64,000 nucleotides of DNA from Candidatus Eiseniibacteriota bacterium. Its GTDB lineage: Bacteria > Arandabacterota > Arandabacteria > Arandabacterales > Arandabacteraceae. The DNA lies in contig JBDRNT010000151.1 in assembly GCA_043810925.1 (NCBI GenBank), positions 3,565-67,564 on the forward strand. Direction: 5' to 3'. Of the stretch, positions 1 through 64,000 are shown one piece after another. Numbering within the stretch: the stretch's first letter is position 1; each line of letters begins with the position of its first letter. Position numbers and translations under genes: made by a program. Below the pieces are notes generated by a model that made no database searches, was not told the origin of the DNA, and saw only the letters and a list, made by a program, of their open reading frames with translations.

Positions 1-1230
1 TACCTGAACGCAAGCTCGAATGCATCCGCAACGCTCACCAAGACAGGTGAAGATCAGGAGACGCAGCAGCAGGCCAAGGTCAACGCCGGTATGAATACCG
101 ACCTCAGGTTCGGCGGGAAATCCCAGACCATAAGATCGACAATGGTCCTGACGGCCGTACGCAAGGACATAGGGAAGTGGTGGAGTGATGGTGTCGGTGG
201 CAAGGTCGTCAACTCAGCCTACAGCGACCAGACCGATTTCATCGCAAAGTTCAAACCGTTCGGCTGGATCGACTTCGATCCGTCACTGACGGCGTCCGCG
301 ACCATCTATGATGAGGACAAGGCCGGAAAGAGAGGCGCCGCCAGGCTCATGTACTGGGGTGGTGTCTCCACAACCACATCGATCTTCAAGACCTTCTTTC
401 CCAGGATCGGCCCCTTGCAGGCGTTGAGACATGTGATTTCACCACGGATCACCTACACCCACCGGCCGGACTTCTCCAAGTACAGGAACCGTTTCTACAG
501 CCTGCCCGGGATATCAGGAGAGATATCCAAGTCGAGGATGATGAACATAAGCGTGTCCAACAAGCTTCAGGCCAAGGTCGGGAGTGGGGCGGAGGTTAAG
601 AAGATGAACAACCTCCTGTCTTTTGATACGTCGACATCATACGACTTCCTCTACAAGGACAAGGGCAAGGAGACTCCCCTGTCGACCATAAACAACAAAC
701 TGCGGTTCTACCCGTCGGATGTTATTACGTTCGATCTCGACTTTACCAACAACCCGGAGGATCTGGCCTTCGAGTCTTTGAATCTCACAACGAGACTCTC
801 ATGCTCGGGCAAAGAGCCCCTTCCACCGGGTTTCACCAAACCCGAACTCAAGGAAGAGCCGCTTGTGCCGGAAGAGGGGGTGGGAGGTTCGGATGCAGCC
901 GCCCCGACCGGAAAGCCCTGGCATACGAGTGCTATTTTCAGGTATACCAAGGCCTACAACGGGGGCGATGACAACTACTGGCTTGATTTCCAGGCGGGAT
1001 TCAGCTTCACCACCAACTGGAGAGTCGAGTATAGCGGCAGGTTCGATCTCTCCGGAAAGGAGACCGTCCACCAGGAATACTCGATCTACCGGGATCTGCA
1101 CTGTTGGGAGGCCCGTTTCGTCCGCAGATACTCCGCCGGCGAATGGCAGTATTACTTCAGGATAAACATAAAGGCCCATCCCGAGATCTACACCGAGCGG
1201 GGCCTCCGCACCCTCTACCGCCAATACTAG
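1..1230 (+). CDS. LptD-like outer-membrane LPS assembly beta-barrel, 5'-truncated by the window edge
   Basis: Frame is open from base 1. Amphipathic beta-strand pattern; C-terminal 'IYRDLHCWEARF...YYFRINIKA' is typical of LptD-like proteins of FCB/delta-type bacteria. Confidence 0.75.
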   Translation, partial: YLNASSNASATLTKTGEDQETQQQAKVNAGMNTDLRFGGKSQTIRSTMVLTAVRKDIGKWWSDGVGGKVVNSAYSDQTDFIAKFKPFGWIDFDPSLTASATIYDEDKAGKRGAARLMYWGGVSTTTSIFKTFFPRIGPLQALRHVISPRITYTHRPDFSKYRNRFYSLPGISGEISKSRMMNISVSNKLQAKVGSGAEVKKMNNLLSFDTSTSYDFLYKDKGKETPLSTINNKLRFYPSDVITFDLDFTNNPEDLAFESLNLTTRLSCSGKEPLPPGFTKPELKEEPLVPEEGVGGSDAAAPTGKPWHTSAIFRYTKAYNGGDDNYWLDFQAGFSFTTNWRVEYSGRFDLSGKETVHQEYSIYRDLHCWEARFVRRYSAGEWQYYFRINIKAHPEIYTERGLRTLYRQY

Positions 1231-1301
1231 TGGGGTCAGAGCTCAAAAGTTGACTCCTTGGGGTCAGATCCCAGGTTTGCACCTTTTGAGCTCTGACCCC
1301 A
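1231..1301. repeat. REP-like inverted repeat element (GGGGTCAGAGCTCAAAAG family)
   Basis: TGGGGTCAGAGCTCAAAAG (1231-1249) is perfectly inverted as CTTTTGAGCTCTGACCCCA (1283-1301). Internal GGGGTCAGA at 1260-1268. Same unit recurs at 44375-44503. Confidence 0.85.
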
Positions 1302-1328
1302 GGGAAGTGGCGGGAAGCCACATATTTG

Positions 1329-1358
1329 TTGACAGATCGGGGGGCTTAGCCTTAGGTT
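1329..1358 (+). promoter_or_regulatory. putative sigma70 promoter for HU gene
   Basis: TTGACA(1329-34)-18 nt-TAGGTT. Confidence 0.45.
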
Positions 1359-1392
1359 TGCTTTAAAACTGTTATGGAAGGAGGTGCTTAGA

Positions 1393-1686
1393 ATGAACAA
1401 GCAGGAGCTAATTGATGCTGTTGCGGCCAAGACGGATCTTACGCCCGGCGAGGCCAAGAAGGCGGTTGACGCTATCTTCAGTCCCAAGTCTTCACAGGGC
1501 CTGATTGCTTCCGCGCTGAGTTCCGGTGACAAAGTGATCCTGGCCGGTTTCGGTACGTTTGAGACCAAGCAGAGGAAAGCAAGGACCGGAAGAAACCCGA
1601 AGACGGGTGAGGCCATTCAGATAGCGGCGCGCAAGCATCCGGGGTTCCATCCTGGGAAAACCCTCAAGGATGAAATCAACGCATAA
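1393..1686 (+). CDS. hup: HU family DNA-binding protein (copy 1)
   Basis: MNKQELIDAVA...GFGTFETKQRKARTGRNPKTGEAIQI; RBS AAGGAGG upstream of ATG 1393. Confidence 0.95.
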   Translation: MNKQELIDAVAAKTDLTPGEAKKAVDAIFSPKSSQGLIASALSSGDKVILAGFGTFETKQRKARTGRNPKTGEAIQIAARKHPGFHPGKTLKDEINA

Positions 1687-1726
1687 GCACAGCGCAACTA
1701 CGGGTTAGACCGGCCGGAAGGGCCTG

Positions 1727-1748
1727 GCGCAGGAACTAGTTCCTGCGC
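1727..1748. other. perfect 22-bp palindrome (terminator or operator candidate)
   Basis: GCGCAGGAACTAGTTCCTGCGC equals its own reverse complement; lies between HU and the DUF1573 gene. Confidence 0.55.
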
Positions 1749-1794
1749 GGGGTGTTGTACAGTCTGGAGACGTATGTCTTGTAGGAGATAGTAT

Positions 1795-2778
1795 ATGCTG
1801 AAATACCTGCTGATCGTTTCTGTACTGCAACTCAGCCTGCTGCCGGGTGTGTACGGAGCAACATCATTCGACCGGACAGATGCCGATATGGGGTTCATCT
1901 ACCGCGATGAGCCTCAGAGGTTGGTATTTGAGTTTGACAATGTTTCGGATAATTCGCTCCGTATACTCGGAATCGAGCCTTCCTGTGACTGCACATCGGC
2001 CCAGGTAGTACCGGAGACACTGGGTCCGCGTGGCCACGGCAAGGTTCTCGTCTTCTTCGATCCCATGGGTTACGAGGGAAAAGGCCGGTTCAAGGAATTC
2101 GTGCGGATCGTAACGGACGACCCCTCAGAGCCCGAAGTACTGCTCACCTTCTCCGCCGAAGTGGGTATCGGCCCGGAACCCGATCCCCGTGCGCTCACCT
2201 TCGGCAAGATATGCAGGGGTGGCAGTGATACGCTTGACCTCTCTCTGCGCGCTGCGCCCGGTGAATTGCTCAAAGTGCTCGATGCATACAGCGACACGGG
2301 CTGCGTCATAGTCGAAGCGGTGGAGACCGGGGTCAGGGGCGAACATGAATTCAGAGTCATCGCTACCAACAGGGAAGGCTGCGGGCGCGTGGCAGGCCTT
2401 GTCACGATTCTGACGACCGACAGCCTGAGAAGTGAGGTCCGTGTCCCGATTACCCTGAGCCTGGTCGGGAGGATCATTGTCGAGCCGGACATAATCGCTT
2501 TCGGCCCGACGCTCCCCGGCACCTTTGTTGCGCAGACGGTTCGGATCTACTCCAAGGACGGCTTCAAGTTCAGTATCCCGAATGTCTCCTGCTCGGTGGA
2601 AAACCTTGAACCTGTCATCACGCCGGTTAGCGACAGCTCATGTGAGCTCAGGCTGATGGTCAAGGAGGGCTCTCCTCCAGGCAGGGTGGCCGGCGAGATC
2701 ACGCTGGAGACAGACTGCCCGGATGAATCGCCTCTGGATATCAGAGTTACCGGCTATATAAGGAAGGGCGGGAAGTGA
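1795..2778 (+). CDS. secreted DUF1573-domain protein with further Ig-like domains
   Basis: Signal peptide; 'FEFDNVSDNSLRILGIEPSCDCTSA...LGPRGHGKVLVFFDP' matches the DUF1573 CxC pattern. Confidence 0.75.
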   Translation: MLKYLLIVSVLQLSLLPGVYGATSFDRTDADMGFIYRDEPQRLVFEFDNVSDNSLRILGIEPSCDCTSAQVVPETLGPRGHGKVLVFFDPMGYEGKGRFKEFVRIVTDDPSEPEVLLTFSAEVGIGPEPDPRALTFGKICRGGSDTLDLSLRAAPGELLKVLDAYSDTGCVIVEAVETGVRGEHEFRVIATNREGCGRVAGLVTILTTDSLRSEVRVPITLSLVGRIIVEPDIIAFGPTLPGTFVAQTVRIYSKDGFKFSIPNVSCSVENLEPVITPVSDSSCELRLMVKEGSPPGRVAGEITLETDCPDESPLDIRVTGYIRKGGK

Positions 2779-3245
2779 AGCCGATCCTCAGACGTGCCGT
2801 CATAGAAGGTGGAATCATACTGGTGGTTGCCGCTGCGGCCGGGCTGGCGGTCAACCATGCCAGAACGGAGGGCATTCCGCTTATTGCTGATGCCGAGGCT
2901 TTCCGGGTCCGCACAAACGCCGAGTTCATGACGGCCAAGGATGCATTCCGGTTCTTTGAAGAGGGATCTGCCTTGTTTCTTGATGCCCGGGGTCCTGATC
3001 TGTTTGACGTGAAGCGCATTGAAGGGGCGATGAACATCTCCCCATCAGCAGAAGGTATCGAGAGCGTGGCTTGGCTTGCCGGAGCGGATATCCGCATCAT
3101 CTGCTATGCATGTGAGGAGAACCAGCGCGAGGCGGGAGTGCTGGCCGACATGCTGCTTGAGATCGGATGTAAGCAGGTATACGTCCTCCATGGCGGTATC
3201 GAGGGCTGGATAGACTCCGGTTTTCCTATGGAGGTAACAGGCTGA
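2775..3245 (+). CDS. membrane-anchored rhodanese-like domain protein
   Basis: N-terminal TM helix; 'LFLDARG...RIEGAMNI' and 'VYVLHGGIEGWIDSGFP' rhodanese signatures. Confidence 0.85.
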   Translation: MKPILRRAVIEGGIILVVAAAAGLAVNHARTEGIPLIADAEAFRVRTNAEFMTAKDAFRFFEEGSALFLDARGPDLFDVKRIEGAMNISPSAEGIESVAWLAGADIRIICYACEENQREAGVLADMLLEIGCKQVYVLHGGIEGWIDSGFPMEVTG

Positions 3246-3704
3246 GTGCGGTTTCTCAAACACATGGTCTCGAACAAGTACGTGATCTTTGCGATAAGGC
3301 TCATCCTTGGTTTTGTCTTCATCTATGCTTCCATAGACAAAATCGCACAGCCCGGTGCGTTTGCCGAGAACATTTACAATTACAGAATGCTACCCCACTG
3401 GGCCATCAATCTGATGGCGCTTGTGATGCCATGGCTTGAACTGATCTGCGGAGTTCTGATTATCACCGGTGTGTTCCTGAGGGGAAGCGCATTCATGATC
3501 GGTTTGATGCTGGGAGTGTTTATAATCGCGATCTCCGCCGCCCTCGTGAGGGGGCTTGACATAAGCTGCGGCTGCTTCAGCATGGAAGGGGGCCACGGCG
3601 TGGCTGTGGATCTGCTCATACGGGATGTGTTGATGTTCGCCGGGGCAGCGATCGTATTGTTTTTGGGAACCTCGGCGCTCTCGCTCAGACGAGGCGCGGA
3701 TTGA
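3246..3704 (+). CDS. MauE/DoxX family redox-associated membrane protein
   Basis: 'RLILGFVFIYASIDKI', 'PWLELICG', 'GLDISCGCFS' (CGC motif); four hydrophobic segments. Confidence 0.9.
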   Translation: MRFLKHMVSNKYVIFAIRLILGFVFIYASIDKIAQPGAFAENIYNYRMLPHWAINLMALVMPWLELICGVLIITGVFLRGSAFMIGLMLGVFIIAISAALVRGLDISCGCFSMEGGHGVAVDLLIRDVLMFAGAAIVLFLGTSALSLRRGAD

Positions 3705-3729
3705 CATAGGGTAGTGGTTCTGTTAGAAT
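3701..3729 (+). promoter_or_regulatory. near-consensus sigma70 promoter for the selenoprotein genes
   Basis: TTGACA(3701-06)-17 nt-TAGAAT(3724-29) with extended -10 TG; overlaps the MauE stop codon. Confidence 0.7.
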
Positions 3730-3764
3730 CTTGAAGGTCATTGAAACATCATGGAGGTAGGAAT

Positions 3765-5141
3765 ATGAGGTGGCATAGGGTCGGCATAAGCACTCTTGTC
3801 TTCCTGGGTCTTGTTCTCGTCGGGTTTTCGGGTGTGCTTCGTAGCCAGGGTGATGAAAGGCTGATGCTGGTATTCACTACCGGGACTGAAGGCGAGCTCA
3901 ATGCCTGCGGCTGACACGCCGGGGACAAGGGTGGCCTGGCCCGGAGGGCCGGCTTCATTGATTCACTGAGAGAAGTACACGACAATGTCCTCGTCGTAGA
4001 TGTGGGTGATTTCTTCGGCAATCGCTCTCCCAGACAGGAAAAGACAAAGACCACGGTCGTTGTAGACTACATGAGGATGGCCGGATATGACGTAGTCACG
4101 CCCGGTGAGCGCGAGATGAACTATGGCCTGGACTTCCTGATTGAAGAGACCAAGCAGGGCAAGTTTGAGACCGTGAGTGCCAACCTTCACAATAAGCAGG
4201 ACAGTACCCTGATATTCAAACCCTACGCGATCCGGAAGATAGCAGGCGTCAGTATCGGTTTCCTGGGATTCATGGATGATGATCCGCGTCGGGTGGGTGT
4301 TTTCGAGCAGCTCGAGAATGCCTACGTCTCAAGCTATATCCAGGCTGCAGAGGACTATCTGCCCGAGGTTCGTGAAAAGGCGGATCTGGTAGTCGGGCTT
4401 GCTCACGTCGGGCTTGGAAACGCACGGAAGCTGGCTGAAAGGCTTCCGGACTTCGATGTCATACTCGTCGGGCACGGCAGCGACAGAACGGCGATGGCCG
4501 AGAAGATCGGAGAGACCATCCTCGTCAAGGCCGGAAGTAAGAGCAGCTCGATAGGAATGCTCTTGCTCGCCCTCGACAGCGACAAACGGATTGTGGGTTT
4601 TGACGGCGGTTCCGAAGGGCTCACGAAGTATGGTAGAAAGCATCTGGATGTACAGCGGATTGTCAAGTCCTGTGAGGACCGTGAGAAGGCTCGTGACAGG
4701 CTGATCTCGGCACGGAAGTACAAGCTGCCCATCATCCCCCGGCGCCCCGAGGTACTGGCCGCCGAGGGCTATCTGGGGTGGGAAACGTGCAAAGCTTGCC
4801 ACAGCAAGATCCACGATCGATGGTCGCAGGATCCTCATTCCCAGGCTTTCGCGACGCTTGCGAAGGATGACAAGTGGAACGATGCGAGCTGCCTGCCCTG
4901 CCATACAACGGGTTATGAGATTGCGGCGCTCAAGGATTCGAGCGACGTAAAACCTGAAATGTGGAATGTCCAGTGTGAGGCCTGTCACGGGATGGGGACG
5001 CATCACAAGCGAGACGGTTCCATGAGGCCGGTTGCCGAGAGTGTGTGCCTGAGATGCCACACTCCCGAGTGGACCCCCGAGTGGAACTACGCGGAGATGC
5101 TGGAGAAGATCAACCACGGCAGGGACGAGGCTTCAGATTGA
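3765..5141 (+). CDS. probable selenoprotein: secreted UshA/5'-nucleotidase-like metallophosphoesterase (CxU motif) fused to a tetraheme cytochrome c (c554-like); 458 aa with Sec at codon 50
   Basis: ATG 3765 with GGAGG RBS and signal peptide. Reads GELNACG-[TGA 3912-14]-HAGDKGGLARRAGF in frame with ORF 4002..5141 (VDVGDFF, PGEREM, GLAHVG, VGHG). C-terminus has CKACH, CLPCH, CEACH, CLRCH. Confidence 0.85.
3934..3953 (+). promoter_or_regulatory. candidate bacterial SECIS hairpin for UGA 3912
   Basis: CTGGCCC-GGA-GGGCCGG stem-loop with a G-led apical loop ~28 nt after the UGA. Confidence 0.5.
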
Positions 5142-5275
5142 AAGCCCGGGCTGTCGTTTTCGTGTTACTTGCAGCATTTACGGTGCTGCTCCTGGTTGGG
5201 TTGCGGTTCGCTGAGACCGGGGACATCTACTCCACCGGCCGCTACCTCTGACTGAGCTGCATAGGGATCGGGTGA
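5138..5275 (+). CDS. probable 45-aa membrane selenopeptide with UxxC motif (CxxC-IGIG small-protein family, CD1871A-like)
   Basis: TTG start overlaps the upstream stop; one TM helix, then GRYL-[TGA 5249-51]-LSCIGIG-TGA(5273-75). The final stop overlaps the GTG of the 4Fe-4S gene. Confidence 0.8.
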
Positions 5276-5287
5276 TCCCCTCCGTGC
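5258..5287 (+). promoter_or_regulatory. candidate bacterial SECIS hairpin for UGA 5249
   Basis: GGGATC(5264-69)-GGGT-GATCCC(5274-79) perfect stem, with a lower GCAT/GTGC pairing; apical loop begins 18 nt after the UGA. Confidence 0.65.
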
Positions 5288-6207
5288 TTGCGATCTTACG
5301 CATCCTGCGTTCGGCGCTCAGCCGTGTGGGTTCTGCTTACCGGAAGCGTCGTCCGTGGCAGATCACTTCGACTATTCTCCACAATGCTTATCTGCCGGCT
5401 TCAATAGGTTTTACCGTTTACCGGGGTTTTCTTTATCTTCCCAATCTGGCGAAGATCACGCTCTACCAGGGGTTCTTAAAAGGCTTCTGCACGCCGACGC
5501 TTAACTGCTACGCGTGCCCGGGAGCGCTTATGTCCTGCCCTATCGGGAGCCTCCAGCATTTTGCAATCAGGCAACAGTTCCCGTTCTTCCTCGTGGGATT
5601 CTTTGGTCTCGTGGGTGTAGGTGTGGGAAGGATGACCTGTGGGTGGCTCTGTCCTTTCGGATTCTTTCAGGATCTGCTTAAGAAGATCTCAAGGAGAGTC
5701 GTACGACTTCCCCGGTGGATGGGTAACTTCAAGTATGTCTCGCTGGTTGGCATCGCCATATTGCTGCCGTTTTTCCTGGGGGAACTGTGGTTCTCCAAAC
5801 TCTGCCCGGCAGGGGGCCTGGAAGGTGCGATTCCCTGGGTGGCCGCGGGAGCCTCGGAGTCACCTGAGCTGGCGGGACTGGACGTGAGATCGATGATAGG
5901 CACCTTCTTCTGGATCAAGATGGCGATCCTCGGGGTTTTTCTGCTGGCCATGGTTTTCATCAAGCGGCCGTTCTGCCGGACGGCATGCCCGTTAGGGGCG
6001 ATCTTCTCACTCTTCAACAGGATCAGCCTGGTGAAGCTCAGTATCAACGAGGAGAAGTGCACCGAATGCGGCATTTGCGAGCAGATCTGCCCTGTCGATC
6101 TTAAAGCTTACAAAGAGCTGGATTCGACGGAATGTATCAAGTGCTTTGAGTGCACCAAGTGCCCGACGGGCGCGATCAAGGCGACTTTCGGCTTCGGCGG
6201 AAGCTGA
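5272..6207 (+). CDS. membrane 4Fe-4S polyferredoxin (NapH/MauN/YccM-like)
   Basis: LNCYACP, CGWLCPFG, FCRTACPLG, CTECGICEQICP, CIKCFECTKCP plus several TM helices. Confidence 0.9.
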   Translation: MIPSVLAILRILRSALSRVGSAYRKRRPWQITSTILHNAYLPASIGFTVYRGFLYLPNLAKITLYQGFLKGFCTPTLNCYACPGALMSCPIGSLQHFAIRQQFPFFLVGFFGLVGVGVGRMTCGWLCPFGFFQDLLKKISRRVVRLPRWMGNFKYVSLVGIAILLPFFLGELWFSKLCPAGGLEGAIPWVAAGASESPELAGLDVRSMIGTFFWIKMAILGVFLLAMVFIKRPFCRTACPLGAIFSLFNRISLVKLSINEEKCTECGICEQICPVDLKAYKELDSTECIKCFECTKCPTGAIKATFGFGGS

Positions 6208-6956
6208 TGGAATCCCTGACCGATCTGCTTTCGGAGACCGGGCTTAAGCGCCGGTCACCGGTGAGTGTACTTACCGGCGCCGGTGTCTCCGCCGAGAGCG
6301 GGGTCCCCACCTTCAGAGGCGAAGAAGGGCTCTGGAAAAACTTCAGAGCCGAAGAGCTGGCAACACCCGAGGCCTTCGACCGGGATCCGGCCACAGTCTG
6401 GGAATGGTACGATTACAGACGCCGGATAATTGCCGCCAAGGAGCCCAATCCCGCACACCGCGCGATCACGCGTCTTGATGAAGCCTTTCCTGACTTCCTG
6501 CTTATCACCCAGAACGTGGATGGGCTTCATGCCCGTGCGGGGACCAGACGAATCGCCGAGTTGCATGGGAACCTCTTCAGGGTACGGTGCACGCGGGACG
6601 GCGAGGTTTCCGATAACCTGGGAGTACCGCTTACCGAGATACCTCCGCGGTGCAAGTGCGGCTCGCTCCTGAGGCCGGATGTCGTCTGGTTCGGCGAGGG
6701 GCTCCCCAGGGAGGAGTTCGACAGGGCGTTCAATGCCGCCGAAGCCTGCAAGTTGATGCTCGTGGTCGGCACCTCGGCCGTTGTTCAGCCGGCGGCATCA
6801 ATACCGCTTGTGGCCAAGCAGGCTGGAGCCCTGGTAGTGGAAGTCAACCCCGATCCCACACCGCTTACCGATCTCGTCGATCTCCATCTGCGGGGCAACG
6901 CCGGCGAGGTCCTGCCGAGGGTCGTAGATATCCTGCTCGATTTTACAGATACGTAA
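6207..6956 (+). CDS. cobB: NAD-dependent protein deacylase (sirtuin, CobB)
   Basis: GAGVSAESGVPTFRG, TQNVDGLH, HGNL, RPDVVWFGE, GTSAVVQPA; ATG overlaps the upstream TGA. Confidence 0.92.
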   Translation: MESLTDLLSETGLKRRSPVSVLTGAGVSAESGVPTFRGEEGLWKNFRAEELATPEAFDRDPATVWEWYDYRRRIIAAKEPNPAHRAITRLDEAFPDFLLITQNVDGLHARAGTRRIAELHGNLFRVRCTRDGEVSDNLGVPLTEIPPRCKCGSLLRPDVVWFGEGLPREEFDRAFNAAEACKLMLVVGTSAVVQPAASIPLVAKQAGALVVEVNPDPTPLTDLVDLHLRGNAGEVLPRVVDILLDFTDT

Positions 6957-7104
6957 CGTCGGGCCTCCGAGCCCTACGGCATCTCCCCGCTACCGCTTCA
7001 GGCGCTACTTCCGGCGCCACTTCCGGTGCCGGAGCCGGAGAGTTGCAGGGTCTGGGCCGTCACAGAAGTTACCACCTCTCAGTACGCCGGAGCACTGTAG
7101 TGAC

Positions 7105-7133
7105 TTGATCCAGGCTCGTCGGGATGCTATACT
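7105..7133 (+). promoter_or_regulatory. putative sigma70 promoter
   Basis: TTGATC-17 nt-TATACT with extended TG. Confidence 0.55.
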
Positions 7134-7157
7134 CGCAAGCGAAAGGGGGTGCGAGGC

Positions 7158-7553
7158 ATGGCAAGACGGTTCATGTGTGTGTGTTTCGGAATTCTTGCAT
7201 TGGTCCTGGCATTTCATGTGGGCGCAAGGTTCGGGAGTGCAAGTATTGTGGATCACACGATGAGTGGCATCATCGCCATGAGTGAGAACGACAATTTCCG
7301 GGTACTGCTCGAGAATGGCGAGGCCTGGCGCTTCAGGCAGGATCTCGGGGTCTGGGAACCAATCTCGACCTGGGATCTTCCGGTTGCTGCATCGGAGATC
7401 AAGTTCTGGGACTGCAAGGCTTTTGTGACCTTTGCGAACGAGGTCTGGTACAAGCCTGTGGACGGTACGTGGCAGAACTACGGGGCACCGCCGCCTGTTG
7501 TTTCACTCAGCCCGACCACCTGGGGTGAGATCAAGGCCGAGTTTAGCGACTAA
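7158..7553 (+). CDS. small secreted hypothetical protein with C-terminal TTWGEIKAEF motif
   Basis: N-terminal hydrophobic signal; Trp-rich body; ends PPPVVSLSPTTWGEIKAEFSD. Confidence 0.7.
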   Translation: MARRFMCVCFGILALVLAFHVGARFGSASIVDHTMSGIIAMSENDNFRVLLENGEAWRFRQDLGVWEPISTWDLPVAASEIKFWDCKAFVTFANEVWYKPVDGTWQNYGAPPPVVSLSPTTWGEIKAEFSD

Positions 7554-7588
7554 CGGGATTTCACGACAGGGAGTCAAAACGCTTAATC

Positions 7589-7614
7589 TCAAGACCTGAC
7601 CCCGAAATGACCCC
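7589..7614. repeat. degenerate GGGGTCAG-family repeat copies (minus orientation)
   Basis: TCAAGACCTGACCCC (reverse complement GGGGTCAGGTCTTGA) followed by a second TGACCCC. Confidence 0.45.
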
Positions 7615-7638
7615 GAAAGGGGGGGGCAGACATTGGGG

Positions 7639-7667
7639 TTGACTACATCCTCAGGGTCTGGTACCTT
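7639..7667 (+). promoter_or_regulatory. putative sigma70 promoter of the glucan locus
   Basis: TTGACT-17 nt-TACCTT with extended TG, 25 nt before ATG 7693. Confidence 0.5.
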
Positions 7668-7692
7668 GGTTCGAAACCCTGGGGGATAGTGT

Positions 7693-10600
7693 ATGAAGGT
7701 ATGGCGGGGTCTGATCCTCGTTACTCTTACAATCCTGATAGTCGGGGTAGCTGCCGGTGACGCCGGAGCCGGAGGCGGCCTGTTCTTTGTCTCGGAGGAC
7801 GAGGCGGCGCCCGAGACCGACGCGGCCCACAATAGTCTAGAAGGGGCCGATCTCACCCTGATGTATGCCGGGTTTAAGGGGCCCGGGCCGGACTCACTGA
7901 TCATAGTCCTCGACTACTCAAGCAACTGGTACAACATACACCTGATGGTTGCCCTCGAGCGCAATGGTGATGCGGATGGTGCGCCATCCGACCCGTTCGA
8001 ATTTCCCGTCACCTACGGACATGTGCTTAAGCCCGACTATGTTTTTACCTACAAGTACAGCGCCAACGACTACGCCGATCTCAGGAAATGGAACGGTGGG
8101 TGGGAGTTCTGGCATCTGGCACAGTCCAGGTGGATAACCGATCCAGCCGACGCGGGCAAGAACGCCCTGGCCATGGTGACCAAGACCAATTCACAGGTGA
8201 TCTTCAGTTTTCCGGCCGATGCAATCGGTGAATTCCTGCCCGGAGATACTTTCAGACTCCAATCCTATCTTACCTTTGAGGCCTGGGACGACGAAACACA
8301 GCAGATGGTCAAGTTCAACGCACTTGACTCCAACCCTCACGATCTCACTCATGATATGGAACCTGATGAGGGTGAATGGTGGGAAACCGCCACTGACCCC
8401 GTAACGCTGTCAGAGTATGCGACCTACATACTGCCGGAGTATGGAGTGCCTCCCAGTCTGTTCTTTGCGGCAGCCTTCCCGGACAGTGCGGCACCCGGGG
8501 ACGATGTAAGGTTCAGTGTGGACGTAAGAGATGCCGGCGGTGGGATCGGTGATGTCTCTGTCGATCTTTCGAGCGTCGGTGGAGACCCCGAGACGCCACT
8601 CAAAGATGATGGCACGGGTGGTGATGGGACGGCATCCGATGGCGTATTCTCGGTGCTCTATACATTGCCCGACAGGGTGGGTGGTGGTGTACACACGCTT
8701 GAGTTTTCTGCCCGGGATTCCACCAATGTCATGCAATCCCTGACTGAGGGGACGCTCAAGATCCTGACCGTTCCGGAACTCATCCTGACGGTTGCCGACT
8801 CGGTCGGGGACGACCACGGACCCAACCAGCCCGGCGTGTCCGGCCTTTACTACGTATATCCTACGAACCGTGTTTTCTACGCCGGTGCCTTCGACATACA
8901 TGAAGTGGAGATGATCGTCGACGGGCAGTACCTCGTCGTACGCGTCCACATAGGGAACCTCCCGGCATCAAACCAGGTCGGGTGGGGCGCCCCGTTGCCG
9001 GGAGCGACCTGTACCAACCCCAACAGCGCCGATCTCAATCTCGAGAAGATCGATATCTACATAGATTCCGAGGAAGGCGTGGGCGCGCAGATGGGACTCC
9101 CCTATCGCTATGTCGACATCGCCGAGCATGACGCCTGGGAGTATGCGGTCGCGATAGAAGGATGGTGGAAAGGGTTTGTCGAATCCAACGGGTCGGACAA
9201 CATTGGGCAGTGGACGCTTCGCACGCAGACCGTGATCATCGATTTCTGCGACGATAATGTAGAGGACTATATAGACGTTAAGATCGGACTCGCGGCGCTG
9301 GGCAGCCCCACGCCCGAGGAGATCCTAAGGTGGGACTTCATCGTCACGATGTCCGGTCACGACGGCGATAGCAGCGACGACAACTTCGGAGCCATAAGAT
9401 CGGTCAATGCCGGCACACACGAGTGGCAGTTCGGCGGCGGCCGGAACAGCTCCGGCGGCAGGGACCGCGATCCCAACCTGATCGACGTGGTCGCGATACC
9501 GGGCCAGGGAAAAGCCGCGGGACGGACCCAGGAGGAGATGCTTGATTACCTCACGGATGAGGCCTGGGAGAGATACGACCTGGGCTATAATTCCTGCCGG
9601 CTCGAGGCTTCGTTCCCCTCCGGAGGCAAGGGTGTAATACTGGGTACGGTGGCGCTCGACGGCCCGCCCGCGAATGTTGAAGTCTATGTCGTGAACTCGC
9701 TGACCGGTGAGATCGGCGGAAACGGCATAACGACCGTGCCGGGAGGAACCGGGGCGTTTCAGATCCTGAGCATCGAGGACGGTACCTATTATCTCATAGC
9801 CAGCGCTCGCGGCTATGTCGCCTTTGATTCGCTTGTGACGATTACGGGCGAAGAGTTCATCGAGGTCGACATCGAGCTCGCCGTTGCGCGCGCAACAAGA
9901 TATGCGTTCATAGACAGCCTCGGTAATGAGATTTACTCCGAGTTTGTTACGGTGAGTCTGCCCGACAGCGGGATCTTCACCTATGAAGACCTGCTCTTCG
10001 AACCCAGGGACGATGCAGGGAATTCCGCCATCTTAAGCGGTGTCGAGCCCGACAGCGTAAGGGTATCTGTCAGTCTTATCGATCCCTCGGTGCCTCCGCG
10101 TGGGGAGGTCGTTCTGGCTGCGGATGCGATGGGCACCGAGTTGATTGACGAGTTCATCACGTCGGAGATGTTCGAGGACGGTGTGGGCAGGTTCTGGGTG
10201 CGTGACGACAGCCTGGAGGTATTGAGGATCGAGGTCAGCAAGGACTTGCTGGCGGGCGCCGTGGAGCTCAGGGTAAAGGAGCTCGAACCCAGGAAGGTCA
10301 GCCTTACGCCGGATGTGACTGAGATAGTAGTCGGAGGTTCCGAGCGAATCGAGCTGGGTGTCCAGCTCCTGGACGATGTAGACAACACGATACCGGTGCG
10401 CAACGTCACGGTGCGTGTTGTCGCCGTTCAAGGTGAGCCGATTGTCGAGCCGCCGGTCGACGATACCGACGGCAACGGGTTCTTCAAGTCATCGGTCTAC
10501 GGTTACCGGGCCGGCACCGTGCGGCTTACCGCCAGATCGGAAGACAACATCTATAAGAACCTGGCGTCGGACACAATCGAGGTCTTCTTCAGGCCCGGTC

Positions 10601-13600
10601 CTGCCGCTTCGATAACCGCTTCTCTCGATCCGATTGTTGCTGACAAAGGCCAGAACGGCACGGTGACTTTCCAGGTGGTTGACGCGTTCGGGAACGCCGT
10701 AGCCGAGCCGGGGGTTTCGATAGACCTGTCGACATACCCTGAGGGACTTCTGACCTCGCTTGAGACTCCGGTAACAACCGGCGCAACGGGGCTGGCCGAG
10801 GCCGACTTCACGGCCGGTAACCGCTATGGCTTCGTATCCATAGAGGCGACATCGGACTACCCGGTCGATCCGGTTGTGCTTTCCATCGCGCCGACCTCGC
10901 TTGTGGCCGAAGACGAGGCCGCTCCCGAGAGTGACCCCGCTCATAACAGCGATCCAGGCATCGATCTCACTACGATGTATGCAACTGTTCACGCCGACAC
11001 CCTGAACATTGCTCTTGAATTCTCGACTGCATGGGATGGTGCCCATCTCATGGTGGTCTTAGAGCGAAACAGGGATCATGCCGGTGGCGAACAGGATCCC
11101 TTCGAGTTTCCGATCTTCTACAGACACACCTTCAGACCCGACTACGTTTTCACCTACAAGTATTCGGGTGGTGACTATGCCGATCTTCGCAGGTGGAACG
11201 GTGGGTGGGAGTTCTGGCATCTTGCCAACGGAACCTGGATCACCGATCCGAATGATGCCGGCAAGGATGCCAAGGGCATGGTCGAGAAACTGGCTACCCT
11301 GGTGTGGTTTAAGTTCCCGCTTGCCGCGATAGGAGGGGTTTCAGAGGGTGATACGCTCAGGCTCGAGGCATACGTCACCCAGGAGTTCGAAGGCTCCAAG
11401 TACAACGCCCTTGACTCGAGTCCCAGTGATGCGACGCACGATATGGATCCCGACGAGGGTGAGTGGTGGGAGACGGCGACGACACCCGTCACACTCTCGA
11501 AATACGGTCTTTACATAGTACCGCTCCTGACAACGCCTCCCGATCTGAGCGATCCATCGGCCTCCCCGGACAGCGTCTCGCCCGGAGAGATTGTGACCTT
11601 CTCGGTCACGGTGGAAGATGCCGGTAGTGGGGTGGGTGACGTCTTTATGGATCTCACGCCGCTCGGCGGCCGGTCCGTGACCTGGCTTTATGACGACGGA
11701 ACACACGGGGATGACGCGCAGCTTGACGGGACCTACGCGAGCCGGTTCACGATTCCAGCGGGGGTCTCACAGGGGATTCACAATGTCGCGTTCGTGGCCA
11801 GAGACAGTCTCAACCTTGCGACTTCGACCGTCTCCGTCCCCGTCACGATCACGACGTTGCCCGTACCCTTCATCTCGGTCAGGGATTCGATCGGGGACGA
11901 CCACGGACCCAACATCACGGATGCCTCAGGAAATCCGGTGGCCGGACTTTATTACTACTATCCGACAAATGGCGTCTTCGCCGAAGGCGTATTCGACATA
12001 GAACAGGTTGATCTCATAATCGACGGCACGTGGCTGGCGATCAAGGTGCATGTCGGTGAGGTGCCCTCATCGGAGGCTGTCGGCTGGAATGCGCCGTATC
12101 CAGGAGAGAAGTGTACCGACCCGAACAAGGCCGATCTCAATCTGCAGAAGATAGACATCTATATCGATTCCGAGGAAGGTGTCGGGGCCACCTCGGGCCT
12201 TCCCAATCGCAATCACGACATAGCGAGGAGTGATGCCTGGGAGTATGCCGTCGCGATAGAAGGTTGGTGGAGGGGAATCGTAAGTTCCAACGGGGAAAAC
12301 GCAACCGCCTTCTGGACCTTGAGCAAACTCGCGTCTTCGATGTATTTCTGCACGGATCACGTCGACAATTCGATCGAGATAAGTATTGCGCTCGAAGCGC
12401 TCGGTCTTCTGCAGCCCGGGGAGGACATGACCGAGGAGAGGAAAGCGGCCATAGAGCGTGAGATCAAGACCTGGGAATTCATAATCACGACGGCCAGCCA
12501 CGATGGCGATAGCAGCGATGAGAATTTCGGAGGCATAAGATGGGTCAACCGGTCAACCGGTGAATGGCAGTTCGGGGGTGGACGGGACGGCGAAGGCGGC
12601 AGGGACAGGGATCCAAACATAGTCGATGTGGTAACAGTGCGCGACTCCCTCTCGCTTGCGGGAAGACCCCAGGAGGAGATGCTCAACTACGATCTCCCGT
12701 ATGCCCAGAAGCGCTTTGAGAATCTCTTGAACGCCTGCGTGCTGGAGGCGACATTCTCCGAGGATATCTCACCACCCGACATAACCCCGTTCCACAGGGG
12801 CCGGTTCGGGCATTCGAGATGGTGGGTGCTCCAGTACAGCCCGGCTTCATTCTGGACACTGATAGTGGATGAAAGTGATATAGAGGAGGTCCAGTTCCGC
12901 TGGCGGCCTGAGGGGCAGATGTCCTGGAACGTGACCGAGATGGGACACATACTTGAGGACTACTGGATAGCCGATATCGACCCGGTGGAACTGGAAAGCG
13001 CGACGCGTCCGGTAACGCTGGTTGACGGAACCGTGGGACGGCCGTTCCAGGCCGAGATCTATGCCCGCGATGAGTTCGGTAACGAGGGCAGGAGCGAACT
13101 GCTGACATTCGCCGTTGCTGAGGACAGACTGGCCTTTGATGACAGCATAAACATAAAGCCGGGTGAGGCTTTCATAGCGTATGACGGCACATTCGTCCTT
13201 GTGCCGGACACAACGCTTTCGGAGGATTACGACGAGTTTGATATCCGGGTTACCCCGCTGCCCGAGTACGGTCCGGGATCGGTAGATCTCACGAATCTGA
13301 GATCGTCGATGGACTACATGGGTGTGGGACGGCGGATTGATGTCGTCGGCAGGAGCCTGGAGGATACGAGCATGATTTCAAAGCTCGACAACTCCATGAT
13401 CGTGGCTCTCCACTATCCATCGTACAAGCAGAGCGGACGGCTGGACGAGCAGCGAATAGGTCTTTTCCGGTATAACGATCTCACCGAGCGCTGGATCGGT
13501 ATGTACGGCTCCGTCAACGACTGGGGGAATGCCGTCAGGGCGGAGATAGACGAACCCGGCACCTTCGGTCTCTTCGCGGATTCACGGCTTTCATATGATT

Positions 13601-13938
13601 CGGGGAAGGGGCTTTCGGGTGTCACCGTCGAACCCAATCCCTTCTCGCCGAACGGTGACGGGCTCTATGACGAGACAAGAATAAACTTCTATCTCGCCAG
13701 AGAGATCGACTGGATAACGATCGAAATCTACGACATCGCCGGGCAAGCCGTGCGGACGATCCGTTGGCAGGAGGGTGTGACCCGGTTGACGCGGAACGAA
13801 GTCTACATCGATTGGGACGGAAAAGACGATAACGGTAGAGTCGTGCCCTATGGTATTTACATTCTAAGAGTCGAGGCGCGCTTTAAGGTTGCGCCGAACC
13901 TCGAACGTGAAAACAAAGCTGTTGTTGTGATCAAGTAG
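7693..13938 (+). CDS. giant (2081 aa) secreted multidomain protein: two copies of [Trp-rich DOMON-like + choice-of-anchor-X-like Ig + glucodextranase-C DOMON-like], central Ig-like domains, C-terminal FlgD/CHU_C-type sorting domain
   Basis: Signal peptide; duplicated 'EDEAAPE.D..HNS', 'L.DDGT.GD...DG' and 'DS.GDDHGPN...YYYP.N.VF..G.FDI'; C-terminal 'PNPFSPNGDGLYDET...IYDIAGQAVRTI...WDGKDDNGRVVPYGIYI'. Confidence 0.8.
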   Translation: MKVWRGLILVTLTILIVGVAAGDAGAGGGLFFVSEDEAAPETDAAHNSLEGADLTLMYAGFKGPGPDSLIIVLDYSSNWYNIHLMVALERNGDADGAPSDPFEFPVTYGHVLKPDYVFTYKYSANDYADLRKWNGGWEFWHLAQSRWITDPADAGKNALAMVTKTNSQVIFSFPADAIGEFLPGDTFRLQSYLTFEAWDDETQQMVKFNALDSNPHDLTHDMEPDEGEWWETATDPVTLSEYATYILPEYGVPPSLFFAAAFPDSAAPGDDVRFSVDVRDAGGGIGDVSVDLSSVGGDPETPLKDDGTGGDGTASDGVFSVLYTLPDRVGGGVHTLEFSARDSTNVMQSLTEGTLKILTVPELILTVADSVGDDHGPNQPGVSGLYYVYPTNRVFYAGAFDIHEVEMIVDGQYLVVRVHIGNLPASNQVGWGAPLPGATCTNPNSADLNLEKIDIYIDSEEGVGAQMGLPYRYVDIAEHDAWEYAVAIEGWWKGFVESNGSDNIGQWTLRTQTVIIDFCDDNVEDYIDVKIGLAALGSPTPEEILRWDFIVTMSGHDGDSSDDNFGAIRSVNAGTHEWQFGGGRNSSGGRDRDPNLIDVVAIPGQGKAAGRTQEEMLDYLTDEAWERYDLGYNSCRLEASFPSGGKGVILGTVALDGPPANVEVYVVNSLTGEIGGNGITTVPGGTGAFQILSIEDGTYYLIASARGYVAFDSLVTITGEEFIEVDIELAVARATRYAFIDSLGNEIYSEFVTVSLPDSGIFTYEDLLFEPRDDAGNSAILSGVEPDSVRVSVSLIDPSVPPRGEVVLAADAMGTELIDEFITSEMFEDGVGRFWVRDDSLEVLRIEVSKDLLAGAVELRVKELEPRKVSLTPDVTEIVVGGSERIELGVQLLDDVDNTIPVRNVTVRVVAVQGEPIVEPPVDDTDGNGFFKSSVYGYRAGTVRLTARSEDNIYKNLASDTIEVFFRPGPAASITASLDPIVADKGQNGTVTFQVVDAFGNAVAEPGVSIDLSTYPEGLLTSLETPVTTGATGLAEADFTAGNRYGFVSIEATSDYPVDPVVLSIAPTSLVAEDEAAPESDPAHNSDPGIDLTTMYATVHADTLNIALEFSTAWDGAHLMVVLERNRDHAGGEQDPFEFPIFYRHTFRPDYVFTYKYSGGDYADLRRWNGGWEFWHLANGTWITDPNDAGKDAKGMVEKLATLVWFKFPLAAIGGVSEGDTLRLEAYVTQEFEGSKYNALDSSPSDATHDMDPDEGEWWETATTPVTLSKYGLYIVPLLTTPPDLSDPSASPDSVSPGEIVTFSVTVEDAGSGVGDVFMDLTPLGGRSVTWLYDDGTHGDDAQLDGTYASRFTIPAGVSQGIHNVAFVARDSLNLATSTVSVPVTITTLPVPFISVRDSIGDDHGPNITDASGNPVAGLYYYYPTNGVFAEGVFDIEQVDLIIDGTWLAIKVHVGEVPSSEAVGWNAPYPGEKCTDPNKADLNLQKIDIYIDSEEGVGATSGLPNRNHDIARSDAWEYAVAIEGWWRGIVSSNGENATAFWTLSKLASSMYFCTDHVDNSIEISIALEALGLLQPGEDMTEERKAAIEREIKTWEFIITTASHDGDSSDENFGGIRWVNRSTGEWQFGGGRDGEGGRDRDPNIVDVVTVRDSLSLAGRPQEEMLNYDLPYAQKRFENLLNACVLEATFSEDISPPDITPFHRGRFGHSRWWVLQYSPASFWTLIVDESDIEEVQFRWRPEGQMSWNVTEMGHILEDYWIADIDPVELESATRPVTLVDGTVGRPFQAEIYARDEFGNEGRSELLTFAVAEDRLAFDDSINIKPGEAFIAYDGTFVLVPDTTLSEDYDEFDIRVTPLPEYGPGSVDLTNLRSSMDYMGVGRRIDVVGRSLEDTSMISKLDNSMIVALHYPSYKQSGRLDEQRIGLFRYNDLTERWIGMYGSVNDWGNAVRAEIDEPGTFGLFADSRLSYDSGKGLSGVTVEPNPFSPNGDGLYDETRINFYLAREIDWITIEIYDIAGQAVRTIRWQEGVTRLTRNEVYIDWDGKDDNGRVVPYGIYILRVEARFKVAPNLERENKAVVVIK

Positions 13939-13947
13939 GAGAACAGA

Positions 13948-15243
13948 ATGAAGTTTTTGGCCGGAGCCATCCTTATTGTGATCATGCCGGGTATGCTGTG
14001 GGCAGGATTCACGAGCATGGAAGAAGGCGCAAGGGCCACGGGTATGGGCGGCGCTTTTGTCGGCGTGGCCGATGATGCGACCGCCGTGTTCTGGAATCCC
14101 GCGGGCCATGCTCTTGGTCAGGGACTTAAGCTGACCGCGATGAGAACCCGGCTCTTCTCGGTAAGCGGTCTGTCGGAAGACTGTGTCGCCATGAGTTACT
14201 CGGGCTGGCAGAAAGCGGGCTTCGGTTTCGGCTGGACACGAGCCGGTGTCGAGGAGGTCTACAGCGAGGATGCATTTGTAGTGGGGACCGGGCGACAGCT
14301 CTTCAGCGACCGGTTCTCGATCGGGGGCGCGCTCCGCATATACAGGGTATCCGCACCCGGGTACGATTACTATAACGATCCCAACTTCGGCGGCCCGGGG
14401 ACGGGCCACGCCTTTGACATAGGTCTGCTCTACCGGGCACCCAGGTGGTCACTCGGTTGCGTGATGCGTAACATGGGGGAGCCGGAGATAAACCTGATCA
14501 GTACGACCGAAGACGGCGACCCGATCTTCTCGGAATTCCGGCTGGGTGCTTCTTATACCTTCAGGGATGCCATGCTCATAACCGGTGAGATTCGCCGGCC
14601 CCGGGACGTCCCGGACTACTACGAGAACAAGCTGAGCTACTATCTCGGTACGGAAATCTGGTTCTTTGATGCTTTTGCCCTGCGAACCGGACTTAACAGA
14701 AGCCGGGCGGCCGCCGGGGTGGGCTTGAGGATATCCAAACTCACCGTTGACGCGGCCTTGCTGTCGGGTAGACGCCCCGGCAACAAGTACAGGTTGTCGG
14801 TGTCGCTTGACGGTCTGCTTATGCCCAGGCGAGAGCGCGAGGCAAAGCCGGTGCCGGTACCCAAACCGCCCCCGGCTCCGGATGGGTGTGAAGTCCTGGC
14901 CCGGAAGTATGACGAGGCGGTTGCCGCACTCGAACTGTCGAAGACGAGGCTTGAGGAGGAAAGTCGTCTTGCCGCGGGTCTTAATGACAGAATCGCCCGG
15001 GTCGATGCCGATCTGGCGGAGCTTGGAGATAAGACAGCCGGGCTGGAACGTGAGCTCGAAGAAGCCATGAGACTGCCCTCGACCTGGACGGTCATGAAGG
15101 GCGAGTGCCTCTGGTGGATCTCAGGGTACGAACAGATTTACAACGATCCGCTCAAGTGGCCGAGGATATACGAGGCCAACAGAGACCAGATAAAGAATCC
15201 GGACTTGATTTACCCGGACCAGGTTCTGAGGATTCCGCGATGA
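13948..15243 (+). CDS. PorV/FadL-like outer-membrane barrel fused to Pro linker, coiled coil and C-terminal LysM domain
   Basis: 'GARATGMGGAFVGVADDATAVFWNPAG' is the PorV-family N-terminal motif; KPVPVPKPPPAP; heptad-like helix; 'WTVMKGECLWWIS...IYEANRDQIKNPDLIYPDQVLRIP' LysM. Confidence 0.8.
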   Translation: MKFLAGAILIVIMPGMLWAGFTSMEEGARATGMGGAFVGVADDATAVFWNPAGHALGQGLKLTAMRTRLFSVSGLSEDCVAMSYSGWQKAGFGFGWTRAGVEEVYSEDAFVVGTGRQLFSDRFSIGGALRIYRVSAPGYDYYNDPNFGGPGTGHAFDIGLLYRAPRWSLGCVMRNMGEPEINLISTTEDGDPIFSEFRLGASYTFRDAMLITGEIRRPRDVPDYYENKLSYYLGTEIWFFDAFALRTGLNRSRAAAGVGLRISKLTVDAALLSGRRPGNKYRLSVSLDGLLMPRREREAKPVPVPKPPPAPDGCEVLARKYDEAVAALELSKTRLEEESRLAAGLNDRIARVDADLAELGDKTAGLERELEEAMRLPSTWTVMKGECLWWISGYEQIYNDPLKWPRIYEANRDQIKNPDLIYPDQVLRIPR

Positions 15244-16730
15244 TGGATGGTAAGCGAAGTCTTGGTTTAGCCGCCGCACTGCTCGTTGTCCTCGCGTGGC
15301 AGAGTGCCGCGTTCGGTGCAACCACGCTTGAGGGTTATACCGAGGCCTACCTGCAACTGAGCGGTGAGAGCCGGGTCTGGCGCTTCGACAACCCGCAGTT
15401 CCTCGGTGAGCTCAGGATCAAGTCCACGCCGTGGCCCGACACCGAAGGTTTTCTCAAGTTCCAGGGTTTGTCCAACAAGTGGGAAGGTGCACGGTGGGAG
15501 AACTTCTTCTTCCTCAAGGAAGGCCATCTCAAGTATCGGGGCAGGCGGATCGAGACGCTTCTCTTTACAGGCCAGGACCGGTTCTGGCTCAACGAACCGC
15601 TCTTGAGGGTTGTGAACAACGATATCATAAAGGACGATGACTACGGTCCCAAGGCCCAGGGCGTAAGACTTGATTTCTGGGATACGTGGGGGCTTACGGG
15701 TACGGCTTTCTACAGTGACAAGTCCACCGGTTACCCCGCATTGGAAACTCCGCATTTCCCGGTGGGCAACACCTCGGCCAAACCCGATACTGTGAGCACC
15801 GATGACTACCGGGGAGGACGTCTCAAGCGCTCGTTTCTGGCGGAAAGGATGATCCTCGGTGCAACCTATGGCAGGAAGGACTACTCAAACGGTGCCACCA
15901 ACTATGATGAAGTCGCCACTGCGGATTTTGAAGTCGCGGTGGGCAACCTCGCCCCATCGCTTTCGAAGCTCGGAAGGATCACCGTGGTCGGCGAGGGCGG
16001 AAAGAACATCTCGGGCTGGATCGCCGACAAGGACGCTTACGGGTGGAAACTCGAGGTCCGGGATGTGGGCTACGGGCCGGTGACCATGATCGCATCGCTC
16101 TATGACTTCGATCCTGATTTTTATACGATCGGCCTGGCGGAGGACAACGCTTGGAGGAACGACTTCCATGGCCATTACTTCCAGCTCGATTACAGGGTTC
16201 CGAAGAAAGCAATAAACCTTAAGGGCTGGCGTTTCCGCGACAAGCCGCACACCTTTACGATCGAGAACCAGCCACGCGAAGAGACCGGTGGCGAGGTCTA
16301 TGTCGAGTTCATCCACGGTTTCATCGGGAAGGTCGAATACAAGAGGTATTTGGACAAGAACGGCACTTATCCCAACGTGCTCTTCGAGGTGGCCGGTGAG
16401 AACAAGCTGGTCAAGATAAAGACCCAGTTCAGGATCAAGGACATCGGCACCGACTATCAGGTCAGGGTCTTCGGATTCGAGGCCAATGCCAACCTGACCG
16501 AGCAGTGGAAGTTCTATAGCAGACTTCTTACCGTCGATGAAAGGACGGAATCCCGGGAATCGGTTTTTGCGCAGATACAGTACACCGGATGGAACAGCGC
16601 CGAGTTCTTCCTCGAATTCGGGGATTGGGGCCAGAGTAACGATCTGGCCAACACCGAGTGGTTTATCGATCATGCCAACGGTGACAACACGCGGCGCCAG
16701 TTCAAGGCATTCTTGAAACTATACTACTAA
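15240..16730 (+). CDS. putative outer-membrane beta-barrel protein of unknown family
   Basis: ATG 15240 overlaps the upstream TGA; signal peptide; alternating hydrophobic strands; C-terminal 'FKAFLKLYY' beta-signal. Confidence 0.65.
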   Translation: MMDGKRSLGLAAALLVVLAWQSAAFGATTLEGYTEAYLQLSGESRVWRFDNPQFLGELRIKSTPWPDTEGFLKFQGLSNKWEGARWENFFFLKEGHLKYRGRRIETLLFTGQDRFWLNEPLLRVVNNDIIKDDDYGPKAQGVRLDFWDTWGLTGTAFYSDKSTGYPALETPHFPVGNTSAKPDTVSTDDYRGGRLKRSFLAERMILGATYGRKDYSNGATNYDEVATADFEVAVGNLAPSLSKLGRITVVGEGGKNISGWIADKDAYGWKLEVRDVGYGPVTMIASLYDFDPDFYTIGLAEDNAWRNDFHGHYFQLDYRVPKKAINLKGWRFRDKPHTFTIENQPREETGGEVYVEFIHGFIGKVEYKRYLDKNGTYPNVLFEVAGENKLVKIKTQFRIKDIGTDYQVRVFGFEANANLTEQWKFYSRLLTVDERTESRESVFAQIQYTGWNSAEFFLEFGDWGQSNDLANTEWFIDHANGDNTRRQFKAFLKLYY

Positions 16731-16745
16731 CGGAGGAGACTCAAG

Positions 16746-18866
16746 ATGAGAACCGGAATCGCACTCTACGTGACGATCCTCCTCATTGCCGCGGGTTGTC
16801 TGTACGGAGGCATGAGGAAAGTACCCGAAGGTATAGAGCTCACCTACGACGACCCGGCAGCATTTTCAGTCTCCGTTGCAGGTTCATTCAACAACTGGGA
16901 TACGGGATCGAATCCGATGGCAAAAGACGATGAAGGCGTCTGGAGCGCGGTCATTCCTCTTCCGCCGGGCAAACATGAATACAAGTTCGTCGTTAACGGC
17001 AGTGACTGGATGGCCGATCCCGACAACCCGAAGATCGTCGGAGATTACGGCAACTCAGGGATCGAGATCGATAGTGACGGGGATATCGTTCTCGCCGGGG
17101 CGGTCGACGTGGTATCCAACACGGCCGCGAATGCGAGAGTGAAAATAAACGGTTGGTTCAGGGGGACCTACACGACGCGTCGGGACGGGCTCGGCGATGT
17201 GAGATGGAGGCTCTCAAGACCGGCCCACGAGATGTACCTCGGCTTTAACCCGACGATAGGCCCGGATGTCAAGGGTTCGGTTACGATGCGGATCGACAGC
17301 GGGGAAGGAGACATCAGGGAGGTGACGGCCGACCTGTATGCCGGGCGCCTGGCCTTCAAGAGCGATCTCTTCGACGCGACTGCATACCACAACGAAGAGA
17401 TCGTAAGTTTCGACGATCCTCTTGAAATCGTGGGTCATATTGACCTTCCCGGTACGGTCTGGGAGGAAGACATCGATTTCGGCCGCGGAACACAGGGTGT
17501 GATCACCGATCTCAGACTGAAGGGGATCGGTGTTCGGGCGCTCTACTCCAACACCTATGACGATGATATCTACAACAGTGACGCACGGTGGTACACCGAT
17601 CCCGCCGACCAGCAGATAAAGTCGATGACACGATACGACAATACGGGAACCGATGTCCTTGCCGTACGGGCCAGGCGGAGCTTTCTCGGCGCAGAGTGGG
17701 GTGCGACCCTTGTGTCTCAAAGAGACGGCTGGTGGATCGGTTTCGAAGAGGGTAACGAGGTCGACCCGGCCATAGAGGCATACAGGGCCGAGACGGGCGA
17801 CAACGGGAGTACCTGGTTTGAAGCGGGTACATCGGACATGCTCATAGGCGGTGATGTCGCGGTAGAGCCTGCCGTGTGGTTGTCCTTGTTCGGCGAGTTC
17901 GCAACCACGACCTACAAGGCGATGTGGGATGCGGGTAACCGGGTGCGCATACAGGGTGACCAGAAAGTTGATGGAAGGATAGACGCACCGATCGGGGATG
18001 AGGACGGAAGCCGCTTCAAGACGGGCTTCGATGCCTCAGCCGGTGATTGCGCGCTGCGGTTCACATTCGAGCAGGCGCGTTTTGACGGGATGAGCGAAGA
18101 CGAAGCATACGTCAGTCATCTTGCCCTGCCATTTGAAGATCCCGATAACAGGCTTATAGACCTCTACGGCATTGCGATCGTAAAGGACAGCACCCATTAC
18201 AGGGCCTACATGAAGGCCAACGGCATCGATGAGTTCATTGTCTACGAACACGATCCGCTTCCCAAGCGTGACGTGGACATCGTGGAAGTGGATGCCGCCA
18301 CGAAGTTCATGGGGATGGACCTGGGCGTCGAGGTCGACATTGTAAAATCCACGTGGGATTACATCGATCCCGATATGGAGAATGCCGAGAACACGCAGGT
18401 CCTGGTGCTCCCCTCGGTGGGCGGCCGGCTCCTCGGAGAACGTCTGAGTTACGACCTCCTCTATGGAATCAGCAGGGACAACCTGAGCGGCAGAATGCCC
18501 TCTGCCTTTGACAGGGGCGAGTTCAGCGCCAGGGGCGATTTCGCGATTACCGAGAGGTGGGGCATCTACTACAACGTCAGGTGGGTCAACTACGATTGGA
18601 CCGAGGATGACACCGGCATGAGCGAGAGTTTCTTTAACCCGCACCTTGCGCTGGTCTGGAGTCCGATTGCGAGTGTTGAGATGCGGCTGGGCTACGGGCT
18701 AAGTCCGCTTTACTACGTGGACACGCCGGTGGAAGGCAGGGAGATCGGCAGGGAGAGGTGGCTCTCCAGCTACCTATGGCCGAGACCGGGTGCGACCCTT
18801 ATCGATGCCGAGATGGCGCTTGATGATCTGAAGATAATTACGCTTATGGGGGTGATTTCGTTCTGA
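16746..18866 (+). CDS. CBM48/AMPK-type glycogen-binding domain fused to a putative outer-membrane beta-barrel
   Basis: 'VSVAGSFNNW...GVWSAVIPLPPGKHEYKFVVNGSDWMADPDNP...GDYGNS' followed by ~590 aa of beta-strand-like sequence ending 'ITLMGVISF'. Confidence 0.75.
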   Translation: MRTGIALYVTILLIAAGCLYGGMRKVPEGIELTYDDPAAFSVSVAGSFNNWDTGSNPMAKDDEGVWSAVIPLPPGKHEYKFVVNGSDWMADPDNPKIVGDYGNSGIEIDSDGDIVLAGAVDVVSNTAANARVKINGWFRGTYTTRRDGLGDVRWRLSRPAHEMYLGFNPTIGPDVKGSVTMRIDSGEGDIREVTADLYAGRLAFKSDLFDATAYHNEEIVSFDDPLEIVGHIDLPGTVWEEDIDFGRGTQGVITDLRLKGIGVRALYSNTYDDDIYNSDARWYTDPADQQIKSMTRYDNTGTDVLAVRARRSFLGAEWGATLVSQRDGWWIGFEEGNEVDPAIEAYRAETGDNGSTWFEAGTSDMLIGGDVAVEPAVWLSLFGEFATTTYKAMWDAGNRVRIQGDQKVDGRIDAPIGDEDGSRFKTGFDASAGDCALRFTFEQARFDGMSEDEAYVSHLALPFEDPDNRLIDLYGIAIVKDSTHYRAYMKANGIDEFIVYEHDPLPKRDVDIVEVDAATKFMGMDLGVEVDIVKSTWDYIDPDMENAENTQVLVLPSVGGRLLGERLSYDLLYGISRDNLSGRMPSAFDRGEFSARGDFAITERWGIYYNVRWVNYDWTEDDTGMSESFFNPHLALVWSPIASVEMRLGYGLSPLYYVDTPVEGREIGRERWLSSYLWPRPGATLIDAEMALDDLKIITLMGVISF

Positions 18867-19633
18867 TGCGGGGGTTTAAGGGTATGAGGGCTTCGTGGTT
18901 ACTGGTTCTGCTTGCTGCCTGTGCAGTCGTTAGCTGTTCGACAATCTCGAAGGGCATACGGGACAGACTTCCTCCTCCTCGTGAAATGGAGGGCGGGATT
19001 CGCTTCGGGTACGAGGCCCCCGCAGCAAGGATGGTCACCCTGGCAGGTAATTTCAACAACTGGGGGGGCACGGAGGGTGGAGGCCGTTACGATCCGACCA
19101 TAGATCCCATGAGCGATGACGACGGCGACGGCATATGGGAAATCGTGATGCCGCTCGCCCCGGGAAGATACCAGTACAAGTTCGTGATAGATAACGGCGT
19201 ACGCTGGGAACTCGACCCCAGCAACCCCAATACCGGCGTCGAGGGCGATTTCACAAACTCGCTGATCATCGTGCCGGAATCGGTCGGTTACAAGTACGAA
19301 ATCGTGACGGGAACGGTGCTTTCGGGATCGCCGTCGACAAAGACCGCGGGCAGGACGACCGGGACCGCAGCGGAAAAGGAAATCCAATTCACGTTTGACA
19401 ATCCGGAAGCCACCAAGGTGATTCTCGCGGGTGATTTTAACGAGTGGTCACTTACGGCCGCCAAGATGGAAAAGGACGACGAGGGTGTCTGGCGCGTCAA
19501 GGTCATGCTCAAGCCCGGCTCGTACGAATACAAGTTCCTGGTGGACGACACCGACTGGGTGGAGGATCCCGACAACGAGGATACGGTGCCGGATCCCTAC
19601 GGAGGCGTCAATTCTGTGATCACCGTCGAGTAG
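18866..19633 (+). CDS. lipoprotein with two CBM48/AMPK-type glycogen-binding domains
   Basis: Lipobox-like 'AVVSC'; two copies of 'LAG.FN.W...G.W.....L.PG.Y.YKF..D...W..DP.N'. Confidence 0.85.
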   Translation: MRGFKGMRASWLLVLLAACAVVSCSTISKGIRDRLPPPREMEGGIRFGYEAPAARMVTLAGNFNNWGGTEGGGRYDPTIDPMSDDDGDGIWEIVMPLAPGRYQYKFVIDNGVRWELDPSNPNTGVEGDFTNSLIIVPESVGYKYEIVTGTVLSGSPSTKTAGRTTGTAAEKEIQFTFDNPEATKVILAGDFNEWSLTAAKMEKDDEGVWRVKVMLKPGSYEYKFLVDDTDWVEDPDNEDTVPDPYGGVNSVITVE

Positions 19634-19637
19634 GCCG

Positions 19638-20558
19638 ATGAAGAGGTCTGCCCTCGCAGAGAACTTCTCTGCCTTAATATTCCTGTCTCCCTTTATCGTG
19701 ATCTTCGCCGTGTTCCTGGCCTGGCCGCTCTTCTATTCGTTCTACCTGAGCCTCAACAAAGTGACGGTGCTCGTCAACGTGTTTGACAACCTCACCTTTG
19801 TGGGCCTCCAGAACTTCATCGCGCTTTTTAAGGACGGTCTCTTCGGGTGGTCGCTCTTGATGACGCTTTACTATGCGGCCCTGATAGTGCCGCTTGGGAT
19901 CGGCACGTCACTCCTGCTGGCCGTGCTTCTTAACAACAAACTCAGACTGAACAGGCTCTTCAGAACCGCGTTCTTTCTTCCTTATGTTCTCGATCTGTTT
20001 GTTGTCGGTATCGTGTGGACCTTTATATACAGTCCGCACTTCGGGATTCTTACCAGGATCTTCGAGGCGGTGGGTATCACATATTTTTCTGAGCAGGGTT
20101 TTCTGGGACGCCCCGCGACTGCCATGCCCGCCGTCGTGATCGTAAATGTCCTTAAAGGGGCGGGCTTCGGGATGATCCTCTATCTTGCCGCGCTTCAGAA
20201 CATACCCGAATCCGTTTATGAGGCCGCTGAGGTCGACGGGGCGAGCTGGTGGCAGAAACTCACGAGGATCACGATCCCGCTTCTAAGGCCCGTTACGCTC
20301 TTCATGGTGATCGTCGGTGTCGTCGCGGCATTGAATGCCTTTGTTGAAGTGTTCGCCATGACGACCGGCGGTCCAAGTGTGAATGTCGGCGAACGTGCCT
20401 ATGGGGCCACGTGGGTCACGGGCTACTACCTCTTCGACACGTTCTATGTGAGGCTCAAACTGGGGTACGCCGCCGCGATGTCATACATCCTGTTGGCAAT
20501 AGCGGTTGCTGTGTCGCTTGTGAATCTGCGTCTCCTGCGATCGAAGACCGACTACTGA
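19638..20558 (+). CDS. carbohydrate ABC transporter permease (MalF-like)
   Basis: 'FVGLQNF'; EAA loop 'LQNIPESVYEAAEVDGASWWQKLTRITIPLL'. Confidence 0.92.
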   Translation: MKRSALAENFSALIFLSPFIVIFAVFLAWPLFYSFYLSLNKVTVLVNVFDNLTFVGLQNFIALFKDGLFGWSLLMTLYYAALIVPLGIGTSLLLAVLLNNKLRLNRLFRTAFFLPYVLDLFVVGIVWTFIYSPHFGILTRIFEAVGITYFSEQGFLGRPATAMPAVVIVNVLKGAGFGMILYLAALQNIPESVYEAAEVDGASWWQKLTRITIPLLRPVTLFMVIVGVVAALNAFVEVFAMTTGGPSVNVGERAYGATWVTGYYLFDTFYVRLKLGYAAAMSYILLAIAVAVSLVNLRLLRSKTDY

Positions 20559-20559
20559 G

Positions 20560-21417
20560 GTGGCAATGACAGGCAGTGTGAAAACAAGACGACCGGCAAG
20601 ACCGGGAAAGTCGGCAAAAACCGTCGCGCTTTATGTTGTGCTCACTGCCGCCGCCATTGTAGTGCTCTTCCCGTTTGTGTGGATGATCATAACCGCGCTC
20701 AAACAACCGGGCAGCGAATTCGATCCTGAGTTCTTTCCCAGGCACCCGACGCTGGGGAACCTGAAACGCGTATTCACCGAATTCGGTTTTGTAAGGTACT
20801 TCCTCAACAGCTCGATCGTCGCAGTGTCCTCGGCGCTTTTTGCCACGCTGTTTGCATCGCTTGCAGCCTATGCCTTTGCGTTCAAGAATTTCATCCTCAA
20901 GGAGAAGGTCTTCGGGGTCATCATCGCATCGATGATGGTGCCGGGTCTGATGTACGTCGTGCCGCAGTTCGCGATCGTGAACAGGCTTGGATGGATGAAC
21001 ACCTACAGGGCGATGATCGTACCGCACCTTGCCAATGTATTCGGGCTGTTTCTCCTGAGACAGTATATGAGCACGATCCCCAAGAGCCTTATTGACGCGG
21101 CCAGGATCGACGGCGCGAACGATTTCCAGGTCTATGGAAGGATAGTCATTCCGCTTACGCTCCCTATTGTCGCCACACTTTTCCTGCTTACCTTTCAGTT
21201 CCACTGGAGTAATTTTCTCTGGCAGCTGATTGTAACAAATAAGGAAAGCCTTTATACTGTTCCTGTGGGACTCTCTATGTTCAAACAGCAGCACGAACAG
21301 CTCTATGCCCTCAAGATGGCTGCGTCCGCTGTCTCGATAGTCCCGATCTCGGTGATATTCGTTTTCGCCCAGCGTTACTTCATAGAGGGAGTCACGGGGG
21401 GGGCGATAAAGGAATGA
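20560..21417 (+). CDS. carbohydrate ABC transporter permease (MalG-like)
   Basis: 'YFLNS', 'IPKSLIDAARIDGA', 'AQRYFIEGVTGGAIKE'; start may be ATG 20566. Confidence 0.92.
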   Translation: MAMTGSVKTRRPARPGKSAKTVALYVVLTAAAIVVLFPFVWMIITALKQPGSEFDPEFFPRHPTLGNLKRVFTEFGFVRYFLNSSIVAVSSALFATLFASLAAYAFAFKNFILKEKVFGVIIASMMVPGLMYVVPQFAIVNRLGWMNTYRAMIVPHLANVFGLFLLRQYMSTIPKSLIDAARIDGANDFQVYGRIVIPLTLPIVATLFLLTFQFHWSNFLWQLIVTNKESLYTVPVGLSMFKQQHEQLYALKMAASAVSIVPISVIFVFAQRYFIEGVTGGAIKE

Positions 21418-21436
21418 CGGACAAGGAGGAAGAGTC

Positions 21437-22689
21437 ATGAGATACGTGGTGCTTGTTTTCTGCTTGACCGCCCTTCTGGCGGCCGCATGTGCCAAAGAAG
21501 CGGCCAAAGAGGGTGTGGTGGTAACGGTCTGGGAAACTTACAACCCGGAGGAGCGTGCCGTCTTCCTCTCGTTGGTGGGTGAGTTCCACAAAGTCAATCC
21601 GGGGATCAAGATCGAACCGGTCAACATACCCTTTGACGGGCTTGAGCCGAAGATCCTCACCAGCCTGGCTACCCAGACCGCACCCGATGTCGCCCGGGTC
21701 GATGTGGCGTTTCTTCCCAAGATCGCGGTGAGAGGCGCGCTCTATCCCCTCGATGAGTACGGTGTCGGGAGCATCAAGGGTGAGATCAGACCCGTTGCCC
21801 TGAGCTCGTGCATTGTGGACGGGCAGACCTACGGACTACCGGACCAGGTGAACGGCCTGTGCCTCTTCTTCAACATCGATCTTTTCAAGGCGGCGGGACT
21901 TGATCCCGATAAGCCTCCCGAGACCTGGGACCAGTTCATTGAGGATGCGAAAACCATCACGGACCGGGATAAGGGTGTCTACGGCTTTGGCATGCGGAAT
22001 TCCCTCTGGTGGTCACTGCCGTTCATATACTCCTTCGGGGAGACCTTCTTACGCCCGACATGTCGCGGTGCGCCCTTGCAGATAAGGGAGCGGTCGCAGG
22101 GTTCCAGTTCAAGGTCGATCTCTACACCAAGCACGGAGTGGAGGGTGGTGCATGGCGAAGCGGTGGTATCCGGGACGACATGGGATTTCAGAACGGCAAG
22201 TATGCAATGATCTTCAACGGCCCGTGGGCCGTCAAGGGTCTCCAGCAGGCAGGCATAGACTTCGGCGTTGCGTTGATACCGAGCGGTCCCGCCGGCCATG
22301 CGACCAATGTGGGCGGCAACAACCTTGTTGTCTTCAGTACGTCCGAGCATCCACGCGAGGCCACACAGTTTCTCATGTTCATCGCCTCCAAAGAGTCGCA
22401 GGCAAGATGGGCGAATGAACTCGGCCAGATCCCCGTCAACCTGCTTGCGGACGAACTCATAGACTTCAGCCTCCATCCCTATCTCAAGATCTTCATGGAG
22501 CAGATGAAGTACGCGAAGGCAAGACCGCCGATAGGCGGCTACCCCGAGATCGAAAACGATGTCAACCCCGAGATGCAGGCGGCCCTTGACGGTAAGAAAC
22601 CGGTCATTGCCGCTATGCGGTCGGCATGTGAAAAGGTCGGTGTCATTCTCGCAGACGAGGAGGCACTCAAGGCAAGCTTCAAGGAGTAA
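21437..22689 (+). CDS. sugar ABC substrate-binding lipoprotein (maltodextrin-type), interrupted by a -1 frameshift at G4 22037-22040
   Basis: Lipobox LAAAC; 'APDV', 'YGLP', 'LFFNIDLFKAAGL..PPETWD'. One extra G restores 'YSFGGDLLTPD', continuing in ORF 22009..22689 ('GKYAMIFNGPW', 'GGNNL'). Confidence 0.85.
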
Positions 22690-22696
22690 ATACGTG

Positions 22697-25600
22697 ATGC
22701 GAGGCCGGATTGCAGGTATTCTTGTCTTACTCTTACTCGCCCCGGCTCTTTGCGCCGGAGCGGGCCGGGGACCGGGGTCAAGTCCCGACGGCATTGTCTT
22801 CAGCTGTGAAGAACCGGCAGCGGGCCGGGTCTTTCTCGCAGGCGACTTCAATGGGTGGTCTGAGACCAGCCATGCGATGGTCCGGACCGGTGAGGGCATG
22901 TGGACGATCACCGTGGACATCGCCCCGGGCCGCTATGAATACAAGTTTGTGATCGACGGTACAACGTGGAAAGAGGACCGCGGCAATCCCGACTGGGTAG
23001 CGGATCCCTTCGGCGGGCGGAATTCGGTCGTGACGGTGCTTGAGGACGGCTCGGCGGCGAAACCGGGAAGCGTGCCGGAGCCCGTACCGGATCCCGTCGT
23101 ATCGACACTCACACCGCTGCCCAAGCCGCTTCATCTGGCCATACTCTGGCACCAGCACCAGCCACGCTATCTCAAAGACCCCGGGACGGGTGAGTATCTC
23201 GAGCCCTGGGTGAGGGTTCATGGGATAAAGGACTATTACGACATGGTCGCCATCCTCGGGGAGTACCCGGAGATGAAGTTTACAGTCAATCTCACACCTG
23301 TGCTCTTATCCCAGCTCATAGAGGTGATAGAGGGTTATGACAGGTACATGGCCGGCGGTGCAAGCGGTGAAATGCCGGGCTGTGACATGTGGGTCCGGCT
23401 TACGCTCACGCCTCCCGCAGACCTGACCGAGGCTGAGAAGACCATGATCCTCAAGAACTTCTACCGCATGCCGTGGGAGACGATGCTTGACATCTATCCG
23501 CGCTATAAGGAGCTGGCTCAGAAGAAACGCGGTGACACTGAGGAAGAGCTGGCTGCAAGTCTTCCTGATTTCACCGACCGGGATTGGAGGGATCTCCAGG
23601 CCTGGTTTAATCTCGCCGAGTTCGATCCCGACTTCAAGGAAGGTCCCGTGGCTTTGCCGGGTGGGGAGACCGTTGATGTGAGTCACCTGATAGCCAGGGG
23701 AAGCGATTTCACGGAAGAAGACAAGGCCGAGATAATCGCTTCCCAGATGAAGATACTAAAGAGCGTGATCCCCGTGCACAAGCATTACCAGGACGCGGGC
23801 CAGCTGGAGGTGATCACGTGTCCATTCTATCACCCGATTCTCCCTCTCCTGTGTGATACCGATATCGCGCGTGAGGCGAGTCCCACGGTCGATCTGCCAA
23901 CGAAACGATTTGCCTATCCCGCTGATGCACAGGCGCAGGTCGAGATGGCCCGGGACTTCCACGCGGATCTCTTCGGGCGGCCCCCGAACGGTATGTGGCC
24001 GGCCGAGGGTTCGGTATCGGAGGCGATACTGCCCCTGGTCTTAGAAGCCGGCATCTCGTGGCTTGCGACTGACGAAGAGGTTCTCGCCCAGTCGCTCGGT
24101 GTGCGCAGTCTCACACCTCTGGATAAGTACAGGATGCACTATGCCGGTGACGAGGATGCCAGGGTGGCAATGATCTTCCGGGATCATAGCCTCTCCGATG
24201 ACATCGGCTTCAGGTATTCCAAGATGAACGGCGTGGCCGCCGCGAATGATATGATATCCAAACTCTATATTATCCACACATACCTGCAGGGGTACGACGG
24301 CGATTACGTTGTCCCGATAATCCTGGACGGGGAAAATGCCTGGGAACACTTCGAGCGGGACGGCAAGGACTTCTTTCACTCGCTCTATTCTCAGGTGAGC
24401 GAGGCCTCGTGGCTGGTTCCGGTTACGATATCGGAGTTTCTCGAAATGTCACCGCCCGAGCATGTGCTTCCGCGGCTTGCTCCCGGTTCGTGGATTGCTC
24501 ACAACTTCGACACCTGGATCGGCGAGGACGAAGAGAACAAGGCCTGGAACCATCTCGTCACGGCGCGGGAGTTGATCGACGGCAAACGCGCAGACCTGAG
24601 CGCCGATGCGCTGGAAGCCGTGATGAATGAAGTATACATCGCCGAGGGCAGTGATTGGTTCTGGTGGTATGGGCTCGACCAGAGCTCGGGCAATGACGAT
24701 GTCTTTGACAACGCCTTCCGGGGTACGCTCCGGAGAATATACGCGCTCGCCGGCGAGCAACCGCCGGACTATCTTGACCTTCCGTTCGTTGAGAGCGCGG
24801 GCGCCGAACCCACCCGCACGATAACGGGGACGGTCCGGCCCGATCTGGATGGTGTTCTGACCGAACCCGGCGAATGGCTCATGGCGGGTTTTATCGACGA
24901 CATCGAGGGTGGAGCCATGCAACAGGCCGGGGGCGATGTCATGAAGGGCCTCTACTACGGCTTTGGTGAAAACCATCTGTGGCTGCGCGTGGACTTTGAC
25001 ATGGCGGTGACCGAGATGGGGCCACCGACTTATACCACGCAAATCTGCTTCTCCGCTCCTGCGGGCACGGCCGGCAACGCCTATATCGGCGGTGAGAACC
25101 AGGACCAGAAGCACACATTCGGTTTTCCGATAGCCACACGGCTTGATCTTGGCTTCTACCTCACGACGGGTCCCGGACAAGCATACATTGCCGACGGCGA
25201 GGGGGGATGGATCAGCGAGGATCCGGGGTTTATAACCGAGACAATGGCGGCGAGCGACTTCCTGGAGATAGGTATACCGCTCGCATGGCTCGGGACCTCG
25301 ACGGGTGACGACCTGAGGCTCGGTGTCCTTACGCGCACCAGCGAAGGCGGCCGGGACGTGATTCCCGATGCCGGATCGTTGGCATTGCGTGTGCCTCCAT
25401 CGGGGGGGCATGCCGTGCTCAAGAGCCTGTCGGATCCGGTGGGTGACGATCACGGACCCGGAACATATACCTATCCTACGGATGCCGTCTTTGTTCCCGG
25501 TGCCTTCGACATCACCTCACTTGACGTCATGCTTGACGGTGACGCCAATGTGATCTTCAAGGTGGGTGTCGCCGGCGGGCTTGATTCACCGTGGGGCGGG

Positions 25601-26107
25601 ATCACGGGGTACTCACGCCAGGCGATAGACATATATCTGGACACCGACGGCGTGGCCGGTTCGGGCCGGAGAGAGCTCTTCAAGGCCCGGAAAGCCAGGA
25701 CCGTACCTCAGCATGCCTGGGAATACTTCGTCCGTGCATGCATGGATACCATAGCCATTTATGACATGACGGGTGCCAGGCTTGACGACGTTGTGGTTAA
25801 GTCCTACCCGGACGAAGCAAGCTCATCGATTTTCATATCTTTTCCACGGGACGCCGTAACAGGCGGTGACCGGTGGAATGCGATAGTCGCCATGCTCGGG
25901 CACGACGGCTATTCGGACGGACAGATAAGGCCGGTGCTCTCAGCGGGTGAACAATGGTACTTCGGCGGTTGTGAAGACGAGTACCTTTGTCCGGCCATCA
26001 TCGACATGATTGTGGAGGAAGGCCCGTCCCAGGAGGCGCAGCTGTCCTCCTACAAACAAACAGGAGAACCGTCCGATCTTACGGGTATACGAGTTGAATT
26101 ACAATAG
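22697..26107 (+). CDS. secreted GH57 amylopullulanase-type enzyme with N-terminal CBM48-like module and C-terminal glucodextranase-C (DOMON-like) domain
   Basis: Signal peptide; GH57 conserved regions HQHQP, WPAEG (nucleophile), ILDGENAWE (acid/base), AEGSDWFWW; 'DPVGDDHGPGTYTYPTDAVFVPGAFDI'; start ATG 22697 or GTG 22694 after AAGGAG. Confidence 0.9.
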   Translation: MRGRIAGILVLLLLAPALCAGAGRGPGSSPDGIVFSCEEPAAGRVFLAGDFNGWSETSHAMVRTGEGMWTITVDIAPGRYEYKFVIDGTTWKEDRGNPDWVADPFGGRNSVVTVLEDGSAAKPGSVPEPVPDPVVSTLTPLPKPLHLAILWHQHQPRYLKDPGTGEYLEPWVRVHGIKDYYDMVAILGEYPEMKFTVNLTPVLLSQLIEVIEGYDRYMAGGASGEMPGCDMWVRLTLTPPADLTEAEKTMILKNFYRMPWETMLDIYPRYKELAQKKRGDTEEELAASLPDFTDRDWRDLQAWFNLAEFDPDFKEGPVALPGGETVDVSHLIARGSDFTEEDKAEIIASQMKILKSVIPVHKHYQDAGQLEVITCPFYHPILPLLCDTDIAREASPTVDLPTKRFAYPADAQAQVEMARDFHADLFGRPPNGMWPAEGSVSEAILPLVLEAGISWLATDEEVLAQSLGVRSLTPLDKYRMHYAGDEDARVAMIFRDHSLSDDIGFRYSKMNGVAAANDMISKLYIIHTYLQGYDGDYVVPIILDGENAWEHFERDGKDFFHSLYSQVSEASWLVPVTISEFLEMSPPEHVLPRLAPGSWIAHNFDTWIGEDEENKAWNHLVTARELIDGKRADLSADALEAVMNEVYIAEGSDWFWWYGLDQSSGNDDVFDNAFRGTLRRIYALAGEQPPDYLDLPFVESAGAEPTRTITGTVRPDLDGVLTEPGEWLMAGFIDDIEGGAMQQAGGDVMKGLYYGFGENHLWLRVDFDMAVTEMGPPTYTTQICFSAPAGTAGNAYIGGENQDQKHTFGFPIATRLDLGFYLTTGPGQAYIADGEGGWISEDPGFITETMAASDFLEIGIPLAWLGTSTGDDLRLGVLTRTSEGGRDVIPDAGSLALRVPPSGGHAVLKSLSDPVGDDHGPGTYTYPTDAVFVPGAFDITSLDVMLDGDANVIFKVGVAGGLDSPWGGITGYSRQAIDIYLDTDGVAGSGRRELFKARKARTVPQHAWEYFVRACMDTIAIYDMTGARLDDVVVKSYPDEASSSIFISFPRDAVTGGDRWNAIVAMLGHDGYSDGQIRPVLSAGEQWYFGGCEDEYLCPAIIDMIVEEGPSQEAQLSSYKQTGEPSDLTGIRVELQ

Positions 26108-26119
26108 GAGACCTCTGCT

Positions 26120-28246
26120 TTGATCGACGCAGGCCCACGGGATGTAGTAGCGCTAATCATATCGATTGTGGTTGCCGTCGCCCTGGCTTTTATCCTTTAC
26201 CGGACGACCACACCTTCGTTGCCCCGGTGGCTCCGGCTGGCTTTGGAGGCCCTCCGGTTCGTTGCAGTGCTGATCATCATCCTCCTCGTAACCGATCCTG
26301 TGCTCCGCCTGACGAGCACCAGCCGGAGCGATCCTGTCGTAGCTGTGCTGCTGGACGATTCGAGAAGCATGGCCTTTCCCGGGAGTGGAGCGAAACTCGA
26401 CCGGGCCAAACGAATCGCCATCGACACCCTGGTCGACAGGCTCAAAGCAAAGGCCGACGTACGGTTCTTCACATTCTCCGACGTAGCCGGCGAGATAAGC
26501 GCTGCGGAGATCGATGACGTGGATGCGCGGGGCTCACGGACGGATCTGGTCATGGGGTTGAGATCGGCCATTGACGGGATGGACACCAGACCTGCCGCAT
26601 TCGTGATCCTGAGCGATGGGGGCGTCAACTTCGGTGAAGACGCCCTCCACTACAGCTCCTCCCTGAGGATCCCGGTACATACGATCTCGCTGGCGGGAGA
26701 CGAGCCGACTCCGGACATATCAGTTGACCGTGTCGAAACCAGCGGGGCTGCATATGCCAACAGCATCGTCCCCGTATGGTTGCACCTTACCGGAAGACAC
26801 TCCGGCGCCGTTGAAACCGAAGTCACGATCAGCGACTCGGCCGGGACCGTTCTCACCAAACAGGTTGTCATACCGGGGACGGGTGCGAGGACCAGGGTGG
26901 CTGCAGATATCGAGGCGGGCGAGATCGGACTTCACCGGTTCAGTGTCAATCTTGCTCCATTCGAAGGTGAGGAGGTGACCTCCAACAACACCATGGCCTT
27001 CTCGCTCAAGGTTATAAAGGGCAAGATCAGGGTTTGCCTGGTCGCACCCCATCCCACATGGGATTTCGCATTCGCGAGGAGGAGTCTGGATAAGGATCCC
27101 AATATAGACGCATCGGTGATGTTCACGGCGTCCGGCGGGCCCAGGGTACGGATGGAAGACGAAGTCAGGGATCTGTCACGGGTGATCGCGGACCTCGATG
27201 TGGTTGTGGTGTTCCGTGGTGCGACGCTCGGCGCCGGGAGAGAGGAACTCAAGCAGTTTGTCAGAGACGGAGGCGGTCTGCTTCTTGTTTCTGTCGATCC
27301 ATCCACGAGTGCGTGGGAGGATGCCAGTCCGTTCGTGATCGCGTCATCCTCCCGGGGTGCGGATCTCATGTATGCCCCGCGGGAGGTTGAGGCTGGTGGC
27401 GATCACGAAGTCATGAAAGTGAAGACCGATGGATACGGCTGGTCGAGTTTGCCGCCTGTTCCGGTGGACGGTTCCCTCGAGGGTGCACGCGACGAGTCAA
27501 CGGTCCTGCTCTCGGGTGTGAGCGGAGACCGGGTGATGCCGTTTGTTGCGGTGATGAGGTATGGGCTCGGAAGGGTGGTCGCGTTTTCGCCTTTCGATCT
27601 CTGGCGTTGGGACTTCGTACCGCGAGGATTCGGGATCGAGACCTCGGCTTTCAGCGGTCTTCTCCTCAATTCGATAGGCTGGCTTACGGAAAAGGACGAG
27701 ATCAAGCGGCTGGCGCTTTCGGTATCCAGGGACACATATCTCTGGGGCGAGCCCGCCGACATATCTGCAAGGGTGATGGATGAGAACCTCAAGCCCGTGA
27801 GCGGCGCAAGTGTCCAGGGTGAAATCCGTGATGCAGTCTCCGGGGAGATTAAACACAAGTTTGCCATGGGTGACAGGGCTGGGGGGAGCCACGCCGCCAG
27901 TGTCGACTTTCTGCCACCGTCCCGGTACATAGCAGGTGTTACAGCCAGGGTCGGCGGCGAGGTCTACGCTGAGGAGAGACTGGAATTCAGCGTGGATGAG
28001 AGGGGGCTTGAGGACTTCAACGTGGACGGCGACAACCTTGCCCTCGAACAGATTGCAGCCGCCACCGGTGGGACGGCCTACAGGGCCCAAGACTCGGCCA
28101 GGCTTGCCGAGGAACTCAACCCGGGAAGCACGATCGTGAGGCGTTACAGGGACCTCAGGCTCAGACTTACGCTTGCGTGCTTTCTGGTGCTTGCCGGAGT
28201 CCTTGGCGTGGAGTGGCTGGTCAGAAAGCGAAAGATGCTTGTCTAA
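26120..28246 (+). CDS. membrane-anchored vWA domain + GATase1-like domain protein
   Basis: Two N-terminal TM helices; MIDAS-like 'LLDDSRSM' and 'ILSDG'; 'YGLGRVV...LWRW'; C-terminal TM 'EWLVRKR'. Confidence 0.75.
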   Translation: MIDAGPRDVVALIISIVVAVALAFILYRTTTPSLPRWLRLALEALRFVAVLIIILLVTDPVLRLTSTSRSDPVVAVLLDDSRSMAFPGSGAKLDRAKRIAIDTLVDRLKAKADVRFFTFSDVAGEISAAEIDDVDARGSRTDLVMGLRSAIDGMDTRPAAFVILSDGGVNFGEDALHYSSSLRIPVHTISLAGDEPTPDISVDRVETSGAAYANSIVPVWLHLTGRHSGAVETEVTISDSAGTVLTKQVVIPGTGARTRVAADIEAGEIGLHRFSVNLAPFEGEEVTSNNTMAFSLKVIKGKIRVCLVAPHPTWDFAFARRSLDKDPNIDASVMFTASGGPRVRMEDEVRDLSRVIADLDVVVVFRGATLGAGREELKQFVRDGGGLLLVSVDPSTSAWEDASPFVIASSSRGADLMYAPREVEAGGDHEVMKVKTDGYGWSSLPPVPVDGSLEGARDESTVLLSGVSGDRVMPFVAVMRYGLGRVVAFSPFDLWRWDFVPRGFGIETSAFSGLLLNSIGWLTEKDEIKRLALSVSRDTYLWGEPADISARVMDENLKPVSGASVQGEIRDAVSGEIKHKFAMGDRAGGSHAASVDFLPPSRYIAGVTARVGGEVYAEERLEFSVDERGLEDFNVDGDNLALEQIAAATGGTAYRAQDSARLAEELNPGSTIVRRYRDLRLRLTLACFLVLAGVLGVEWLVRKRKMLV

Positions 28247-28321
28247 CCCCGGTATCTCCGCCTCCCGGCCTCGAGGTTCACGAATACTCAGGGTCTTGAC
28301 GCTCCCGAGGCGCGTTTTTGC

Positions 28322-28351
28322 TTGACAGATACTCGGCAAGTAGGGTACATT
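28322..28351 (+). promoter_or_regulatory. putative sigma70 promoter
   Basis: TTGACA-18 nt-TACATT. Confidence 0.5.
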
Positions 28352-28387
28352 CGATGGCTGGAGCTTGGTGCCGAGCAGGGAGGACCT

Positions 28388-28666
28388 GTGACAAAGGCCG
28401 ACATAGTTGAAGAGATCGCAGCCAGAACAGGTTTGACCAGGAAAGAAACCGCGGAGGTAGTTGCGCATTTCATAGCCGCGGTCAAGGGTGCTCTCAAAGA
28501 GGGTAAACACATCGAGATCAGAGGGTTCGGCACGTTCAAGGTTGCGGTGCGAAAACCGCGTGCTGCGAGAAACCCGAGGACGGGTGAGGTTGTACCGCTC
28601 GCAGAACGCAAGGTGCCGGTTTTTAAAGTGTCACGTGAGCTGAAGGAGAAAGTTGCGGGTTACTAG
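28388..28666 (+). CDS. HU/IHF family DNA-binding protein (copy 2, IHF-like)
   Basis: GTG-TKADIVEEIA...IEIRGFGTFKV..RKPRAARNPRTGE; GGAGG RBS. Confidence 0.92.
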   Translation: MTKADIVEEIAARTGLTRKETAEVVAHFIAAVKGALKEGKHIEIRGFGTFKVAVRKPRAARNPRTGEVVPLAERKVPVFKVSRELKEKVAGY

Positions 28667-28767
28667 GAGGGTCAGCGCTCCATCCTGCGATTGTTCTCCG
28701 GCCGGCTGTGCAGAGCTTCTTGCATGCACATAACATAGAGGCACGGCTGGCAAGCAAGGAGGTGGCC

Positions 28768-29331
28768 ATGCCAACCAAGACAGAGCTTGGAAGAAGACTC
28801 AGGGAAGAGCGAGTCAGACGCACACTCACGCTGAAGGATGTCGAAAAGCGTTCGGGCGTGTCGGCCACACACATTTCCCAGATCGAGCGTGGGATCACAT
28901 GGCCTACTGTAAACGCACTTAACAAGGTCGCGACTGCGCTTGAGAAGAAGACCAGCTTCTTTCTTGAAGAAGTGGAGCTGGCGGATGTCTGCAGGCTTTC
29001 CGGGGATGGGTCGACGATGTTGATCAGCGAAGACCCCAGGCTCACCCTCAAGACCATGACAAATGGTATACCGGGTGGACAGCTGCACTTCTACAAGCTG
29101 ATCGTAGAACCTGCGGGGGACAACACGGACTTCGCCAGATTGCATTGCCATGAGGGAGACGAGTGTGGGTGGGTCGTCAGCGGCAAGGTCGAGCTCAAAG
29201 TCGGCGACGAATTGTTCGAACTCGGTGAAGGTGATACGGTCCATTTCAATGGTAACAAGCCCCACGGTATCAGGAACATCGGTGACAGGGTAAGTGAGTC
29301 TGTCTGGGCAGCTTTTAGCCTCGGCATCTGA
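28768..29331 (+). CDS. XRE-family HTH regulator with C-terminal cupin domain
   Basis: 'LGRRLREER...SGVSATHISQIERG..WPTV'; cupin 'HEGDECGWVVSG...GDTVHF...PHG'. Confidence 0.9.
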   Translation: MPTKTELGRRLREERVRRTLTLKDVEKRSGVSATHISQIERGITWPTVNALNKVATALEKKTSFFLEEVELADVCRLSGDGSTMLISEDPRLTLKTMTNGIPGGQLHFYKLIVEPAGDNTDFARLHCHEGDECGWVVSGKVELKVGDELFELGEGDTVHFNGNKPHGIRNIGDRVSESVWAAFSLGI

Positions 29332-29367
29332 TTTAGAGTAAGATTTGCAGATTCATGCAAAAAACAG

Positions 29368-29396
29368 TTGACAAGCGGCAGTATTGATGGTATCGT
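29368..29396 (+). promoter_or_regulatory. putative sigma70 promoter
   Basis: TTGACA-17 nt-TATCGT with extended TG. Confidence 0.55.
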
Positions 29397-29431
29397 GGGC
29401 GAAAACTGACAGGTGAAAGCGAGGTGATTTC

Positions 29432-29698
29432 ATGAACAAGGCGGAACTGGTAGAATACGTTGCCAAGCAGACGAAGATGACAAAGCGGGGTGCTGAAGAG
29501 GCTGTCAACGCGACTCTCGGTGGTATCAAGAAGAATGTGAAGAGAGGTGGCGTTCAGCTTGTTGGCTTTGGCAGCTTCACCGTCGTCTCGCGTAAGGGTA
29601 GAATGGGTAGAAACCCTCAGACGGGTGCGCCGATTAAGATCAAACCGAGCAAGTCGGTGAAATTTCGCCCCGGAAAAGATTTCAAGAGCATGCTGTAA
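29432..29698 (+). CDS. hup: HU family DNA-binding protein (copy 3)
   Basis: MNKAELVEYVA...VQLVGFGSF...GRNPQTG..IKI....VKFRPGK. Confidence 0.95.
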   Translation: MNKAELVEYVAKQTKMTKRGAEEAVNATLGGIKKNVKRGGVQLVGFGSFTVVSRKGRMGRNPQTGAPIKIKPSKSVKFRPGKDFKSML

Positions 29699-29718
29699 TA
29701 GTCTGCTCTGTAAGAGAG

Positions 29719-29757
29719 AGCAGAATATGGCGTCAAGTCATATTCTGCTTTTCTTTT
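29719..29757 (+). terminator. Rho-independent terminator
   Basis: AGCAGAATATG...CATATTCTGCT stem followed by TTTCTTTT. Confidence 0.8.
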
Positions 29758-29776
29758 AGGTAGGCCGGGTACTAAG

Positions 29777-30184
29777 GTGGTTTACTCAAGCACCATAGAA
29801 GTCTCAACACGTAAGAACAAGCAGCTCGTAGACATAACCTCCAAGGTCGAACAGGTTGTTTCCGGTTCCGGGATCAAGGAGGGCCTTGTGCTTGTATTCG
29901 CCACACACACGACCACGGGACTTCTCATAAACGAACGTGAGGGCGGTCTCCTGGATGATATGGAATCAGTACTGTGCACTCTTGTGCCGTCCTCTGGCGC
30001 CTACCTTCACGACCGTGTCGACAACAACGCCGCGAGCCACATCCAGTCTGTCCTGCTCTCGGTCTCGCTCACGGTCCCCGTGGGAAGCGGGAGGCTCTCA
30101 CTGGGAACCTGGCAATCGATTCTTCTTGCCGAGCGGGACGGGCCGCGACGGAGAACGCTGATCGTAAAGGTTATAGGTGATTGA
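29777..30184 (+). CDS. yjbQ: YjbQ / UPF0047 family protein
   Basis: 'HTTTGLLINE', 'NAASHI', 'LGTWQSILLAERDGPR.R'. Confidence 0.9.
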   Translation: MVYSSTIEVSTRKNKQLVDITSKVEQVVSGSGIKEGLVLVFATHTTTGLLINEREGGLLDDMESVLCTLVPSSGAYLHDRVDNNAASHIQSVLLSVSLTVPVGSGRLSLGTWQSILLAERDGPRRRTLIVKVIGD

Positions 30185-30792
30185 GGTTGTCCGACAAAGA
30201 GATGAAACTCCTCAACCTGTCTGAATCTCTCGAGGGCTGCCAGAGGTGCGGTCTCTGGGAGGGCCGAACGAACATAGTCTTCGGTTCGGGCTCACCCGAT
30301 GCGCAACTGGTCTTCGTGGGCGAGGCGCCGGGTTACCATGAGGATCTCCAGGCCGAACCGTTCGTCGGCTCCGCAGGCAAGTTTCTCGACGAGCTCCTGA
30401 CAGAAATACTGGGTGTTCGCAGGGATGACGTCTATATCGCCAATGTTCTCAAGTGCAGACCTCCCGAGAACCGCGACCCGACGGCGCTGGAGGTGGATAC
30501 GTGCAAGCCTTTTGTGATGCAGCAGCTTGGAATACTCAAACCCGACACGGTATGCAGTCTTGGGAACTTCGCCACCAGAACGCTCACCGGCAAGCGAGAG
30601 GGGATAACGAAGCTGAGAAGAAAGCCTGTCAAGGTCGGCGATCTGTATGTTTTTCCCATGTTCCATCCTGCCGCTGCGCTGCACAGGGGCGATCTCTACG
30701 AGGAGGTCCGGCAGGATTTCAGGTCCTTGAAAGAGTTTCTTGACTCCCCGAGGACGGTAGAGGAGGAGTCGACTCAGAGGGAGCTCTTCTGA
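30181..30792 (+). CDS. uracil-DNA glycosylase family 4 (4Fe-4S)
   Basis: CQRC, GEAPG..ED, PFVG, KCRPPENR, HPAAAL. Confidence 0.92.
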   Translation: MRLSDKEMKLLNLSESLEGCQRCGLWEGRTNIVFGSGSPDAQLVFVGEAPGYHEDLQAEPFVGSAGKFLDELLTEILGVRRDDVYIANVLKCRPPENRDPTALEVDTCKPFVMQQLGILKPDTVCSLGNFATRTLTGKREGITKLRRKPVKVGDLYVFPMFHPAAALHRGDLYEEVRQDFRSLKEFLDSPRTVEEESTQRELF

Positions 30793-30795
30793 CCC

Positions 30796-31581
30796 ATGAC
30801 CAGCAGCGTTCAGATTGTCTTCGTGTTTGTGTTCGGTTGCGTCGTCGGTAGTTTTCTCAATGTCGTCAGGTACAGGCTTCCCAGAAAAGCAGGCATGGTT
30901 TCAGGGCGGTCGATGTGCCCCCAGTGCGGCCGGCGCATTGCGTGGTACGACAATGTGCCGATCCTGAGCTATCTGGTACTGAAGGGCAGATGCAGGCAGT
31001 GCGGGTGGGGCATACTGGGGATCTATCCGGTCATTGAGGCTTCGACCGGGGTGAGCTTTGCACTTATCTGGTATTCGTTTCTCCCCGGGCAGGCTGTCGC
31101 CTACATGGTGCTTGCGGCACTTCTGATAGCATGTGCCGGGATTGATTTCGACCTTCGTATCATACCCGACAAACTCACACTTCCCGGAATAGTGCTAGGT
31201 CTTCTGTTCTCAGTAACCCTTCTAAAGACGGGACCCGTTGACAGATCCCTCGTGAGGTCGCTGCTCGGTATCGTGGCCGGGGGTGGGACGCTCTTCGCAG
31301 TTGCGGTCTTGTACAAACTGGTCAGACGGATCGAGGGCATGGGGGGGGGAGACGTTAAGCTGATGGCGATGGCCGGCGCGTTTCTCGGTTATGAGCTTGC
31401 CCTCCTCACGATCTTCGTTGCTTCCGTTGCCGGAGGAATCATCGGGCTTTTCCTGATTCGACGGTCCTCCGAGGGCATGAAGACGAGCGTACCTTTCGGG
31501 GTTTTTCTCTCACCTGCCGGGATTTTCTGTCTGCTGTGGGGAGATGCGCTGATCGGTGCCTATCTGAATCTGATAAAATAA
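30796..31581 (+). CDS. pilD: prepilin peptidase (A24)
   Basis: GSFLNVV, RSMCPQC, GRCRQC, MGGGDVKL, PFGVFL. Confidence 0.92.
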   Translation: MTSSVQIVFVFVFGCVVGSFLNVVRYRLPRKAGMVSGRSMCPQCGRRIAWYDNVPILSYLVLKGRCRQCGWGILGIYPVIEASTGVSFALIWYSFLPGQAVAYMVLAALLIACAGIDFDLRIIPDKLTLPGIVLGLLFSVTLLKTGPVDRSLVRSLLGIVAGGGTLFAVAVLYKLVRRIEGMGGGDVKLMAMAGAFLGYELALLTIFVASVAGGIIGLFLIRRSSEGMKTSVPFGVFLSPAGIFCLLWGDALIGAYLNLIK

Positions 31582-31582
31582 A

Positions 31583-31693
31583 GGATTCCCTGAGGTAGGT
31601 TCTGGTCTGCGGTTTTCTTAGCCCTCGCCGATTACCCAGCTATCCGAAACCAATCCTGCCAGAGCTTTCGGTCTGCCCACCATCAGGGAATCC
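31583..31693. other. 111-nt long imperfect hairpin, unassigned
   Basis: GGATTCCCTGA...TCAGGGAATCC closing stem, with further internal pairings (TTCTGG/CCAGAG; GGTTT/AAACC). Confidence 0.4.
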
Positions 31694-31954
31694 ACCGTAA
31701 GGAGGACCCTGTCTCAGGTCCGTCTGCTTGAAAATGCAATCGATGTGCCACGGCTGTGAGGCGGGCCCCCGCGCCGGTAGGCGTTGGTTTAAAATAAGAT
31801 AACCTGACACCTCCGCCGCGATGGCATCGGCGACCCGTTTGGATTCATGGCAGAATGCACTGGCATCTGTGCATTCTGCAATCCGGGAACCGGGAATTTC
31901 GCTTTCCGGCAAGAAAACCAGCAGAAGAAATATGATTTCACTTGATTTTCCCAC

Positions 31955-31983
31955 TTGAAAGTTGCAACCTTATGCTTTAGAAT
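31955..31983 (+). promoter_or_regulatory. sigma70 promoter of groESL
   Basis: TTGAAA-17 nt-TAGAAT, ~230 nt upstream of groES. Confidence 0.65.
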
Positions 31984-32214
31984 CCTGTGCGTCCATATCC
32001 TGGACGCAACGGGTATGGAAGTTGGGAGCCCAAGGTTGAGTTGATCCAGGGTTCTCGTGTCATAAAGGCTGGTTGACGTTTGAAGTCTGTCGGACATAAC
32101 CACGCGTTCATCCGGTTATGCCAGATGCAAGGAGTGAAAGGGGGGATCAGGTGAGGGATTGAGTCCTTTCTGTAGTCTGGTTGGGATGCAAACCCATGGG
32201 AAGGAGGTAAGAGC

Positions 32215-32529
32215 ATGCCCGCAAAGAAAGCAGCAGAGAAAGCAAGTGTTAGACCACTCGGAGACAGGGTGCTTGTCAAGCGCCTCGACGAGGAGCATCA
32301 GACCAAGGGTGGAATAATCGTCCCGGATACTGCGAAGGAAAAACCTCAACAGGGTAAGATCATTGAAGTCGGACCCGGCAGAATGACGGAAGACGGCAAG
32401 AGGATTCCGCCGGATGTCAAAAAGGGTAACAAGGTTTTGTTCGGTAAGTACTCAGGGACGGAGATCAGTGTCGGGGCGGAGGAGTATCTGATACTGCGCG
32501 AAGAGGACATCCTCGCAATAGTAGGATAG
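32215..32529 (+). CDS. groES: co-chaperonin GroES
   Basis: [10 protein letters not shown]...[18 protein letters not shown]...KYSGTEI. Confidence 0.98.
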
Positions 32530-32572
32530 ACCTGTCGTCAGGGAACACTACTGAAAGCTGGAGGTGAGGTAC

Positions 32573-34213
32573 ATGGCTGCCAAGCAGCTCCGATTCGATG
32601 AAGAGGCCAGACGCGCTCTTGAGAGGGGCGTGGACAAACTGGCGGAAGCCGTCAGGGTCACTCTCGGTCCGAGAGGGAGGACCGTGGTGCTTGAGAAGAA
32701 GTGGGGTGCTCCCACGGTGACCAATGACGGTGTGACCATTGCCAAAGAGATCGACCTCGAGGATCCCTATGAGAACATGGGCGCTCAGATGGTCAAAGAG
32801 GTTGCGACCAAGACAAGCGACATAGCGGGAGACGGAACGACCACGGCCACCATACTCGCCCAGTCGATTCTCCGGGAGGGGCTTAAGAACGTTGTTGCAG
32901 GTGCGAACCCGGTGGAGCTCAAACGAGGCATAGACAAGGCTGTGGAGGTTGTGGTTGGCGAGCTCAAGAAGATCTCCAAGCCGGTCAGGAGCGCCAAGGA
33001 AATAGCACAGGTCGGTGCGATCTCGGCTCATGGCGATGAAACCATAGGTGCTCTTCTGGCGGACGCGATGGATAAGGTCGGACGAGAAGGCGTTATCACC
33101 GTCGATGAAGCCAAGGGGATGGAGACCACGCTGGACGTGGTGGAAGGAATGCAGTTTGACAGGGGCTACCTCTCACCCTACTTCATCACGGACCCTGAGG
33201 GGATGAGCGTGGAGCTCGAAGATCCCTACATCCTGATTCACGAGAAGAAAATCAGTGTGATGAAAGACCTGCTCCCGCTCCTTGAGAAGATATCCCGGGC
33301 GGGCAGATCGCTTCTGATTCTTGCCGAGGATATCGAAGGTGAAGCCCTCGCAACTCTGGTCGTAAACAAACTTCGTGGCGTCCTCAAGTGCGCTGCCGTC
33401 AAGGCTCCCGGCTACGGAGACAGGCGCAAGGCGATGCTTGAAGATATCGCCGCTCTGACCGGTGGCAGCATGATCGCCGAAGAGGTCGGGATCAAGCTCG
33501 AGAACGTAGGGCTTGATGATCTCGGCTCGTGCAAGCGGGTTATGATCGATAAGGAAAACACGACGATCATCGGCGGCAAGGGCCTCAAGAAAGATATCGA
33601 GGGCAGAATAGCGCAGATCCGCAGGGCAATCGAGGATACGTCTTCGGACTACGACAAGGAGAAGCTCCAGGAAAGACTTGCGAAGCTTGCAGGCGGAGTC
33701 GCGGTTGTCAAGGTCGGTGCGGCCACCGAGGTCGAGATGAAGGCCCGTAAGGCTATGGTCGAGGACGCGCTTCATGCTACGAAGGCCGCTGTTGAAGAGG
33801 GCATAGTCCCCGGTGGCGGAGTGGCGCTCATAAGATCGCTTCCCGCACTTGAGAAGCTCAAGCTTCCCGGCGATGAGGCAATCGGAGTCAATATAGTCAA
33901 GCGCTCGCTGGAAGAGCCGGCCAGGCAGATCGTCCGGAATGCCGGCCTCGAAGGCTCGATCATTGTCGAAGAGATCAAGAAGAGAGGCAAGACCGACAAG
34001 TATGCCGGATATGATGCCTCCACTCTTGAATACGTTAACATGCTCACAAAGGGCATCATTGACCCCATGAAGGTCACTCGTACAGCTCTTCAGAATGCGG
34101 CATCGATCGCCGCTTTGATGCTTACGACCGAGGCCCTGATCGTGGAGATTCCCGAGAAGGAGAAGGCTGCGCCGGCACCTCCAGGAGGAGGCTACGGCGA
34201 GGGCATGTACTAG
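32573..34213 (+). CDS. groEL: chaperonin GroEL
   Basis: [31 protein letters not shown]; GGAGG RBS. Confidence 0.99.
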
Positions 34214-34601
34214 ACCGCATGGGTCGAGGTTGGTCAAGAGCGCTTAGAGGGAAGCCACGTGAGGTACCGAGGGATGAGGGGTCCTGTGGTGGATAGGTGA
34301 GATTGACCAGCCTGAGCAGGAGGGCAAGACACCGGGCATTGTGTCCGACATGATAGAGTCCGCCGGGGGTGTTTGAGGACTCCCCCGGCTATGCAGGTAG
34401 TGTGGGGGAGCCGAAGAGGACAGTCCGGGCCTTTCCGGATTCGTCGAGGTCTGCATAAGGAGTATAGCAGGAAACATGCTTGACAGAGGCGTCGAGTATC
34501 CCAAGAATGCTGATGTGGCGAATCGCCTTGTTGACTCAGAGCGAAAACCGTGTCAGATCAGAGTTACAGGCGCATTACATTGAGGTAAGGCTGGATACGC
34601 T

Positions 34602-34934
34602 ATGACGAAGAAGACAACCAAGAACAGACCGGCTAGAGAGATCGAATCGCAGATACCGACCGTTGACATAAACCCCGATATGGCAGTCGAAGATCAGGTT
34701 CCACTCAACGAACTTCCTACCTTTTTCCCCAATGCCTACGAGGTGGTTGTTGCGGCGGCCCGGAGGGCCCGCCAGCTCAATCTGGGTCTCAAGCCCCTTG
34801 TCAAGACCGGTATGTACCGGCCGGTTGATATAGCACTTGCCGAGCTCGTGGCAGGCAAGGTCGAATACGAGGCGGAGAAGGATGAGCCAAAGCGGGAAAA
34901 GACATCCGGAAAGCGGAAGTCCCGGTCCAAGTAA
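34602..34934 (+). CDS. rpoZ: RNA polymerase omega subunit
   Basis: 'NAYEVVVAAARRARQL...RPVDIALAELVAGKV'. Confidence 0.85.
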   Translation: MTKKTTKNRPAREIESQIPTVDINPDMAVEDQVPLNELPTFFPNAYEVVVAAARRARQLNLGLKPLVKTGMYRPVDIALAELVAGKVEYEAEKDEPKREKTSGKRKSRSK

Positions 34935-34978
34935 TCCCGGCAACACCATGATCGCCTCATTCTGAAGCGGAGCAGCCA

Positions 34979-35404
34979 GTGAGCTCTGACTCCTTCTACG
35001 AAACCATTGAACATACTGCCGATATCGGCATAGAGGTCGAGGCCCCGGAGAGTGAAGGCCTCTTTGCACGGTGTGCTCTTGCGATGTTCGATATGATGTT
35101 CGGGCTCGAGTCCATCGAGCGGAATGAGACAAGGAGAATCACGGTCTCCGGTGAGAATCTGAACGAACTTCTGGTTGCCTGGTTGAATGATCTTCTATAT
35201 GTTTACTCGGTGGAAGGTATGATGTTTTCGGACTTCTCGGACATAGTCCTCGGTGCCTCGTCCCTGTCGGCCCTTGGGCTGGGTGAGACCTTTGATCAAC
35301 GAAAGCATAGTGCCGACCTTGAGATCAAAGCGGCGACGTATCATGGCCTGTCAGTGGAACAAGCCGGCGGGAAATGGCGGGCCAGGGTGATTTTCGACAT
35401 CTGA
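34979..35404 (+). CDS. archease
   Basis: 'EHTADIGI', 'EIKAATYHGL', C-terminal 'VIFDI'. Confidence 0.92.
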   Translation: MSSDSFYETIEHTADIGIEVEAPESEGLFARCALAMFDMMFGLESIERNETRRITVSGENLNELLVAWLNDLLYVYSVEGMMFSDFSDIVLGASSLSALGLGETFDQRKHSADLEIKAATYHGLSVEQAGGKWRARVIFDI

Positions 35405-35416
35405 CGGTTCTGGACT

Positions 35417-36862
35417 ATGGCGGATCAAGTGAGACTTGAGAAGATCGACGACTACAGATGGCGTATACCCAGGACCGGATCCATGCGGGTCCCCGGAGTG
35501 ATCTATTCGGATGAGCATCTTCTTAAGGACATCCGGATGGATGAGAGCCCGAAACAGGTTGCGAATGTGGCCCATCTTCCGGGGATAATCGACTACTCGC
35601 TTGCCATGCCCGATATGCATTGGGGATACGGTTTTCCGATAGGCGGGGTGGCCGCTACCGATCTTGACACGGGTGTTATCTCACCCGGTGGTGTCGGATA
35701 CGACATAAACTGCGGTTGCAGGCTTCTGAGGACCGATCTCACCCGCGCCGAGGTCGAGCCCAGGCTTGAGGATCTTGCCGCAAACCTCTTTAACAACATC
35801 CCCTGTGGGGTCGGATCGACCGGTACAATCAGACTTTCCGCCAAAGAGGAGCGGCGGGTTCTGGTCGATGGAGCCGCCTGGGCTGTAAAGAACGGCTACG
35901 GGGACGCGGAGGATCTGGAATGCACTGAGGAAGGCGGCGCCATGGCGGGCGCCGATCCTGCGGCGGTCAGTGAGCGGGCTATCTTAAGAGGCAGGTCCCA
36001 GCTGGGTACGCTCGGTTCGGGCAACCACTTCCTGGAGATCGATGTAGTAGAGGAAATCTATGATGAACGTGTGGCAGCTGCGTTCGGGCTCGCCGGCGGC
36101 ATGATCGCCGTCATGATTCACTCCGGATCGAGAGGCTTCGGCTATCAGGTCTGTGACGATTACCTGCGGGAGATGGGCAAGGCGGTCAGGAAATACAACA
36201 TAAGTCTGCCGGACAGACAACTCGCAAGCGCCCCATTGGCTTCCCCTGAGGGGGAAGCCTACTTCGCGGCGATGGCGTGTGCGGCAAACTACGCCTGGGC
36301 CAATCGCCAGTGCCTGATGCACTGGACGCGCGAGACCTTTGAGAAGACGCTCCGGGCTTCTCCCGGCAGTCTGAACTTGAAACTTGTCTATGATGTGTGT
36401 CACAATATTGCAAAGAAGGAAACGCACATGGTCCACGGCGAGCACAAAGTGGTATGTGTGCACAGGAAGGGAGCAACCAGGGCATTTCCCGCCGGTCATC
36501 GGGATGTGCCCGACTGCTACCGTTCGGTCGGGCAACCGGTACTAATACCCGGTGACATGGGAACCGGCTCCTACGTGCTCGTCGGGACGGAGCTGGCGAT
36601 GGAGCAGACTTTTGGAAGCACCTGCCACGGTGCAGGCAGGGTGAGAAGCCGTACGCAGTCGAAGAGAATGACGGACAGTGCGCAGCTTCTTAAGGATCTT
36701 CGGCGCAAAGGTATCGTCGTCATGGCCCGCGGCAAGCGGACCATCGCAGAAGAGGCACCCGATGCCTACAAGGATGTTGACAGGGTGGTCGATGTGGTTC
36801 ACAGAGCAGGAATATCGAAGAAGGTCGCGAAACTCCGGCCTCTGTGCGTGATCAAAGGATAG
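35417..36862 (+). CDS. rtcB: RtcB RNA ligase
   Basis: MPDMHWGYGFPIGG, GYDINCG, GSGNHFLE, HSGSRG, HRKGAT, STCHGAGR. Confidence 0.96.
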   Translation: MADQVRLEKIDDYRWRIPRTGSMRVPGVIYSDEHLLKDIRMDESPKQVANVAHLPGIIDYSLAMPDMHWGYGFPIGGVAATDLDTGVISPGGVGYDINCGCRLLRTDLTRAEVEPRLEDLAANLFNNIPCGVGSTGTIRLSAKEERRVLVDGAAWAVKNGYGDAEDLECTEEGGAMAGADPAAVSERAILRGRSQLGTLGSGNHFLEIDVVEEIYDERVAAAFGLAGGMIAVMIHSGSRGFGYQVCDDYLREMGKAVRKYNISLPDRQLASAPLASPEGEAYFAAMACAANYAWANRQCLMHWTRETFEKTLRASPGSLNLKLVYDVCHNIAKKETHMVHGEHKVVCVHRKGATRAFPAGHRDVPDCYRSVGQPVLIPGDMGTGSYVLVGTELAMEQTFGSTCHGAGRVRSRTQSKRMTDSAQLLKDLRRKGIVVMARGKRTIAEEAPDAYKDVDRVVDVVHRAGISKKVAKLRPLCVIKG

Positions 36863-36872
36863 GAGAAGAAGA

Positions 36873-39476
36873 TTGCCCAGATCAGCCAGACGCAAGACCG
36901 CTAAACCGAAGACCAGGACCGCGAAGACTCGGGCTTCCAAAGCGAAGGCGGCCAGGTCCCGAAGCGCCAAGACCAGGACCGCGAAGACTCGGGCTTCCAA
37001 AGCGAAGGCAGCCAAGTCTCGAAGCGCCAAATCCAAAATCGCAAGATCCCGAACAGCGAAAACCAGGACTTTGAAATCCAGAGCCGTCAAGACCAGGGTC
37101 GCAAAATCCAGGACCGCGGCCCCGAGCAAGCGGAAGCGCAAGTCGACGGCCGCGGAGGATATCGACGTTCTTCGACTTCCATCCAATCTCGGCGTCATCC
37201 CGCTCCGTGACACGGTGATATTCCCTTACATGATAGCGCCGCTCGTCATCGGCCGGGCCAGATCTCTCCACCTGATCGACGAGGCCGCGAACGCCGACCG
37301 GATGGTCGCTCTGGCGACCCAGCACCAACCCGATACCGAGACACCTGTGCCGGCGGATCTTCACCGGGTCGGGACCGCGGCGACGATTCTGAAGATGCTC
37401 AAGTTTCCCGACGGAAGTACCAGGGTCCTGGTGCAGGGTACATCCCGCATAAAGATCGGGTCTTACGCTCAGGAGCAACCCTATCTCAGGGCCGACATAG
37501 AAGGGGTGCCTGAATTGTCCGACACGACTGTCGAGACCCAGGCCCTCTTAAGGAGTGTGTCCGACATCTTTGCGAAGATCGTTGGGCATTCACCCCATCT
37601 TCCCGATGAGCTGCAGGTGGCTGTCATGAATATCGACAACCCGAGCCGTGCGGCTGATCTGATCGCGTCGAACATCAATCTCTCAACACTGGAGAAACAG
37701 GAAATCCTTGAAACATTCGATACGAAGGAGCGGCTGGCCAAACTGATGACGTTCCTCAACCGGGAACTCCAGGTGCTTGAGCTGGGAAGCAAGATCCAGT
37801 CCCAGGTAAAGACCGAGCTGGACAAGTCCCAGAGAGAATACTACCTGCGCGAGCAGCTCAAGGCGATCAGACGCGAGCTCGGAGAAAGTGACGAGAGGAC
37901 CATAGAGATCGAAGAGATCAAGCAGAAGATCGAAGCCGCGAAGATGCCCAAGGATCCTAAACAGGTCGCGGAAAAGGAGCTCGACCGGCTTGAGAAGATG
38001 CCGCCTCAGGCAGCTGAGTACACCGTTTCAAGAACATATCTTGATTGGCTGGTCACCCTGCCCTGGTCGAAAGGCACCGATGACATCGTCGATATGCCGA
38101 AGGCGAAGAAGATACTCGATGCGGATCACTATGATCTCGACAAGGTCAAGGAACGCATCCTCGAGTTTCTCGCGGTGAGGAAACTCAAGAAAGAAACCAA
38201 GGGTCCGATCCTCTGTTTCGTTGGACCTCCGGGTGTCGGGAAGACATCCCTCGGCAAGTCGATTGCAAAGGCGCTCGGGAGGAAGTTCACAAGGATCTCA
38301 CTGGGCGGCATAAGGGATGAGGCCGAAATCAGAGGGCACAGGAGGACGTATGTCGGTGCTTTACCGGGCAGGATAATACAAGGCATAAGGAAGGCCGGTT
38401 CGAATAACGCACTCTTCATGCTCGATGAAATCGACAAGATCGGTGCAGACTTCAGGGGCGATCCGGCCGCGGCACTGCTTGAGGTTCTTGATCCGGAGCA
38501 GAATGCCTTCTTCTCAGACCATTATCTCGAGGTGGCCTTCGACCTGTCGAAGGTGATGTTTATAACCACTGCGAATATGCTTGTCACCGTTCCCCCTGCG
38601 CTCCTCGATCGTATGGAGGTCATCGACCTGCCGGGATATACGGATGAGGAAAAGGTCGAAATCGCGAAGACGTATCTTGTCCCGCGCCAGAAGGACAGCC
38701 ATGGGTTGACGGACAGGCACATCGAATTCCACGACGATGCGATCAGGCTCTTGATCTCTGAATATACCAGGGAGGCCGGACTGAGGAACCTCGAGCGGGA
38801 GATCGGTAACATCTCGAGGAAAGTGGCAAGGAAGATTGTGGAAGGTGAGAAAGGTAAATTCCGGGTGACAACGGAGAGCGTCCACGATTTTCTCGGCCCT
38901 CGGAAGTTCTTCAGGGATGTTGCTGAACGCACGATGGTTCCCGGCGTGGCGACAGGTCTTGCGTGGACCGAAGCAGGCGGAGACATCATCTTCGTCGAAT
39001 CGAGCCTGATGAAGGGCGGGAAATCGCTGACACTGACAGGACGTCTGGGTGAAGTCATGCGCGAATCGGCGCAGGCCGCGCTTACATATGTGAGATCCCG
39101 GGCCGGTGATCTCAAAATAGAAGAAGGTTTTTACGAAAACCATGATGTTCACGTCCACGTTCCTCATGGGGGTGTGCCCAAGGACGGGCCTTCCGCAGGA
39201 GTGACAATCGCCACGAGCCTGGTTTCTCTCCTCACGGGCCGACCTGTAAGAGCCGACGTCGCCATGACCGGAGAGATCACGCTTAAGGGTAAGGTCCTGC
39301 CCGTCGGCGGGATAAAGGAGAAGATACTTGCGTCGCGGAGAGCCGGAATCAAAAAGGTGATCCTACCGCGAAGGAATGAAAAGGACCTCAGCGAAGTTCC
39401 GGATATTGTCAAAGACGGACTTGAGTTCATGTTCGTCGACGGCCTGGAAGAAGTATTTGAGAAAGCGCTGGTCTGA
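36873..39476 (+). CDS. lon: Lon protease with N-terminal basic repeat extension
   Basis: LON N-domain 'PLRDTVIFP', Walker A GPPGVGKT, catalytic PKDGPSAG and VGGIKEK; TTG start with AGGAG RBS. Confidence 0.96.
36909..37028 (+). repeat. 60-bp tandem duplication inside the Lon basic tail
   Basis: AAGACCAGGACCGCGAAGACTCGGGCTTCCAAAGCGAAGGC... repeated with a 60-nt period (36909, 36969). Confidence 0.9.
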
Positions 39477-39502
39477 GCTGTACTCTCACGGAGGAACCCG
39501 CT

Positions 39503-40969
39503 TTGCCCGATTCCACTGATGCCCTTCTTAAGCAGACCGCTGAGCTGGCGTCCAGAATAGAGAGAATCGAAGCCGAGTCATTGAGCAAGTCCGCCCAGGT
39601 GACCCTCCTGAGCGAGGTCGGACGGGCGCTTCAGAGCACAATGGAGATCGATCAACTCTTGCGGGTGATTCTCGCTGCTGTGACGGCAGGTGACGGGCTT
39701 GGGCTGAACCGGGCCTTTCTATTGCTGTTGGATGAGAGCGGCTCGGTGATACGCGGAAGGATGGCCGTCGGTCCGAGTGAGCCCGGCGAGGCGGGCGAGA
39801 TATGGAAGGCCATGGAGAATGAGGGCAGGAGCCTCAGTGAAATTCTCCGCGTGTACTCATCCAGAAGCGGGCCGGGGGCCGATGGGATCCTCAAGACCGC
39901 AGCGAGACTCGTCTTCCCGTTTGACGGCGCCGGCAACATAGTGTCACGAAGTCTTGATGAGGGTAGGTCGGTCGTCGTGGAGGATGCGAGGGACCTTCCC
40001 GATGCCCGGGAAATAGCGGGGATACTGAATAGCGATCACTTTCTTATCGTACCCCTTGTGGCCGAGGGACGTAAACTCGGTGCGATCCTGGCAGACAACT
40101 TCGTGACCGGCCGCAGGATAGGCCCCGAGGACGTGAGACTTCTCGAGACCTTTGCCAGCCAGGCCGCGCTGGCGATAGCGAATGCGTCGCTTCACAAGAA
40201 CCTCCAGGAACGGTTGAGACAGCTCGAAGTTGCGCACAACGAACTCAGCCAGAACCACCTTCAATTGATGCGGGCCGAACGGCTCGTTGCGCTGGGCGGG
40301 CTCGCCGCTTCCTTCATGCATGATCTGAAGGCCCCAATCGTATCAATAGGTCTTATGGCCCGGGCAGCGGCTGCGAAACTGGTGGAGGAGGACCCTTCGA
40401 AGGGAACCTTCGAGAAAATCGCCGAAGAGATAGTCGAAATCGAGAAGTACCTGAAAGGTGTGGCCAGATCGGCCGAGCGGGGCCCCCGGGAGCTGGTGCA
40501 GGTCGACATATCGGGAATAGTCCGGGACTCGCTGAACCTCATACGGGGATCGATGATTACAGGGAACGTCAAGACCACGCTCGGTTTCGGACACGGCGAC
40601 GCGAAGATTCGCGGGAATCCGCTTGAGCTCAGACAGATGCTTTTGAATATACTTCATAACTCGGTGGAGGCATTGCCCGATGGGGGAGACCTCACCGTTG
40701 AGACCGGAGTCGAATCGGATATGGTGAGAATTTCGATCGGGGATACGGGCACAGGGATTCCCGAGGGGGTGAAGCCCAAGGTGTTCTCCCTGTTTTTCAC
40801 AACCAAGCCTGAGGGCTCAGGTCTCGGTCTTTTCATTGCGAAACGAATCGTCAGAGATTACGGCGGTTCGATCTCATTTGAATCCACAGAGGGCAAGGGG
40901 ACCTGCTTCTCGATATTGCTTCCGGTGGACAAAGAGCATAGCGAAGCAGGTCGAGCGAGAACGCAGTGA
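39503..40969 (+). CDS. GAF-domain sensor histidine kinase
   Basis: GAF region ('LNRAFLLL', 'LADNFVT'); H-box 'MHDLKAP'; N/G boxes 'NILHNSVEA', 'DTGTGIP', 'FFTTK..GSGLGL'. Confidence 0.9.
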
Positions 40970-42225
40970 GCATAGTGGTCCTGCAGACAGCGTTGGTGAT
41001 CCTTCTCCTTTTCCTCTCCTCAGTCTTTTCCGGTTCCGAGACGGCTCTCTTCTCCCTGAAGCCCTACCAGGTGAGAGAGCTTCAGAGGAGACCGTCAAAG
41101 GGGTCCATAATGGTGGGATCGCTGCTTAAGGATCCTTACCATCTGCTCGTCACCATATTGATCGGGAACACTCTGGTCAATGTTGCGGCGGCGAGTATAG
41201 GAACTAGCGTTGTCGGGCGTTTTGTCGAACAGGGTGTTGTCGGCATCAGCGTCGCGACCATGACGGTTCTTATCCTCATATTCGGTGAGATTGTTCCAAA
41301 GACGATCGCGGTCAGCAATCCCCTGAGGATATCACTTGCAGCAGCCCCCTCGATCTCACTTGCCGTAAGGTTACTTACACCGGTCAAGGGGATTCTCGAA
41401 TCCCTGATCAGGTTGTTTCTCAGACGCGGCCCGATGGGGCATCCCGGTCTGGCAGGACCTGCGCATGAGCATGTTACCGAGGCGATAGCCGTCGGCCACT
41501 CCGAGGGTGTTCTGGATAAGGTCGAAATGGAAGTCCTCGGTGGTATCTTGAGACTGATGCATCTCTCGGTTCAGAACATAATGACCCCCCGTACGGAGGT
41601 CTTCATGCTGAGGTCGGATCTGACTGTGGCGGACGCCGTCAGCCTCGTGAAATCGTCCGGCTACTCACGTATCCCTGTTTTTGATGGCGAGAAGCGAGAC
41701 AGTGTGACGGGTATACTCTACGTGAAAGACCTGTTGAACAGCCGCGTGGACTCAGGGACCGCTATCGGTGATGTCGCGCGTGAGCCTTTTTTCGTGCCCG
41801 AATCGAAATCCCTCGTGGACCTCCTCGATGAGTTTGTCTCGGGTTCTGCTCATTTCGCGGTGGCGATTGATGAATACGGTACATTTACCGGAATCGTCAC
41901 CCTGGACGACATTCTTGGAGAGGTGGTCGGCACGGATGCGAGCCGCCGTCTGGAGAAGCACCGGTACAGACATCTGTCGAGATCCAGGTGGGAAGTATCC
42001 GGAAGAATGGAGATAAAATACTTCAACGCCCTTGTCGGCGCGGCGATTTCGGATGCTCATGCCGATACAATAGCGGGGTTCATCATCGACAGGATGGGCA
42101 AGATCCCCGCCCCGGGTGAAGAACTGGTCGTCAAGAATTTGAAACTCAGAGTGCTGGACGCGGACGGGAGGCGGATCAAGAGCGTCGAGATCGAGAAACT
42201 GAGAAAACAGGGTCGATCATGTTGA
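40966..42225 (+). CDS. CNNM/HlyC-CorC family transporter (DUF21-CBS-CorC), paralog 1
   Basis: 'FSGSETALFSL', 'FGEIVPK', 'IMTPR', 'GYSRIPV', 'DEYG..TGIVTLDDILGEVVG'. Confidence 0.9.
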   Translation: MSIVVLQTALVILLLFLSSVFSGSETALFSLKPYQVRELQRRPSKGSIMVGSLLKDPYHLLVTILIGNTLVNVAAASIGTSVVGRFVEQGVVGISVATMTVLILIFGEIVPKTIAVSNPLRISLAAAPSISLAVRLLTPVKGILESLIRLFLRRGPMGHPGLAGPAHEHVTEAIAVGHSEGVLDKVEMEVLGGILRLMHLSVQNIMTPRTEVFMLRSDLTVADAVSLVKSSGYSRIPVFDGEKRDSVTGILYVKDLLNSRVDSGTAIGDVAREPFFVPESKSLVDLLDEFVSGSAHFAVAIDEYGTFTGIVTLDDILGEVVGTDASRRLEKHRYRHLSRSRWEVSGRMEIKYFNALVGAAISDAHADTIAGFIIDRMGKIPAPGEELVVKNLKLRVLDADGRRIKSVEIEKLRKQGRSC

Positions 42226-43442
42226 GATATCTCATCTACATCCTTGCAATCGCTGTCTCCGTTGCGGGGGTCGCGTTCTTCGCCGGCAGTGAGATCTCCT
42301 TTGTATCGGCCAACAGATTCCGCATAAGCGGAATGGCTAAGAGGAAGGTCCGAGGCGCCTGCACCGCGAAGAGACTTCTGGATGATCCGGCAACGCTCCT
42401 GAGCGTGACCCTGGTCGGCACGAACATCTTTGTCGTCTTAGCATCATCACTGGCGACCTCCATTTTGGACAACCTATTGGGCGGATATGCGGTTCTGGTA
42501 TCTACTGTGAGCGTGACCGCAGTGATTCTTGTCTTCGGTGAGATAGTGCCCAAAGCGGTCGCACGCACCAGCCCTGAGGCCTTTCTGATGCGGGCTGCTC
42601 CCGGTCTGGGGATCGCATACTATCTTCTCTATCCCGTTGCCAGGGTGACATCGGTAATTTCCGCCTTGTTGGCGACCGCCTCCCTGTCGGTTGAAAGGAA
42701 AGCCCCTGTTACCAGGGACGAGATCAGGGCACTGGTCAAAGAGGTCACACAGGCCGGTTTGGGGGTCACATCCTATACCTACGCGCACCGGGTCCTTGAC
42801 CTCTCAAGGGTCAAAGTGACCGGAGTGATGCTGCCGATGGATGAGGTCGTATGCGTCAATGAGGGGGCCACGGTCGGGGAGGCGTTGGCCACGGCAGAGG
42901 CAGGCGGACATTCACGGTATCCCGTTTACAAGCGAACCTCTGACAATCTCGTGGGTATTCTTCACATCAAAGACCTGCTCGGTGTTCCAGGCGATTCCAG
43001 CATCACCAGTTTCGTGAGACGCGGTTACTTCGTTCCGGAGACCAGAACCGTCAAGGAAGCTATACGTGAGATGCGGGATGAGCTGCGGCACCTCGGCATA
43101 GTCACAGATGAGTACGGCAGACCCATAGGTATTCTGACCTTTGAAGACCTGGTGGAGGAGATAATGGGGGAGATACGTGACGAATACGACCAGGTCAATG
43201 GTTCTCACGCTGCGCTCGGGCGTGTGATCAGCGGCAGCACCCCGGTCTCGCTTCTCAGGGAGGAACTGGAAATCGGCATACCGGATGGGGTCTATGACAC
43301 AGTTGCAGGTTTCATCCTCGACCGCACCGGCTCGATATGTAAAAAGGGTGATATGGTTGAGTTCGAGGGTTTCGAGTTCAAAGTGGTCGAAGTGAAGGGA
43401 AGGCGAATCCGGAGCATCAGGATCACCAAGAAGGAAGCCTAA
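42219..43442 (+). CDS. CNNM/HlyC-CorC family transporter, paralog 2
   Basis: 'FFAGSEISF', 'FGEIVPK', 'GHSRYPV', 'DEYG..IGILTFEDLVEEIMGEI'. Confidence 0.9.
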   Translation: MLRYLIYILAIAVSVAGVAFFAGSEISFVSANRFRISGMAKRKVRGACTAKRLLDDPATLLSVTLVGTNIFVVLASSLATSILDNLLGGYAVLVSTVSVTAVILVFGEIVPKAVARTSPEAFLMRAAPGLGIAYYLLYPVARVTSVISALLATASLSVERKAPVTRDEIRALVKEVTQAGLGVTSYTYAHRVLDLSRVKVTGVMLPMDEVVCVNEGATVGEALATAEAGGHSRYPVYKRTSDNLVGILHIKDLLGVPGDSSITSFVRRGYFVPETRTVKEAIREMRDELRHLGIVTDEYGRPIGILTFEDLVEEIMGEIRDEYDQVNGSHAALGRVISGSTPVSLLREELEIGIPDGVYDTVAGFILDRTGSICKKGDMVEFEGFEFKVVEVKGRRIRSIRITKKEA

Positions 43443-43443
43443 C

Positions 43444-44388
43444 ATGAAGAAACGGCCGGTTGTATCGATGGACCTCGGGGGGACCAATATCAGGTTGGGT
43501 CTTGTGGATGCCCGTGGAACGGTGCTGCGTCGCCGGCGTGTACCGATGTTCAGTGCCGGCAGCAAGCACACGCTCTTAAGAGCGCTCGGGGACGTTATCG
43601 CCTCTTTTATCGAAGCGAACAGTGATCTGCCTTCACCGGGCGGCGTATGTATCGGGTTCGCTGGTCCCACAAAGGCATCCGAGGGTTGTGTCTACTTCGC
43701 GCCTAACATAAGCCGGATGTCGGACATCGAGGTGGGATCCTACCTCGAGGGTCGTCTCGAGATGCGGGTCATGGTCGAGAATGACGCCAACTGCGCCGCA
43801 CTCGGCGAATATTGGCACGGCGCAGGCAAAGGGGCGAGCAGCCTCTTTCTGTTCACCCTCGGGACCGGTGTCGGTGGCAGTCTCGTGATCGACGGGAAGC
43901 TCTGGCAGGGATATGACGGCATTGCAGGTGAAATCGGACACACCGTCATCGACATCAAGGGCCCGAAGTGTGCATGTGGTCAGCGGGGATGCCTTGAGAC
44001 GCTTGTTTCGGCCACGGCCATGATCAAAGATTACGGCAAGCGGAAGCGAATCAAGACCCGGCCACGGGATATTACGGCCAAGATGATTGCCGACAAGGCA
44101 AAACAGGGTGACAGGACTGCCATGGCGGTTATGCGTGGTGCTTCCGAGGCTCTCGGCGTCGGCATTGCCAATGTCTTTCATCTTTACAATCCCGAGTTGA
44201 TACTTGTTGGAGGTGGAGTAAGCCGCGCAGGGTCCATCCTGCTCGCTCCGGCGGTCAGTCGCGCACGGGAAGCGATCTTTCCGCAACTGCGCAGCAGGCT
44301 CAAGGTCAGGCGGACGCGGCTCGGTGATGACTCTGCCCTTGTCGGTGCCGCCTACCTCGCCCACCAATCCCCCTGGGGTCAGAGCTAA
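43444..44388 (+). CDS. glk: ROK family glucokinase
   Basis: DLGGTN, ENDANCAALGE, LGTGVGG, GEIGH, CACGQRGCLE. Confidence 0.88.
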   Translation: MKKRPVVSMDLGGTNIRLGLVDARGTVLRRRRVPMFSAGSKHTLLRALGDVIASFIEANSDLPSPGGVCIGFAGPTKASEGCVYFAPNISRMSDIEVGSYLEGRLEMRVMVENDANCAALGEYWHGAGKGASSLFLFTLGTGVGGSLVIDGKLWQGYDGIAGEIGHTVIDIKGPKCACGQRGCLETLVSATAMIKDYGKRKRIKTRPRDITAKMIADKAKQGDRTAMAVMRGASEALGVGIANVFHLYNPELILVGGGVSRAGSILLAPAVSRAREAIFPQLRSRLKVRRTRLGDDSALVGAAYLAHQSPWGQS

Positions 44389-44503
44389 AAAGTTACACTC
44401 CAGGGGGTCAGAGCTCAAAAGTTGATAAGTGGGGGGTCAGACCCCGAGGTGTCAACTTTTGAGCTCTGACCCCACCGAATGTCAACTTTTTAGCTCTGAC
44501 CCC
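44375..44503. repeat. nested REP-like inverted repeat array (GGGGTCAGAGCT(C/A)AAAAGTT)
   Basis: Two direct units (44375, 44404), a central GGGGTCAGACCCC palindrome (44433-45), then two inverted units (44452-73, 44482-503). Confidence 0.9.
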
Positions 44504-44574
44504 CAGTCTGTGCCATCTTGATTGACATGCAAGGCGTATTGTGATACTTAGTGGGGATAGTGAGGTGAAACAAG

Positions 44575-45645
44575 TTGGAACTATTCAGTAGGCTCAAGGC
44601 CGACAGCCACGAACAGATCATGTTCTTCCGCGAACAGGTGTCGCAGCTTCGGGCGATCGTTGCCATTCATGACACCACGCTCGGGCCTGCGATCGGTGGT
44701 GTACGGATGTCGGAGTATCGCGATGAGGACGGCGCCATAGAGGATGCCCTCCGGCTGTCCAGGAGTATGACCTACAAGGCGGCCGGTGCAGGCCTGGATT
44801 TCGGTGGCGGCCAGACGATCATAATGGGTGATCCCAAGAAGGACAAGAGCGAGTCCCTGTTCAGGGCGCTCGGACGGTTCATAGACAGCCTGGGGGGAAG
44901 GTACATAGCTGCTGAGGGCGTCGGGACCGGTTTCAACGATATGGACTACATAAGAATGGAAACCAAGTACGTCGTCGGGATACCCAGCTCGCGTGGCGGC
45001 AGCGGGGATCCGTCTCCTGTATGCGCCACCGGTGTCGTGAGAGGTCTGGAGGCATGCCGGGCGTTTGTCACGGGGAGCGATGATCTCAAAGGAATCACAG
45101 TAGCCATCCAGGGTGTCGGCCGGGTGGGCCGTATTCTTGTCGGACGACTTGTGGAGCGTGGGGCGGTCGTGACCGTCGCCGATATCGATTCCGACGCGAT
45201 CGGCCGGGTTACCTCCGAGCATGACGTCACGGTAGTCGACCCTGATAACGTATATGCTGTCGAGTGTGACATATTCTGCCCCTGCGCGCTCGGCGGTATC
45301 ATAAACGATGAGACAATCAAGCAGCTCAAGTGCAGGATTGTCGCGGGGGCTGCCAACAACCAGCTTGAGGATGAGAAGCACGGCGATGATCTGCACAAGC
45401 GCGGCATTCTCTATGCGCCTGACTACATAATCAATGCAGGTGGGCTCATCAATGTCGCGGATGAGATCTACGGCTATGACGAACAGCGTGCGATGCGAAA
45501 GACCGAAGCCATAAAGGATGTCTTACTCAGCATCCTGCTCTCCGCCCGTGATGAGAGTATCTCCACGCATCAGGCGGCCGACCGGTTCGCGGAACGGAGA
45601 ATAGAGCAGGTCGGAATGGTGCGCCGCACCTACGTTTCTTCCTAG
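44575..45645 (+). CDS. Glu/Leu/Phe/Val dehydrogenase (leucine dehydrogenase-like)
   Basis: 'IAIHDTTLGPAIGG'-like start, 'MTYK', 'GDPSP', 'QGVGRVG', 'PCALGG', 'GAANNQL', 'NAGG'. Confidence 0.92.
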   Translation: MELFSRLKADSHEQIMFFREQVSQLRAIVAIHDTTLGPAIGGVRMSEYRDEDGAIEDALRLSRSMTYKAAGAGLDFGGGQTIIMGDPKKDKSESLFRALGRFIDSLGGRYIAAEGVGTGFNDMDYIRMETKYVVGIPSSRGGSGDPSPVCATGVVRGLEACRAFVTGSDDLKGITVAIQGVGRVGRILVGRLVERGAVVTVADIDSDAIGRVTSEHDVTVVDPDNVYAVECDIFCPCALGGIINDETIKQLKCRIVAGAANNQLEDEKHGDDLHKRGILYAPDYIINAGGLINVADEIYGYDEQRAMRKTEAIKDVLLSILLSARDESISTHQAADRFAERRIEQVGMVRRTYVSS

Positions 45646-46544
45646 CCCTCAGCAATCACAGGATTTGTGAGAGTCCCGATTCCTTCGATCGTGATCTCAA
45701 CGGTATCCCCGCTCTTAAGGAATACCTGCGGCTTTCTGAAAACTCCCACACCGCCGGGTGTCCCGGTCGAGATGATGTCACCGGGCAGGAGCGTCATATT
45801 CCTGGTCACGAATGCTACGATAGCAGCCGGGTTGAATATGAGATTGGCCGTTGAAGAGGACTGCATGACCTCCGAGTTGAGCTTCGTCGTTATCTCGAGT
45901 TCCGGAGGGTCTCCGATCTCATCCCGGGTGACGATACATGGCCCGAGCGGTGCAAAGGTGTCCATGCCCTTGGATCTGAACCACTGCTTCTCACTGAACT
46001 GGGCCTCCCGCTCTGTAACGTCATTCATGCAGCAGTAACCAAGTATGGCCTCGGCCGCGTCTTCCTCCCCGGCTCTACGGACTTCGCGTCCTATGACAAG
46101 TGCCAGTTCTCCCTCATAATCGACCTTTTCGGATCCCTTCGGGATTACAATGGGCTCACCCGGGGCTATCACAGACGTCGGTGCTTTGGCAAACAGAAGG
46201 GGCGCCTGCGGCAGTTTCGCCCCCTGCTCTTCTGCGTGATCTCTGTAATTCCGTCCTACGCAGATGATCTTGGGTGGCCGGGGTATCGGGGCCAGCACCC
46301 TGATCTCCTCGAGTGATGCCCAGCACTGAAGCGGTAGTTCCTGGCCATCGCGCAGGGCCTTGGTGAGTTTCCGGTGCAGTTCGTGTAATGCCGGAGTCCG
46401 GCCCGCGCTCAGCAGGCACAGCAGCCTCGTCGGCATCTCTTCCATGCCGAGATAGCTCGAGCAGGACTCAACATCGTACACGTTCTGATCGATCAGGATG
46501 CCTGCGCGTTCATCCGTATCCCTTGTATAGGATATGAGTCTCAT
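45642..46544 (-). CDS. fumarylacetoacetate hydrolase family protein
   Basis: 'KIICVGRNY.DHA.E', 'DYEGELA', 'NDVT.R', 'GDIISTGTPGGVG'. Confidence 0.93.
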   Translation of the reverse strand: MRLISYTRDTDERAGILIDQNVYDVESCSSYLGMEEMPTRLLCLLSAGRTPALHELHRKLTKALRDGQELPLQCWASLEEIRVLAPIPRPPKIICVGRNYRDHAEEQGAKLPQAPLLFAKAPTSVIAPGEPIVIPKGSEKVDYEGELALVIGREVRRAGEEDAAEAILGYCCMNDVTEREAQFSEKQWFRSKGMDTFAPLGPCIVTRDEIGDPPELEITTKLNSEVMQSSSTANLIFNPAAIVAFVTRNMTLLPGDIISTGTPGGVGVFRKPQVFLKSGDTVEITIEGIGTLTNPVIAEG

Positions 46545-46599
46545 GTCTCACACCTCCCGTGGATATGTCACTATCGGGTGTCTCCACAGACCCCGCCCG

Positions 46600-46696
46600 C
46601 GGCATCGCGAGCGAAGCATGGCGATCCGGCACATGGATGTGTCGTTGCGAGGCTCCGGAGGAGCCGCGGTAATCCCATCGTTACTGGCAATGACAG
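46600..46696. repeat. degenerate GTCATTGCGAG-type palindromic repeat remnants
   Basis: GCATCGCGAGCGAAGCATGGCGATC, GTCGTTGCGAGG...GCGGTAATC and GCAATGAC between divergent genes. Confidence 0.4.
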
Positions 46697-46748
46697 CACT
46701 GTTCGCCCTTTGTCGAGGTCATCAGATTTCCTATTGCGCTTTTGGCAA

Positions 46749-46777
46749 TTGAATTCGAGTCGGTTCTTGCTTAGAAT
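46749..46777 (+). promoter_or_regulatory. putative sigma70 promoter
   Basis: TTGAAT-17 nt-TAGAAT. Confidence 0.55.
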
Positions 46778-46823
46778 ATCCTCCAAGGGTTTGGGTTTCA
46801 AGGTCAAACTGGGAGTAGGCTCA

Positions 46824-47255
46824 ATGGATCTGACTGCCGATGACAGCATGTGTTTCATCTGTGGCCAGCGTAACCCCATCGGTCTGAAGATCAAATTCGA
46901 TGTCGATGCCGGGAATCTGAAGATCGAGGGTTCTTTTGTACCCCGAAGCGAGCACCAGGGCTACACCGGGATCATGCACGGCGGTCTCGCGTGCGCGCTC
47001 CTGGATGAGGCCATGGTCAAGGTACTCTGGGAATCCGGCATTACGGCAGTCAGTGCGTCACTCGGCGTCAGACTGGCCAGACCCGTGCCCATCGGAGAGC
47101 GGGTGATCATAAAGGGTTGGGTCACATCCCACAAGGGAAGGGTCTACAATACGGCCGCAAGGCTTGAGAACGAAGCAGGGACTGTTCTGGCTCAAGCAGA
47201 GGGCAAGTGTGTGCAGGTGTCACGCAAGGAGGGACGAGGTGTCAAGCCAGGTTAG
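46824..47255 (+). CDS. PaaI family thioesterase
   Basis: 'CFICGQRNPIGL', 'HQGYTGIMHGG...LLDEAM'. Confidence 0.9.
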   Translation: MDLTADDSMCFICGQRNPIGLKIKFDVDAGNLKIEGSFVPRSEHQGYTGIMHGGLACALLDEAMVKVLWESGITAVSASLGVRLARPVPIGERVIIKGWVTSHKGRVYNTAARLENEAGTVLAQAEGKCVQVSRKEGRGVKPG

Positions 47256-48189
47256 GAAGAAAGTCTCGAAGGTGCGCTTCGAGGACATAATAATGGTTGC
47301 CCGAAAGATTTCCACATCTCACAGGCCTCGTGTCGCCGTGGCGGGAGCGCATGATCCCATAGTACTCGATGTTCTCTGTGATGCTGCCGGGCAGGGTTTC
47401 GCGTCACCGTTACTCTATGGAGACGAGAGCAAGATCCGGCGCATAGCCGCGCGGAGTCGCCTGTCGCTTAAGGGTTGTGATATCGTTGATGTCCCCGATT
47501 CCACTCGTTCCGCACGCATGGCGGCGGAGGCGGCAAGCTCGGGCGAAGCCGATGTGCTGATGAAAGGGAATGTCACGACCGCGACCCTGATGAAGGCGGC
47601 TCTCGATGGCGACATAGGAATCAAGACCGACAGATTGATGAGCCATGTCGCGGTCTTTGAGTCTGAGAACTTCAAGCGGATCATGTTCATGTCCGATGGC
47701 GGCATAGTGATAGAGCCCGATCTCACACAGAAGGTAGAGATCGTCAAGAACGCCGTCAGGGTTGCGACGGCCCTGGGAGTAAAGACACCCAGGGTTGCGA
47801 TGCTTTCATGTATCGAGGTCGTTAATACCAAGATGAAGTCCGCAGTGGAGGCCGCGATTATCTCCAAGATGGCCGAGCGGGGTCAGATTCCGGGGGCGAT
47901 CGTCGACGGTCCCTTTGCCCTCGACAATGCCGTCTCCATCGAGGCTGCGAAACAGAAGGGCGTTAAAGGCCCGGTAGCGGGTCTCGCTGACATTCTCATC
48001 GTCGGACATGCCGATGTCGGCAATGTGTTCTACAAGACACTGACCTACTTCTGCGGCAAGCAGACGAAGACGGCCGGCGTGATTGTTGGTGGGATCGTAC
48101 CGATGGTTGCCGTTTCCCGTGCGGATACATATGAAGCACGCCTGAATTCAATAGCCGTGGCCTGCGTATTGTCGCAGCGCCCGGCATGA
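47239..48189 (+). CDS. ptb: phosphate butyryl/acetyltransferase
   Basis: 'LMKG', 'SHVAVF', 'VDGPFALDNA', 'GNVFYK', 'SRADT..ARLNSIA'; start approximate. Confidence 0.88.
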   Translation: MSSQVRKKVSKVRFEDIIMVARKISTSHRPRVAVAGAHDPIVLDVLCDAAGQGFASPLLYGDESKIRRIAARSRLSLKGCDIVDVPDSTRSARMAAEAASSGEADVLMKGNVTTATLMKAALDGDIGIKTDRLMSHVAVFESENFKRIMFMSDGGIVIEPDLTQKVEIVKNAVRVATALGVKTPRVAMLSCIEVVNTKMKSAVEAAIISKMAERGQIPGAIVDGPFALDNAVSIEAAKQKGVKGPVAGLADILIVGHADVGNVFYKTLTYFCGKQTKTAGVIVGGIVPMVAVSRADTYEARLNSIAVACVLSQRPA

Positions 48190-48203
48190 CGCTCCTTTGG
48201 TGC

Positions 48204-48232
48204 TTGACCTCGGTTCAGGTTCAATTTAGGAT
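48204..48232 (+). promoter_or_regulatory. putative sigma70 promoter of the polysaccharide cluster
   Basis: TTGACC-17 nt-TAGGAT. Confidence 0.5.
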
Positions 48233-48284
48233 TGATACCATGTGCGGAGAGTGGATTCACACCCAGTCATCAGGAGTGGCATAG

Positions 48285-49886
48285 ATGGGCAGAACGATGG
48301 TCCGGATCGTGTTCCCGACGTTGCTTCTGTGTGTTTCACTGTGCTCCGGTCTGCGGGGTCAGGGCATTTCCCGGGGTGGCGCCTCACCCACGGGCCAGAC
48401 AGCCGTACCACCCGGTCAGATGCCCGTGCAGCCATCCGCGGGTGTTCTCGAAGGTACGCTTGACCCGGACCAGTACATTCTGGGTGCCGGGGATGTTCTT
48501 GAAATAGGCTTCTGGGGTGACGTCAATCGCCGGGAGATAGTCTCCGCCAATCCCGATGGTGACATCCTCGTGCCACCCATCGGGCCGATCCGCGTCGATG
48601 GACTTACGCTTACCCAGGTCCGTGAGACCATCAAGGATGCGTTGGCCCCATACTATACACCCAGCATTCTATCCGTATCACTGGTCTCGATAAGGACTTT
48701 TCAGGTTCACGTTGTAGGTATGGTCGAAACCCCGGGAGCACTCGAAGCCAACGGGGTGACACGGGCCTCGCAGGTGATCGGGCTTGCCGGCGGGCTCCAG
48801 GCTGATGGCTCCCGAAGAAACATAATCATAAGACGGGGACCGGACACTGTTCCGGTTGACCTGAGCAGCTATCTGCTTCTGGGTGACAACAGCGCGAATC
48901 CCTTCCTCAGGGACGGGGACGTTGTCTATGTCCCCCCCGGACCGGGCATGGTTTATGTGTATGGAAGCGTATACAGACCAAGGGGGTATGAGTTTGTAGA
49001 GGGGGAGGTACTGGGCTCGTTGCTTGATCTCGCAGGCGGGTTCAGACCCGAGGCCCTGACCGACGAAATAGAGATCCACCGCTTCGACACCGAAGACCCG
49101 ACGTTATCCCGGGCGATATTGCTGCCCGTGGTGCCCGGCGAACTCGACAGATTCGAGATGATGCAGGGAGACAGGGTGTTCATAAGGGCCCTTCCCGGCT
49201 GGCATGAGGACGCGAAGGTGGAGTTACGCGGCGAAGTCATGTATCCCGGTGTGTACGTGATCGAGGATGGTCTGGTAAAACTGTCCGAGGTCATAGATAT
49301 GGCCGGGGGGTTTACCGAAGATGCCTCACTTGCCGAATCCCGTCTCATACGCGGCTCGTACGCATGGAGCACTTATCCCGTCGAAAGAGAACTCGGTGTC
49401 ATTCGGGACATGGAAGGTTCACTCGAAGGTAAGGACGGGGATCTTCTCAAGACAATGAGCAGGGAACTTAAGGGAGCGGTCTCGGTGAGTTTTGAGAAAG
49501 TGTTTGTGGATGACGGGACCGGTCATGATCCGCTCCTTTTTGACGGGGACATAGTGGATGTTCCTCGGGTTTCGGATTTTGTGCGGGTCGCGGGGCACGC
49601 ACGCAACCCGGGGTTGGTACCGCTGAAGAAGGGCGAGGGCCACAAGTACTATATCAAGCAGGCCGGAGGCTTTGCGCCCGGCGCGGACAAGGGCGGTACC
49701 AGAGTGATAAAGGCTGTCGGGGGACAGAGGGTGAGACCTCGCGGGGAGGATGTTCACCCCGGTGATATCATCTGGATCCCGGCGAAGAAGGACCGGAGCT
49801 GGTGGGATGTGACCAAGGACGTGCTCCAGATGCTGGCACAGATCGCGACCATCTATCTTGTAGCAGACACGGTGTCATCGAGGTAA
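48285..49886 (+). CDS. polysaccharide export protein with multiple SLBB domains (Wza/KpsD-like)
   Basis: 'YILGAGDVL', repeated 'V.G.V..PG' and 'AGG' SLBB motifs. Confidence 0.88.
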   Translation: MGRTMVRIVFPTLLLCVSLCSGLRGQGISRGGASPTGQTAVPPGQMPVQPSAGVLEGTLDPDQYILGAGDVLEIGFWGDVNRREIVSANPDGDILVPPIGPIRVDGLTLTQVRETIKDALAPYYTPSILSVSLVSIRTFQVHVVGMVETPGALEANGVTRASQVIGLAGGLQADGSRRNIIIRRGPDTVPVDLSSYLLLGDNSANPFLRDGDVVYVPPGPGMVYVYGSVYRPRGYEFVEGEVLGSLLDLAGGFRPEALTDEIEIHRFDTEDPTLSRAILLPVVPGELDRFEMMQGDRVFIRALPGWHEDAKVELRGEVMYPGVYVIEDGLVKLSEVIDMAGGFTEDASLAESRLIRGSYAWSTYPVERELGVIRDMEGSLEGKDGDLLKTMSRELKGAVSVSFEKVFVDDGTGHDPLLFDGDIVDVPRVSDFVRVAGHARNPGLVPLKKGEGHKYYIKQAGGFAPGADKGGTRVIKAVGGQRVRPRGEDVHPGDIIWIPAKKDRSWWDVTKDVLQMLAQIATIYLVADTVSSR

Positions 49887-49890
49887 ACGC

Positions 49891-51108
49891 ATGGAAGACA
49901 GTGTAAGCCTCACCCGGTTGGTTTATCTACTCTTTCGAAACAGAAGGGTGATCGTGGTCTCGACCCTCATTGCCGTTATTGTCGCAGGGGCCGTATCCTT
50001 TGTGCTTCCCAAGTGGTACAGAGCAGGAGCCTCTATCCTGCCTCCCGAATCCGGGACGGGGCAGGCGGACATAATCGGGATTATGAGATTTGCGGGTTAC
50101 CAACCCGCAATGATACCCACTATCACATCGCCATCCGAGATCTATTCAGCCATTCTCAAGAGCTACAGAGTGACGAATTCGGTCATAGACTCGCTGGATC
50201 TCATCGAGGCATACAGGGCAAAGACCAGGGTGAAGGCAATCGGGACGGTAGAGAAACACAGAGATGTGTCGGTATCCGCTGAGGGTCTCGTTAAGATCGC
50301 CTACGAGGACCGGGATCGAGTGAGATCGGCGGAGGTGGCGAATGCCTTCGTACGCGAGCTGGACAGATTCAACATGGAAGTACTGGTTGGCAGCGCAAAA
50401 CGCGTCCGGGAGTTCATCGAAAACCGGATCCAGCAGACGGTTGTAGAACTTGAGATTGCGGAAACGTATCTCAAGGAGTTCAAGGAGAGCACCGGTGCCG
50501 TCCTGATTTCGGAGCAGACCAAGGTCTCGATCGAGACAGCTGCGGAGATATACGGGAGGATCGCCCAGCTCGAAGTCGATCTTGAACGGCTGAGGCAGTT
50601 CGCAACAGACAGAAGTCCGGAGGTAATCGACATAAGGTCCCAGATCCGCGCGCTTGAGCGAAAGCTTGCCGAGATGGGATACATGACGTCAGATGAGACC
50701 GATGGCAGCGGCAGCAAACTGTTTCCCAGGTTCGATGACGCTCCAAAGCTTGAAAAGCGCCTGGGCGAGCTTATGAGGGAGGTCGAGATCAAGCGGGCGG
50801 TTTATGCGGTCTTAAGCGAGCAGTATGAGAATGCCAAGATTCAGGAGATGAAGAACACGCCGACACTCCAGGTACTTGACTGGGCCCATCCGCCTCTGGT
50901 CCGCTCGAAGCCGAGGAGGAAGGCCATAGTGGCTGTAACCGGCGTTTTCGCTTTTCTGTTGTCCTCGTTCGTTGTGCTCTCACGTGAGAAAAGGCATCTG
51001 GGTGCGGCGGCCCAGCCTGAGCGCGCGGCGGCTGAGATCTTCGAGATGCTGCGAGGCGATCTGCGCGCAATCGGTGGGTTTTTCCGGCAGAGGCCCAACG
51101 CTCAGTGA
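49891..51108 (+). CDS. Wzz/GumC-like chain length determinant
   Basis: Two terminal TM helices, coiled coil, 'QVLDWAHPPLVRSKPRR'. Confidence 0.85.
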   Translation: MEDSVSLTRLVYLLFRNRRVIVVSTLIAVIVAGAVSFVLPKWYRAGASILPPESGTGQADIIGIMRFAGYQPAMIPTITSPSEIYSAILKSYRVTNSVIDSLDLIEAYRAKTRVKAIGTVEKHRDVSVSAEGLVKIAYEDRDRVRSAEVANAFVRELDRFNMEVLVGSAKRVREFIENRIQQTVVELEIAETYLKEFKESTGAVLISEQTKVSIETAAEIYGRIAQLEVDLERLRQFATDRSPEVIDIRSQIRALERKLAEMGYMTSDETDGSGSKLFPRFDDAPKLEKRLGELMREVEIKRAVYAVLSEQYENAKIQEMKNTPTLQVLDWAHPPLVRSKPRRKAIVAVTGVFAFLLSSFVVLSREKRHLGAAAQPERAAAEIFEMLRGDLRAIGGFFRQRPNAQ

Positions 51109-51135
51109 GATTGGAGTATCTCAGACGGAGTTCCC

Positions 51136-52470
51136 ATGAGGACTCTTAGTATTGACTTCCCAAGGAGCCGAGTCGCACTCGTCGCGTTTGTTGTGTGTGC
51201 GTCGGTGCTGGTGGGCTACCTGTACGGAGTGGGGCAGACCGCGGTACTGGTCGCACTGGCCGGGATAGCGTTCTTTCTTCTGCTCGTAGTGGACTTAAGG
51301 ATTGTAGTTCCCATTCTGATCCCGCTTCTTCCCTTTGGACCCAAGTTCGCGATGTCCTTCGGGAACCTCTATCTGGCGACGATTGTGGTGATGGTCACGC
51401 TGGCCGCGTGGGTTTGGCGGGCCCCGCTGCTTGGCAGGCCCTTGAGCCTCCCCAGAAACCGTATCACGGATGGACTGGTGTTCTTCCTCGCCGCATTGCT
51501 CATCTCTTCGATGCAGGACATGACGTCTCTGCTTGCGAATACTCTTCATCTTCTGCGGTTCGTTCAGCTCTTCCTCTACGTAGGTCTGTTTTTCGTGTTT
51601 CTCCAGATGTCATTCTCGCCGCGCCGGACCAGGATGTTGCTTGCGCTCATACTCGTGGCGGGCATAACAGAGGGCGCGCTCGGGGCCTGGCAGTGGATCA
51701 GCGGTCCCGGATTCTATGTTTACGGAACGTTTGACTACGCGCACAGCAGTTACGCGGTTTACCTTGTGTTTATCATCTTGCTGGTTCTGGGTGTGGCGAT
51801 CGAGAGCAGGAGCAGACTGGTGATCGCCGGCTCGATCATCGCAACAGCCGTGATGCTCTATCCGCTCGCTTTCTCATTCAGCAGAGGTGCATATGTTGCT
51901 TTGGTGGGGTCAATTGCCGTACTGTTCCTGATGCCGTTTGACAAGAAGCGAAAAGCGATCCTTGCCCTCTCGATCACGGGTCTCGTACTCATCGTCGCTA
52001 CCCTCATGCCGCCCGACATTGTCGGCAGGGCAGAGACCATCATCTCAAACCTCACCGGAAGCGATGTCGGCATCTCCTTCAGCGGAAGACTCGGAATGTG
52101 GGGCATAGCCCTTGCCGATTTTGCACGTAGCCCCCTTGTGGGTGCCGGCACCTGGAGATACGGCTTGAGGGACAGTTTCTTCATGAAGATAATCGGCGAG
52201 GCCGGTCTTATCGGTCTCACTACATTTGTCTGGCTCCTCTATGTCATACTCAGATGTGAGTTACGCATGTTCAGGGCGGGGATCAAAGATGATTTCATCC
52301 GTGGGCTGACACTCGGCCTCTTTCCAGCGACTATCGGGTGTCTTGTGATCGCCGATTTTTCGATCGATCTCTTCCTCACCCACAGGTTCATGGGCACGTT
52401 CTGGTTGGTGCTTGCCCTGATGATAAACTACGCTCGGGGCGATGGCAGGCTGGCACATGTCGAAAGCTGA
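51136..52470 (+). CDS. O-antigen ligase/polymerase-like membrane protein
   Basis: Many TM helices; 'SFSRGAY', 'GRLGMW', 'PLVGAG'. Confidence 0.8.
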   Translation: MRTLSIDFPRSRVALVAFVVCASVLVGYLYGVGQTAVLVALAGIAFFLLLVVDLRIVVPILIPLLPFGPKFAMSFGNLYLATIVVMVTLAAWVWRAPLLGRPLSLPRNRITDGLVFFLAALLISSMQDMTSLLANTLHLLRFVQLFLYVGLFFVFLQMSFSPRRTRMLLALILVAGITEGALGAWQWISGPGFYVYGTFDYAHSSYAVYLVFIILLVLGVAIESRSRLVIAGSIIATAVMLYPLAFSFSRGAYVALVGSIAVLFLMPFDKKRKAILALSITGLVLIVATLMPPDIVGRAETIISNLTGSDVGISFSGRLGMWGIALADFARSPLVGAGTWRYGLRDSFFMKIIGEAGLIGLTTFVWLLYVILRCELRMFRAGIKDDFIRGLTLGLFPATIGCLVIADFSIDLFLTHRFMGTFWLVLALMINYARGDGRLAHVES

Positions 52471-53629
52471 CTGCCGCACACGGATTCTATATGTCGATAC
52501 AGGCGTATCGATTGCAGGAGGCCAGATAAGCCTGATTGAAATCCTGAAGTGTCTCGACACCGCCAGGTTCACCCCGGTTGTCTGCTCACCCGGAGGGAGC
52601 CGGATGCGCGCCGTGTGTATGGAACGTGGCGTGACCTGGCTGCCGATCCCTTTCAGATCCATCCACGTGTCTTCACAGGCGGGCGACCGTGTGTCGGGCG
52701 ACCGTGTGTCGGGGGGGCTCAAGGATGCGTTCGGCTCACTCTACGGCGTTTTCCACCTTGCCCGGTTGATCCGAAAACACAAGATCGACATAGTCCATGC
52801 AAATAACTTCAAGGCCGCCCTTATCGGCGGCGTGGCATCCGCGCTCGCCGGGAGGCCCATGATATTTCACGACAGAATTCATATCACCCACGGGGCCCTC
52901 GGCTGGTTCACCGCGCTGCTTGCCGCACGTATAGTTGTTGTATCAAGAGCAGTCGCGGCCAAACACGGCCGGTACATGACGCGAAAGGTGAACCTCGTAT
53001 ACGACGGGATCGATGTCGACAAGTTCACGGCCCGGGGCGAATCCGGGCAGACGAACCGCGTGTGCTATGTCGGGAGAATCAGCGAAGAGAAAGCCATCCT
53101 GAGACTGGTCGATGCGGCGCCCCTGGTTCTTGAGCATGTCCCTGATGCACGCTTCGTGGTTGCAGGAGAGCCTTTTACACCCGATGACGAGGCCTATCTT
53201 GAGAAGATCAGACAGCGCATCGACAAATTTGGACTGGCAGCAAGGTTCGAATTTCCGGGTTATGTCGATGATGTCCCGGAGCTCCTTCAAAGCATAAGCG
53301 TCTTTGCGTTGCCCTCAAGGAAGGAACCGCTCGGTCTTGTAGTGATGGAGGCGATGGCTCTGCGGAAACCCGTCGTCGCCTTCGATACAGGTGGTCCTCA
53401 GGAGATAGTAACCAACGGCGATGACGGTGTTCTCGTCAAGCCCGGGGACGTGGCTGCGTTTGCGGATGCGATAGCGGGCTTGCTTAAGGATCCGGGGACA
53501 GCATCACGGATGGGAGACAAGGGGAGGCAGACCGTAGTAGAGCGCTTCTCAAGTCCCATCTTTGTGGAGAGGATAATGCAGGTCTATGACGAGATCGCAC
53601 CGCCCTGTGCGATGAGGAATTGCCGATGA
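52457..53629 (+). CDS. glycosyltransferase family 4
   Basis: 'GRISEEK', 'EPLGLVVMEAMA..KPVVA'. Confidence 0.9.
   Translation: MSKADCRTRILYVDTGVSIAGGQISLIEILKCLDTARFTPVVCSPGGSRMRAVCMERGVTWLPIPFRSIHVSSQAGDRVSGDRVSGGLKDAFGSLYGVFHLARLIRKHKIDIVHANNFKAALIGGVASALAGRPMIFHDRIHITHGALGWFTALLAARIVVVSRAVAAKHGRYMTRKVNLVYDGIDVDKFTARGESGQTNRVCYVGRISEEKAILRLVDAAPLVLEHVPDARFVVAGEPFTPDDEAYLEKIRQRIDKFGLAARFEFPGYVDDVPELLQSISVFALPSRKEPLGLVVMEAMALRKPVVAFDTGGPQEIVTNGDDGVLVKPGDVAAFADAIAGLLKDPGTASRMGDKGRQTVVERFSSPIFVERIMQVYDEIAPPCAMRNCR
52681..52710 (+). repeat. 15-bp perfect tandem duplication (GDRVS x2) in the GT4 gene
   Basis: GGGCGACCGTGTGTC twice. Confidence 0.85.
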
Positions 53630-55800
53630 GCGCGCACCGGGTGACCATAATCGTCTTGAACCGGAACGCCCGCGATAGCGTAGCGGAGTGCCTCGAGAGC
53701 GTCCTTCAGAATGTCTATCCGGATTTCGACGTGATTCTTGTGGACAATGCTTCCGGGGATGATTCGCTGGAAATTGTCAAGCAGTGGGCCTCGGGGGAGG
53801 GTGAGGTCGAATCCAGGTTTGTCTCACCGGGTACGAGATCGAGGCCGGTATCCTGGAAGGAAATCGACGCTGATTCCTCTGAAGAGCCGGAGCCCGGCGA
53901 GCACCCATTCCTTACCATTATTGCCAGCAAGATCAATCTGGGTTTTGCCGGCGGGCACAACCTGGGGATACGCGTTGCCATCAGGAGGTCGACACGCTAC
54001 GTTTTGCTGCTCAACTCCGACATGGTCGTGGACGGGGACTTCCTCGGTCCGCTTGTCGATCAAGTCCAGAGTCCGGGAATAGGGGCGGTTGGACCCGTGG
54101 TTCTCGACTATAACGCAGAGAACATCATCTGGCAGGCGGGTGGCAGGGTCTATCCCGAACGAGGCTGGGCCAAGCGGTGTTTCGGAGGCCGGCCGCTTTA
54201 CGATCTCGAAGCCAGAGCTTCCAACGTGTCTTACCTGCCCGGTTGCTCCGTCTTGATCGACACGGCGGTTCTTGAAGCCATCGGCCCTCTTGATACCGAC
54301 TACTTCCTTTACTTCGAAGACACCGACTGGCTGACCCGTGCGCGCACCCTGGGGTGGAAGGCTGTGCTTGTGCCCGCATCGAAGGTGTGGCACAAGGAGA
54401 GCTATTTCGGCGCGCTGTCGAAGCTCACTTACGGAGCGTACTATTTTGCCCGGAATCGGCTCATTTTCACGCGTAAGAACTATCCCCGGTACCTCCCCGT
54501 GGCGCTTATCTGGAGCTTGAGGTACGGGATTCTGGACAACATCCTCAGACGAAGGTGGTCTGCGCTCGGTATGTCGCTTCGCGGTATGTGGGACTTCATA
54601 GCCGGCAAGACGGGAAAACGGGAGTCACTGTCCCACGAGGCAGGGGCGATACCCAATATGCTCATCTACAGCGTGGACTACAAACCCAGGCCGGGCGGAA
54701 TTGCCGAACATGCCCACAAGGTGGCGTGCCATCTTGCGAAGGCAGGTGCTTCGGTTGCGGTTCTTGCCCCGAGGTGGGGTGACTACCGCGAATTCGACCG
54801 GCGCCAGCCCTTTCCGACCTACCGCGTAGCGCGCATACCCGGGCTCGATTGGCTGTTCCACTTCTTCACCGCTTTTCGCATCATTGTAAAACACCGCATA
54901 AGTATCGTCTATGTAGCAACCGCGCATCCGTGTGCTCTTATCTGCCGGTTACTGAGGCTTCTGGTCCGGTTCGATTTTGCCGTGACCATCCACGGCCATG
55001 AGGTCGTATATTCCGCCGCGGGATCACGGCAGAGGGCAAAGGCGGTGCTCAAGCCTCTCCAGATCGGGGCCATAGGCAGTGCCGACAGGGTGTTCGCCGT
55101 GAGCGAGTTTACACGCCGGTCGCTGGTCGATGCCGGTGTCAAGGAGCGGAAGGTGACCACGATTTATAACGGGGTTGACCTTGAAGACTTCGAGAGCGTT
55201 GGAGAGGGTGCGGAGATCATTGAGAATCTCGGCATCGCAGGCAAGCGGATTATCCTTACGGTAGCAAGGCTTGACACCCACAAGGGTCATGATGTCGTAA
55301 TAAGGGCTCTTCCCTTGATACTTGAGAATATCCCGGACGCCGTCTATGTCATAGTCGGTGAGGGTGAGATGTCACTCAGTCTTCATGAACTCACGTGTAG
55401 TGCCAACGTCCGTGACCGGGTCGTATTCACCGGGCTTCTTCCCCGGACCGACGTTCTGGCTCTGCTCAAGGCATGTGACGTGTTTGTGATGGCGAGCCGG
55501 ATCGAGGGAAGCAGTGCTGAGGGTTTTGGTATCGTATTCCTCGAGGCGGGGGCTCTTTCAAGGCCCGTCGTGGGAGGAAGGGCGGGAGGCATTCCCGATG
55601 CCGTCGAGGATGGTGTCTCGGGGCTTCTCGTCGATCCCGGGGACCCCGGCGAGGTTGCCGCAGCCGTCACCCGTATTCTCACTGACCCCGAGCTTGCAGC
55701 CAGACTCGGCCGCCAGGGCCGCACCCGTGTCGAAGAGCGCTTCACCTGGAGCGCCGTCATCAAACGGATCATCGCAGGCCTCAATTCCATCGGCACTTGA
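53626..55800 (+). CDS. GT2-GT4 fusion glycosyltransferase
   Basis: N-half 'VDNAS.D', 'NLGFAGG.N', 'LLNSD', 'YFEDTD'; C-half 'ARLDTHKGH', 'EGFGIVFLEA'. Confidence 0.88.
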   Translation: MSAHRVTIIVLNRNARDSVAECLESVLQNVYPDFDVILVDNASGDDSLEIVKQWASGEGEVESRFVSPGTRSRPVSWKEIDADSSEEPEPGEHPFLTIIASKINLGFAGGHNLGIRVAIRRSTRYVLLLNSDMVVDGDFLGPLVDQVQSPGIGAVGPVVLDYNAENIIWQAGGRVYPERGWAKRCFGGRPLYDLEARASNVSYLPGCSVLIDTAVLEAIGPLDTDYFLYFEDTDWLTRARTLGWKAVLVPASKVWHKESYFGALSKLTYGAYYFARNRLIFTRKNYPRYLPVALIWSLRYGILDNILRRRWSALGMSLRGMWDFIAGKTGKRESLSHEAGAIPNMLIYSVDYKPRPGGIAEHAHKVACHLAKAGASVAVLAPRWGDYREFDRRQPFPTYRVARIPGLDWLFHFFTAFRIIVKHRISIVYVATAHPCALICRLLRLLVRFDFAVTIHGHEVVYSAAGSRQRAKAVLKPLQIGAIGSADRVFAVSEFTRRSLVDAGVKERKVTTIYNGVDLEDFESVGEGAEIIENLGIAGKRIILTVARLDTHKGHDVVIRALPLILENIPDAVYVIVGEGEMSLSLHELTCSANVRDRVVFTGLLPRTDVLALLKACDVFVMASRIEGSSAEGFGIVFLEAGALSRPVVGGRAGGIPDAVEDGVSGLLVDPGDPGEVAAAVTRILTDPELAARLGRQGRTRVEERFTWSAVIKRIIAGLNSIGT

Positions 55801-55801
55801 C

Positions 55802-56500
55802 ATGGAAATCCTAACAGACATCCCCTTTGAACTCGACTCCGATGCACTCGCGAAATACCTGCGAATCAAACCCGATACGGAAGATGCCCGGGAATTCGGC
55901 GATTTCCTCGACAAGGCACGGGCTGTCGGCAGACCGAAGGCCGTCTTCATGGAATGTTATGTCGAAGGAAGGGGAGATGATTCGGTCAACATAGCCGGGG
56001 TCACGTTCACCAGCCGGGCGCTCAGGGCAAATCTGGACAGAGTCGAACGTGTGTTCCCCTATGTCGCCACGTGTGGCGACGAGCTTGCCGGTCTCGATAT
56101 ACCGGCAGACGATATCATCAAGCGGTTCTGGCTCGACACAATCCAGGGGACGCTGCTCTCATTCAGCACCAGCCACCTGAAAGCCCATCTGACCGGGAAG
56201 TACCGGCTCGGCAAGACGGCAACCATGAGCCCGGGATCCGGTGATGTCATGGTCTGGCCGATCGAACAGCAGAGGGAGCTCTTCTCGCTGCTTGGCGACG
56301 TTAAGAGTCTGATCGGGGTTGAGCTGACCGACAGTTGCTTCATGTTGCCGATCAAGAGTGTATCGGGTATTCGCTTTCCCACCGAAGTCGGTTTTGAGAG
56401 CTGCCAGCTCTGCCATCGAGAGGATTGTCCTTCAAGATCTGCTCCCTTTGACAGGCAATTGTGGCATTCGATCCAGGATGGTCTTAAGCCGGAGACATAG
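55802..56500 (+). CDS. stand-alone cobalamin-dependent methionine synthase activation-domain-like protein
   Basis: 'YVATCG', 'MSPGSG...WPIEQQ.ELF', 'IGVELT.S..MLPIKSVSG', C-terminal CxxCxxxxC. Confidence 0.75.
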   Translation: MEILTDIPFELDSDALAKYLRIKPDTEDAREFGDFLDKARAVGRPKAVFMECYVEGRGDDSVNIAGVTFTSRALRANLDRVERVFPYVATCGDELAGLDIPADDIIKRFWLDTIQGTLLSFSTSHLKAHLTGKYRLGKTATMSPGSGDVMVWPIEQQRELFSLLGDVKSLIGVELTDSCFMLPIKSVSGIRFPTEVGFESCQLCHREDCPSRSAPFDRQLWHSIQDGLKPET

Positions 56501-56646
56501 CAATCGCGCAGGGCCTGTGACCAAGAGCGGTTTGAAGTTGGGACGCCGGACGTTGCACGAGGAGCAATTACGTTGACAACCGCCTGATTCTGGGATAATT
56601 GGGAGATATGCAGGGCCGGCTCAACACAGGAAAGGGAGGTCCCGAT

Positions 56647-57027
56647 ATGACATTCAGAACACTCTTAACCGTCAAGGCCGTTGTCTGTCTGGTTTTTGGC
56701 GTCTTCCTCCTATTCTTACCTCGCTTGCTGCTCGACATTCTGGGCGGCTCACTGGGCTCTGCCGGGACCTTCACAGCGCGAGAATATGGTGCAGCGCTTT
56801 TTGGGACCCTCATGCTTACCTGGTTTGCAAGAAACATGGCAGAATCAAGAGCGCGGCGCCCTATTCTCCTCCATCTTCTCGTATATGATGCCATCGGTTT
56901 CGTCGTGACACTTCTAGCTGTACTATCGGGGGTGCTGAATCTGATCGGTTGGGGCATCGTAGTTGTGTATCTGTTCTTTGCTCTCGGCTCCGGATATCTG
57001 CTTATTGCAAAGACAGCCAAAGCGTAG
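56647..57027 (+). CDS. hypothetical 4-TM membrane protein
   Basis: GGAGG RBS; four hydrophobic segments. Confidence 0.7.
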   Translation: MTFRTLLTVKAVVCLVFGVFLLFLPRLLLDILGGSLGSAGTFTAREYGAALFGTLMLTWFARNMAESRARRPILLHLLVYDAIGFVVTLLAVLSGVLNLIGWGIVVVYLFFALGSGYLLIAKTAKA

Positions 57028-57157
57028 AAATCATGGTGGCGGACTGACCTGCACATGAACATGGCGGTTGGGTGGCCCCATCGGATACGATGGAGAAGAC
57101 ATCAGAAGCCTTAGGGTGGACGCTTGAGCGGACTCGTTTATCGGGAGGTGGCCGACA

Positions 57158-57481
57158 ATGGAAGACAAGACGCCCCTTATTAGTGATGCGTTCAAATCCT
57201 TCATGAAGAATGCTCCAGAGCATTCAAAAGCATGGTTTGAATTGGTCCAGGCATTGGCCAAGGCCAGTGCCCTGGATAAGAAGACCGGTGAGCTTGCCTA
57301 CATATCTGTGTTGGCCGCTTTGAACCGGGTAAGCGGCATCCCGTTCCATGTTGCGTCAGCCAAGAAATCAGGTGCAACACGAGATGAGATCATAAGTGCA
57401 GTACTGATTGGTTTACCGGCAGCCGGCCACATCGTCACACAGGCCTTGCCGCCTGCTTTGCAGGCGTACGATGCCCAGTAG
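57158..57481 (+). CDS. carboxymuconolactone decarboxylase (CMD/AhpD-like) family protein
   Basis: 'ALDKKTGELAYISVLAA...IPFHV..AK..GATRDEI...LPAAG'. Confidence 0.85.
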   Translation: MEDKTPLISDAFKSFMKNAPEHSKAWFELVQALAKASALDKKTGELAYISVLAALNRVSGIPFHVASAKKSGATRDEIISAVLIGLPAAGHIVTQALPPALQAYDAQ

Positions 57482-57500
57482 CGGATCGGTGAGGACACGG

Positions 57501-58988
57501 ATGAAGATCGCGCTCGTGTTGCTGTTGGTGTCCCTTACGGGGATGTCATGCGGTGGTGACCCCGGCTCGGGCGATCCCGACGGGCACGAGCTCCGGCTGA
57601 TCGACGGTACCAGCATCTCCGCAGATGAAATGGAACGCTATGTCACTGCAGTGATGGATAGCGCCGGTGTGACGGGTCTTCAGATGGCGATCATAAATGA
57701 CGGCAGGGTGGTCTACACGCACGAGTTCGGTCTCAAGAGCAGGAGGTCGGGTCTTCCCCCGGATTCCGGGACGGTGTTTGCCGGCTGCTCTTTCGGCAAG
57801 CCGGTATTCGCATACCTGGTAATGCAGCTCGTGGAGGACGGAACCCTGGATCTCGACCGCCCCCTGGCTGACTACCTCGACGGACCCCTTGAAGATTACG
57901 TCATGTGGAGCGCTCTTAAGGATGACGGTCGGATGCGGGAGATTACTGCTCGCAGAGTGCTTACGCACACGACCGGTTGGCCCAACCTGCGTATGCAGAT
58001 GGAGGGAGGCACACTCGGGTTCGTTTATCCGCCCGGCGAACGGTTCAGTTACAGCGGTGAAGGGTTCGATTTCATGCAGTTTGTCGTCGAGCAGGTAACG
58101 GGAACGTCCGTTGCTGTGCCGGCCCGGGAAAAGATCTTCGCCCCGCTGGATATGTCGCGGACGAGCTATGTCTGGAGTGAAGCCTTCGAGTCCAACCACG
58201 CGGACGGGCATACAGAGGAACAGAGGCGCATCAAGATCAACCGGCGTTCAAAACCGAGTGCGGGAGGGTCGCTGGTGACCACCGCATCGGACTTCGCGAG
58301 ATTCGTTGTCGCCATTCTGAATGCGGAGGGCCTGAGTCAAGGTTCGATCGACCAGATGCTCTCAGCACAAGTCCCCGTGCTGTCGGCGCGAATGTTCGGT
58401 CCCCTGGCAAAGGACACAACGGAGACCAGCAGGCCCATCCATCTATCCTGGGGGCTCGGGTGGGGCCTCTTCGAGAGTGAATATGGACGGGCATTCTTTC
58501 ACACGGGGCACGATGTTGGGTGGGAAAACTACACCGTTACATATCTTAACAAGAAGATCGGGATCGTCCTCTTGAGTAACAGCTCCAACTTCGAAAGCAT
58601 AGCCGGGCGGATCGTGAGACGCGCGATCGGGGACAGCCGTTCACCCTTTGAGTGGCTGGGCTTCGAACCGTTCGACCCTCTGGTACCGCCACCGCCGCCT
58701 GAGCCGGAGCGAGAGACGGTGCCCATAGACCCTGCGATACTGAGTTCCGTGGTTGGTGAATACCAGGTTGAGCCGGGCGTTTCGATCGTGTTAGAGGTGA
58801 GGGATGGCAGCCTGGTCGGATCGGGTGAGGGCAAGTACTGGGACGAAGTAATGGCCGTATCCGAAACAGAATTCTTCATAGACGGGAAGCCGTGGGTCTT
58901 TACCTTCACCCGGGACTGTGACGGCGTCGTGACGGACATGGTGATCCTGTACGAAGGTCTGAAGATCCCGGCCAAAAAGATCAGATAG
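57501..58988 (+). CDS. serine hydrolase (beta-lactamase class C-like) lipoprotein with C-terminal DUF3471-like domain
   Basis: Lipobox-like 'GMSC'; SxxK (SFGK), 'LTHTTG', 'FSYSGEG', 'HTG'. Confidence 0.85.
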   Translation: MKIALVLLLVSLTGMSCGGDPGSGDPDGHELRLIDGTSISADEMERYVTAVMDSAGVTGLQMAIINDGRVVYTHEFGLKSRRSGLPPDSGTVFAGCSFGKPVFAYLVMQLVEDGTLDLDRPLADYLDGPLEDYVMWSALKDDGRMREITARRVLTHTTGWPNLRMQMEGGTLGFVYPPGERFSYSGEGFDFMQFVVEQVTGTSVAVPAREKIFAPLDMSRTSYVWSEAFESNHADGHTEEQRRIKINRRSKPSAGGSLVTTASDFARFVVAILNAEGLSQGSIDQMLSAQVPVLSARMFGPLAKDTTETSRPIHLSWGLGWGLFESEYGRAFFHTGHDVGWENYTVTYLNKKIGIVLLSNSSNFESIAGRIVRRAIGDSRSPFEWLGFEPFDPLVPPPPPEPERETVPIDPAILSSVVGEYQVEPGVSIVLEVRDGSLVGSGEGKYWDEVMAVSETEFFIDGKPWVFTFTRDCDGVVTDMVILYEGLKIPAKKIR

Positions 58989-59038
58989 AGACGCCACGAT
59001 GGATGCATAGCAGGAGCTGGCGAGAAGGGGGGAAGCAC

Positions 59039-59512
59039 ATGGGGGACTATTCAACCCAACCGTTAGCGGATGTCCGGTTGGAAGATCTTGCGTGGCTTGA
59101 GGGCTTCTGGTCGGGACAGGTGGATGGGGGTGAGGCGGATGAAGTCTGGTCGGGGGTGTCGGCTGGTGCAATGATGGGGATGTTCCGGAGCGTTTCCAAA
59201 GGCAAAGTACGGTTCTATGAGTTTATGACGATCACGAAGGGTTCCGAACGGACAGGTCTTACGATAAAGCACTTCGACTCCGCTCTCGTAGGTTGGGAGG
59301 AGAAGGACGGCGCTGCAAGGTTCGTTCTTACAGAAGCCACCGGAAAACGTGCGGTCTTTCATCAAACCTCTGGTGATAAGCAGTTGTGGCTGGTGTATGA
59401 GAATGTCGGCGCGTCGGAACTGCAGGTATACTTCCGACCGATCGAAAACTCACCCGTCGGGGACACTGTGTTCTCCTTTCGCCGTCGCGCGGGCGTTGAC
59501 CCTGCGGACTGA
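59039..59512 (+). CDS. DUF6265-like hypothetical protein
   Basis: 'LAWLEGFWSG...EVWS....MMGMFR...FYEFM...KHFD..L.GWEEK'. Confidence 0.7.
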   Translation: MGDYSTQPLADVRLEDLAWLEGFWSGQVDGGEADEVWSGVSAGAMMGMFRSVSKGKVRFYEFMTITKGSERTGLTIKHFDSALVGWEEKDGAARFVLTEATGKRAVFHQTSGDKQLWLVYENVGASELQVYFRPIENSPVGDTVFSFRRRAGVDPAD

Positions 59513-59523
59513 CCGGGCGGCTC

Positions 59524-59916
59524 GTGAAGGAGCCACACGCATTTGGTGAGGTGAATCCCTGGTTCGCTACGGTTGAATCGGGGGCTGAGGTATGCGCTGC
59601 CGCGATGCGTACTCCTCCTCATAACCTCATTCTCTCGTTTTTCGGCGGCGATCCAGAGAGGATCTTGAGTGCGCTGATTCCCGCTGTTACGGAGGCTTTC
59701 GGCAGCATACCGGGTGTGATAGGACACCACCTGAGAAACGCGGCAGGGGTTATGCCACGGCATGCGTGGCGTCGCTCTGCAGGCAACCTCTTGGAAGCGG
59801 GTATCCACTTCTGTGTTCTTTATGCGGATTCGGCGAACCGGACGTCAAATGACCTATACAGGCGCATTGGTTTCACTGAAGCCGGTGACTCAGTTAGACT
59901 GCGGTTCGACCGGTAG
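59524..59916 (+). pseudogene. truncated/degenerate GNAT acetyltransferase remnant
   Basis: Only the C-terminal motif 'CVLYADSANRTSNDLYRRIGF' and 'AAAMRTPPHNL' resemble GNAT proteins; the acetyl-CoA-binding RxxG loop is not evident. Confidence 0.5.
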
Positions 59917-59988
59917 GGTCTCCGCCGGCATCCGGATTGGATTTGCCCTCCCCGCCCCGAGGGCCGGGGCGCCCGTACCCCTTTCCGC

Positions 59989-60018
59989 TTGACCCTGTGT
60001 TTGGGCCTCAGTTATATT
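59989..60018 (+). promoter_or_regulatory. putative promoter of the tRNA-tig operon
   Basis: TTGACC-18 nt-TATATT. Confidence 0.5.
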
Positions 60019-60046
60019 AGGTTGAACATCGGGCACACTCGTGTAA

Positions 60047-60131
<85 letters not shown>

Positions 60132-60151
60132 TGGAAGGAGCTTAAGTTACG

Positions 60152-61441
60152 ATGACGACAGATGGTGGAGAGTACCTCAAAGAGGTCAAAAGCCCCACCA
60201 ACCTCAAGCGAGTTCTTCAGTTTGAGATCCCCCGGGAGCGTGTGGATCTGGAAGTTGATGGCATCATGCGGGATATAAAGAAGGAAATCGCGTTGCCCGG
60301 ATTCAGAAAGGGAAAGGCGCCGCTTGACATGATCAAGGCGCGGTTTGCGGAAACGGCTCAGAAGGAAGCGATCGAGAAACTGATTCCGGAAGCCTACCAG
60401 CAAGCACTGGAGAAAGGGTCGTTTCGTCCTGTGATACCTGCAGAGATAAGTAACATGGATTACGGCGCCGAAGGTCCGCTCTCATTTGAAATAGCGATCG
60501 AGCTTTTTCCCGAGGTGGAAATCGATAAATACAAGGGTATCAAAGCCAGGAAGGAAACCAAGACCATTGAGGACACCGACATCGACAAGGAACTCGAGGG
60601 GCTCCGGCAGCGTCTTGCCCAGTTTGAGAAGCTCGACTGCGAAGCCGAGACCGGCAATGTCGTTGTGATGGACTACTGGCGGGTCGGGACCGACGAGAAG
60701 ATGGTACCCGGAAGCAAGGTCACCGGCTACCCGACGGAGATCGGTGCCGGCGGGCTCGTTAAGGACTTTGATGACGCTCTTATCGGGGTGAAGAAGGGTG
60801 ACCGCAAGACCGTAGAGGTCACCTATCCCGATGATTTCCCGCAGGAGGAAATGAGAGGCAGCTCCGTCACTTTCGGATTCGAGGTCCTGGAGGTCGGCAA
60901 GAAGATACTCCCCGAGATCGGTGAGGAGTTCGCGAAGACCCTCGGTCTTGACTCGATGGAGTCGGTGCGGTCCAAGATCAACGAAGGTCTTGCGGCCTCG
61001 CATGAACAGGAGTCCATCCGGAAGATGAAGCAGGAGATTCTTCACTCAATCGTAAAAGACAGCCGTTTTGAGGTGCCGGACGGCCTTGTAAACATGGGTC
61101 TCGAGTCGATGATGAAGTCGTATAAGGACGAGCATGAGAAAGCCGAAGCCGGTGAGGCACAGAAGAAACTTGACGAAATCCGCGAACAACTTCGGCCGCT
61201 TGCGGTCAATATTGTAAAGGAGCAATTCATTATTGACGACATAGCTAAGAGAGAAAAGATCGCGGTCGGGGATGATGAGATAGAAGAAGTTCTCAAATCG
61301 ATAGCAGACAGGACCGGGATTTCGATCGATGAAGCAAGGCGGCGAGCCGCCGAGTCCGATGAAATCGGACGCTGGCGCAGAGACATTCTTAAAGGCAAGG
61401 TACTTGACTTCCTGCTTGAACATGCCGACGTCAAGAAGTGA
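60152..61441 (+). CDS. tig: trigger factor
   Basis: '[10 protein letters not shown]'; FKBP-like middle domain; position between tRNA-Leu and clpP. Confidence 0.95.
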
Positions 61442-61463
61442 GTCTTCACCGAGGAGGAGGCAA

Positions 61464-62066
61464 ATGGGACTGGTTCCGATCGTTGTAGAGCAATCTGGAC
61501 GCGGGGAGAGAGCTTATGACATATTCTCCCGACTCCTGAAGGACAGGATTGTCTTTATTGGCACCGGCATAGATGAAAATGTGGTCAATCTGACGATTGC
61601 GCAGATGCTCTTTCTTGAGGCAGAGGATCCCGACAAGGACATCTATCTGTACATAAACTCCCCCGGCGGCATACTTCCGGCGGGTCTTGCGATCTATGAC
61701 ACGATTCAGTACATAAAGCCGGACGTTGCCACGATCTGTATGGGTCAGGCGGCGAGTCTGGCGGCTCTCATCCTTGCAGCCGGCACAAGGGGGAAGCGTT
61801 CGGCGTTACCTCACGCGAGGGTGATGATCCACCAGCCATTGGGAGGAAGCCAGGGTCAGGCTAGGGACATAGAGATATACACCAAGGAGATTGTGACCCT
61901 GAGAGAGAGATTAAACGAGATACTGTCGGGCCACACGGGGCAGACCCTTGAAACCATCCAGAAGGATACGGACCGGAACTTCTTCATGTCGGCTGAGGAA
62001 GCCAAGACCTACGGTATAATCGATGAGGTGATATTTAAGAAGCAGTTACCAGGAGTCAAACCGTGA
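61464..62066 (+). CDS. clpP: ATP-dependent Clp protease proteolytic subunit
   Basis: '[15 protein letters not shown]', 'YINSPGG', 'GQAASL', 'MIHQP'; ATG after GAGGAGG. Confidence 0.97.
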
Positions 62067-63325
62067 AACGAAAAGCTGGCGTACGACGTCAAATCTCATG
62101 CTCCTTCTGCGGGAGAAGCAAGGAAGAAGTCTCAAGACTGGTATCCGGACAGAATGTCTATATCTGCAGTGACTGTATAAAGCTGTGCAGCGCGATTCTC
62201 GATGACGATCCAAAGAAAGACACGGTCGCCCCCAGGAAGAGTCTCCCGAAGCCGACGGAGATCAAGAAATTCCTCGACCAGTATGTAATCGGCCAGGAAC
62301 GCGCTAAGAAGATACTCTCAGTTGCGGTCTACAACCACTACAAACGCATAACCGCACCCAAAGCCAAGAACGGTGTTGAGATCGATAAGAGCAATATCCT
62401 CCTGATCGGACCGACGGGTGTGGGAAAGACCCTGCTGGCCGAGACACTGGCGCGGTTTTTACATGTTCCGTTCGCGATCGTCGATGCGACGGCCTTTACG
62501 GAAGCCGGTTATGTCGGAGAGGATGTCGAGAACATCCTCGCCAGGCTGCTCCAGAACGCCGACTACAACCTCGCAGCCGCCGAGAAGGGCATTGTCTACG
62601 TTGACGAGCTGGATAAGATCGCTCGGAAGCAGGACAACCCATCGATAACCAGGGATGTCTCCGGTGAAGGCGTCCAGCAGGCCATGCTCAAGATACTCGA
62701 GGGTACGATCGCAAATGTACCGCCGCAGGGCGGACGGAAGCACCCGCAGCAACGTTTCATCGAGGTGAATACCAAGGACATCCTCTTCATATGCGGTGGA
62801 TCGTTCGACGGGCTTGAAAGGATAATCGAACGGAGAATGAGAAGCAGCTCAATCGGATTCGGGGCGGATGTAAGGAGGAAAAAGGAGAGGAAACTGAGCG
62901 AGACGCTGACCTTTGCAGAACCGGATGATCTCCTGAAGTACGGTTTCATTCCCGAGCTGGTGGGGCGACTGCCCGTCGTGTGCTCCCTGGAGGAACTCGA
63001 TGAGGATGCGTTGGTGACGATCCTCACTCAGCCCAAGAGTGCTCTCTGCAAGCAGTACCAGAGGATCTTCGAGCTCGAAGGGATCACGCTTGACTTCGAA
63101 GAGAGAGCGCTGCAAGCGATCGCAGGCAAGGCGTTTAAGCGTAACACCGGCGCACGGGGCTTAAGATCCGTCCTCGAAGACAGGATGCTTGACCTGATGT
63201 TCGATCTGCCGGCGAGAAAAGACGTCAAAGGCTGCACCATAACCCGGGATTTTATTGTTTCCGGGGCGGAACCCGAGATAAGCCATACGGCGTCAAGGAA
63301 GAAGCGGAGGCAACGTTCTGCCTGA
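62063..63325 (+). CDS. clpX: ClpX ATPase
   Basis: Zn finger [17 protein letters not shown], '[10 protein letters not shown]', 'IGF'. Confidence 0.98.
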
Positions 63326-63367
63326 ACCAGTCAGACCTGCCGGGTACGCACGGATCAGTGATGTGAA

Positions 63368-63940
63368 ATGAACGTCGAATTCCTCGGGAGTTTTACAAGC
63401 GATACGCTTCCTGCCGGATCCCATCCTGAAGTAGCCGTTGCAGGCCGGTCCAATGTCGGTAAATCATCCTTCATAAATACCGTGCTCACCAGACGGAGCA
63501 TCGCCCGCGTGAGTTCTACTCCCGGGAAGACCCGGACCGTCAACCTCTATCTGTGCGACAGCGCTTTCGTGCTTGCGGACCTTCCGGGCTATGGTTACTC
63601 GAAAGCCCCCAAGACCGAGAAGGCGAGGTGGACACGGGATGTCGATGTCTATCTGACGAAGAGAAGCAACTTGAAAGGAATCGTGCTCATTGTCGACATC
63701 AGGCATTTCCCTTTGCCGATCGATAGTGAGGCAATCGAATGGTTCTCATCTCTCGGCCGTCCGCTCTTGATCGTGTTCACCAAGGCGGATAAGCTCAAAC
63801 GGCGTGAACTCAGCCGGCGTGAGTCCGATATCTCTGGCATCTGCAGGGAGAAGAAGATAGAATATGCTGTGTTTTCTGCGAAGACGAATCTGGGAAAAAA
63901 GGAAGTCTCAGGTTGGATAAGGAAAACCGCACGTTCTTAA
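63368..63940 (+). CDS. yihA: ribosome biogenesis GTPase YihA/YsxC (EngB)
   Basis: GRSNVGKSS, TPGKT, DLPGYG, TKADK. Confidence 0.95.
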   Translation: MNVEFLGSFTSDTLPAGSHPEVAVAGRSNVGKSSFINTVLTRRSIARVSSTPGKTRTVNLYLCDSAFVLADLPGYGYSKAPKTEKARWTRDVDVYLTKRSNLKGIVLIVDIRHFPLPIDSEAIEWFSSLGRPLLIVFTKADKLKRRELSRRESDISGICREKKIEYAVFSAKTNLGKKEVSGWIRKTARS

Positions 63941-64000
63941 GTCTCTTCACTCCGGGCCCGGTGGATATATCGGATGAAGCCCGAGACGGACTCCAGGCAC
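63913..64000 (+). CDS. probable class-V PLP aminotransferase, 3'-truncated by the window edge
   Basis: TTG 63913 gives MDKENRTFLSLFTPGPVDISDEAR...; 'LFTPGP' is the usual N-terminal motif of this family. Confidence 0.55.
   Translation, partial: MDKENRTFLSLFTPGPVDISDEARDGLQA

What the first reader, a model, noticed from the sequence alone, without database searches (positions are those of the whole stretch)
1795..6207. Envelope redox cluster carrying two hidden selenoproteins (CxU phosphoesterase-cytochrome + UxxC peptide + polyferredoxin + MauE + rhodanese + DUF1573)
Seen in the sequence: six co-oriented genes, most overlapping or abutting, and nearly all with thiol/selenol motifs. These are DUF1573 (CDC), a membrane rhodanese, MauE/DoxX (CGC), an exported CGU protein with 4 c-type hemes, a UxxC membrane peptide, and a NapH/MauN-like 4Fe-4S membrane protein. 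Two in-frame UGAs fall exactly at redox-motif positions, and both have downstream hairpins. Inference: a membrane-to-periplasm electron/sulfur-selenium relay (quinol -> polyferredoxin -> UxxC peptide/MauE -> CxU tetraheme enzyme), possibly for S/Se or metal(loid) chemistry. The substrate cannot be read from the sequence, and I know of no characterised system with this full gene set.
Basis: partly seen in the sequence, partly recalled or inferred. Interest (0 to 1): 0.85.

Follow-up and report, generated by a model that had tools for sequence, protein, structure and literature searches.

The report
Two selenoproteins in envelope redox cluster
A conserved gene cluster in an uncultured bacterial lineage encodes two real selenocysteine proteins: one belongs to a known family, and the other is a 45-residue membrane peptide not found in the selenoprotein lists checked, which is always paired with an iron-sulfur membrane protein.

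Summary
Six co-oriented genes lie at 1795-6207: DUF1573, a membrane-anchored rhodanese, MauE, a UshA-like/tetraheme cytochrome, a small peptide and a NapH-like polyferredoxin. Both in-frame UGAs are best read as selenocysteine.

Site 1 (C-G-U) aligns with C-G-C in distant homologues. It falls in the known 'UshA-like (seleno)protein' family, but here a four-heme domain replaces the C-terminal half.

Site 2 (U-LSC-IGIG-stop) is the more novel part. It is a Sec form of the uncharacterised CD1871A CXXC peptide family. That family is absent from a 2026 table of 119 selenoprotein families.

Support for site 2:
- Cys homologues align at the UGA.
- Codons after the UGA vary only synonymously.
- A hairpin with compensatory changes occurs in Sec forms but rarely in Cys forms.
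- The genome has selA, selB, selD and tRNA-Sec.

Peptide and NapH-like gene form a two-gene module across many phyla. They are sometimes fused, and often sit beside TlpA-like or System II cytochrome c maturation genes. This suggests they carry reducing power outward to periplasmic thiols.

The "six-gene relay" is only partly supported. A conserved promoter splits the cluster, the rhodanese cysteine is not conserved, and the flanking housekeeping genes are equally syntenic.

The parts
1795..2778 (+). Exported DUF1573 protein (327 aa). It has a signal-peptide-like N-terminus and a C64-D-C66 motif.
   Evidence: PF07610 62.8 bits. Weak match to the OS_HP2 (seleno)protein domain NF041425, 46.8 bits against a cut-off of 100. 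C-D-C is invariant in 14 of 14 orthologues. A natural fusion of DUF1573 with a UshA-cytochrome exists (P0058).
2775..3245 (+). Single-pass membrane-anchored rhodanese-homology protein (156 aa). It is probably non-catalytic in most of the lineage.
   Evidence: PF00581 44.4 bits. TM helix at residues 8-26 with 3 basic residues before it. C113 is present in 2 of 14 and C110 in 8 of 14 orthologues; 3 orthologues have no Cys.
3246..3704 (+). MauE/DoxX-family membrane protein (152 aa) with a C108-G-C110 motif in a loop inferred to face outward.
   Evidence: PF07291 96.4 bits. C-G-C is invariant in 14 of 14. The loop position comes from a hydropathy script plus inference.
3701..3729 (+). Sigma-70-type promoter-like site TTGACA-17-TAGAAT (with TG before the -10), directly upstream of the cytochrome gene.
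   Evidence: 11 of 12 consensus matches. The same TTGACA-N17-TAnnAT element, with a variable spacer, is present in 14 of 14 orthologous intergenic regions. The total count of promoter-like sites in the region is not above shuffles (3 against 2.4).
3765..5141 (+). Exported selenoprotein: a UshA-like (calcineurin-fold) N-domain with C-G-U, fused to a cytochrome c554-like tetraheme domain. ATG 3765 follows GGAGG at 3752-3756. The listed ORF starts at TTG 3741, and residue numbers in this report count from 3741.
   Evidence: NF041198 UshA_like_PCGU 262.7 bits (cut-off 275), model positions 7-276 of 519 only. PF13435 49.1 bits. Four CxxCH motifs are invariant in 75 aligned sequences. All 15 homologues in the same family and order carry 1 TGA.
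3912..3914 (+). In-frame UGA read as selenocysteine (residue 58, motif A-C-G-U-H).
   Evidence: P-C-G-U-H is seen in the 9 oriented relatives printed. (S/P/T)-C-G-C is seen in 10 of the 11 distant Cys homologues printed; P0071 has C-Y-E-C instead. Position 58 is Cys or Sec in 50 of 52 sequences that cover it.
3933..3954 (+). Candidate bacterial SECIS hairpin for site 1: GGCC-U-GGCCC / GGA / GGGCC-GGCU, starting 19 nt after the UGA.
   Evidence: Folded. Conserved in 15 sequences, but with only 1 compensatory pair, and it overlaps the conserved G-G-L-A-R-R-A-G codons, so the evidence is confounded. Sec homologues of the sister family keep it, and a distant one has another hairpin with a GGUCG loop.
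5138..5275 (+). Gene for a 45-residue single-pass membrane selenopeptide: M-KARAVV...GRYL-U-LSC-IGIG-stop. Its TTG start overlaps the cytochrome stop. Its stop at 5273-5275 overlaps GTG 5272.
   Evidence: TM helix at residues 6-24 with basic residues on the N-side. It is a Sec form of the CD1871A CXXC family NF040920. The window copy scores only 10.2 bits, but Sec relatives score 32.8 and 27.5 and Cys relatives 23-52 bits, against a cut-off of 32.
5249..5251 (+). In-frame UGA read as selenocysteine (residue 38, motif U-x-x-C, seven codons before the stop).
   Evidence: 14 of 14 loci of the order have TGA, then [L/M][S/T]CIG[I/V]G, then a stop, with synonymous variation at the Leu, Ser, Cys, Ile and Gly codons. 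70 Cys forms and 5 Sec forms align at this codon among 75 peptides from named genomes. L130 (Sec) and L147 (Cys) are near-twins.
5263..5280 (+). SECIS hairpin for site 2: AGGGAUC / GGGU / GAUCCCU, starting 11 nt after the UGA. It spans the last sense codons, the stop codon and the first bases beyond it.
   Evidence: 7 pairs, 2 of them with compensatory double changes. At least 6 of 7 pairs in this register in 4 of 5 Sec forms, against 2 of 70 Cys forms. Other Sec clades carry a shifted hairpin.
5272..6207 (+). NapH/MauN-like four-TM polyferredoxin. The start is GTG 5272 or, more likely, GTG 5284, which aligns with the ATG of the same-genus relative.
   Evidence: PF12801 Fer4_5 52.2 bits. TIGR02163 73.7 bits against a cut-off of 213. 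All Cys motifs are conserved in 13 of 13 orthologues (C73 in 12 of 13) and invariant in a 36-sequence cross-phylum alignment. The motifs are N-C-Y-x-C-P...C-P, two CX3CP, C-P-A-G and two ferredoxin clusters.

Best explanation
The region holds two adjacent transcription units that are conserved across one order of an uncultured, unnamed phylum. Both act at the cell envelope.

Unit 1 encodes DUF1573 (C-D-C), a membrane-anchored rhodanese-homology protein and MauE (C-G-C).

Unit 2 encodes two genuine selenoproteins and an iron-sulfur membrane protein.

(a) An exported protein whose N-domain has the UshA/5'-nucleotidase fold. It has lost most dimetal ligands and carries a near-invariant Cys-Gly-Sec. 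This domain is fused to a four-heme c554-like domain. I read it as a heme-linked thiol/selenol redox protein, not a phosphoesterase.

(b) A 45-residue single-pass peptide whose outward-facing C-terminus ends Sec-Leu-Ser-Cys-Ile-Gly-Ile-Gly. It is the selenocysteine form of the widespread, uncharacterised CD1871A CXXC peptide family.

(c) The peptide's obligate partner, a NapH-like four-TM protein with two cytoplasmic [4Fe-4S] motifs and conserved Cys-Pro motifs on both membrane faces.

Proposed mechanism (inferred, not shown): the NapH-like protein takes electrons on the cytoplasmic side or from quinol. It reduces the peptide's selenenylsulfide (a disulfide in Cys forms) at the outer face. The peptide then passes reducing equivalents to periplasmic thiol proteins. 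In other phyla these would be TlpA-like oxidoreductases and the System II cytochrome c maturation machinery. Here they would be the CGU tetraheme protein and perhaps the DUF1573 and MauE CxC sites.

Shown: gene anatomy, Sec/Cys pairing, hairpins specific to Sec forms, Sec machinery, the cross-phylum pairing, and fusion of peptide with the NapH-like protein.

Inferred: topology, direction of electron flow, targets.
For: Sec machinery in the genome: selA (587 bits), selB (375.8 bits), and two selD genes, one with an in-frame TGA. tRNA-Sec lies next to that selD on contig C89.

Site 1:
- 15 of 15 homologues in the same family and order carry one TGA.
- The motif is P-C-G-U-H in relatives and C-G-C in distant homologues.
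- Position 58 is Cys or Sec in 50 of 52 sequences.
- The N-domain matches NF041198 '(seleno)protein'.

Site 2:
- 14 of 14 loci keep TGA, seven sense codons and a stop, with third-position variation.
- The pattern hits once in 14 of 18 genomes of the phylum and never in the reversed control.
- 70 Cys and 5 Sec peptides align at this codon.
- The hairpin has 2 compensatory pairs. It is present in 4 of 5 Sec forms against 2 of 70 Cys forms.
- 41 further Sec-form peptides in metagenomes fall into at least 6 clades.

The pair:
- A NapH-like gene is adjacent in 74 of 75 peptides from named genomes and 39 of 41 metagenome Sec loci.
- Three fused proteins exist among 16 longer hits, and their layouts place the CxxC on the side opposite the ferredoxin domain.
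- The complex prediction gave weak support: score 0.33, best of 3 controls 0.00. The mark was reached by 58 of 80 solved complexes and 2 of 110 mismatched pairs. At 0.60 or under it was reached by only 7 of those 80 and by both mismatches. Runs agree in at least 74% of contacts and the partner's pLDDT is at least 56.

Function of the pair:
- A TlpA/AhpC-TSA-type gene with a WCxxC motif and a signal peptide is nearby in 15 of 75 and 12 of 41 loci.
- In one Sec clade the gene order is GltD-like flavoprotein, cytochrome c3, ResB, CcsA, peptide, NapH-like.

Heme-thiol coupling: homologues of the same c554-like domain are fused to peroxiredoxin/TlpA-type domains (P0114, P0118).
Against: - No experiment, and no RNA or protein evidence, bears on any of this.
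- The window's peptide scores only 10.2 bits against NF040920 (E 0.55). Its membership rests on the invariant C-terminal octapeptide and on gene context.
- The hairpins are not energetically exceptional. The site-1 hairpin overlaps conserved codons.
- TlpA, ResB or CcsA are neighbours in only about a quarter of loci. Most other neighbours look like unrelated housekeeping genes.
- The genome also has a CcdA/DsbD_TM-type gene elsewhere (53.8 bits), so a second reductant route is not strictly needed.
- The complex prediction is only weak support.
- Within this order the flanking LptD, HU and Sir2 genes are syntenic too (in 8, 8 and 7 of the 14 loci; some contigs are short), so synteny does not prove that units 1 and 2 work together.
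- Sec-containing UshA-cytochrome homologues in the sister family have unrelated neighbours.
- Topology is inferred from hydropathy, from charge and from recalled NapH topology. It was not computed with a dedicated predictor.
Confidence: 0.6

Rival explanations
1. Soft-metal handling rather than thiol-disulfide relay. The CxC, CxU and UxxC motifs would bind Cu(I) or another thiophilic metal. The NapH-like polyferredoxin would act as a metal reductase, as reported for the related CcoG. The peptide would be a membrane metallochaperone.
For: - The DUF1573, MauE and UshA-like proteins all carry C-x-C or C-x-U rather than thioredoxin-type CxxC.
- MauE gives a weak hit to the HvfX Cu-binding RiPP maturation family (24 bits against a cut-off of 80).
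- Several listed selenoprotein families are metal binders, such as CopZ-like, MerT-like and SO_0444.
- CcoG as a cupric reductase is recalled from memory, not from a call.
Against: - No metal transporter, P-type ATPase or known chaperone was seen among the recurring neighbours.
- The recurring functional neighbours are TlpA-like oxidoreductases and ResB/CcsA.
- The NCBIfam CcoG model scores only 16.5 bits against a cut-off of 316.7.
Confidence: 0.17
2. One reading: a dedicated six-gene respiratory or detoxifying enzyme system for sulfur, selenium or metalloid compounds. The CGU tetraheme protein would be the terminal catalyst, and rhodanese would be the S/Se carrier.
For: - The UshA-like domain is distantly related to the thiosulfohydrolase SoxB (TIGR04486 87.2 bits; PDB 2wdc E 1.8e-4).
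- A rhodanese gene sits in the cluster.
- A natural DUF1573/UshA-cytochrome fusion links two of the genes.
- All six genes are conserved in the order.
Against: - The rhodanese active-site Cys is present in only 2 of 14 orthologues, and three orthologues have no Cys.
- The SoxB score is far below its cut-off of 550, and the dimetal ligands are not conserved.
- The peptide/NapH-like pair occurs in many phyla without the other genes.
- A conserved promoter splits the cluster.
- No molybdopterin or other known S/Se/As reductase gene was seen in the cluster.
Confidence: 0.15
3. One or both UGAs are ordinary stop codons. The genes would be split or truncated, and the downstream conservation would belong to something else, such as the leader of the next gene.
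For: - Gene callers in public data end or start the proteins at the UGAs. The database holds a 37-aa peptide and N-truncated cytochromes of about 380 aa.
- Hairpin energies are unremarkable.
Against: - In-frame amino-acid conservation continues past both UGAs, with synonymous codon changes.
- Cys aligns at both positions in homologues.
- The hairpin tracks the UGA forms.
- The full Sec machinery is present.
- Without read-through, the N-terminal signal sequence and C-G motif of the cytochrome would be a separate 57-codon ORF conserved for no evident reason.
Confidence: 0.04

Closest known systems
UshA-like (seleno)protein family (NCBIfam NF041198, 'PCGU'; COG0737 UshA-like CxU selenoproteins of Zhang & Gladyshev 2008)
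   Same: Calcineurin-type N-domain with C-G-U/C near the N-terminus, followed by G-G-L-A-R-R-A. The HMM match is 262.7 bits over model positions 7-276. The family is listed with a CxU motif in the 2008 GOS paper (passages seen) and in the 2026 review table (section 7 read).
   Different: The score is just under the cut-off of 275. The C-terminal half of the 519-position model is not matched; a c554-like tetraheme domain takes its place. This UshA-N plus tetraheme architecture is itself common in metagenomes, with Cys or Sec.
CD1871A family CXXC motif-containing protein (NCBIfam NF040920)
   Same: Peptides of about 45 aa with basic residues, one TM helix and about 20 residues ending C-L-S-C-I-G-I-G-COOH. 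Cys relatives score 23-52 bits and one Sec relative scores 32.8 bits, against a cut-off of 32.
   Different: Here the first Cys is selenocysteine. The window copy itself scores 10.2 bits. The family name carries no selenoprotein label, and no paper mentioning it was found.
NapH / MauN membrane ferredoxins (TIGR02163)
   Same: Four-TM layout, CX3CP motifs after TM2 and TM4, and a C-terminal double [4Fe-4S] ferredoxin domain.
   Different: 73.7 bits against a cut-off of 213. There is an extra invariant N-C-Y-x-C-P...C-P loop and a C-P-A-G motif. No NapG, NapC or NapA genes are in the cluster. It is paired with a CXXC/UXXC peptide instead.
CcdA/DsbD with ResA/CcmG/TlpA thiol-reduction pathway of cytochrome c maturation
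   Same: By context only. In one Sec clade the peptide/NapH-like pair sits directly after ResB and CcsA. That CcdA and ResA usually act with these genes is recalled. Elsewhere the pair sits beside exported WCxxC TlpA-like genes.
   Different: No sequence relation to DsbD_TM. The pair is an Fe-S protein plus a separate one-helix peptide rather than a six-TM dithiol protein. The function is untested.
mau cluster accessory genes MauE, MauD, MauM and MauN (methylamine dehydrogenase maturation)
   Same: A MauE-family and a MauN/NapH-family membrane protein occur together with a membrane-anchored thiol-redox component. The composition of the mau cluster is recalled, not tested.
   Different: No methylamine dehydrogenase genes were seen in the cluster. 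The thiol component is a 45-aa UxxC peptide rather than the thioredoxin-fold MauD. MauE lies in a separate transcription unit.
Selenoproteins with Sec a few residues from the C-terminus (the 'KCU-star', 'UXX-star' and SaoC Cys-Cys-COOH families in the 2026 review table)
   Same: Sec lies so close to the stop codon that the SECIS hairpin must extend beyond the coding region.
   Different: Different sequence families. Here Sec is eight residues from the end, in a U-x-x-C motif of a membrane peptide.

Membership tests
Bacterial selenoprotein (both sites) | In-frame UGA aligned with Cys in homologues | tested here: met
   Site 1: C-G-U against C-G-C. Site 2: 5 Sec and 70 Cys forms align at the same codon.
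Bacterial selenoprotein (both sites) | SECIS-type hairpin shortly downstream of the UGA | tested here: met
   Site 2: 7-bp stem with a GGGU loop, 2 compensatory pairs, and specific to Sec forms. Site 1: the hairpin is present and conserved, but its covariation is inconclusive because it overlaps conserved codons. Energies are not above shuffles.
Bacterial selenoprotein (both sites) | selA, selB, selD and tRNA-Sec present in the genome | tested here: met
   All are over their curated cut-offs. tRNA-SeC (anticodon tca) is on contig C89.
Bacterial selenoprotein (both sites) | Selenium physically incorporated in the protein | not testable with these tools
   Needs 75Se labelling or mass spectrometry.
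UshA-like (seleno)protein NF041198 | Whole-protein HMM score at or above the curated cut-off (275 bits) | tested here: not met
   262.7 bits. The best stretch covers model positions 7-276 of 519.
UshA-like (seleno)protein NF041198 | C-x-U/C motif near the N-terminus | tested here: met
   A-C-G-U-H in the window and P-C-G-U-H in relatives. The CxU motif is as listed.
Calcineurin-like metallophosphoesterase / 5'-nucleotidase | Dimetal ligands: the D-x-H and G-N-H-E motifs and the conserved His residues | tested here: not met
   Aligned to 5'-nucleotidase 2z1a, N-D-T-H becomes T-G-T-E and G-N-H-E becomes G-E-R-E. These positions vary across 75 homologues. Pfam Metallophos scores 16.9 bits against a cut-off of 21.5. 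Which residues are metal ligands is recalled.
Thiosulfohydrolase SoxB TIGR04486 | HMM score at or above the cut-off (550 bits) | tested here: not met
   87.2 bits.
Multiheme cytochrome c (c554-like, PF13435) | Pfam score over the cut-off, and CxxCH heme-binding motifs | tested here: met
   49.1 bits against 20.8. Four CxxCH motifs and two further His are invariant in 75 sequences.
CD1871A family CXXC peptide NF040920 | HMM score at or above the cut-off (32 bits) | tested here: not met
   The window peptide scores 10.2 bits, E 0.55. Sec relatives score 32.8 (L077) and 27.5 (L130). Of 6 Cys relatives scanned, 3 score 42.7, 52.3 and 52.5, and 3 score 23.2, 31.0 and 31.4, below the cut-off.
CD1871A family CXXC peptide NF040920 | Single TM helix followed by a C-terminal C-x-x-C at the very end of a protein of about 45 aa | tested here: met
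   C/U-L-S-C-I-G-I-G-stop is invariant in 45 aligned Cys peptides and in 14 loci of the window's order. Note that the Cys set was retrieved with a DNA pattern that itself specifies this octapeptide, so its invariance there is partly by construction. The independent profile search places every listed match at or one to four residues from the protein's C-terminus. TM helix. That this layout defines the family is my reading of the model's name and 38-position length.
NapH/MauN family TIGR02163 | HMM score at or above the cut-off (213 bits) | tested here: not met
   73.7 bits. The NapH equivalog NF007013 scores 61.8 against 234.
NapH/MauN family TIGR02163 | CX3CP motifs after TM helices plus two 4Fe-4S ferredoxin motifs | tested here: met
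   C123-x3-C127-P, C235-x3-C239-P, C263/266/269/273 and C288/291/294/297.
Rhodanese sulfurtransferase | Conserved catalytic cysteine in the active-site loop | tested here: not met
   The domain is present (PF00581 44.4 bits). But C113 is kept in 2 of 14 orthologues, C110 in 8 of 14, and three orthologues have no Cys.
MauE PF07291 / DUF1573 PF07610 | Pfam score over the gathering threshold | tested here: met
   MauE 96.4 against 27. DUF1573 62.8 against 26.1.

The most novel reading that the evidence does not exclude
The CD1871A-type peptide and its NapH-like Fe-S partner form a previously unrecognised, widespread conduit that carries reducing power from the cytoplasm to periplasmic or extracellular thiols. 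It would be an iron-sulfur-based alternative to CcdA/DsbD, serving TlpA-like oxidoreductases and cytochrome c maturation. At least six lineages would have upgraded its active site to a selenenylsulfide, which would make this 45-residue peptide a new and unusually small membrane selenoprotein family.
Probability: 0.35. Interest if true: 0.8.

Novelty: new variant of a known kind. Interest (0 to 1): 0.62.

Why it matters
If correct, this adds a selenoprotein family to the catalogue. The family is tiny (about 45 aa), membrane-bound and systematically truncated by gene callers.

It also gives a first functional handle on the CD1871A peptides. These have 1,682 representative clusters at E <= 0.001 and no literature found.

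The constant pairing and occasional fusion with a NapH-like Fe-S protein, together with the links to TlpA-like, ResB and CcsA genes, makes a concrete question testable. Is there an iron-sulfur route for exporting reducing equivalents to envelope thiols and apocytochromes, in addition to CcdA/DsbD?

The UshA-like CGU/tetraheme fusion shows a phosphoesterase fold re-used as a heme-linked thiol/selenol site.

For annotation, both genes in this lineage are mis-called in public protein sets.

Tried and rejected
- TsoA (LULAxC motif selenoprotein, NF045695) as the identity of the peptide. The best genome hit is 12.5 bits, E 0.34, elsewhere in the genome, and the model has 144 positions. Rejected.
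- Single-sequence search with the peptide. It found only its own truncated 37-aa form, because relatives share too few exact words. The DNA pattern scans solved this.
- Pfam on the peptides. No credible family.
- Order-specific HMMs and Pfam on the neighbours of distant UshA-cytochrome homologues. No thiol-redox partners, nothing informative.
- Whether the NapH-like partner is itself a selenoprotein where it gave two HMM stretches. In the eight loci read, six show one open frame with no in-frame TGA inside the NapH-like domain, and four of these carry an insertion in an outer loop. L100 has a TGA near the start of its frame, and L111 has one in the frame upstream of the matched domain. I did not resolve these two.
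- Hairpin energies against shuffles. Not significant, so I rely on comparative evidence.
- RNA evidence. The look-up of sequencing runs listed one DNA run with a small share of words, and no RNA holder was listed. I laid no reads. This says nothing about expression.
- Complex prediction gave only weak support. It is cited with its controls and given little weight.
- Structure prediction and fold search were not run. The tools return no coordinates, so they could not show the distance from the CGU site to the hemes.
- Taxonomic name. Record titles of relatives say only 'bacterium', and 18 genomes of the phylum are held. I did not pursue it.
- Literature. Haft & Tolstoy 2025 (PMC12013261) is not held. 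The supplements of the 2008 GOS paper, of Haft & Tolstoy 2025, or of the deep-Sep 2025 paper could list a peptide of this kind, and I could not see them.
  - The claim that the Sec form is not in print rests, and on Table 1 of PMC13188914.
  - From PMC13188914 I read section 7, parts 1 and 2, plus passages.
  - From PMC2398784 I read passages only.
  - PMC9312934 I saw only in a search listing.

Full report
ANATOMY

ORF listing under table 11 and with TGA read as U, raw sequence and family scans confirm six co-oriented genes.

- DUF1573: 1795-2778.
- Rhodanese-homology protein with an N-terminal TM helix: 2775-3245.
- MauE/DoxX: 3246-3704.
- UshA-like domain fused to four CxxCH motifs: ORF from TTG 3741. 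The likely start is ATG 3765, which follows GGAGG. It ends at 5141.
- 45-codon peptide: 5138-5275.
- NapH-like Fer4_5/Fer4 protein: 5272 or 5284 to 6207.

The junctions are tight. The peptide's TTG start overlaps the cytochrome stop. Its own stop overlaps a GTG.

The two in-frame TGAs give A-C-G-U-H (3912-3914) and L-U-L-S-C-I-G-I-G-stop (5249-5251).

SEC MACHINERY

The window's genome is 3.85 Mb in 185 contigs and 91.7% complete. It has selA, selB and two selD genes, one with its own in-frame TGA. A tRNA-SeC lies next to that selD on contig C89.

SITE 1

All 15 homologues in the same family and order carry exactly one TGA. In the nine that my script oriented, the motif reads P-C-G-U-H-x-x-D-K-G-G-L-A-R-R-A-G.

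Public protein sets hold only N-truncated versions of about 380 aa for the close relatives.

Distant homologues of about 30% identity have the same architecture, and 10 of the 11 I printed read (S/P/T)-C-G-C at the aligned place; P0071 has C-Y-E-C. In a 75-sequence alignment, 52 sequences cover this region. The first Cys is present in 50, the Gly in 48, and Cys or Sec at position 58 in 50.

The N-domain matches NCBIfam NF041198 'UshA-like (seleno)protein' at 262.7 bits, just under the cut-off of 275. Only model positions 7-276 of 519 are matched. The family has been in print since the 2008 GOS analysis as 'COG0737, UshA-like, CxU' (passages). It is also listed in a 2026 review table. This selenoprotein is therefore known in kind.

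What differs is the C-terminal half. A c554-like tetraheme domain is present (PF13435), and its four CxxCH motifs are invariant.

Aligned to a solved 5'-nucleotidase, the first metal motif N-D-T-H reads T-G-T-E and G-N-H-E reads G-E-R-E. These positions vary across the family. The fold is kept but the dimetal phosphoesterase site is not. The invariant features are the C-G-C/U motif, G-G-L-A-R-R-A and the hemes.

A hairpin begins 19 nt after the UGA and is conserved. It overlaps the G-G-L-A-R-R-A-G codons and shows only one compensatory pair, so it is weak evidence on its own.

SITE 2

In the window and 13 related loci, the UGA is followed by [L/M][S/T]-C-I-G-[I/V]-G and a stop. The Leu, Ser, Cys, Ile and Gly codons vary synonymously, with Ser as AGC, TCC, TCT, TCA or TCG and Cys as TGC or TGT.

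A degenerate pattern for these nine codons hits once in 14 of the 18 held genomes of the phylum. It never hits in the reversed control. The four misses are a 57%-complete genome, a genome whose contig ends before the site, and the two genomes of the sister family.

The same pattern, allowing Cys or UGA at the first codon, was scanned over one genome per species. Five of these are chance matches. The other 75 are small proteins with basic residues, one TM helix and about 20 residues ending in the octapeptide. Seventy have Cys and five have UGA.

The Cys forms come from records titled Desulfobulbaceae, Syntrophales, Thermodesulfobacteriota, Spirochaetales, Eubacteriales, Gaiellales and others. 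The UGA forms come from the window's phylum and from records titled Poribacteria, Bacteroidota and 'Deltaproteobacteria'. The last of these has a near-identical Cys twin.

The Cys forms match NCBIfam NF040920, 'CD1871A family CXXC motif-containing protein', at 23-52 bits against a cut-off of 32. Read with Cys, one Sec form reaches 32.8 bits and another 27.5. The window's own copy reaches only 10.2 bits.

The hairpin 11 nt after the UGA has a 7-bp stem and a GGGU loop, and it shows two pairs with compensatory double changes. In its register, at least 6 of 7 pairs form in 4 of 5 Sec forms but in only 2 of 70 Cys forms.

A metagenome scan for the UGA form gave 50 stretches. Nine are chance matches and 41 are real peptides in at least six sequence clades. 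Twelve of the 41 are from the window's lineage, with the UshA-cytochrome gene upstream. The other clades carry either the same hairpin or one shifted by a few bases.

A profile of the Cys peptides finds 1,682 representative clusters at E <= 0.001 among 1.84 billion proteins, always at or within four residues of the C-terminus of very small proteins.

The 2026 review table of 119 selenoprotein families lists nothing of this kind. I found no paper containing 'CD1871A' or the octapeptide. Supplements, and Haft & Tolstoy 2025, could not be read.

Sec a few residues from a stop, with the SECIS running past it, has precedents in the 'star' families of that table.

THE PEPTIDE'S PARTNER

A NapH-like gene is adjacent in 74 of the 75 peptides from named genomes. 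It lies directly downstream in 71 and upstream in 3. It is also adjacent in 39 of the 41 metagenome Sec loci; the other two sit on short contigs.

A 36-sequence cross-phylum alignment has these invariant features:
- an N-C-Y-x-C-P...C-P loop
- two CX3CP motifs
- a C-P-A-G motif
- two ferredoxin-type cluster motifs

Among 16 longer proteins that match the peptide profile, three are fusions with the NapH-like protein. In two, the peptide follows the ferredoxin domain through an extra TM helix. In one, the peptide comes first and a further TM helix leads back into the NapH-like part. Both layouts put the CxxC on the side opposite the ferredoxin domain, that is, outside.

Hydropathy and charge agree with an N-in, C-out peptide.

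A complex prediction of a Cys-form pair gave weak support. The score was 0.33 against a best control of 0.00, and the tool's caveats are given in the evidence field.

WHAT THE PAIR MIGHT DO

Outside the window's phylum, the commonest functional neighbour is an exported thioredoxin-fold TlpA/AhpC-TSA protein with a WCxxC motif. It occurs in 15 of 75 and 12 of 41 loci.

In one Sec clade and its Cys twin, the gene order is GltD-like Fe-S flavoprotein, cytochrome c3, ResB, CcsA, peptide, NapH-like. The pair thus directly follows ResB and CcsA of System II cytochrome c biogenesis. From memory, CcdA and ResA normally supply the thiol-reducing branch of that system.

In the window, the pair is translationally coupled to a tetraheme cytochrome gene.

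I therefore propose that the Fe-S protein and the peptide export reducing equivalents to envelope thiols. This is inference from context. About three quarters of loci show no such neighbour within the DNA held, and the window's genome also has a CcdA-like gene elsewhere.

IS IT ONE SIX-GENE SYSTEM?

Within the order, the genes from DUF1573 to the NapH-like protein are kept in every locus long enough to show them (13 of 14 for the first three genes). But LptD and HU upstream and Sir2 downstream are syntenic as well, in 8, 8 and 7 of the 14 loci.

A TTGACA-N17-TAnnAT element with a variable spacer lies between MauE and the cytochrome gene in 14 of 14 loci. This points to two transcription units.

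The DUF1573 C-D-C and MauE C-G-C motifs are invariant in 14 of 14 orthologues. The rhodanese cysteine is not: C113 is kept in 2 of 14 and C110 in 8 of 14, and three orthologues have no Cys.

A natural DUF1573/UshA-cytochrome fusion (P0058) ties those two genes together. Homologues of the tetraheme domain fused to peroxiredoxin/TlpA-type domains (P0114, P0118) fit a heme-to-thiol theme.

Sec-containing UshA-cytochrome genes in the sister family have unrelated neighbours.

The cluster is best described as three modules brought together in this lineage:
1. DUF1573, rhodanese-homology protein and MauE.
2. The CGU tetraheme protein.
3. The UxxC peptide and the NapH-like protein.

VERDICT

Both selenoprotein calls are well supported by comparative evidence.

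The first belongs to a known family, in an architecture that its NCBIfam model does not cover. The second is, as far as my searches reach, an unlisted selenoprotein form of an uncharacterised family, with a constant Fe-S partner.

The relay idea is plausible in outline. Its wiring, direction and substrate remain open, and the sulfur/selenium-transfer role of rhodanese is weakened.

Noticed in passing
window 7693-13938 (+): A 2081-aa ORF that contains two long internal repeats. Each repeat begins with a similar E-D-E-A-A-P-E-x-D-x-A-H-N-S stretch, visible in the translation. It was not scanned against any family library.
   Followed up: no
G000:C89:56288-57427 (L003): A selD homologue with an in-frame TGA (361.7 bits) lies immediately upstream of the tRNA-SeC gene. 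A second selD without a TGA lies on contig C38 inside a 738-aa open frame.
   Followed up: partly
window 6150-6956 (+): A Sir2-family deacetylase gene (PF02146, 174 bits) abuts or overlaps the end of the NapH-like gene. It keeps this position in 7 of 14 related loci. There is no obvious link to the redox genes.
   Followed up: no
L222:8516-14141 and L240:1-5125 (metagenome loci): A same-strand gene row in a Sec-using clade: GltD-like Fe-S flavoprotein (Fer4_20 + Pyr_redox_2), class III cytochrome c, ResB, CcsA, Sec-peptide, NapH-like protein. No CcdA or ResA gene was seen in the stretch examined.
   Followed up: partly
P0114, P0118: Proteins of 637 and 687 aa that combine peroxiredoxin/TlpA-type thioredoxin-fold domains with the same c554-like multiheme domain. 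They suggest a recurrent heme-plus-thiol architecture.
   Followed up: no
L200, L201, L214, L215, L232, L237 (metagenome loci): Six stretches share an identical non-peptide context (…S-Y-I-I-C-S-V-S-H-K, TGA, L-S-C-I-G-I-G) with no NapH-like gene nearby. I treated them as chance or unrelated matches to the pattern. Their nature is unknown.
   Followed up: no
L083, L112, L119, L194, L204, L217: In several lineages the NapH-like partner carries an insertion of about 30-40 residues, rich in acidic residues, in the loop before the C-P-A/Q-G motif. This splits the HMM match in two.
   Followed up: partly
window 2775-3245 and L037: Only the window's genus keeps a C-Y-A-C-E-E-N-Q-R rhodanese loop with both cysteines. 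Other genera of the family have Ser, Ala, Thr or Glu at these positions.
   Followed up: yes

Follow-up and report, generated by a model that had tools for sequence, protein, structure and literature searches.

We propose that positions 3765-5141 (+ strand) of the window (the whole stretch of 64,000 nucleotides that was analysed) encode a protein of the UshA-like (seleno)protein family NF041198, or of a sister clade to it, in which a nucleotidase-type domain with a Cys-Gly-Sec loop is fused to a chain of four c-type hemes. We put the probability of this identity, taken together with selenocysteine decoding and an explanation based on redox wiring, at about 80%. The family and its tetraheme architecture are already known through NF041198, and for the gene at 3765-5141 our result is an annotation fix, which is sound. 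The argument makes use of the following features of the gene:

3701-3729, + strand: sigma-70-type promoter-like site, TTGACA-17-TAGAAT (11 of 12 positions matched), the -10 preceded by TG
3753-3757, + strand: GGAGG ribosome-binding site, read directly, with a 7-nt spacer to the ATG at 3765
3765-5141, + strand: complete selenoprotein gene of 458 codons and a stop codon, with a single in-frame UGA
3765-3845, + strand: putative N-terminal export signal or anchor, MRWHRVGISTLVFLGLVLVGFSGVLRS, basic and then hydrophobic, with a modelled helix at 2-24
3855-4718, + strand: UshA/5'-nucleotidase-type metallophosphoesterase fold without the catalytic residues (residues ~31-318)
3906-3914, + strand: TGC-GGC-TGA, corresponding to Cys48-Gly49-Sec50 (TGA at 3912-3914), the invariant motif of the family
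3936-3952, + strand: SECIS-type hairpin, with a 7-bp stem (3936-3942 / 3946-3952) and a GGA loop (3943-3945)
4104-4115, + strand: GERE, where 5'-nucleotidases have GNHE
4767-5138, + strand: cytochrome c554-like tetraheme domain (PF13435, 1e-12, 49.2 bits against a threshold of 20.8)
4788-4802, 4890-4904, 4974-4988 and 5046-5060, + strand: the four CxxCH motifs

The mechanical ORF list opens the frame at a GTG codon at 4002 and thus gives a gene at 4002-5141. When TGA is read as U, the frame is open over 3765-5138 and reads ...NACGU-HAGDKGGLARRA..., and the gene's own stop codon (5139-5141) is also a TGA. Genome-wide reassignment of TGA was rejected, since the same codon terminates this very gene and the Sec machinery is present. 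The sequence-only reading had placed the start at the upstream ATG, with a GGAGG ribosome-binding site and a consensus-like promoter, and these statements about the sequence proved correct. The -35 element of the promoter-like site shares nucleotides with the stop codon that ends the MauE/DoxX gene upstream; three promoter-like sites are observed across the region, where 2.1 are expected, and the exact TTGACA-17-TAGAAT pattern is found just upstream of the orthologue in ten genomes of the same taxonomic family (L025-L034). We refer to 3701-3729 as a putative promoter of the selenoprotein gene. The same reading held that the call at 4002 loses the signal peptide, and a predicted N-terminal signal or anchor is indeed encoded by 3765-3845; several relatives have a lipobox Cys in place of such an N-terminus. 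Attachment of c-type hemes requires export, and the product of 3765-5141 is predicted to be a single chain of 458 residues that is exported to the periplasm.

It might be argued that the TGA is a true stop, a sequencing error or a pseudogene lesion, which would leave either a 49-codon leader ORF followed by a separate protein starting at 4002, or a broken gene. Standard ORF calling does yield 4002-5141, and the database gene calls of relatives are likewise shortened: among the 120 database homologues listed, 116 cover at most 87% of the query, and P0002, P0008, P0023 and P0085, which were inspected among those 116, start just past the UGA. The codon itself, however, is conserved. An orthologue is present in 17 of 18 genomes of the phylum, and each contains one TGA, at the same codon (17/17); across many phyla, 70 distinct sequences of the Sec form likewise have a TGA at this codon, and Cys takes its place (C-G-C) in the full-length relatives P0062, P0064, P0084 and P0095. 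In the alignment of 33 sequences that underlies our conservation counts, C48, G49 and U/C50 are invariant (33/33), in line with the earlier expectation that homologues would have CGC or CGU. The motif is P-C-G-U in 16 of the 17 phylum orthologues and A-C-G-U (residues 47-50) in the source genome alone. Moreover, the stretch of 29 codons that separates the TGA from 4002 contains the GGLARRA segment, which is conserved in the fold, and a product starting at 4002 would be devoid of the export signal needed for c-type heme attachment. As for a sequencing error, contigs from two other metagenome runs span the TGA unchanged. Contig X3, which might come from the source sample, is identical over 3765-3923, and contig X2, which belongs to a relative, bridges 3891-3952; four DNA runs contain only 5-9% of the sequence words, and the contigs span only small parts of the gene. 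The chance that the TGA is a stop, an error or a lesion is, in our view, close to nil.

The genome is equipped to decode the codon: it has a tRNA-Sec (74.2 bits, anticodon tca), SelB (375.8 bits), SelA (587.2 bits) and SelD (395.5 and 361.7 bits), all of which score over their cut-offs. The loop of the SECIS-type hairpin begins 28 nt past the UGA, and the hairpin sits on Leu-Ala-Arg-Arg-Ala-Gly codons. A stem of at least 5 bp with a GGN triloop occurs in 67 of the 70 distinct Sec forms versus none of the nine Cys forms compared, which encode a similar R-R/K motif. The distance from the UGA to the loop is 28 nt in 66 sequences and 25 nt in four. The stems of Sec and Cys forms differ with a Mann-Whitney p of 1e-6, in relatives that are not independent of each other. 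Across 56 Sec forms, 85.5% of the stem cells are paired, compared with 34-60% in slid controls; 27 cells are changed on both sides of the stem, a value reached in 0 of 500 shuffles, and the compensatory changes fall at synonymous positions. The folding energy of the 85 nt past the UGA is no better than that of shuffles (z = -0.24), and the MFE of the whole segment does not tell Sec and Cys forms apart (p = 0.086). The significance of the hairpin thus derives from the comparison with relatives (the position-specific stem test) and not from folding energy. In an Rfam scan of 3700-4200, with an E limit of 10, the only matches were three to snoRNAs, which are put down to chance, and none was to a SECIS family. 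Both the selenocysteine read-through at C-G-U and the SECIS-type hairpin about 28 nt downstream, which had been put forward from the sequence alone, are borne out, and from sequence comparison the UGA at 3912-3914 is predicted to be decoded as selenocysteine.

The N-terminal domain shares its fold with Escherichia coli UshA, with 5'-nucleotidases (1ush, 2ush, 3ivd; CD73; snake-venom 5'-NT 5h7w) and with SoxB (2wdc), and has in common with them the GG-x-ARR segment and the GD motif. PDB profile matches reach E 2.6e-39 for 5'-nucleotidases and ~1e-21 for SoxB, and the best Foldseek matches of the model, in which the pLDDT of this domain is mostly above 90, are 3ivd and 2ush (E ~1e-22). The positions of the canonical D-H-D-N-H-H-H set correspond to G40, E42, D82, E115, R116, H214 and H237. 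Compared with UshA and SoxB, the protein lacks the His of DxH, the Asn-His of GNHE and the nucleotide-binding C-domain, and it has gained C-G-U and four hemes. The fold and sequence are clearly 5'-nucleotidase/SoxB-like, and one may ask whether the protein is still a metal-dependent hydrolase of SoxB or nucleotidase type, with the hemes and CxU serving regulation or substrate tethering. This would fit the retention of D82 in 22, H214 in 23 and H237 in 23 of the 33 sequences, and the replacement of the motif-III Asn by Glu in 19 of them. The catalytic His of GNHE, however, is missing from all 33, where GERE was correctly read in its place in our protein; the motif-I His is missing from 31 and kept in two, the motif-III Asn is kept in none, and the full canonical set is found in 0/33. 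About a third of the members are also without the remaining ligands, while C-G-C/U and R60 are invariant, and the protein has no counterpart of the C-terminal domain with which UshA binds nucleotides, as shown by the lack of a Pfam match to 5_nucleotid_C. Since the catalytic residues are absent in 33/33 relatives, hydrolysis by the predicted protein is unlikely, and we consider a retained hydrolase with auxiliary hemes very improbable. The family-wide loss strengthens the suggestion, made before any comparison with relatives, of a redox rather than a hydrolytic role. It should be noted that D82, E115, H214 and H237 are retained in about two-thirds of the members, including the 3765-5141 protein, and that they may bind a single metal ion, in which case a metal-dependent role is possible.

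The C-terminal domain matches cytochrome c554 (1bvb) with E 8.9e-20 by the family profile over residues 328-419. It shares with Nitrosomonas cytochrome c554 (1bvb/1ft5; PF13435) four CxxCH in the same order and three conserved distal-type histidines (H358, H414 and H451) for four hemes; c554 is a stand-alone electron carrier, whereas here the module is fused to the CxU domain. The four CxxCH, H358 and H414 are invariant in the 33 aligned sequences, and H451 is present in 30; R60 in the N-terminal domain is also invariant (33/33), and R61 is present in 32. The heme domain is modelled with a pLDDT of only 56-74. Cytochrome c554 has one five-coordinate heme.

The protein had been assigned from its sequence to the known UshA-like CxU selenoprotein family, and this assignment agrees with the C-G-U motif, the two-part architecture and the score against NF041198, 'UshA-like (seleno)protein' (UshA_like_PCGU). 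With U read as C, the whole protein scores 262.8 bits (E 5.7e-78, two stretches) against this profile of 519 positions, whose cut-off is 275 bits; it thus misses the cut-off by 12 bits and falls outside strict equivalog membership. Of three relatives to which it is 30-33% identical, P0062 (284.4) and P0064 (294) pass and P0084 (219.8) fails. Residues 16-279 correspond to profile positions 7-276, and the heme part alone (4602-5138; residues 295-442) corresponds to positions 366-518 with 115.3 bits; positions 277-365 are largely unmatched, so that the linker between the domains is shorter than in NF041198. A further difference is the motif, A-C-G-U in the source genome's protein versus PCGU. The shared traits are a CxU/CxC in the loop after the first strand, a 5'-nucleotidase-type N-domain, a tetraheme C-domain, export, and the coexistence of Sec and Cys forms. 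The replacement of the 5'-nucleotidase C-domain by hemes had been taken for a feature of this one locus, which it is not: the NF041198 model already spans the heme domain, P0062 and P0064, which are over the cut-off, have the same four CxxCH, and four CxxCH are present in 79 of the 80 family ORFs counted in the loci compared (three in the remaining one), so that the heme fusion defines the family. NF041198 corresponds to 'COG0737, UshA-like, CxU' of Zhang & Gladyshev 2008 (PMC2398784), and the family is also tabulated in PMC9312934 and PMC13188914; the table rows of these three papers, which give family, motif and accession, name neither the heme domain nor a function. Relatives of the C-G-U/tetraheme family are found in at least 559 species genomes, and gene finders miscall most of the family. 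A literature search found no experiment or assay on any member of the UshA-like CxU family.

The analysis also covered the gene neighbourhood. The genes surrounding the selenoprotein gene in the window are:

1-1230, + strand: 3' part of an LptD_2-type outer-membrane protein gene (PF19838), the conserved upstream neighbour
1384-1686, + strand: HU/IHF-like DNA-binding protein gene, recognised from its translation, between LptD and the selenoprotein block
1795-2778, + strand: exported DUF1573 protein gene (PF07610)
2775-3245, + strand: membrane-anchored rhodanese-domain protein gene (PF00581), in 6/6 order-level genomes
3246-3704, + strand: MauE/DoxX-family membrane protein gene (PF07291, 2.1e-27), in 6/6 order-level genomes
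5272-6207, + strand: NapH/MauN-like membrane polyferredoxin gene (PF12801), with Fer4_5 and two 4Fe-4S motifs

The DUF1573 block and the NapH/MauN-like gene are likewise kept in all six order-level genomes sampled, and HU in four of them. The DUF1573 protein resembles the OS_HP2 (seleno)protein family only weakly (46.8 bits, cut-off 100), and the NapH/MauN-like protein, which scores 73.7 bits against TIGR02163, below the cut-off of 213, is a candidate quinol-side electron partner of the selenoprotein. Beyond the order, the rhodanese, MauE and NapH-like neighbours are absent within ~7 kb in both class-level relatives and in 73-75 of the 80 wider loci, which come from many phyla; tblastn with the DUF1573, rhodanese, MauE, NapH-like and SIR2 proteins finds them in 5-7 of the 80 loci, mostly those of the closest relatives. 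A family-wide functional module made up of these five genes was rejected on this count, and the rhodanese, MauE and NapH-like neighbours, being confined to one order, cannot explain the function of the family in general. The deeply conserved neighbours are instead LptD, HU, a ~300-aa protein and RNase T, which are silent on sulfur; in other phyla the ~300-aa protein is encoded downstream, and neither Pfam nor NCBIfam has a match for it. Among the relatives' loci that extend 2.5 kb or more upstream of the gene, 38 of 55 have an LptD-like gene on that side and in the same orientation, and HU-like ORFs make up one of the neighbour clusters, with 27 of 80 loci. The gene order LptD-HU-selenoprotein is conserved across several phyla, and this is new here.

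We infer that the protein carries out periplasmic sulfur/selenium or thiol redox chemistry, with a cytochrome c554-like heme chain wiring the Cys-Gly-Sec loop. More specifically, the four-heme wire would exchange electrons between the respiratory chain and Cys48-Gly49-Sec50, and in the order of the source bacterium the route may pass through the adjacent NapH-like membrane ferredoxin. The loop would make and break chalcogen bonds via a selenenylsulfide, with the invariant Arg60, together with Arg61, acting as an anion or substrate clamp; candidate substrates would be polysulfide or persulfide sulfur from the neighbouring rhodanese, selenite, and protein or small-molecule disulfides. Because only three non-motif histidines are conserved for four hemes, one heme would either be five-coordinate or take a ligand from the N-domain, perhaps Cys48; this would create a joint centre of heme and Sec similar to the one in MccSep, an unrelated enzyme. 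For this non-hydrolytic chalcogen-bond scheme as a whole, we regard the odds as slightly short of even.

Electrons may also flow in the opposite direction. With the same identity, the protein could be a heme-wired periplasmic thiol oxidase or isomerase that takes the place of DsbA/DsbB; disulfides would be introduced into envelope proteins, e.g., the co-located LptD, and the electrons would go via the protein's hemes to the respiratory chain. The source genome has no match to DsbB (PF02600) or VKOR (PF07884), but its completeness of only 91.7% weakens this argument. The gene directly upstream belongs to the MauE/DoxX family, which is linked to disulfide or thiol redox. The LptD-like gene upstream in loci of several phyla also speaks for an envelope substrate, although related (FCB-type) phyla may merely have inherited this arrangement, and the Cys-form paralogues of Krumholzibacteriia (L065, L073, L076 and L078) are without an LptD neighbour. 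In addition, Sec is more often found in enzymes whose catalysis is reductive or nucleophilic. We therefore consider a thiol oxidase improbable.

For the chalcogen-bond scheme, the working likeness is MccSep/ExtKL of Geobacter sulfurreducens (NF040886; 9wt8, 9wt9), a periplasmic multiheme c-type cytochrome. According to PMC13510729, this multiheme selenoenzyme has a His/Cys-ligated heme and a Sec contributed by another domain, its Arg binds an anion, and it reduces polysulfide and selenite. The likeness lies in the Sec from a non-heme domain, the Cys at the active heme and the Arg for an anionic substrate (PMC13510729). MccSep has five hemes, an Ig-like Sec domain and a D-G-U-P motif, as opposed to four hemes, a nucleotidase-fold Sec domain and C-G-U in the predicted protein. 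NF040886 is absent from the 20 NCBIfam hits of the 3765-5141 protein, which indicates a different family; P0062 scores 14.9 bits against it (cut-off 250), and the PDB match to 9wt8/9wt9 is marginal (E 0.0035) and involves the heme motifs only. A more far-reaching view is that the family is a second, independently evolved heme-plus-Sec chalcogen-bond oxidoreductase parallel to MccSep, in which the c554-type heme without a His distal ligand would be turned towards the Cys-Gly-Sec loop of a dead nucleotidase fold, or take its ligand from it, and that the LptD-HU-selenoprotein order couples the family to envelope biogenesis in the FCB-type phyla, here Eisenbacteria, Krumholzibacteriota, Fibrobacterota, Gemmatimonadota and the source phylum. 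We hold this combined view to be doubtful, at roughly one part in its favour to three against.

In summary, gene callers start after the UGA and thereby drop the signal peptide and the invariant active-site loop, and the curated model NF041198 misses the source clade by a narrow margin; as a result, a widespread periplasmic heme selenoprotein goes by the name 'uncharacterised multiheme cytochrome'. This large family, with members in many phyla, still awaits the assignment of a reaction 18 years after it was catalogued in 2008. MccSep, solved in 2026, provides a concrete template for a heme-wired selenocysteine that cleaves S-S or Se-O bonds in the periplasm, and the conserved LptD neighbourhood constitutes a second lead on the function of the family.

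The UshA-like tetraheme selenoprotein gene at 3765-5141 (+) appears in a mechanical ORF list as a frame starting at GTG 4002. The sequence-only reading had moved the start to ATG 3765, reading through TGA 3912-3914, and this was confirmed: the window sequence has GGAGG (3753-3757) before this ATG, and 3765-5138 forms a single 458-codon frame once the TGA is read as U, followed by the gene's own stop, TGA 5139-5141. The translation has a basic, then hydrophobic N-terminus, the Sec motif in the context NACGU-HAGDKGGLARRA, GERE at the position of the 5'-nucleotidase GNHE, and four CxxCH motifs. A TTGACA-17-TAGAAT site (3701-3729; 11/12 matches, TG before the -10) lies upstream of the ATG. Three promoter-like sites were found around the gene versus 2.1 expected, i.e. 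no regional enrichment; in 10 same-family genomes (L025-L034) the exact pattern also occurs immediately 5' of the orthologue.

Four independent lines support that the UGA is a selenocysteine codon, as had been proposed. First, the codon is conserved. A six-frame search of 18 genomes of the phylum identified an orthologue in 17, the remaining genome being 57% complete, and each carries a single TGA in frame within the gene proper, always directly after Cys-Gly, down to 34% protein identity. For three matches a TAA or TAG is listed as well, presumably the stop codon of the gene itself, where the match ends. Contigs of two other metagenome runs span the TGA, unchanged. Second, rare full-length database homologues (P0062, P0064, P0084 and P0095) have Cys-Gly-Cys at the site. 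Query coverage is at most 87% in 116 of the 120 homologues among the matches listed, and the four short ones inspected (P0002, P0008, P0023 and P0085) all begin directly downstream of the UGA, as though gene callers had truncated them. Third, the genome (G000) encodes tRNA-Sec with anticodon tca, SelB, SelA and two SelD. One selD, on contig C38, lacks a TGA; the other (G000:C89:56288-57423; loci L019 and L001) has one in-frame TGA and adjoins the tRNA-Sec gene, ~120 nt upstream of it, and because of this TGA SelD is probably itself a selenoprotein here.

The fourth line is the hairpin noticed ~28 nt after the UGA, to which the present analysis adds the contrast between Sec and Cys forms, that is, members with TGA or a Cys codon at the Sec50 position. 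A scan of GTDB species genomes gave at least 559 relatives, of which 80 loci were kept; together with the phylum loci these provided 70 distinct sequences with TGA and nine with TGC or TGT. A stem of at least 5 bp, closed by a GGN triloop on Arg-Arg codons, is present in 67/70 Sec forms and in 0/9 Cys forms, though the latter encode a similar R-R/K motif (p = 1e-6, which is overstated because the relatives are not independent). The hairpin loop starts 28 nt (66 Sec forms) or 25 nt (four) after the UGA. In 56 Sec forms with distinct sequences, pairing holds for 85.5% of cells versus 34-60% with the partner slid. Both sides of the pair have changed in 27 cells, a number that 0/500 shuffles reached; most of these changes are synonymous, at the third positions of the Leu codon and the second Ala codon. 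Folding energy alone was uninformative, and an Rfam search returned no family matching the hairpin. One locus, L075, carries two same-strand paralogues ~4 kb apart on one contig (about 1950-3300 and 6016-7407), one C-G-U and the other C-G-C; the hairpin occurs only in the Sec copy (7-bp stem), the Cys copy having 4 bp.

The assignment to the UshA-like CxU family was right: the protein matches the NCBIfam model NF041198, 'UshA-like (seleno)protein' (UshA_like_PCGU), with 262.8 bits (E 5.7e-78; cut-off 275). The family was listed as 'COG0737, UshA-like, CxU', with 76 Sec sequences, in a 2008 ocean survey (PMC2398784) and appears in tables of two reviews (PMC9312934, PMC13188914); these entries give neither function nor hemes. 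The heme fusion, held to be special to this locus, is not. The heme domain alone (4602-5138) matches NF041198 positions 366-518 of 519 (115.3 bits), and therefore the curated model already includes the tetraheme module. P0062 (284.4 bits) and P0064 (294) exceed the cut-off and have the same four CxxCH, as do 79 of the 80 family ORFs examined at the loci retrieved. The family is thus known, though unstudied, and this gene is one of its members, mis-annotated and from a clade that scores slightly under the curated cut-off. Elsewhere in the genome, a stand-alone 171-aa open frame (G000:C165:11426-11791, L124) has similarity to NF041198 in the heme part alone (396-516, 80.2 bits); it encodes a free c554-like cytochrome, a relative of the fused domain.

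An AlphaFold2 model based on 33 aligned relatives (mean pLDDT 80.8, pTM 0.70) is mostly above 90 in the N-domain and 56-74 in the heme domain. The best Foldseek PDB matches are the E. coli 5'-nucleotidases 3ivd and 2ush (E ~1e-22), and the family profile matches 5'-nucleotidases (E 2.6e-39), SoxB (~1e-21) and cytochrome c554 (8.9e-20, residues 328-419). A ligand census, also added here, indicates that the nucleotidase fold is dead: the seven canonical dimetal/catalytic positions are D-H-D-N-H-H-H in 5'-nucleotidases and G-E-D-E-R-H-H in this protein. Among the 33 sequences, two keep the motif-I His and none has either the motif-III Asn or the catalytic His. Each of D82, H214 and H237 is kept in 22-23, and a residual single-metal site (D82, E115, H214, H237) is possible in about two-thirds of members. 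The C-G-U motif and Arg60 are invariant (C48, G49, C/U50, G56, R60 and G81 in 33/33; R61 in 32/33). The heme domain has six invariant features, the four CxxCH motifs plus H358 and H414, and H451 is present in 30/33; no further column of His, Met, Lys, Cys or Tyr is at ≥80%, so three conserved distal-type histidines would serve four hemes.

The gene lies in the following order:

1-1230, LptD_2-type outer-membrane protein
1384-1686, HU
1795-2778, DUF1573 protein
2775-3245, rhodanese
3246-3704, MauE/DoxX
3765-5141 (+), UshA-like selenoprotein
5272-6207, NapH/MauN-like membrane ferredoxin
6150-6956, Sir2 deacylase

The core block from DUF1573 to the NapH-like gene is intact in all six genomes sampled from the order (with LptD in five, HU in four and Sir2 in four) and absent in 2/2 class-level relatives; across the 80 loci from many phyla, genes for the rhodanese, MauE and the NapH-like protein are found in just 5-7. 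In the 1795-3245 region, weak similarity links two products to (seleno)protein families: the DUF1573 protein to OS_HP2 (46.8 bits against a cut-off of 100) and the rhodanese to 'rhodanese LYCAU' (30.6 bits against 115); thus, three adjoining genes resemble families having Sec forms elsewhere. No in-frame TGA was seen in the DUF1573 or rhodanese gene. Further downstream, 7693-13938 encodes an exported protein of 2081 residues. It carries two Glucodextran_C-type modules, Big_1/invasin Ig domains and, at the C-terminus, a FlgD_ig/CHU_C-type domain resembling the sorting signals of type IX secretion; the protein's ~650-residue N-terminal region is repeated from ~residue 1090.

Judged from its sequence, the product is an exported Sec protein whose C-terminal part is a c554-like four-heme module. 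We infer that electrons would pass, through the hemes, between the respiratory chain and the C-G-U loop, which would form a selenenylsulfide and act on chalcogen bonds. In this order of bacteria the protein encoded by the NapH-like neighbour suggests itself as candidate electron partner, and a rhodanese close by is reminiscent of the Sud/Psr polysulfide pairing.

The synteny with LptD and HU is another point added here. A same-strand LptD-like gene lies upstream in 44/80 loci (38/55 where the upstream sequence spans 2.5 kb or more), and no LptD neighbour was found at the Krumholzibacteriia Cys-form paralogues. Unbiased clustering of flanking ORFs in the 80 loci returned LptD (44), a ~300-aa downstream protein (29), an RNase T-type exonuclease (28) and HU (27). 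The LptD_2-HU-selenoprotein order (window 1-1686; loci L043-L120) recurs under the labels Eisenbacteria, Krumholzibacteriota, Fibrobacteraceae and Gemmatimonadetes besides the window's phylum, and may be either functional or inherited. The conserved, exported downstream protein (~265-300 aa; L082 7340-8134 and 28 other loci), whose gene immediately follows that of the selenoprotein, has no Pfam or NCBIfam match, and the exonuclease gene comes next in 28 loci. Among redox readings, the chief alternative has electrons flowing in the opposite direction, the protein being a heme-wired thiol oxidase for envelope proteins. LptD as a conserved neighbour hints at it, and so does the lack of any match to DsbB (PF02600) or VKOR (PF07884) across the whole genome (91.7% complete).

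For the action on chalcogen bonds, the closest working precedent, and again a point of the present analysis, would be MccSep of Geobacter, which is described as having five hemes, one His/Cys-ligated, with Sec325 supplied from a separate domain and Arg83 holding an anion, and as reducing polysulfide and selenite (PMC13510729). The two proteins share no homology beyond the heme motifs, so the window protein may be said to work like MccSep, not to be one.

Follow-up and report, generated by a model that had tools for sequence, protein, structure and literature searches.

The window analysed here, a stretch of 64,000 nucleotides from a contig of Candidatus Eiseniibacteriota bacterium, very probably encodes a 45-residue, single-helix membrane selenoprotein, the selenocysteine (Sec) version of the CD1871A-like micropeptides with CxxC, which are encoded beside NapH-like polyferredoxins. 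Judging from comparison of sequences, its UGA-38 would be recoded by a SECIS hairpin 12 nt downstream, at the junction with the polyferredoxin gene, which most likely starts at GTG 5284. The original prediction described a UxxC membrane selenopeptide of the CD1871A type preceding a NapH-like 4Fe-4S protein, a description that peptide conservation and Sec/Cys pairs uphold, and its coordinates all proved correct on re-checking the window sequence (Table 1).

Table 1. Features of the selenopeptide locus, in window coordinates.
Feature	Position	Strand	Basis or remark
DUF1573/OS_HP2-like protein	1795-2778	+	no in-frame TGA here
Rhodanese	2775-3245	+	operon context
MauE/DoxX membrane protein	3246-3704	+	operon context
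UshA-like selenoprotein (predicted) with C-terminal multihaem domain	3765..5141	+	predicted Sec codon TGA 3912-3914, motif ACGU; NF041198, Cytochrome_C554
45-aa membrane selenopeptide gene (predicted)	5138..5275	+	TTG start, helix, L-U-LSCIGIG, TGA stop; translated with TGA=U
UGA almost certainly read as Sec, residue 38	5249..5251	+	TGA in 12 relatives, TGC/TGT at same column in 3 distant ones
SECIS hairpin GGGAUC-GGGU-GAUCCC	5264..5279	+	covariation; association with Sec forms; fit to bSECIS model
GGTGATCC, exact complement of GGATCACC in the 3' tail of this genome's 16S rRNA	5271..5278	+	possible Shine-Dalgarno in hairpin
Loop GTG, originally predicted polyferredoxin start, probably unused	5272..5274	+	usable in 3/13 phylum genomes with the locus; L010 has it out of frame
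True stop TGA of the peptide	5273..5275	+	within hairpin loop and 3' arm
NapH-like 4Fe-4S membrane protein	5284..6207	+	likely start GTG 5284, alternative GTG 5326; Pfam Fer4_5, TIGR02163, alignment with L010 ATG, N-terminal alignment

Decoding of UGA-38

The peptide consists of a short basic N-terminus, a single membrane helix and the terminal L-U-LSCIGIG. Its TTG (5138-5140) shares bases with the stop of the upstream gene, as TTGA, and has GAGG (5127-5130) 7 nt on its 5' side; the ATG starts of two relatives, L016 and L020, occupy the same −37 codon position. Several comparisons indicate that UGA 5249-5251 is almost certainly decoded as Sec. First of all, the loci of 16 relatives were collected through the NapH-like gene, independently of the peptide, and the peptide lies upstream of that gene in 15 of them, with TGA at this codon in 12 and TGC or TGT in three; one locus has no peptide. 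Cys forms in the databases read CLSCIGIG, and those from metagenomes also align Cys with the UGA column. Second, LSCIG[IV]G-stop is kept behind the UGA in the relatives and its codons vary synonymously (for example, AGC, TCC, TCT and TCA for Ser, TGC and TGT for Cys), which speaks to conservation at the protein level. Third, the same genome contains selA (587 bits), selB (376 bits), tRNA-Sec (74 bits) and two copies of selD, all above curated cut-offs. The marks of a selenoprotein gene, namely a Sec/Cys pair at the UGA, conservation behind it and the presence of selA, selB, selD and tRNA-Sec, are thus found together.

Standard gene callers would end the gene at UGA 5249, and the hairpin by itself is energetically unremarkable; one could thus read the UGA as an ordinary stop, with a 37-residue product and with the conserved sequence behind it acting only on the polyferredoxin gene, as a leader or structure that regulates it. 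However, this reading is at odds with the homologues, which have Cys at exactly the UGA column followed by the same ending, and with the synonymous variation 3' of the UGA, the complete Sec machinery and a hairpin that goes with TGA and not with Cys codons, and we find it scarcely credible. The Sec reading also implies, as had been predicted, that the two UGAs of the gene are decoded differently, and comparison agrees: 5 of the 78 hairpin-bearing Sec forms have UAA in place of the second, which is thus taken to be an ordinary stop. The peptide stop is TGA in the remaining 73 of these 78, in 52 of 80 Cys forms and in 4 of the 15 Sec forms without this hairpin register.

The SECIS hairpin

With Sec only eight codons from the end of the peptide, its SECIS must make use of the terminal codons, the stop and the bases that follow. 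The 5' arm and the loop would be provided by the last Gly-Ile-Gly codons and the 3' arm by the stop codon and the four bases behind it, and the element thus sits at the junction with the polyferredoxin gene. The 5' arm covers 5264-5269, the loop GGGT 5270-5273 and the 3' arm 5274-5279, so the hairpin does contain the peptide's own stop codon, as originally proposed. The bSECIS model, as set out in PMC13188914, has a loop of 3-9 nt, a stem of 4-16 bp, a G in the first two loop positions and 16-37 nt from UGA to loop; the window hairpin, with 6 bp, GGGU and 18 nt, lies within all of these limits. It is like the bacterial model in being a stem-loop right after the UGA with a four-nucleotide loop that starts with GG, and differs from it in that it includes the stop of its own gene, reaches the intergenic junction and would overlap the region where ribosomes bind for the gene that follows. 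In C-terminal Sec families such as 'UXX-star' and 'KCU-star', the SECIS must likewise stand behind the stop. Both names denote selenoprotein families in the review PMC13188914.

Comparison among relatives supports the hairpin as a conserved SECIS tied to the Sec forms. In an alignment of 86 distinct Sec-form sequences, 91.1% of the cells in the hairpin are paired versus 42-63% with slid partners, and double-sided changes occur in 30 cells versus 11 in shuffles, a number that none of 500 shuffles reaches. The double-sided changes fall in two of the six pairs; the pair 24-35 appears as GC, GU, AU, CG and UA. All four outer pairs are retained in 78 of 93 Sec forms versus 2 of 80 Cys forms. The folding energy of 5240-5310 is no better than that of shuffles (z = −0.12, with 83 of 200 shuffles folding equally well), and a search of Rfam over 3800-5400 at E ≤ 10 gave no SECIS family, its sole match being a chance sRNA. 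It is thus peptide conservation, the Sec/Cys pairs and hairpin covariation, and not folding energy or Rfam, that support hairpin and peptide.

Fifteen of the 93 Sec forms are without this hairpin register, 12 of them from one Desulfobaccales-like clade. An alternative long hairpin in that clade, in which pairing is consistent and none of 16 pairs shows double-sided change, remains a candidate only. Some Deferrimicrobia-like Cys forms retain the stem, with all six pairs in L167 and five of six in L158, L169, L180, L219 and L259; there it may have a role besides Sec insertion, or these forms may be recent conversions.

The CD1871A-like family and its polyferredoxin partner

When one genome per species was scanned for the pattern, at least 119 matches came up, and 78 of the 80 that were fetched are real homologues, from many phyla. 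The family profile matches 312 database proteins; all 17 inspected are CxxC forms, some of them named CD1871A family by NCBI. Members of the CD1871A family are small single-helix proteins with a CxxC end, encoded beside a 4Fe-4S membrane protein, and the window peptide has these features with U for the first C. It shares with the family (NF040920) the length of about 45 residues, the N-terminal helix, the CxxC-IGIG end and the position directly 5' of a NapH-like gene, and Cys forms from the same clades carry the CD1871A name at NCBI. It differs in that its first Cys is selenocysteine and in that the Sec forms score below the 32-bit cut-off of the model: 33 of 48 aligned family members match NF040920 at E ≤ 0.01, whereas the window peptide reaches 9.9 bits (E 0.67) and further Sec forms that were scored lie at 14.5-23.8 bits, compared with 34.7 bits for the Cys form P0115. 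By these alignments, the peptide is related to the NF040920 family, yet no member of it by model score, and we take it to be the Sec branch of a named but unstudied CD1871A-like family. In the literature library searched, no paper mentions CD1871A, and among the papers listed for a selenoprotein together with NapH none is relevant, judged by titles and abstract openings. In the searched text of the 2026 selenoprotein catalogue (PMC13188914), NF040920, NapH, polyferredoxin, IGIG, 4Fe-4S, membrane protein and micropeptide do not occur. TsoA (LULAxC, NF045695), which that source lists, has a different motif spacing and was rejected as a relative, the peptide giving no match to it at E ≤ 1.

The Cys-form pattern occurs in none of 18 genomes of the window's own phylum, and Cys controls were thus taken from another class and from metagenomes. 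selB is found in 62 of 77 genomes of the Deferrimicrobia class and does not discriminate Sec from Cys forms; 9 of the 45 Sec-form genomes of that class are without a selB match, and all five of these that were checked have selA or tRNA-Sec. In the window's genome, one of the two selD copies carries an in-frame TGA.

A NapH-like gene lies 3' of 81 of 93 Sec forms and of 77 of 80 Cys forms. The downstream protein of the window shares with the NapH/MauN polyferredoxins the Fer4_5 domain (52.2 bits, above the cut-off), CX3CP motifs that follow membrane helices and, at the C-terminus, a ferredoxin domain with two clusters. Its score against TIGR02163 is 73.7 bits, for which the cut-off is 213, and it is thus not NapH itself. 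No nap genes lie nearby. The predicted structure of the L022 homologue (pLDDT 66.8) gave no Foldseek match in the PDB at E ≤ 0.001. On the other side of the peptide, a UshA-like gene precedes it in 11 of the 12 relatives with a Sec form; that of the window, which has the ACGU motif, scores 262.8 bits against NF041198, slightly below the cut-off of 275. We infer that the peptide may be a subunit that partners the polyferredoxin, with redox activity of the selenol/thiol kind, and would serve the operon's redox proteins of the envelope.

Initiation and coupling at the junction

The original prediction had the polyferredoxin initiating at the loop GTG, one base before the peptide's stop, such that only Sec-inserting ribosomes open the hairpin. 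This GTG is present, in frame and the first start codon of the open reading frame 5272-6207; AGGGA lies 4 nt upstream of it, and L013 and L019 also have an in-frame loop GTG. However, L010, a relative from the same genus, has one C fewer, which shifts the loop GTG out of frame, and the ATG of L010, its only early start, aligns with GTG 5284. Since choosing the NapH-like start by longest open reading frame is noisy in GC-rich DNA, it was replaced by an HMM-guided frame. The loop GTG is usable in the window, L013 and L019 and unusable in the other 10 of the 13 phylum genomes with the locus, about what chance would give with three frames. Among Deferrimicrobia, the loop GTG is likewise out of frame, and the start codon varies among ATG, GTG and TTG at the first base past the hairpin. 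GTG 5272 is thus probably not the polyferredoxin start, and the model built on it is distinctly unlikely; GTG 5284 is the most likely start, with GTG 5326 possible, though less likely. A start at 5284 (or 5326) would place the ribosome-binding region in or against the hairpin. Within it, GGTGATCC is a possible ribosome binding site, given its complementarity to the 16S 3' end, which was located on contig C95.

The tight junction between the peptide and NapH-like genes is a family trait, common to Cys forms too, and with the next gene directly behind the hairpin translational coupling is plausible. Polyferredoxin translation would then be coupled to completion of the peptide and would depend on Sec, where both the selenium dependence and its sign are inferred. 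Control of this kind has a precedent in fdhF-Sec of Treponema primitia, where regulation is selenium-dependent and translation-coupled and ribosome passage through the Sec codon governs downstream expression (PMC3892789); ribosomes passing the Sec codon of the window peptide could act similarly.

Selenium might also act with the opposite sign to that originally proposed. The hairpin would then be, mainly or additionally, a translational operator, on whose loop SelB-GTP-Sec-tRNA blocks the polyferredoxin ribosome-binding site, so that ample selenium represses independent initiation and only ribosomes that have come through the peptide reinitiate. The 5' UTR of E. coli selAB has an element resembling a SECIS, at a distance of 3 nt from the Shine-Dalgarno sequence, that represses when bound by SelB-GTP-Sec-tRNA (PMC13449736, citing Thanbichler and Bock 2002), and the window hairpin likewise adjoins a start region and could control the downstream reading frame. 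The 16S complementarity of the hairpin, the loop GGG 7 nt 5' of the start in Deferrimicrobia and the retention of most of the stem in some Cys forms fit an operator. However, 78 of 80 Cys forms are without the stem, so that in general the polyferredoxin can be expressed in its absence, and the match to the 16S tail may arise incidentally from the Gly codon, the UGA and the GATC palindrome. We consider such an operator unlikely. The locus also differs from both selAB and fdhF-Sec in that a single hairpin would serve Sec insertion as well as the gating of the gene behind it.

A less likely reading is that the 16-nt hairpin is two elements in one, its GGGU loop and 3' arm serving as both the SelB-binding SECIS and the polyferredoxin ribosome-binding site, such that selenium supply, through SelB occupancy and Sec-decoding ribosomes, gates synthesis of the iron-sulfur partner, and that the family is pre-adapted for switching between Cys and Sec. 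The 5' arm and a GGNU loop are already present in the codons of the conserved C-terminal end, Gly-Ile/Val-Gly-stop, and a switch in either direction would need changes at just four to six positions 3' of the stop, which would explain the alternation of Sec and Cys forms within single clades and even single genomes.

The peptide would add a widespread family of very small membrane selenoproteins to the bacterial selenoproteome, whose Sec forms escape annotation, as gene callers end them at 37 codons and NF040920 scores them below its cut-off. Sec at the first CxxC position would mark the reactive residue and offer a handle on the function of the CD1871A-like/NapH-like pair. With the SECIS, the stop codon and the region where the next gene initiates all on the same 16 bases, the junction may furthermore be a compact natural case for selenium-dependent translational coupling.

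Selenopeptide gene and its relatives

With its in-frame TGA read through, the gene encodes M(TTG)KARAVVFVLLAAFTVLLLVGLRFAETGDIYSTGRYL-U-LSCIGIG-stop; its TTG start and the upstream gene's stop share bases in TTGA, and a GAGG lies 7 nt 5' of this TTG. Rechecked on the window sequence, the coordinates of the original prediction (peptide, UGA, hairpin, stop and loop GTG) are all correct.

Features of the selenopeptide locus and its surroundings
Feature	Position	Strand	Remarks
HU-like DNA-binding protein gene	1384-1686		followed by the DUF1573/OS_HP2-family gene
MauE/DoxX membrane protein, rhodanese			farther 5'
DUF1573/OS_HP2-like protein	1795-2778		farther 5'; Cys form, no in-frame TGA
UshA-like selenoprotein, upstream	3765-5141	+	NF041198, TGA 3912-3914
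GC-rich stem-loop in UshA-like gene	3933-3953		GGA loop 28 nt past UGA
Membrane selenopeptide gene	5138-5275	+	translation with TGA read through
Sec-candidate UGA of peptide	5249-5251	+	in-frame TGA
Hairpin GGGATC-GGGT-GATCCC	5264-5279	+	12 nt after UGA
GTG in hairpin loop	5272-5274	+	opens ORF 5272-6207
Stop TGA of peptide	5273-5275	+	sits in hairpin loop and 3' arm
NapH-like membrane polyferredoxin	ORF 5272-6207	+	Fer4_5, TIGR02163
Sir2/CobB-type NAD-dependent deacylase ORF	6150-6956		overlaps NapH-like gene's end by 58 nt as listed; true start probably later
Giant 2081-residue protein	7693-13938		glucodextranase-like SLH-type modules, Big_1/invasin Ig domains; C-terminal FlgD_ig/CHU_C sorting domain, type IX secretion kind

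Relatives' loci were sought in 60 related genomes (E<=1e-20) with the NapH-like protein, the 4Fe-4S membrane polyferredoxin encoded directly downstream, a query that carries no information on the peptide. Matches occurred in 16 of the 60 genomes, and the peptide lies directly 5' of the NapH-like gene at 15 of these 16 loci; it was not found at the other (L023). The Sec column holds TGA at 12 of the 16 loci, all of the window's family and order, and TGC or TGT at three, all distant. The residues after the UGA are conserved as L/M-S/T-C-I-G-I/V-G, with synonymous changes in their codons (Ser AGC/TCC/TCT/TCA, Cys TGC/TGT, Gly GGG/GGA), and at two loci (L016, L020) an ATG stands exactly 37 codons 5' of U, the same spacing as the window's TTG. 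The conserved peptide and its Sec/Cys column bear out the prediction of a UxxC membrane selenopeptide before a 4Fe-4S gene; on sequence comparison the peptide is a real gene, and the window's copy is almost certainly a Sec-containing micropeptide gene.

A degenerate DNA pattern, x-U-[LM]-[ST]-C-I-G-[IV]-G-stop, has at least 119 matches in data with one genome per species. Eighty matches were retrieved, 78 of them clear homologues and two chance matches (L082, L100); among the matches listed, labelled carriers comprise Desulfobacterota-type lineages, Rokubacteria, Zixibacteria, Poribacteria, Cloacimonadota, Eisenbacteria and others. Some genomes hold several copies (loci L048 and L150; genomes G062 and G063): on the minus strand of L048 a Sec copy and a Cys copy (232-283 and 482-533), about 250 nt apart, stand ahead of a single NapH-like gene, and in G063 three loci carry two Sec copies and one Cys copy between them. 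A profile built from 48 members matched 312 database proteins; all 17 inspected are CxxC forms, some named 'CD1871A family CXXC motif-containing protein' by NCBI. The model of that family, NF040920 (cut-off 32 bits), is matched by 33 of the 48 profile members at E<=0.01. A named Cys form scores above the cut-off (34.7 bits), the window peptide (9.9 bits) and seven of eight other Sec forms scored (14.5-23.8 bits) fall under it, and the eighth (L075) has no match. The Sec forms are thus a branch related to the CD1871A family, to which the curated model would not give the name.

The hairpin as a probable SECIS

The folding energy of the hairpin region is not unusual (z = -0.12; 83 of 200 shuffles fold equally well), and an Rfam search of the region returned no matching family; the case for the hairpin thus rests on comparison. 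In a gap-free alignment of 86 distinct Sec-form sequences, standard pairs fill 91.1% of the cells of the six pairs, against 42-63% with the 3' partners slid. Double-sided changes number 30, a value reached in none of 500 shuffles (mean 11); these are the compensatory changes to which the original prediction had looked. The third base of Gly and the base after the stop codon covary in all four ways (GC 56, GU 13, AU 7, CG 1, UA 1), and the first base of Ile/Val also covaries with its partner (GC 46, AU 21, GU 13). The search did not select the 3' partners of the four outer pairs, since its pattern does not extend to them. Filtering removed rows that lacked a stop at +8 or a helix-like stretch, that had a stop within 30 codons upstream, or that duplicated the 120-nt core of another; this left 93 distinct Sec and 80 distinct Cys forms. 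All four outer pairs are intact in 78 of the former and two of the latter, so that the hairpin is conserved in relatives and tied to Sec. The window's hairpin (6 bp, loop GGGU, 18 nt) fits the published bSECIS consensus, with a stem of 4-16 bp, a loop of 3-9 nt, G in the first two loop positions and 16-37 nt from the UGA (PMC13188914). On these comparative grounds the hairpin is a SECIS, and one that spans the peptide's own stop codon and the junction to the partner gene. The peptide's stop is TGA in 73 of the 78 hairpin-bearing Sec forms and in 52 of the 80 Cys forms, versus four of the 15 Sec forms without the window's hairpin register; TAA in its place loses the closing C-G pair. Judged from this bias, the stop codon is under structural pressure.

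Twelve of the 15 Sec forms lacking the register belong to one Desulfobaccales-like clade, in which the ATG of the NapH-like gene either overlaps the peptide's stop or directly adjoins it and a longer hairpin enclosing both is predicted; compensatory change was found in none of its 16 pairs. In L026 and L092 the hairpin has moved six bases (GGGTA-GGG-TACCC or GGTTA-GGT-TAACC), and L088 has one mismatch. Among Deferrimicrobia-like Cys forms, one (L167) keeps all six pairs and five (L158, L169, L180, L219, L259) keep 5/6, the remaining one, at the Ile position in mid-stem, being an A-C mismatch; the Deferrimicrobia-like Sec forms examined have all six. The partial stems look like decay following a recent Sec-to-Cys change, though their persistence in some Cys forms makes a second function of the stem possible.

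The window's own genome encodes selA (587 bits), selB (376 bits), tRNA-Sec (74 bits) and two selD copies, all above cut-offs. One selD, with one in-frame TGA (selenoprotein SelD), lies on contig C89 (56288-57423; L181, L191) about 120 nt 5' of the tRNA-Sec gene, and the second, without TGA, on contig C38. A selB match above cut-off is missing in nine of 45 Sec-form genomes of the Deferrimicrobia class; five of these nine were checked, and selA was present in three and tRNA-Sec in the other two, one of which also has a selD with in-frame TGA.

Start of the polyferredoxin gene

The loop GTG at 5272, originally proposed as the polyferredoxin start, is probably not used as such. In L010, a same-genus relative (protein 93% identical), one C fewer behind the hairpin puts it out of frame, and the sole early start is an ATG aligned with window GTG 5284; it is usable in three of the 13 genomes of the phylum with the locus (window, L013, L019), the others starting 10-19 nt past the stop's first base, mostly with MKRRLWQ. 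In both the window and L010 an 18-residue extension precedes the MKRRLWQ-type motif, and because it is less conserved than the remainder of the protein, GTG 5326, also conserved in L010, is a possible start. The MFE fold has a weak lower stem in which GUG 5284 is paired to CAU 5260-5262. Start codons in the Deferrimicrobia class vary between ATG, GTG and TTG, their first base coming right after the 3' arm.

In the flanking DNA examined, 81 of 93 Sec forms have a NapH-like gene 3' of them, as do 77 of 80 Cys forms. Counted from the first base of the peptide stop in an HMM-guided frame, the NapH-like start peaks at +7 in Sec forms (27-31 of 72) and falls mostly at -1 to +7 in Cys forms, with many TAATG or TGATG overlaps. 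The offsets are similarly tight in both, and the tight junction is therefore, on this comparison, ancestral to the peptide/NapH-like pair; in Sec forms the 3' arm evidently pushes the start just past the hairpin. In metagenome Cys forms (L197-L276) AGGA-like stretches arise from the final codons (ATA GGA ...), 5-8 nt 5' of the NapH-like ATG, so that in Cys forms the conserved Gly-Ile-Gly end may also serve as the Shine-Dalgarno of the NapH-like gene. At window 5271-5278, GGTGATCC is perfectly complementary to GGATCACC in the 3' tail of the genome's own 16S, and the hairpin may thus hold the polyferredoxin's putative ribosome-binding site; the Gly codon, the UGA and the GATC palindrome could just as well have produced this match incidentally.

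Operon context and proposed role

The NapH-like ORF matches Pfam Fer4_5 (52.2 bits) and, far under the cut-off of 213, TIGR02163 (73.7 bits); a predicted structure of its L022 homologue is of middling confidence (pLDDT 66.8), and no solved fold matched it. The UshA-like protein scores 262.8 bits against NF041198 (cut-off 275), has its TGA within an ACGU motif, and has the fold of a metallophosphoesterase, joined to a multihaem cytochrome c domain at the C-terminus. The DUF1573/OS_HP2 family, here a Cys form, has known selenoprotein members.

The helix would anchor the peptide in the membrane and, by the positive-inside rule, the U/CxxC end would face outward or lie at the membrane surface. The peptide could then be a selenol/thiol redox partner of the polyferredoxin in the service of envelope proteins, the neighbouring UshA-like selenoprotein among them. 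Ribosomes that finish the peptide would probably pass on to the polyferredoxin start, a few bases downstream, and those halting at UGA-38 would come off about 24 nt short of the peptide's stop, with the hairpin ahead still intact. There are precedents for both directions of control: expression of Treponema primitia fdhF-Sec is described as selenium-dependent and translation-coupled (PMC3892789), and in E. coli, SelB-GTP-Sec-tRNA bound to a SECIS-like element that lies 3 nt from the selA SD is described as repressing (PMC13449736).

A 2026 review of prokaryotic selenoproteins includes the UshA-like family; the terms NF040920, NapH, polyferredoxin, 4Fe-4S and 'membrane protein' are all absent from its main text (PMC13188914), and no mention of 'CD1871A' was found in the literature searched. 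What is new here is a covariation-backed SECIS of the Sec-form micropeptide, the fact that it necessarily overlaps both the stop codon and the region in which the next gene starts, the structural bias of the peptide's stop towards UGA, and a correction of the proposed polyferredoxin start codon.
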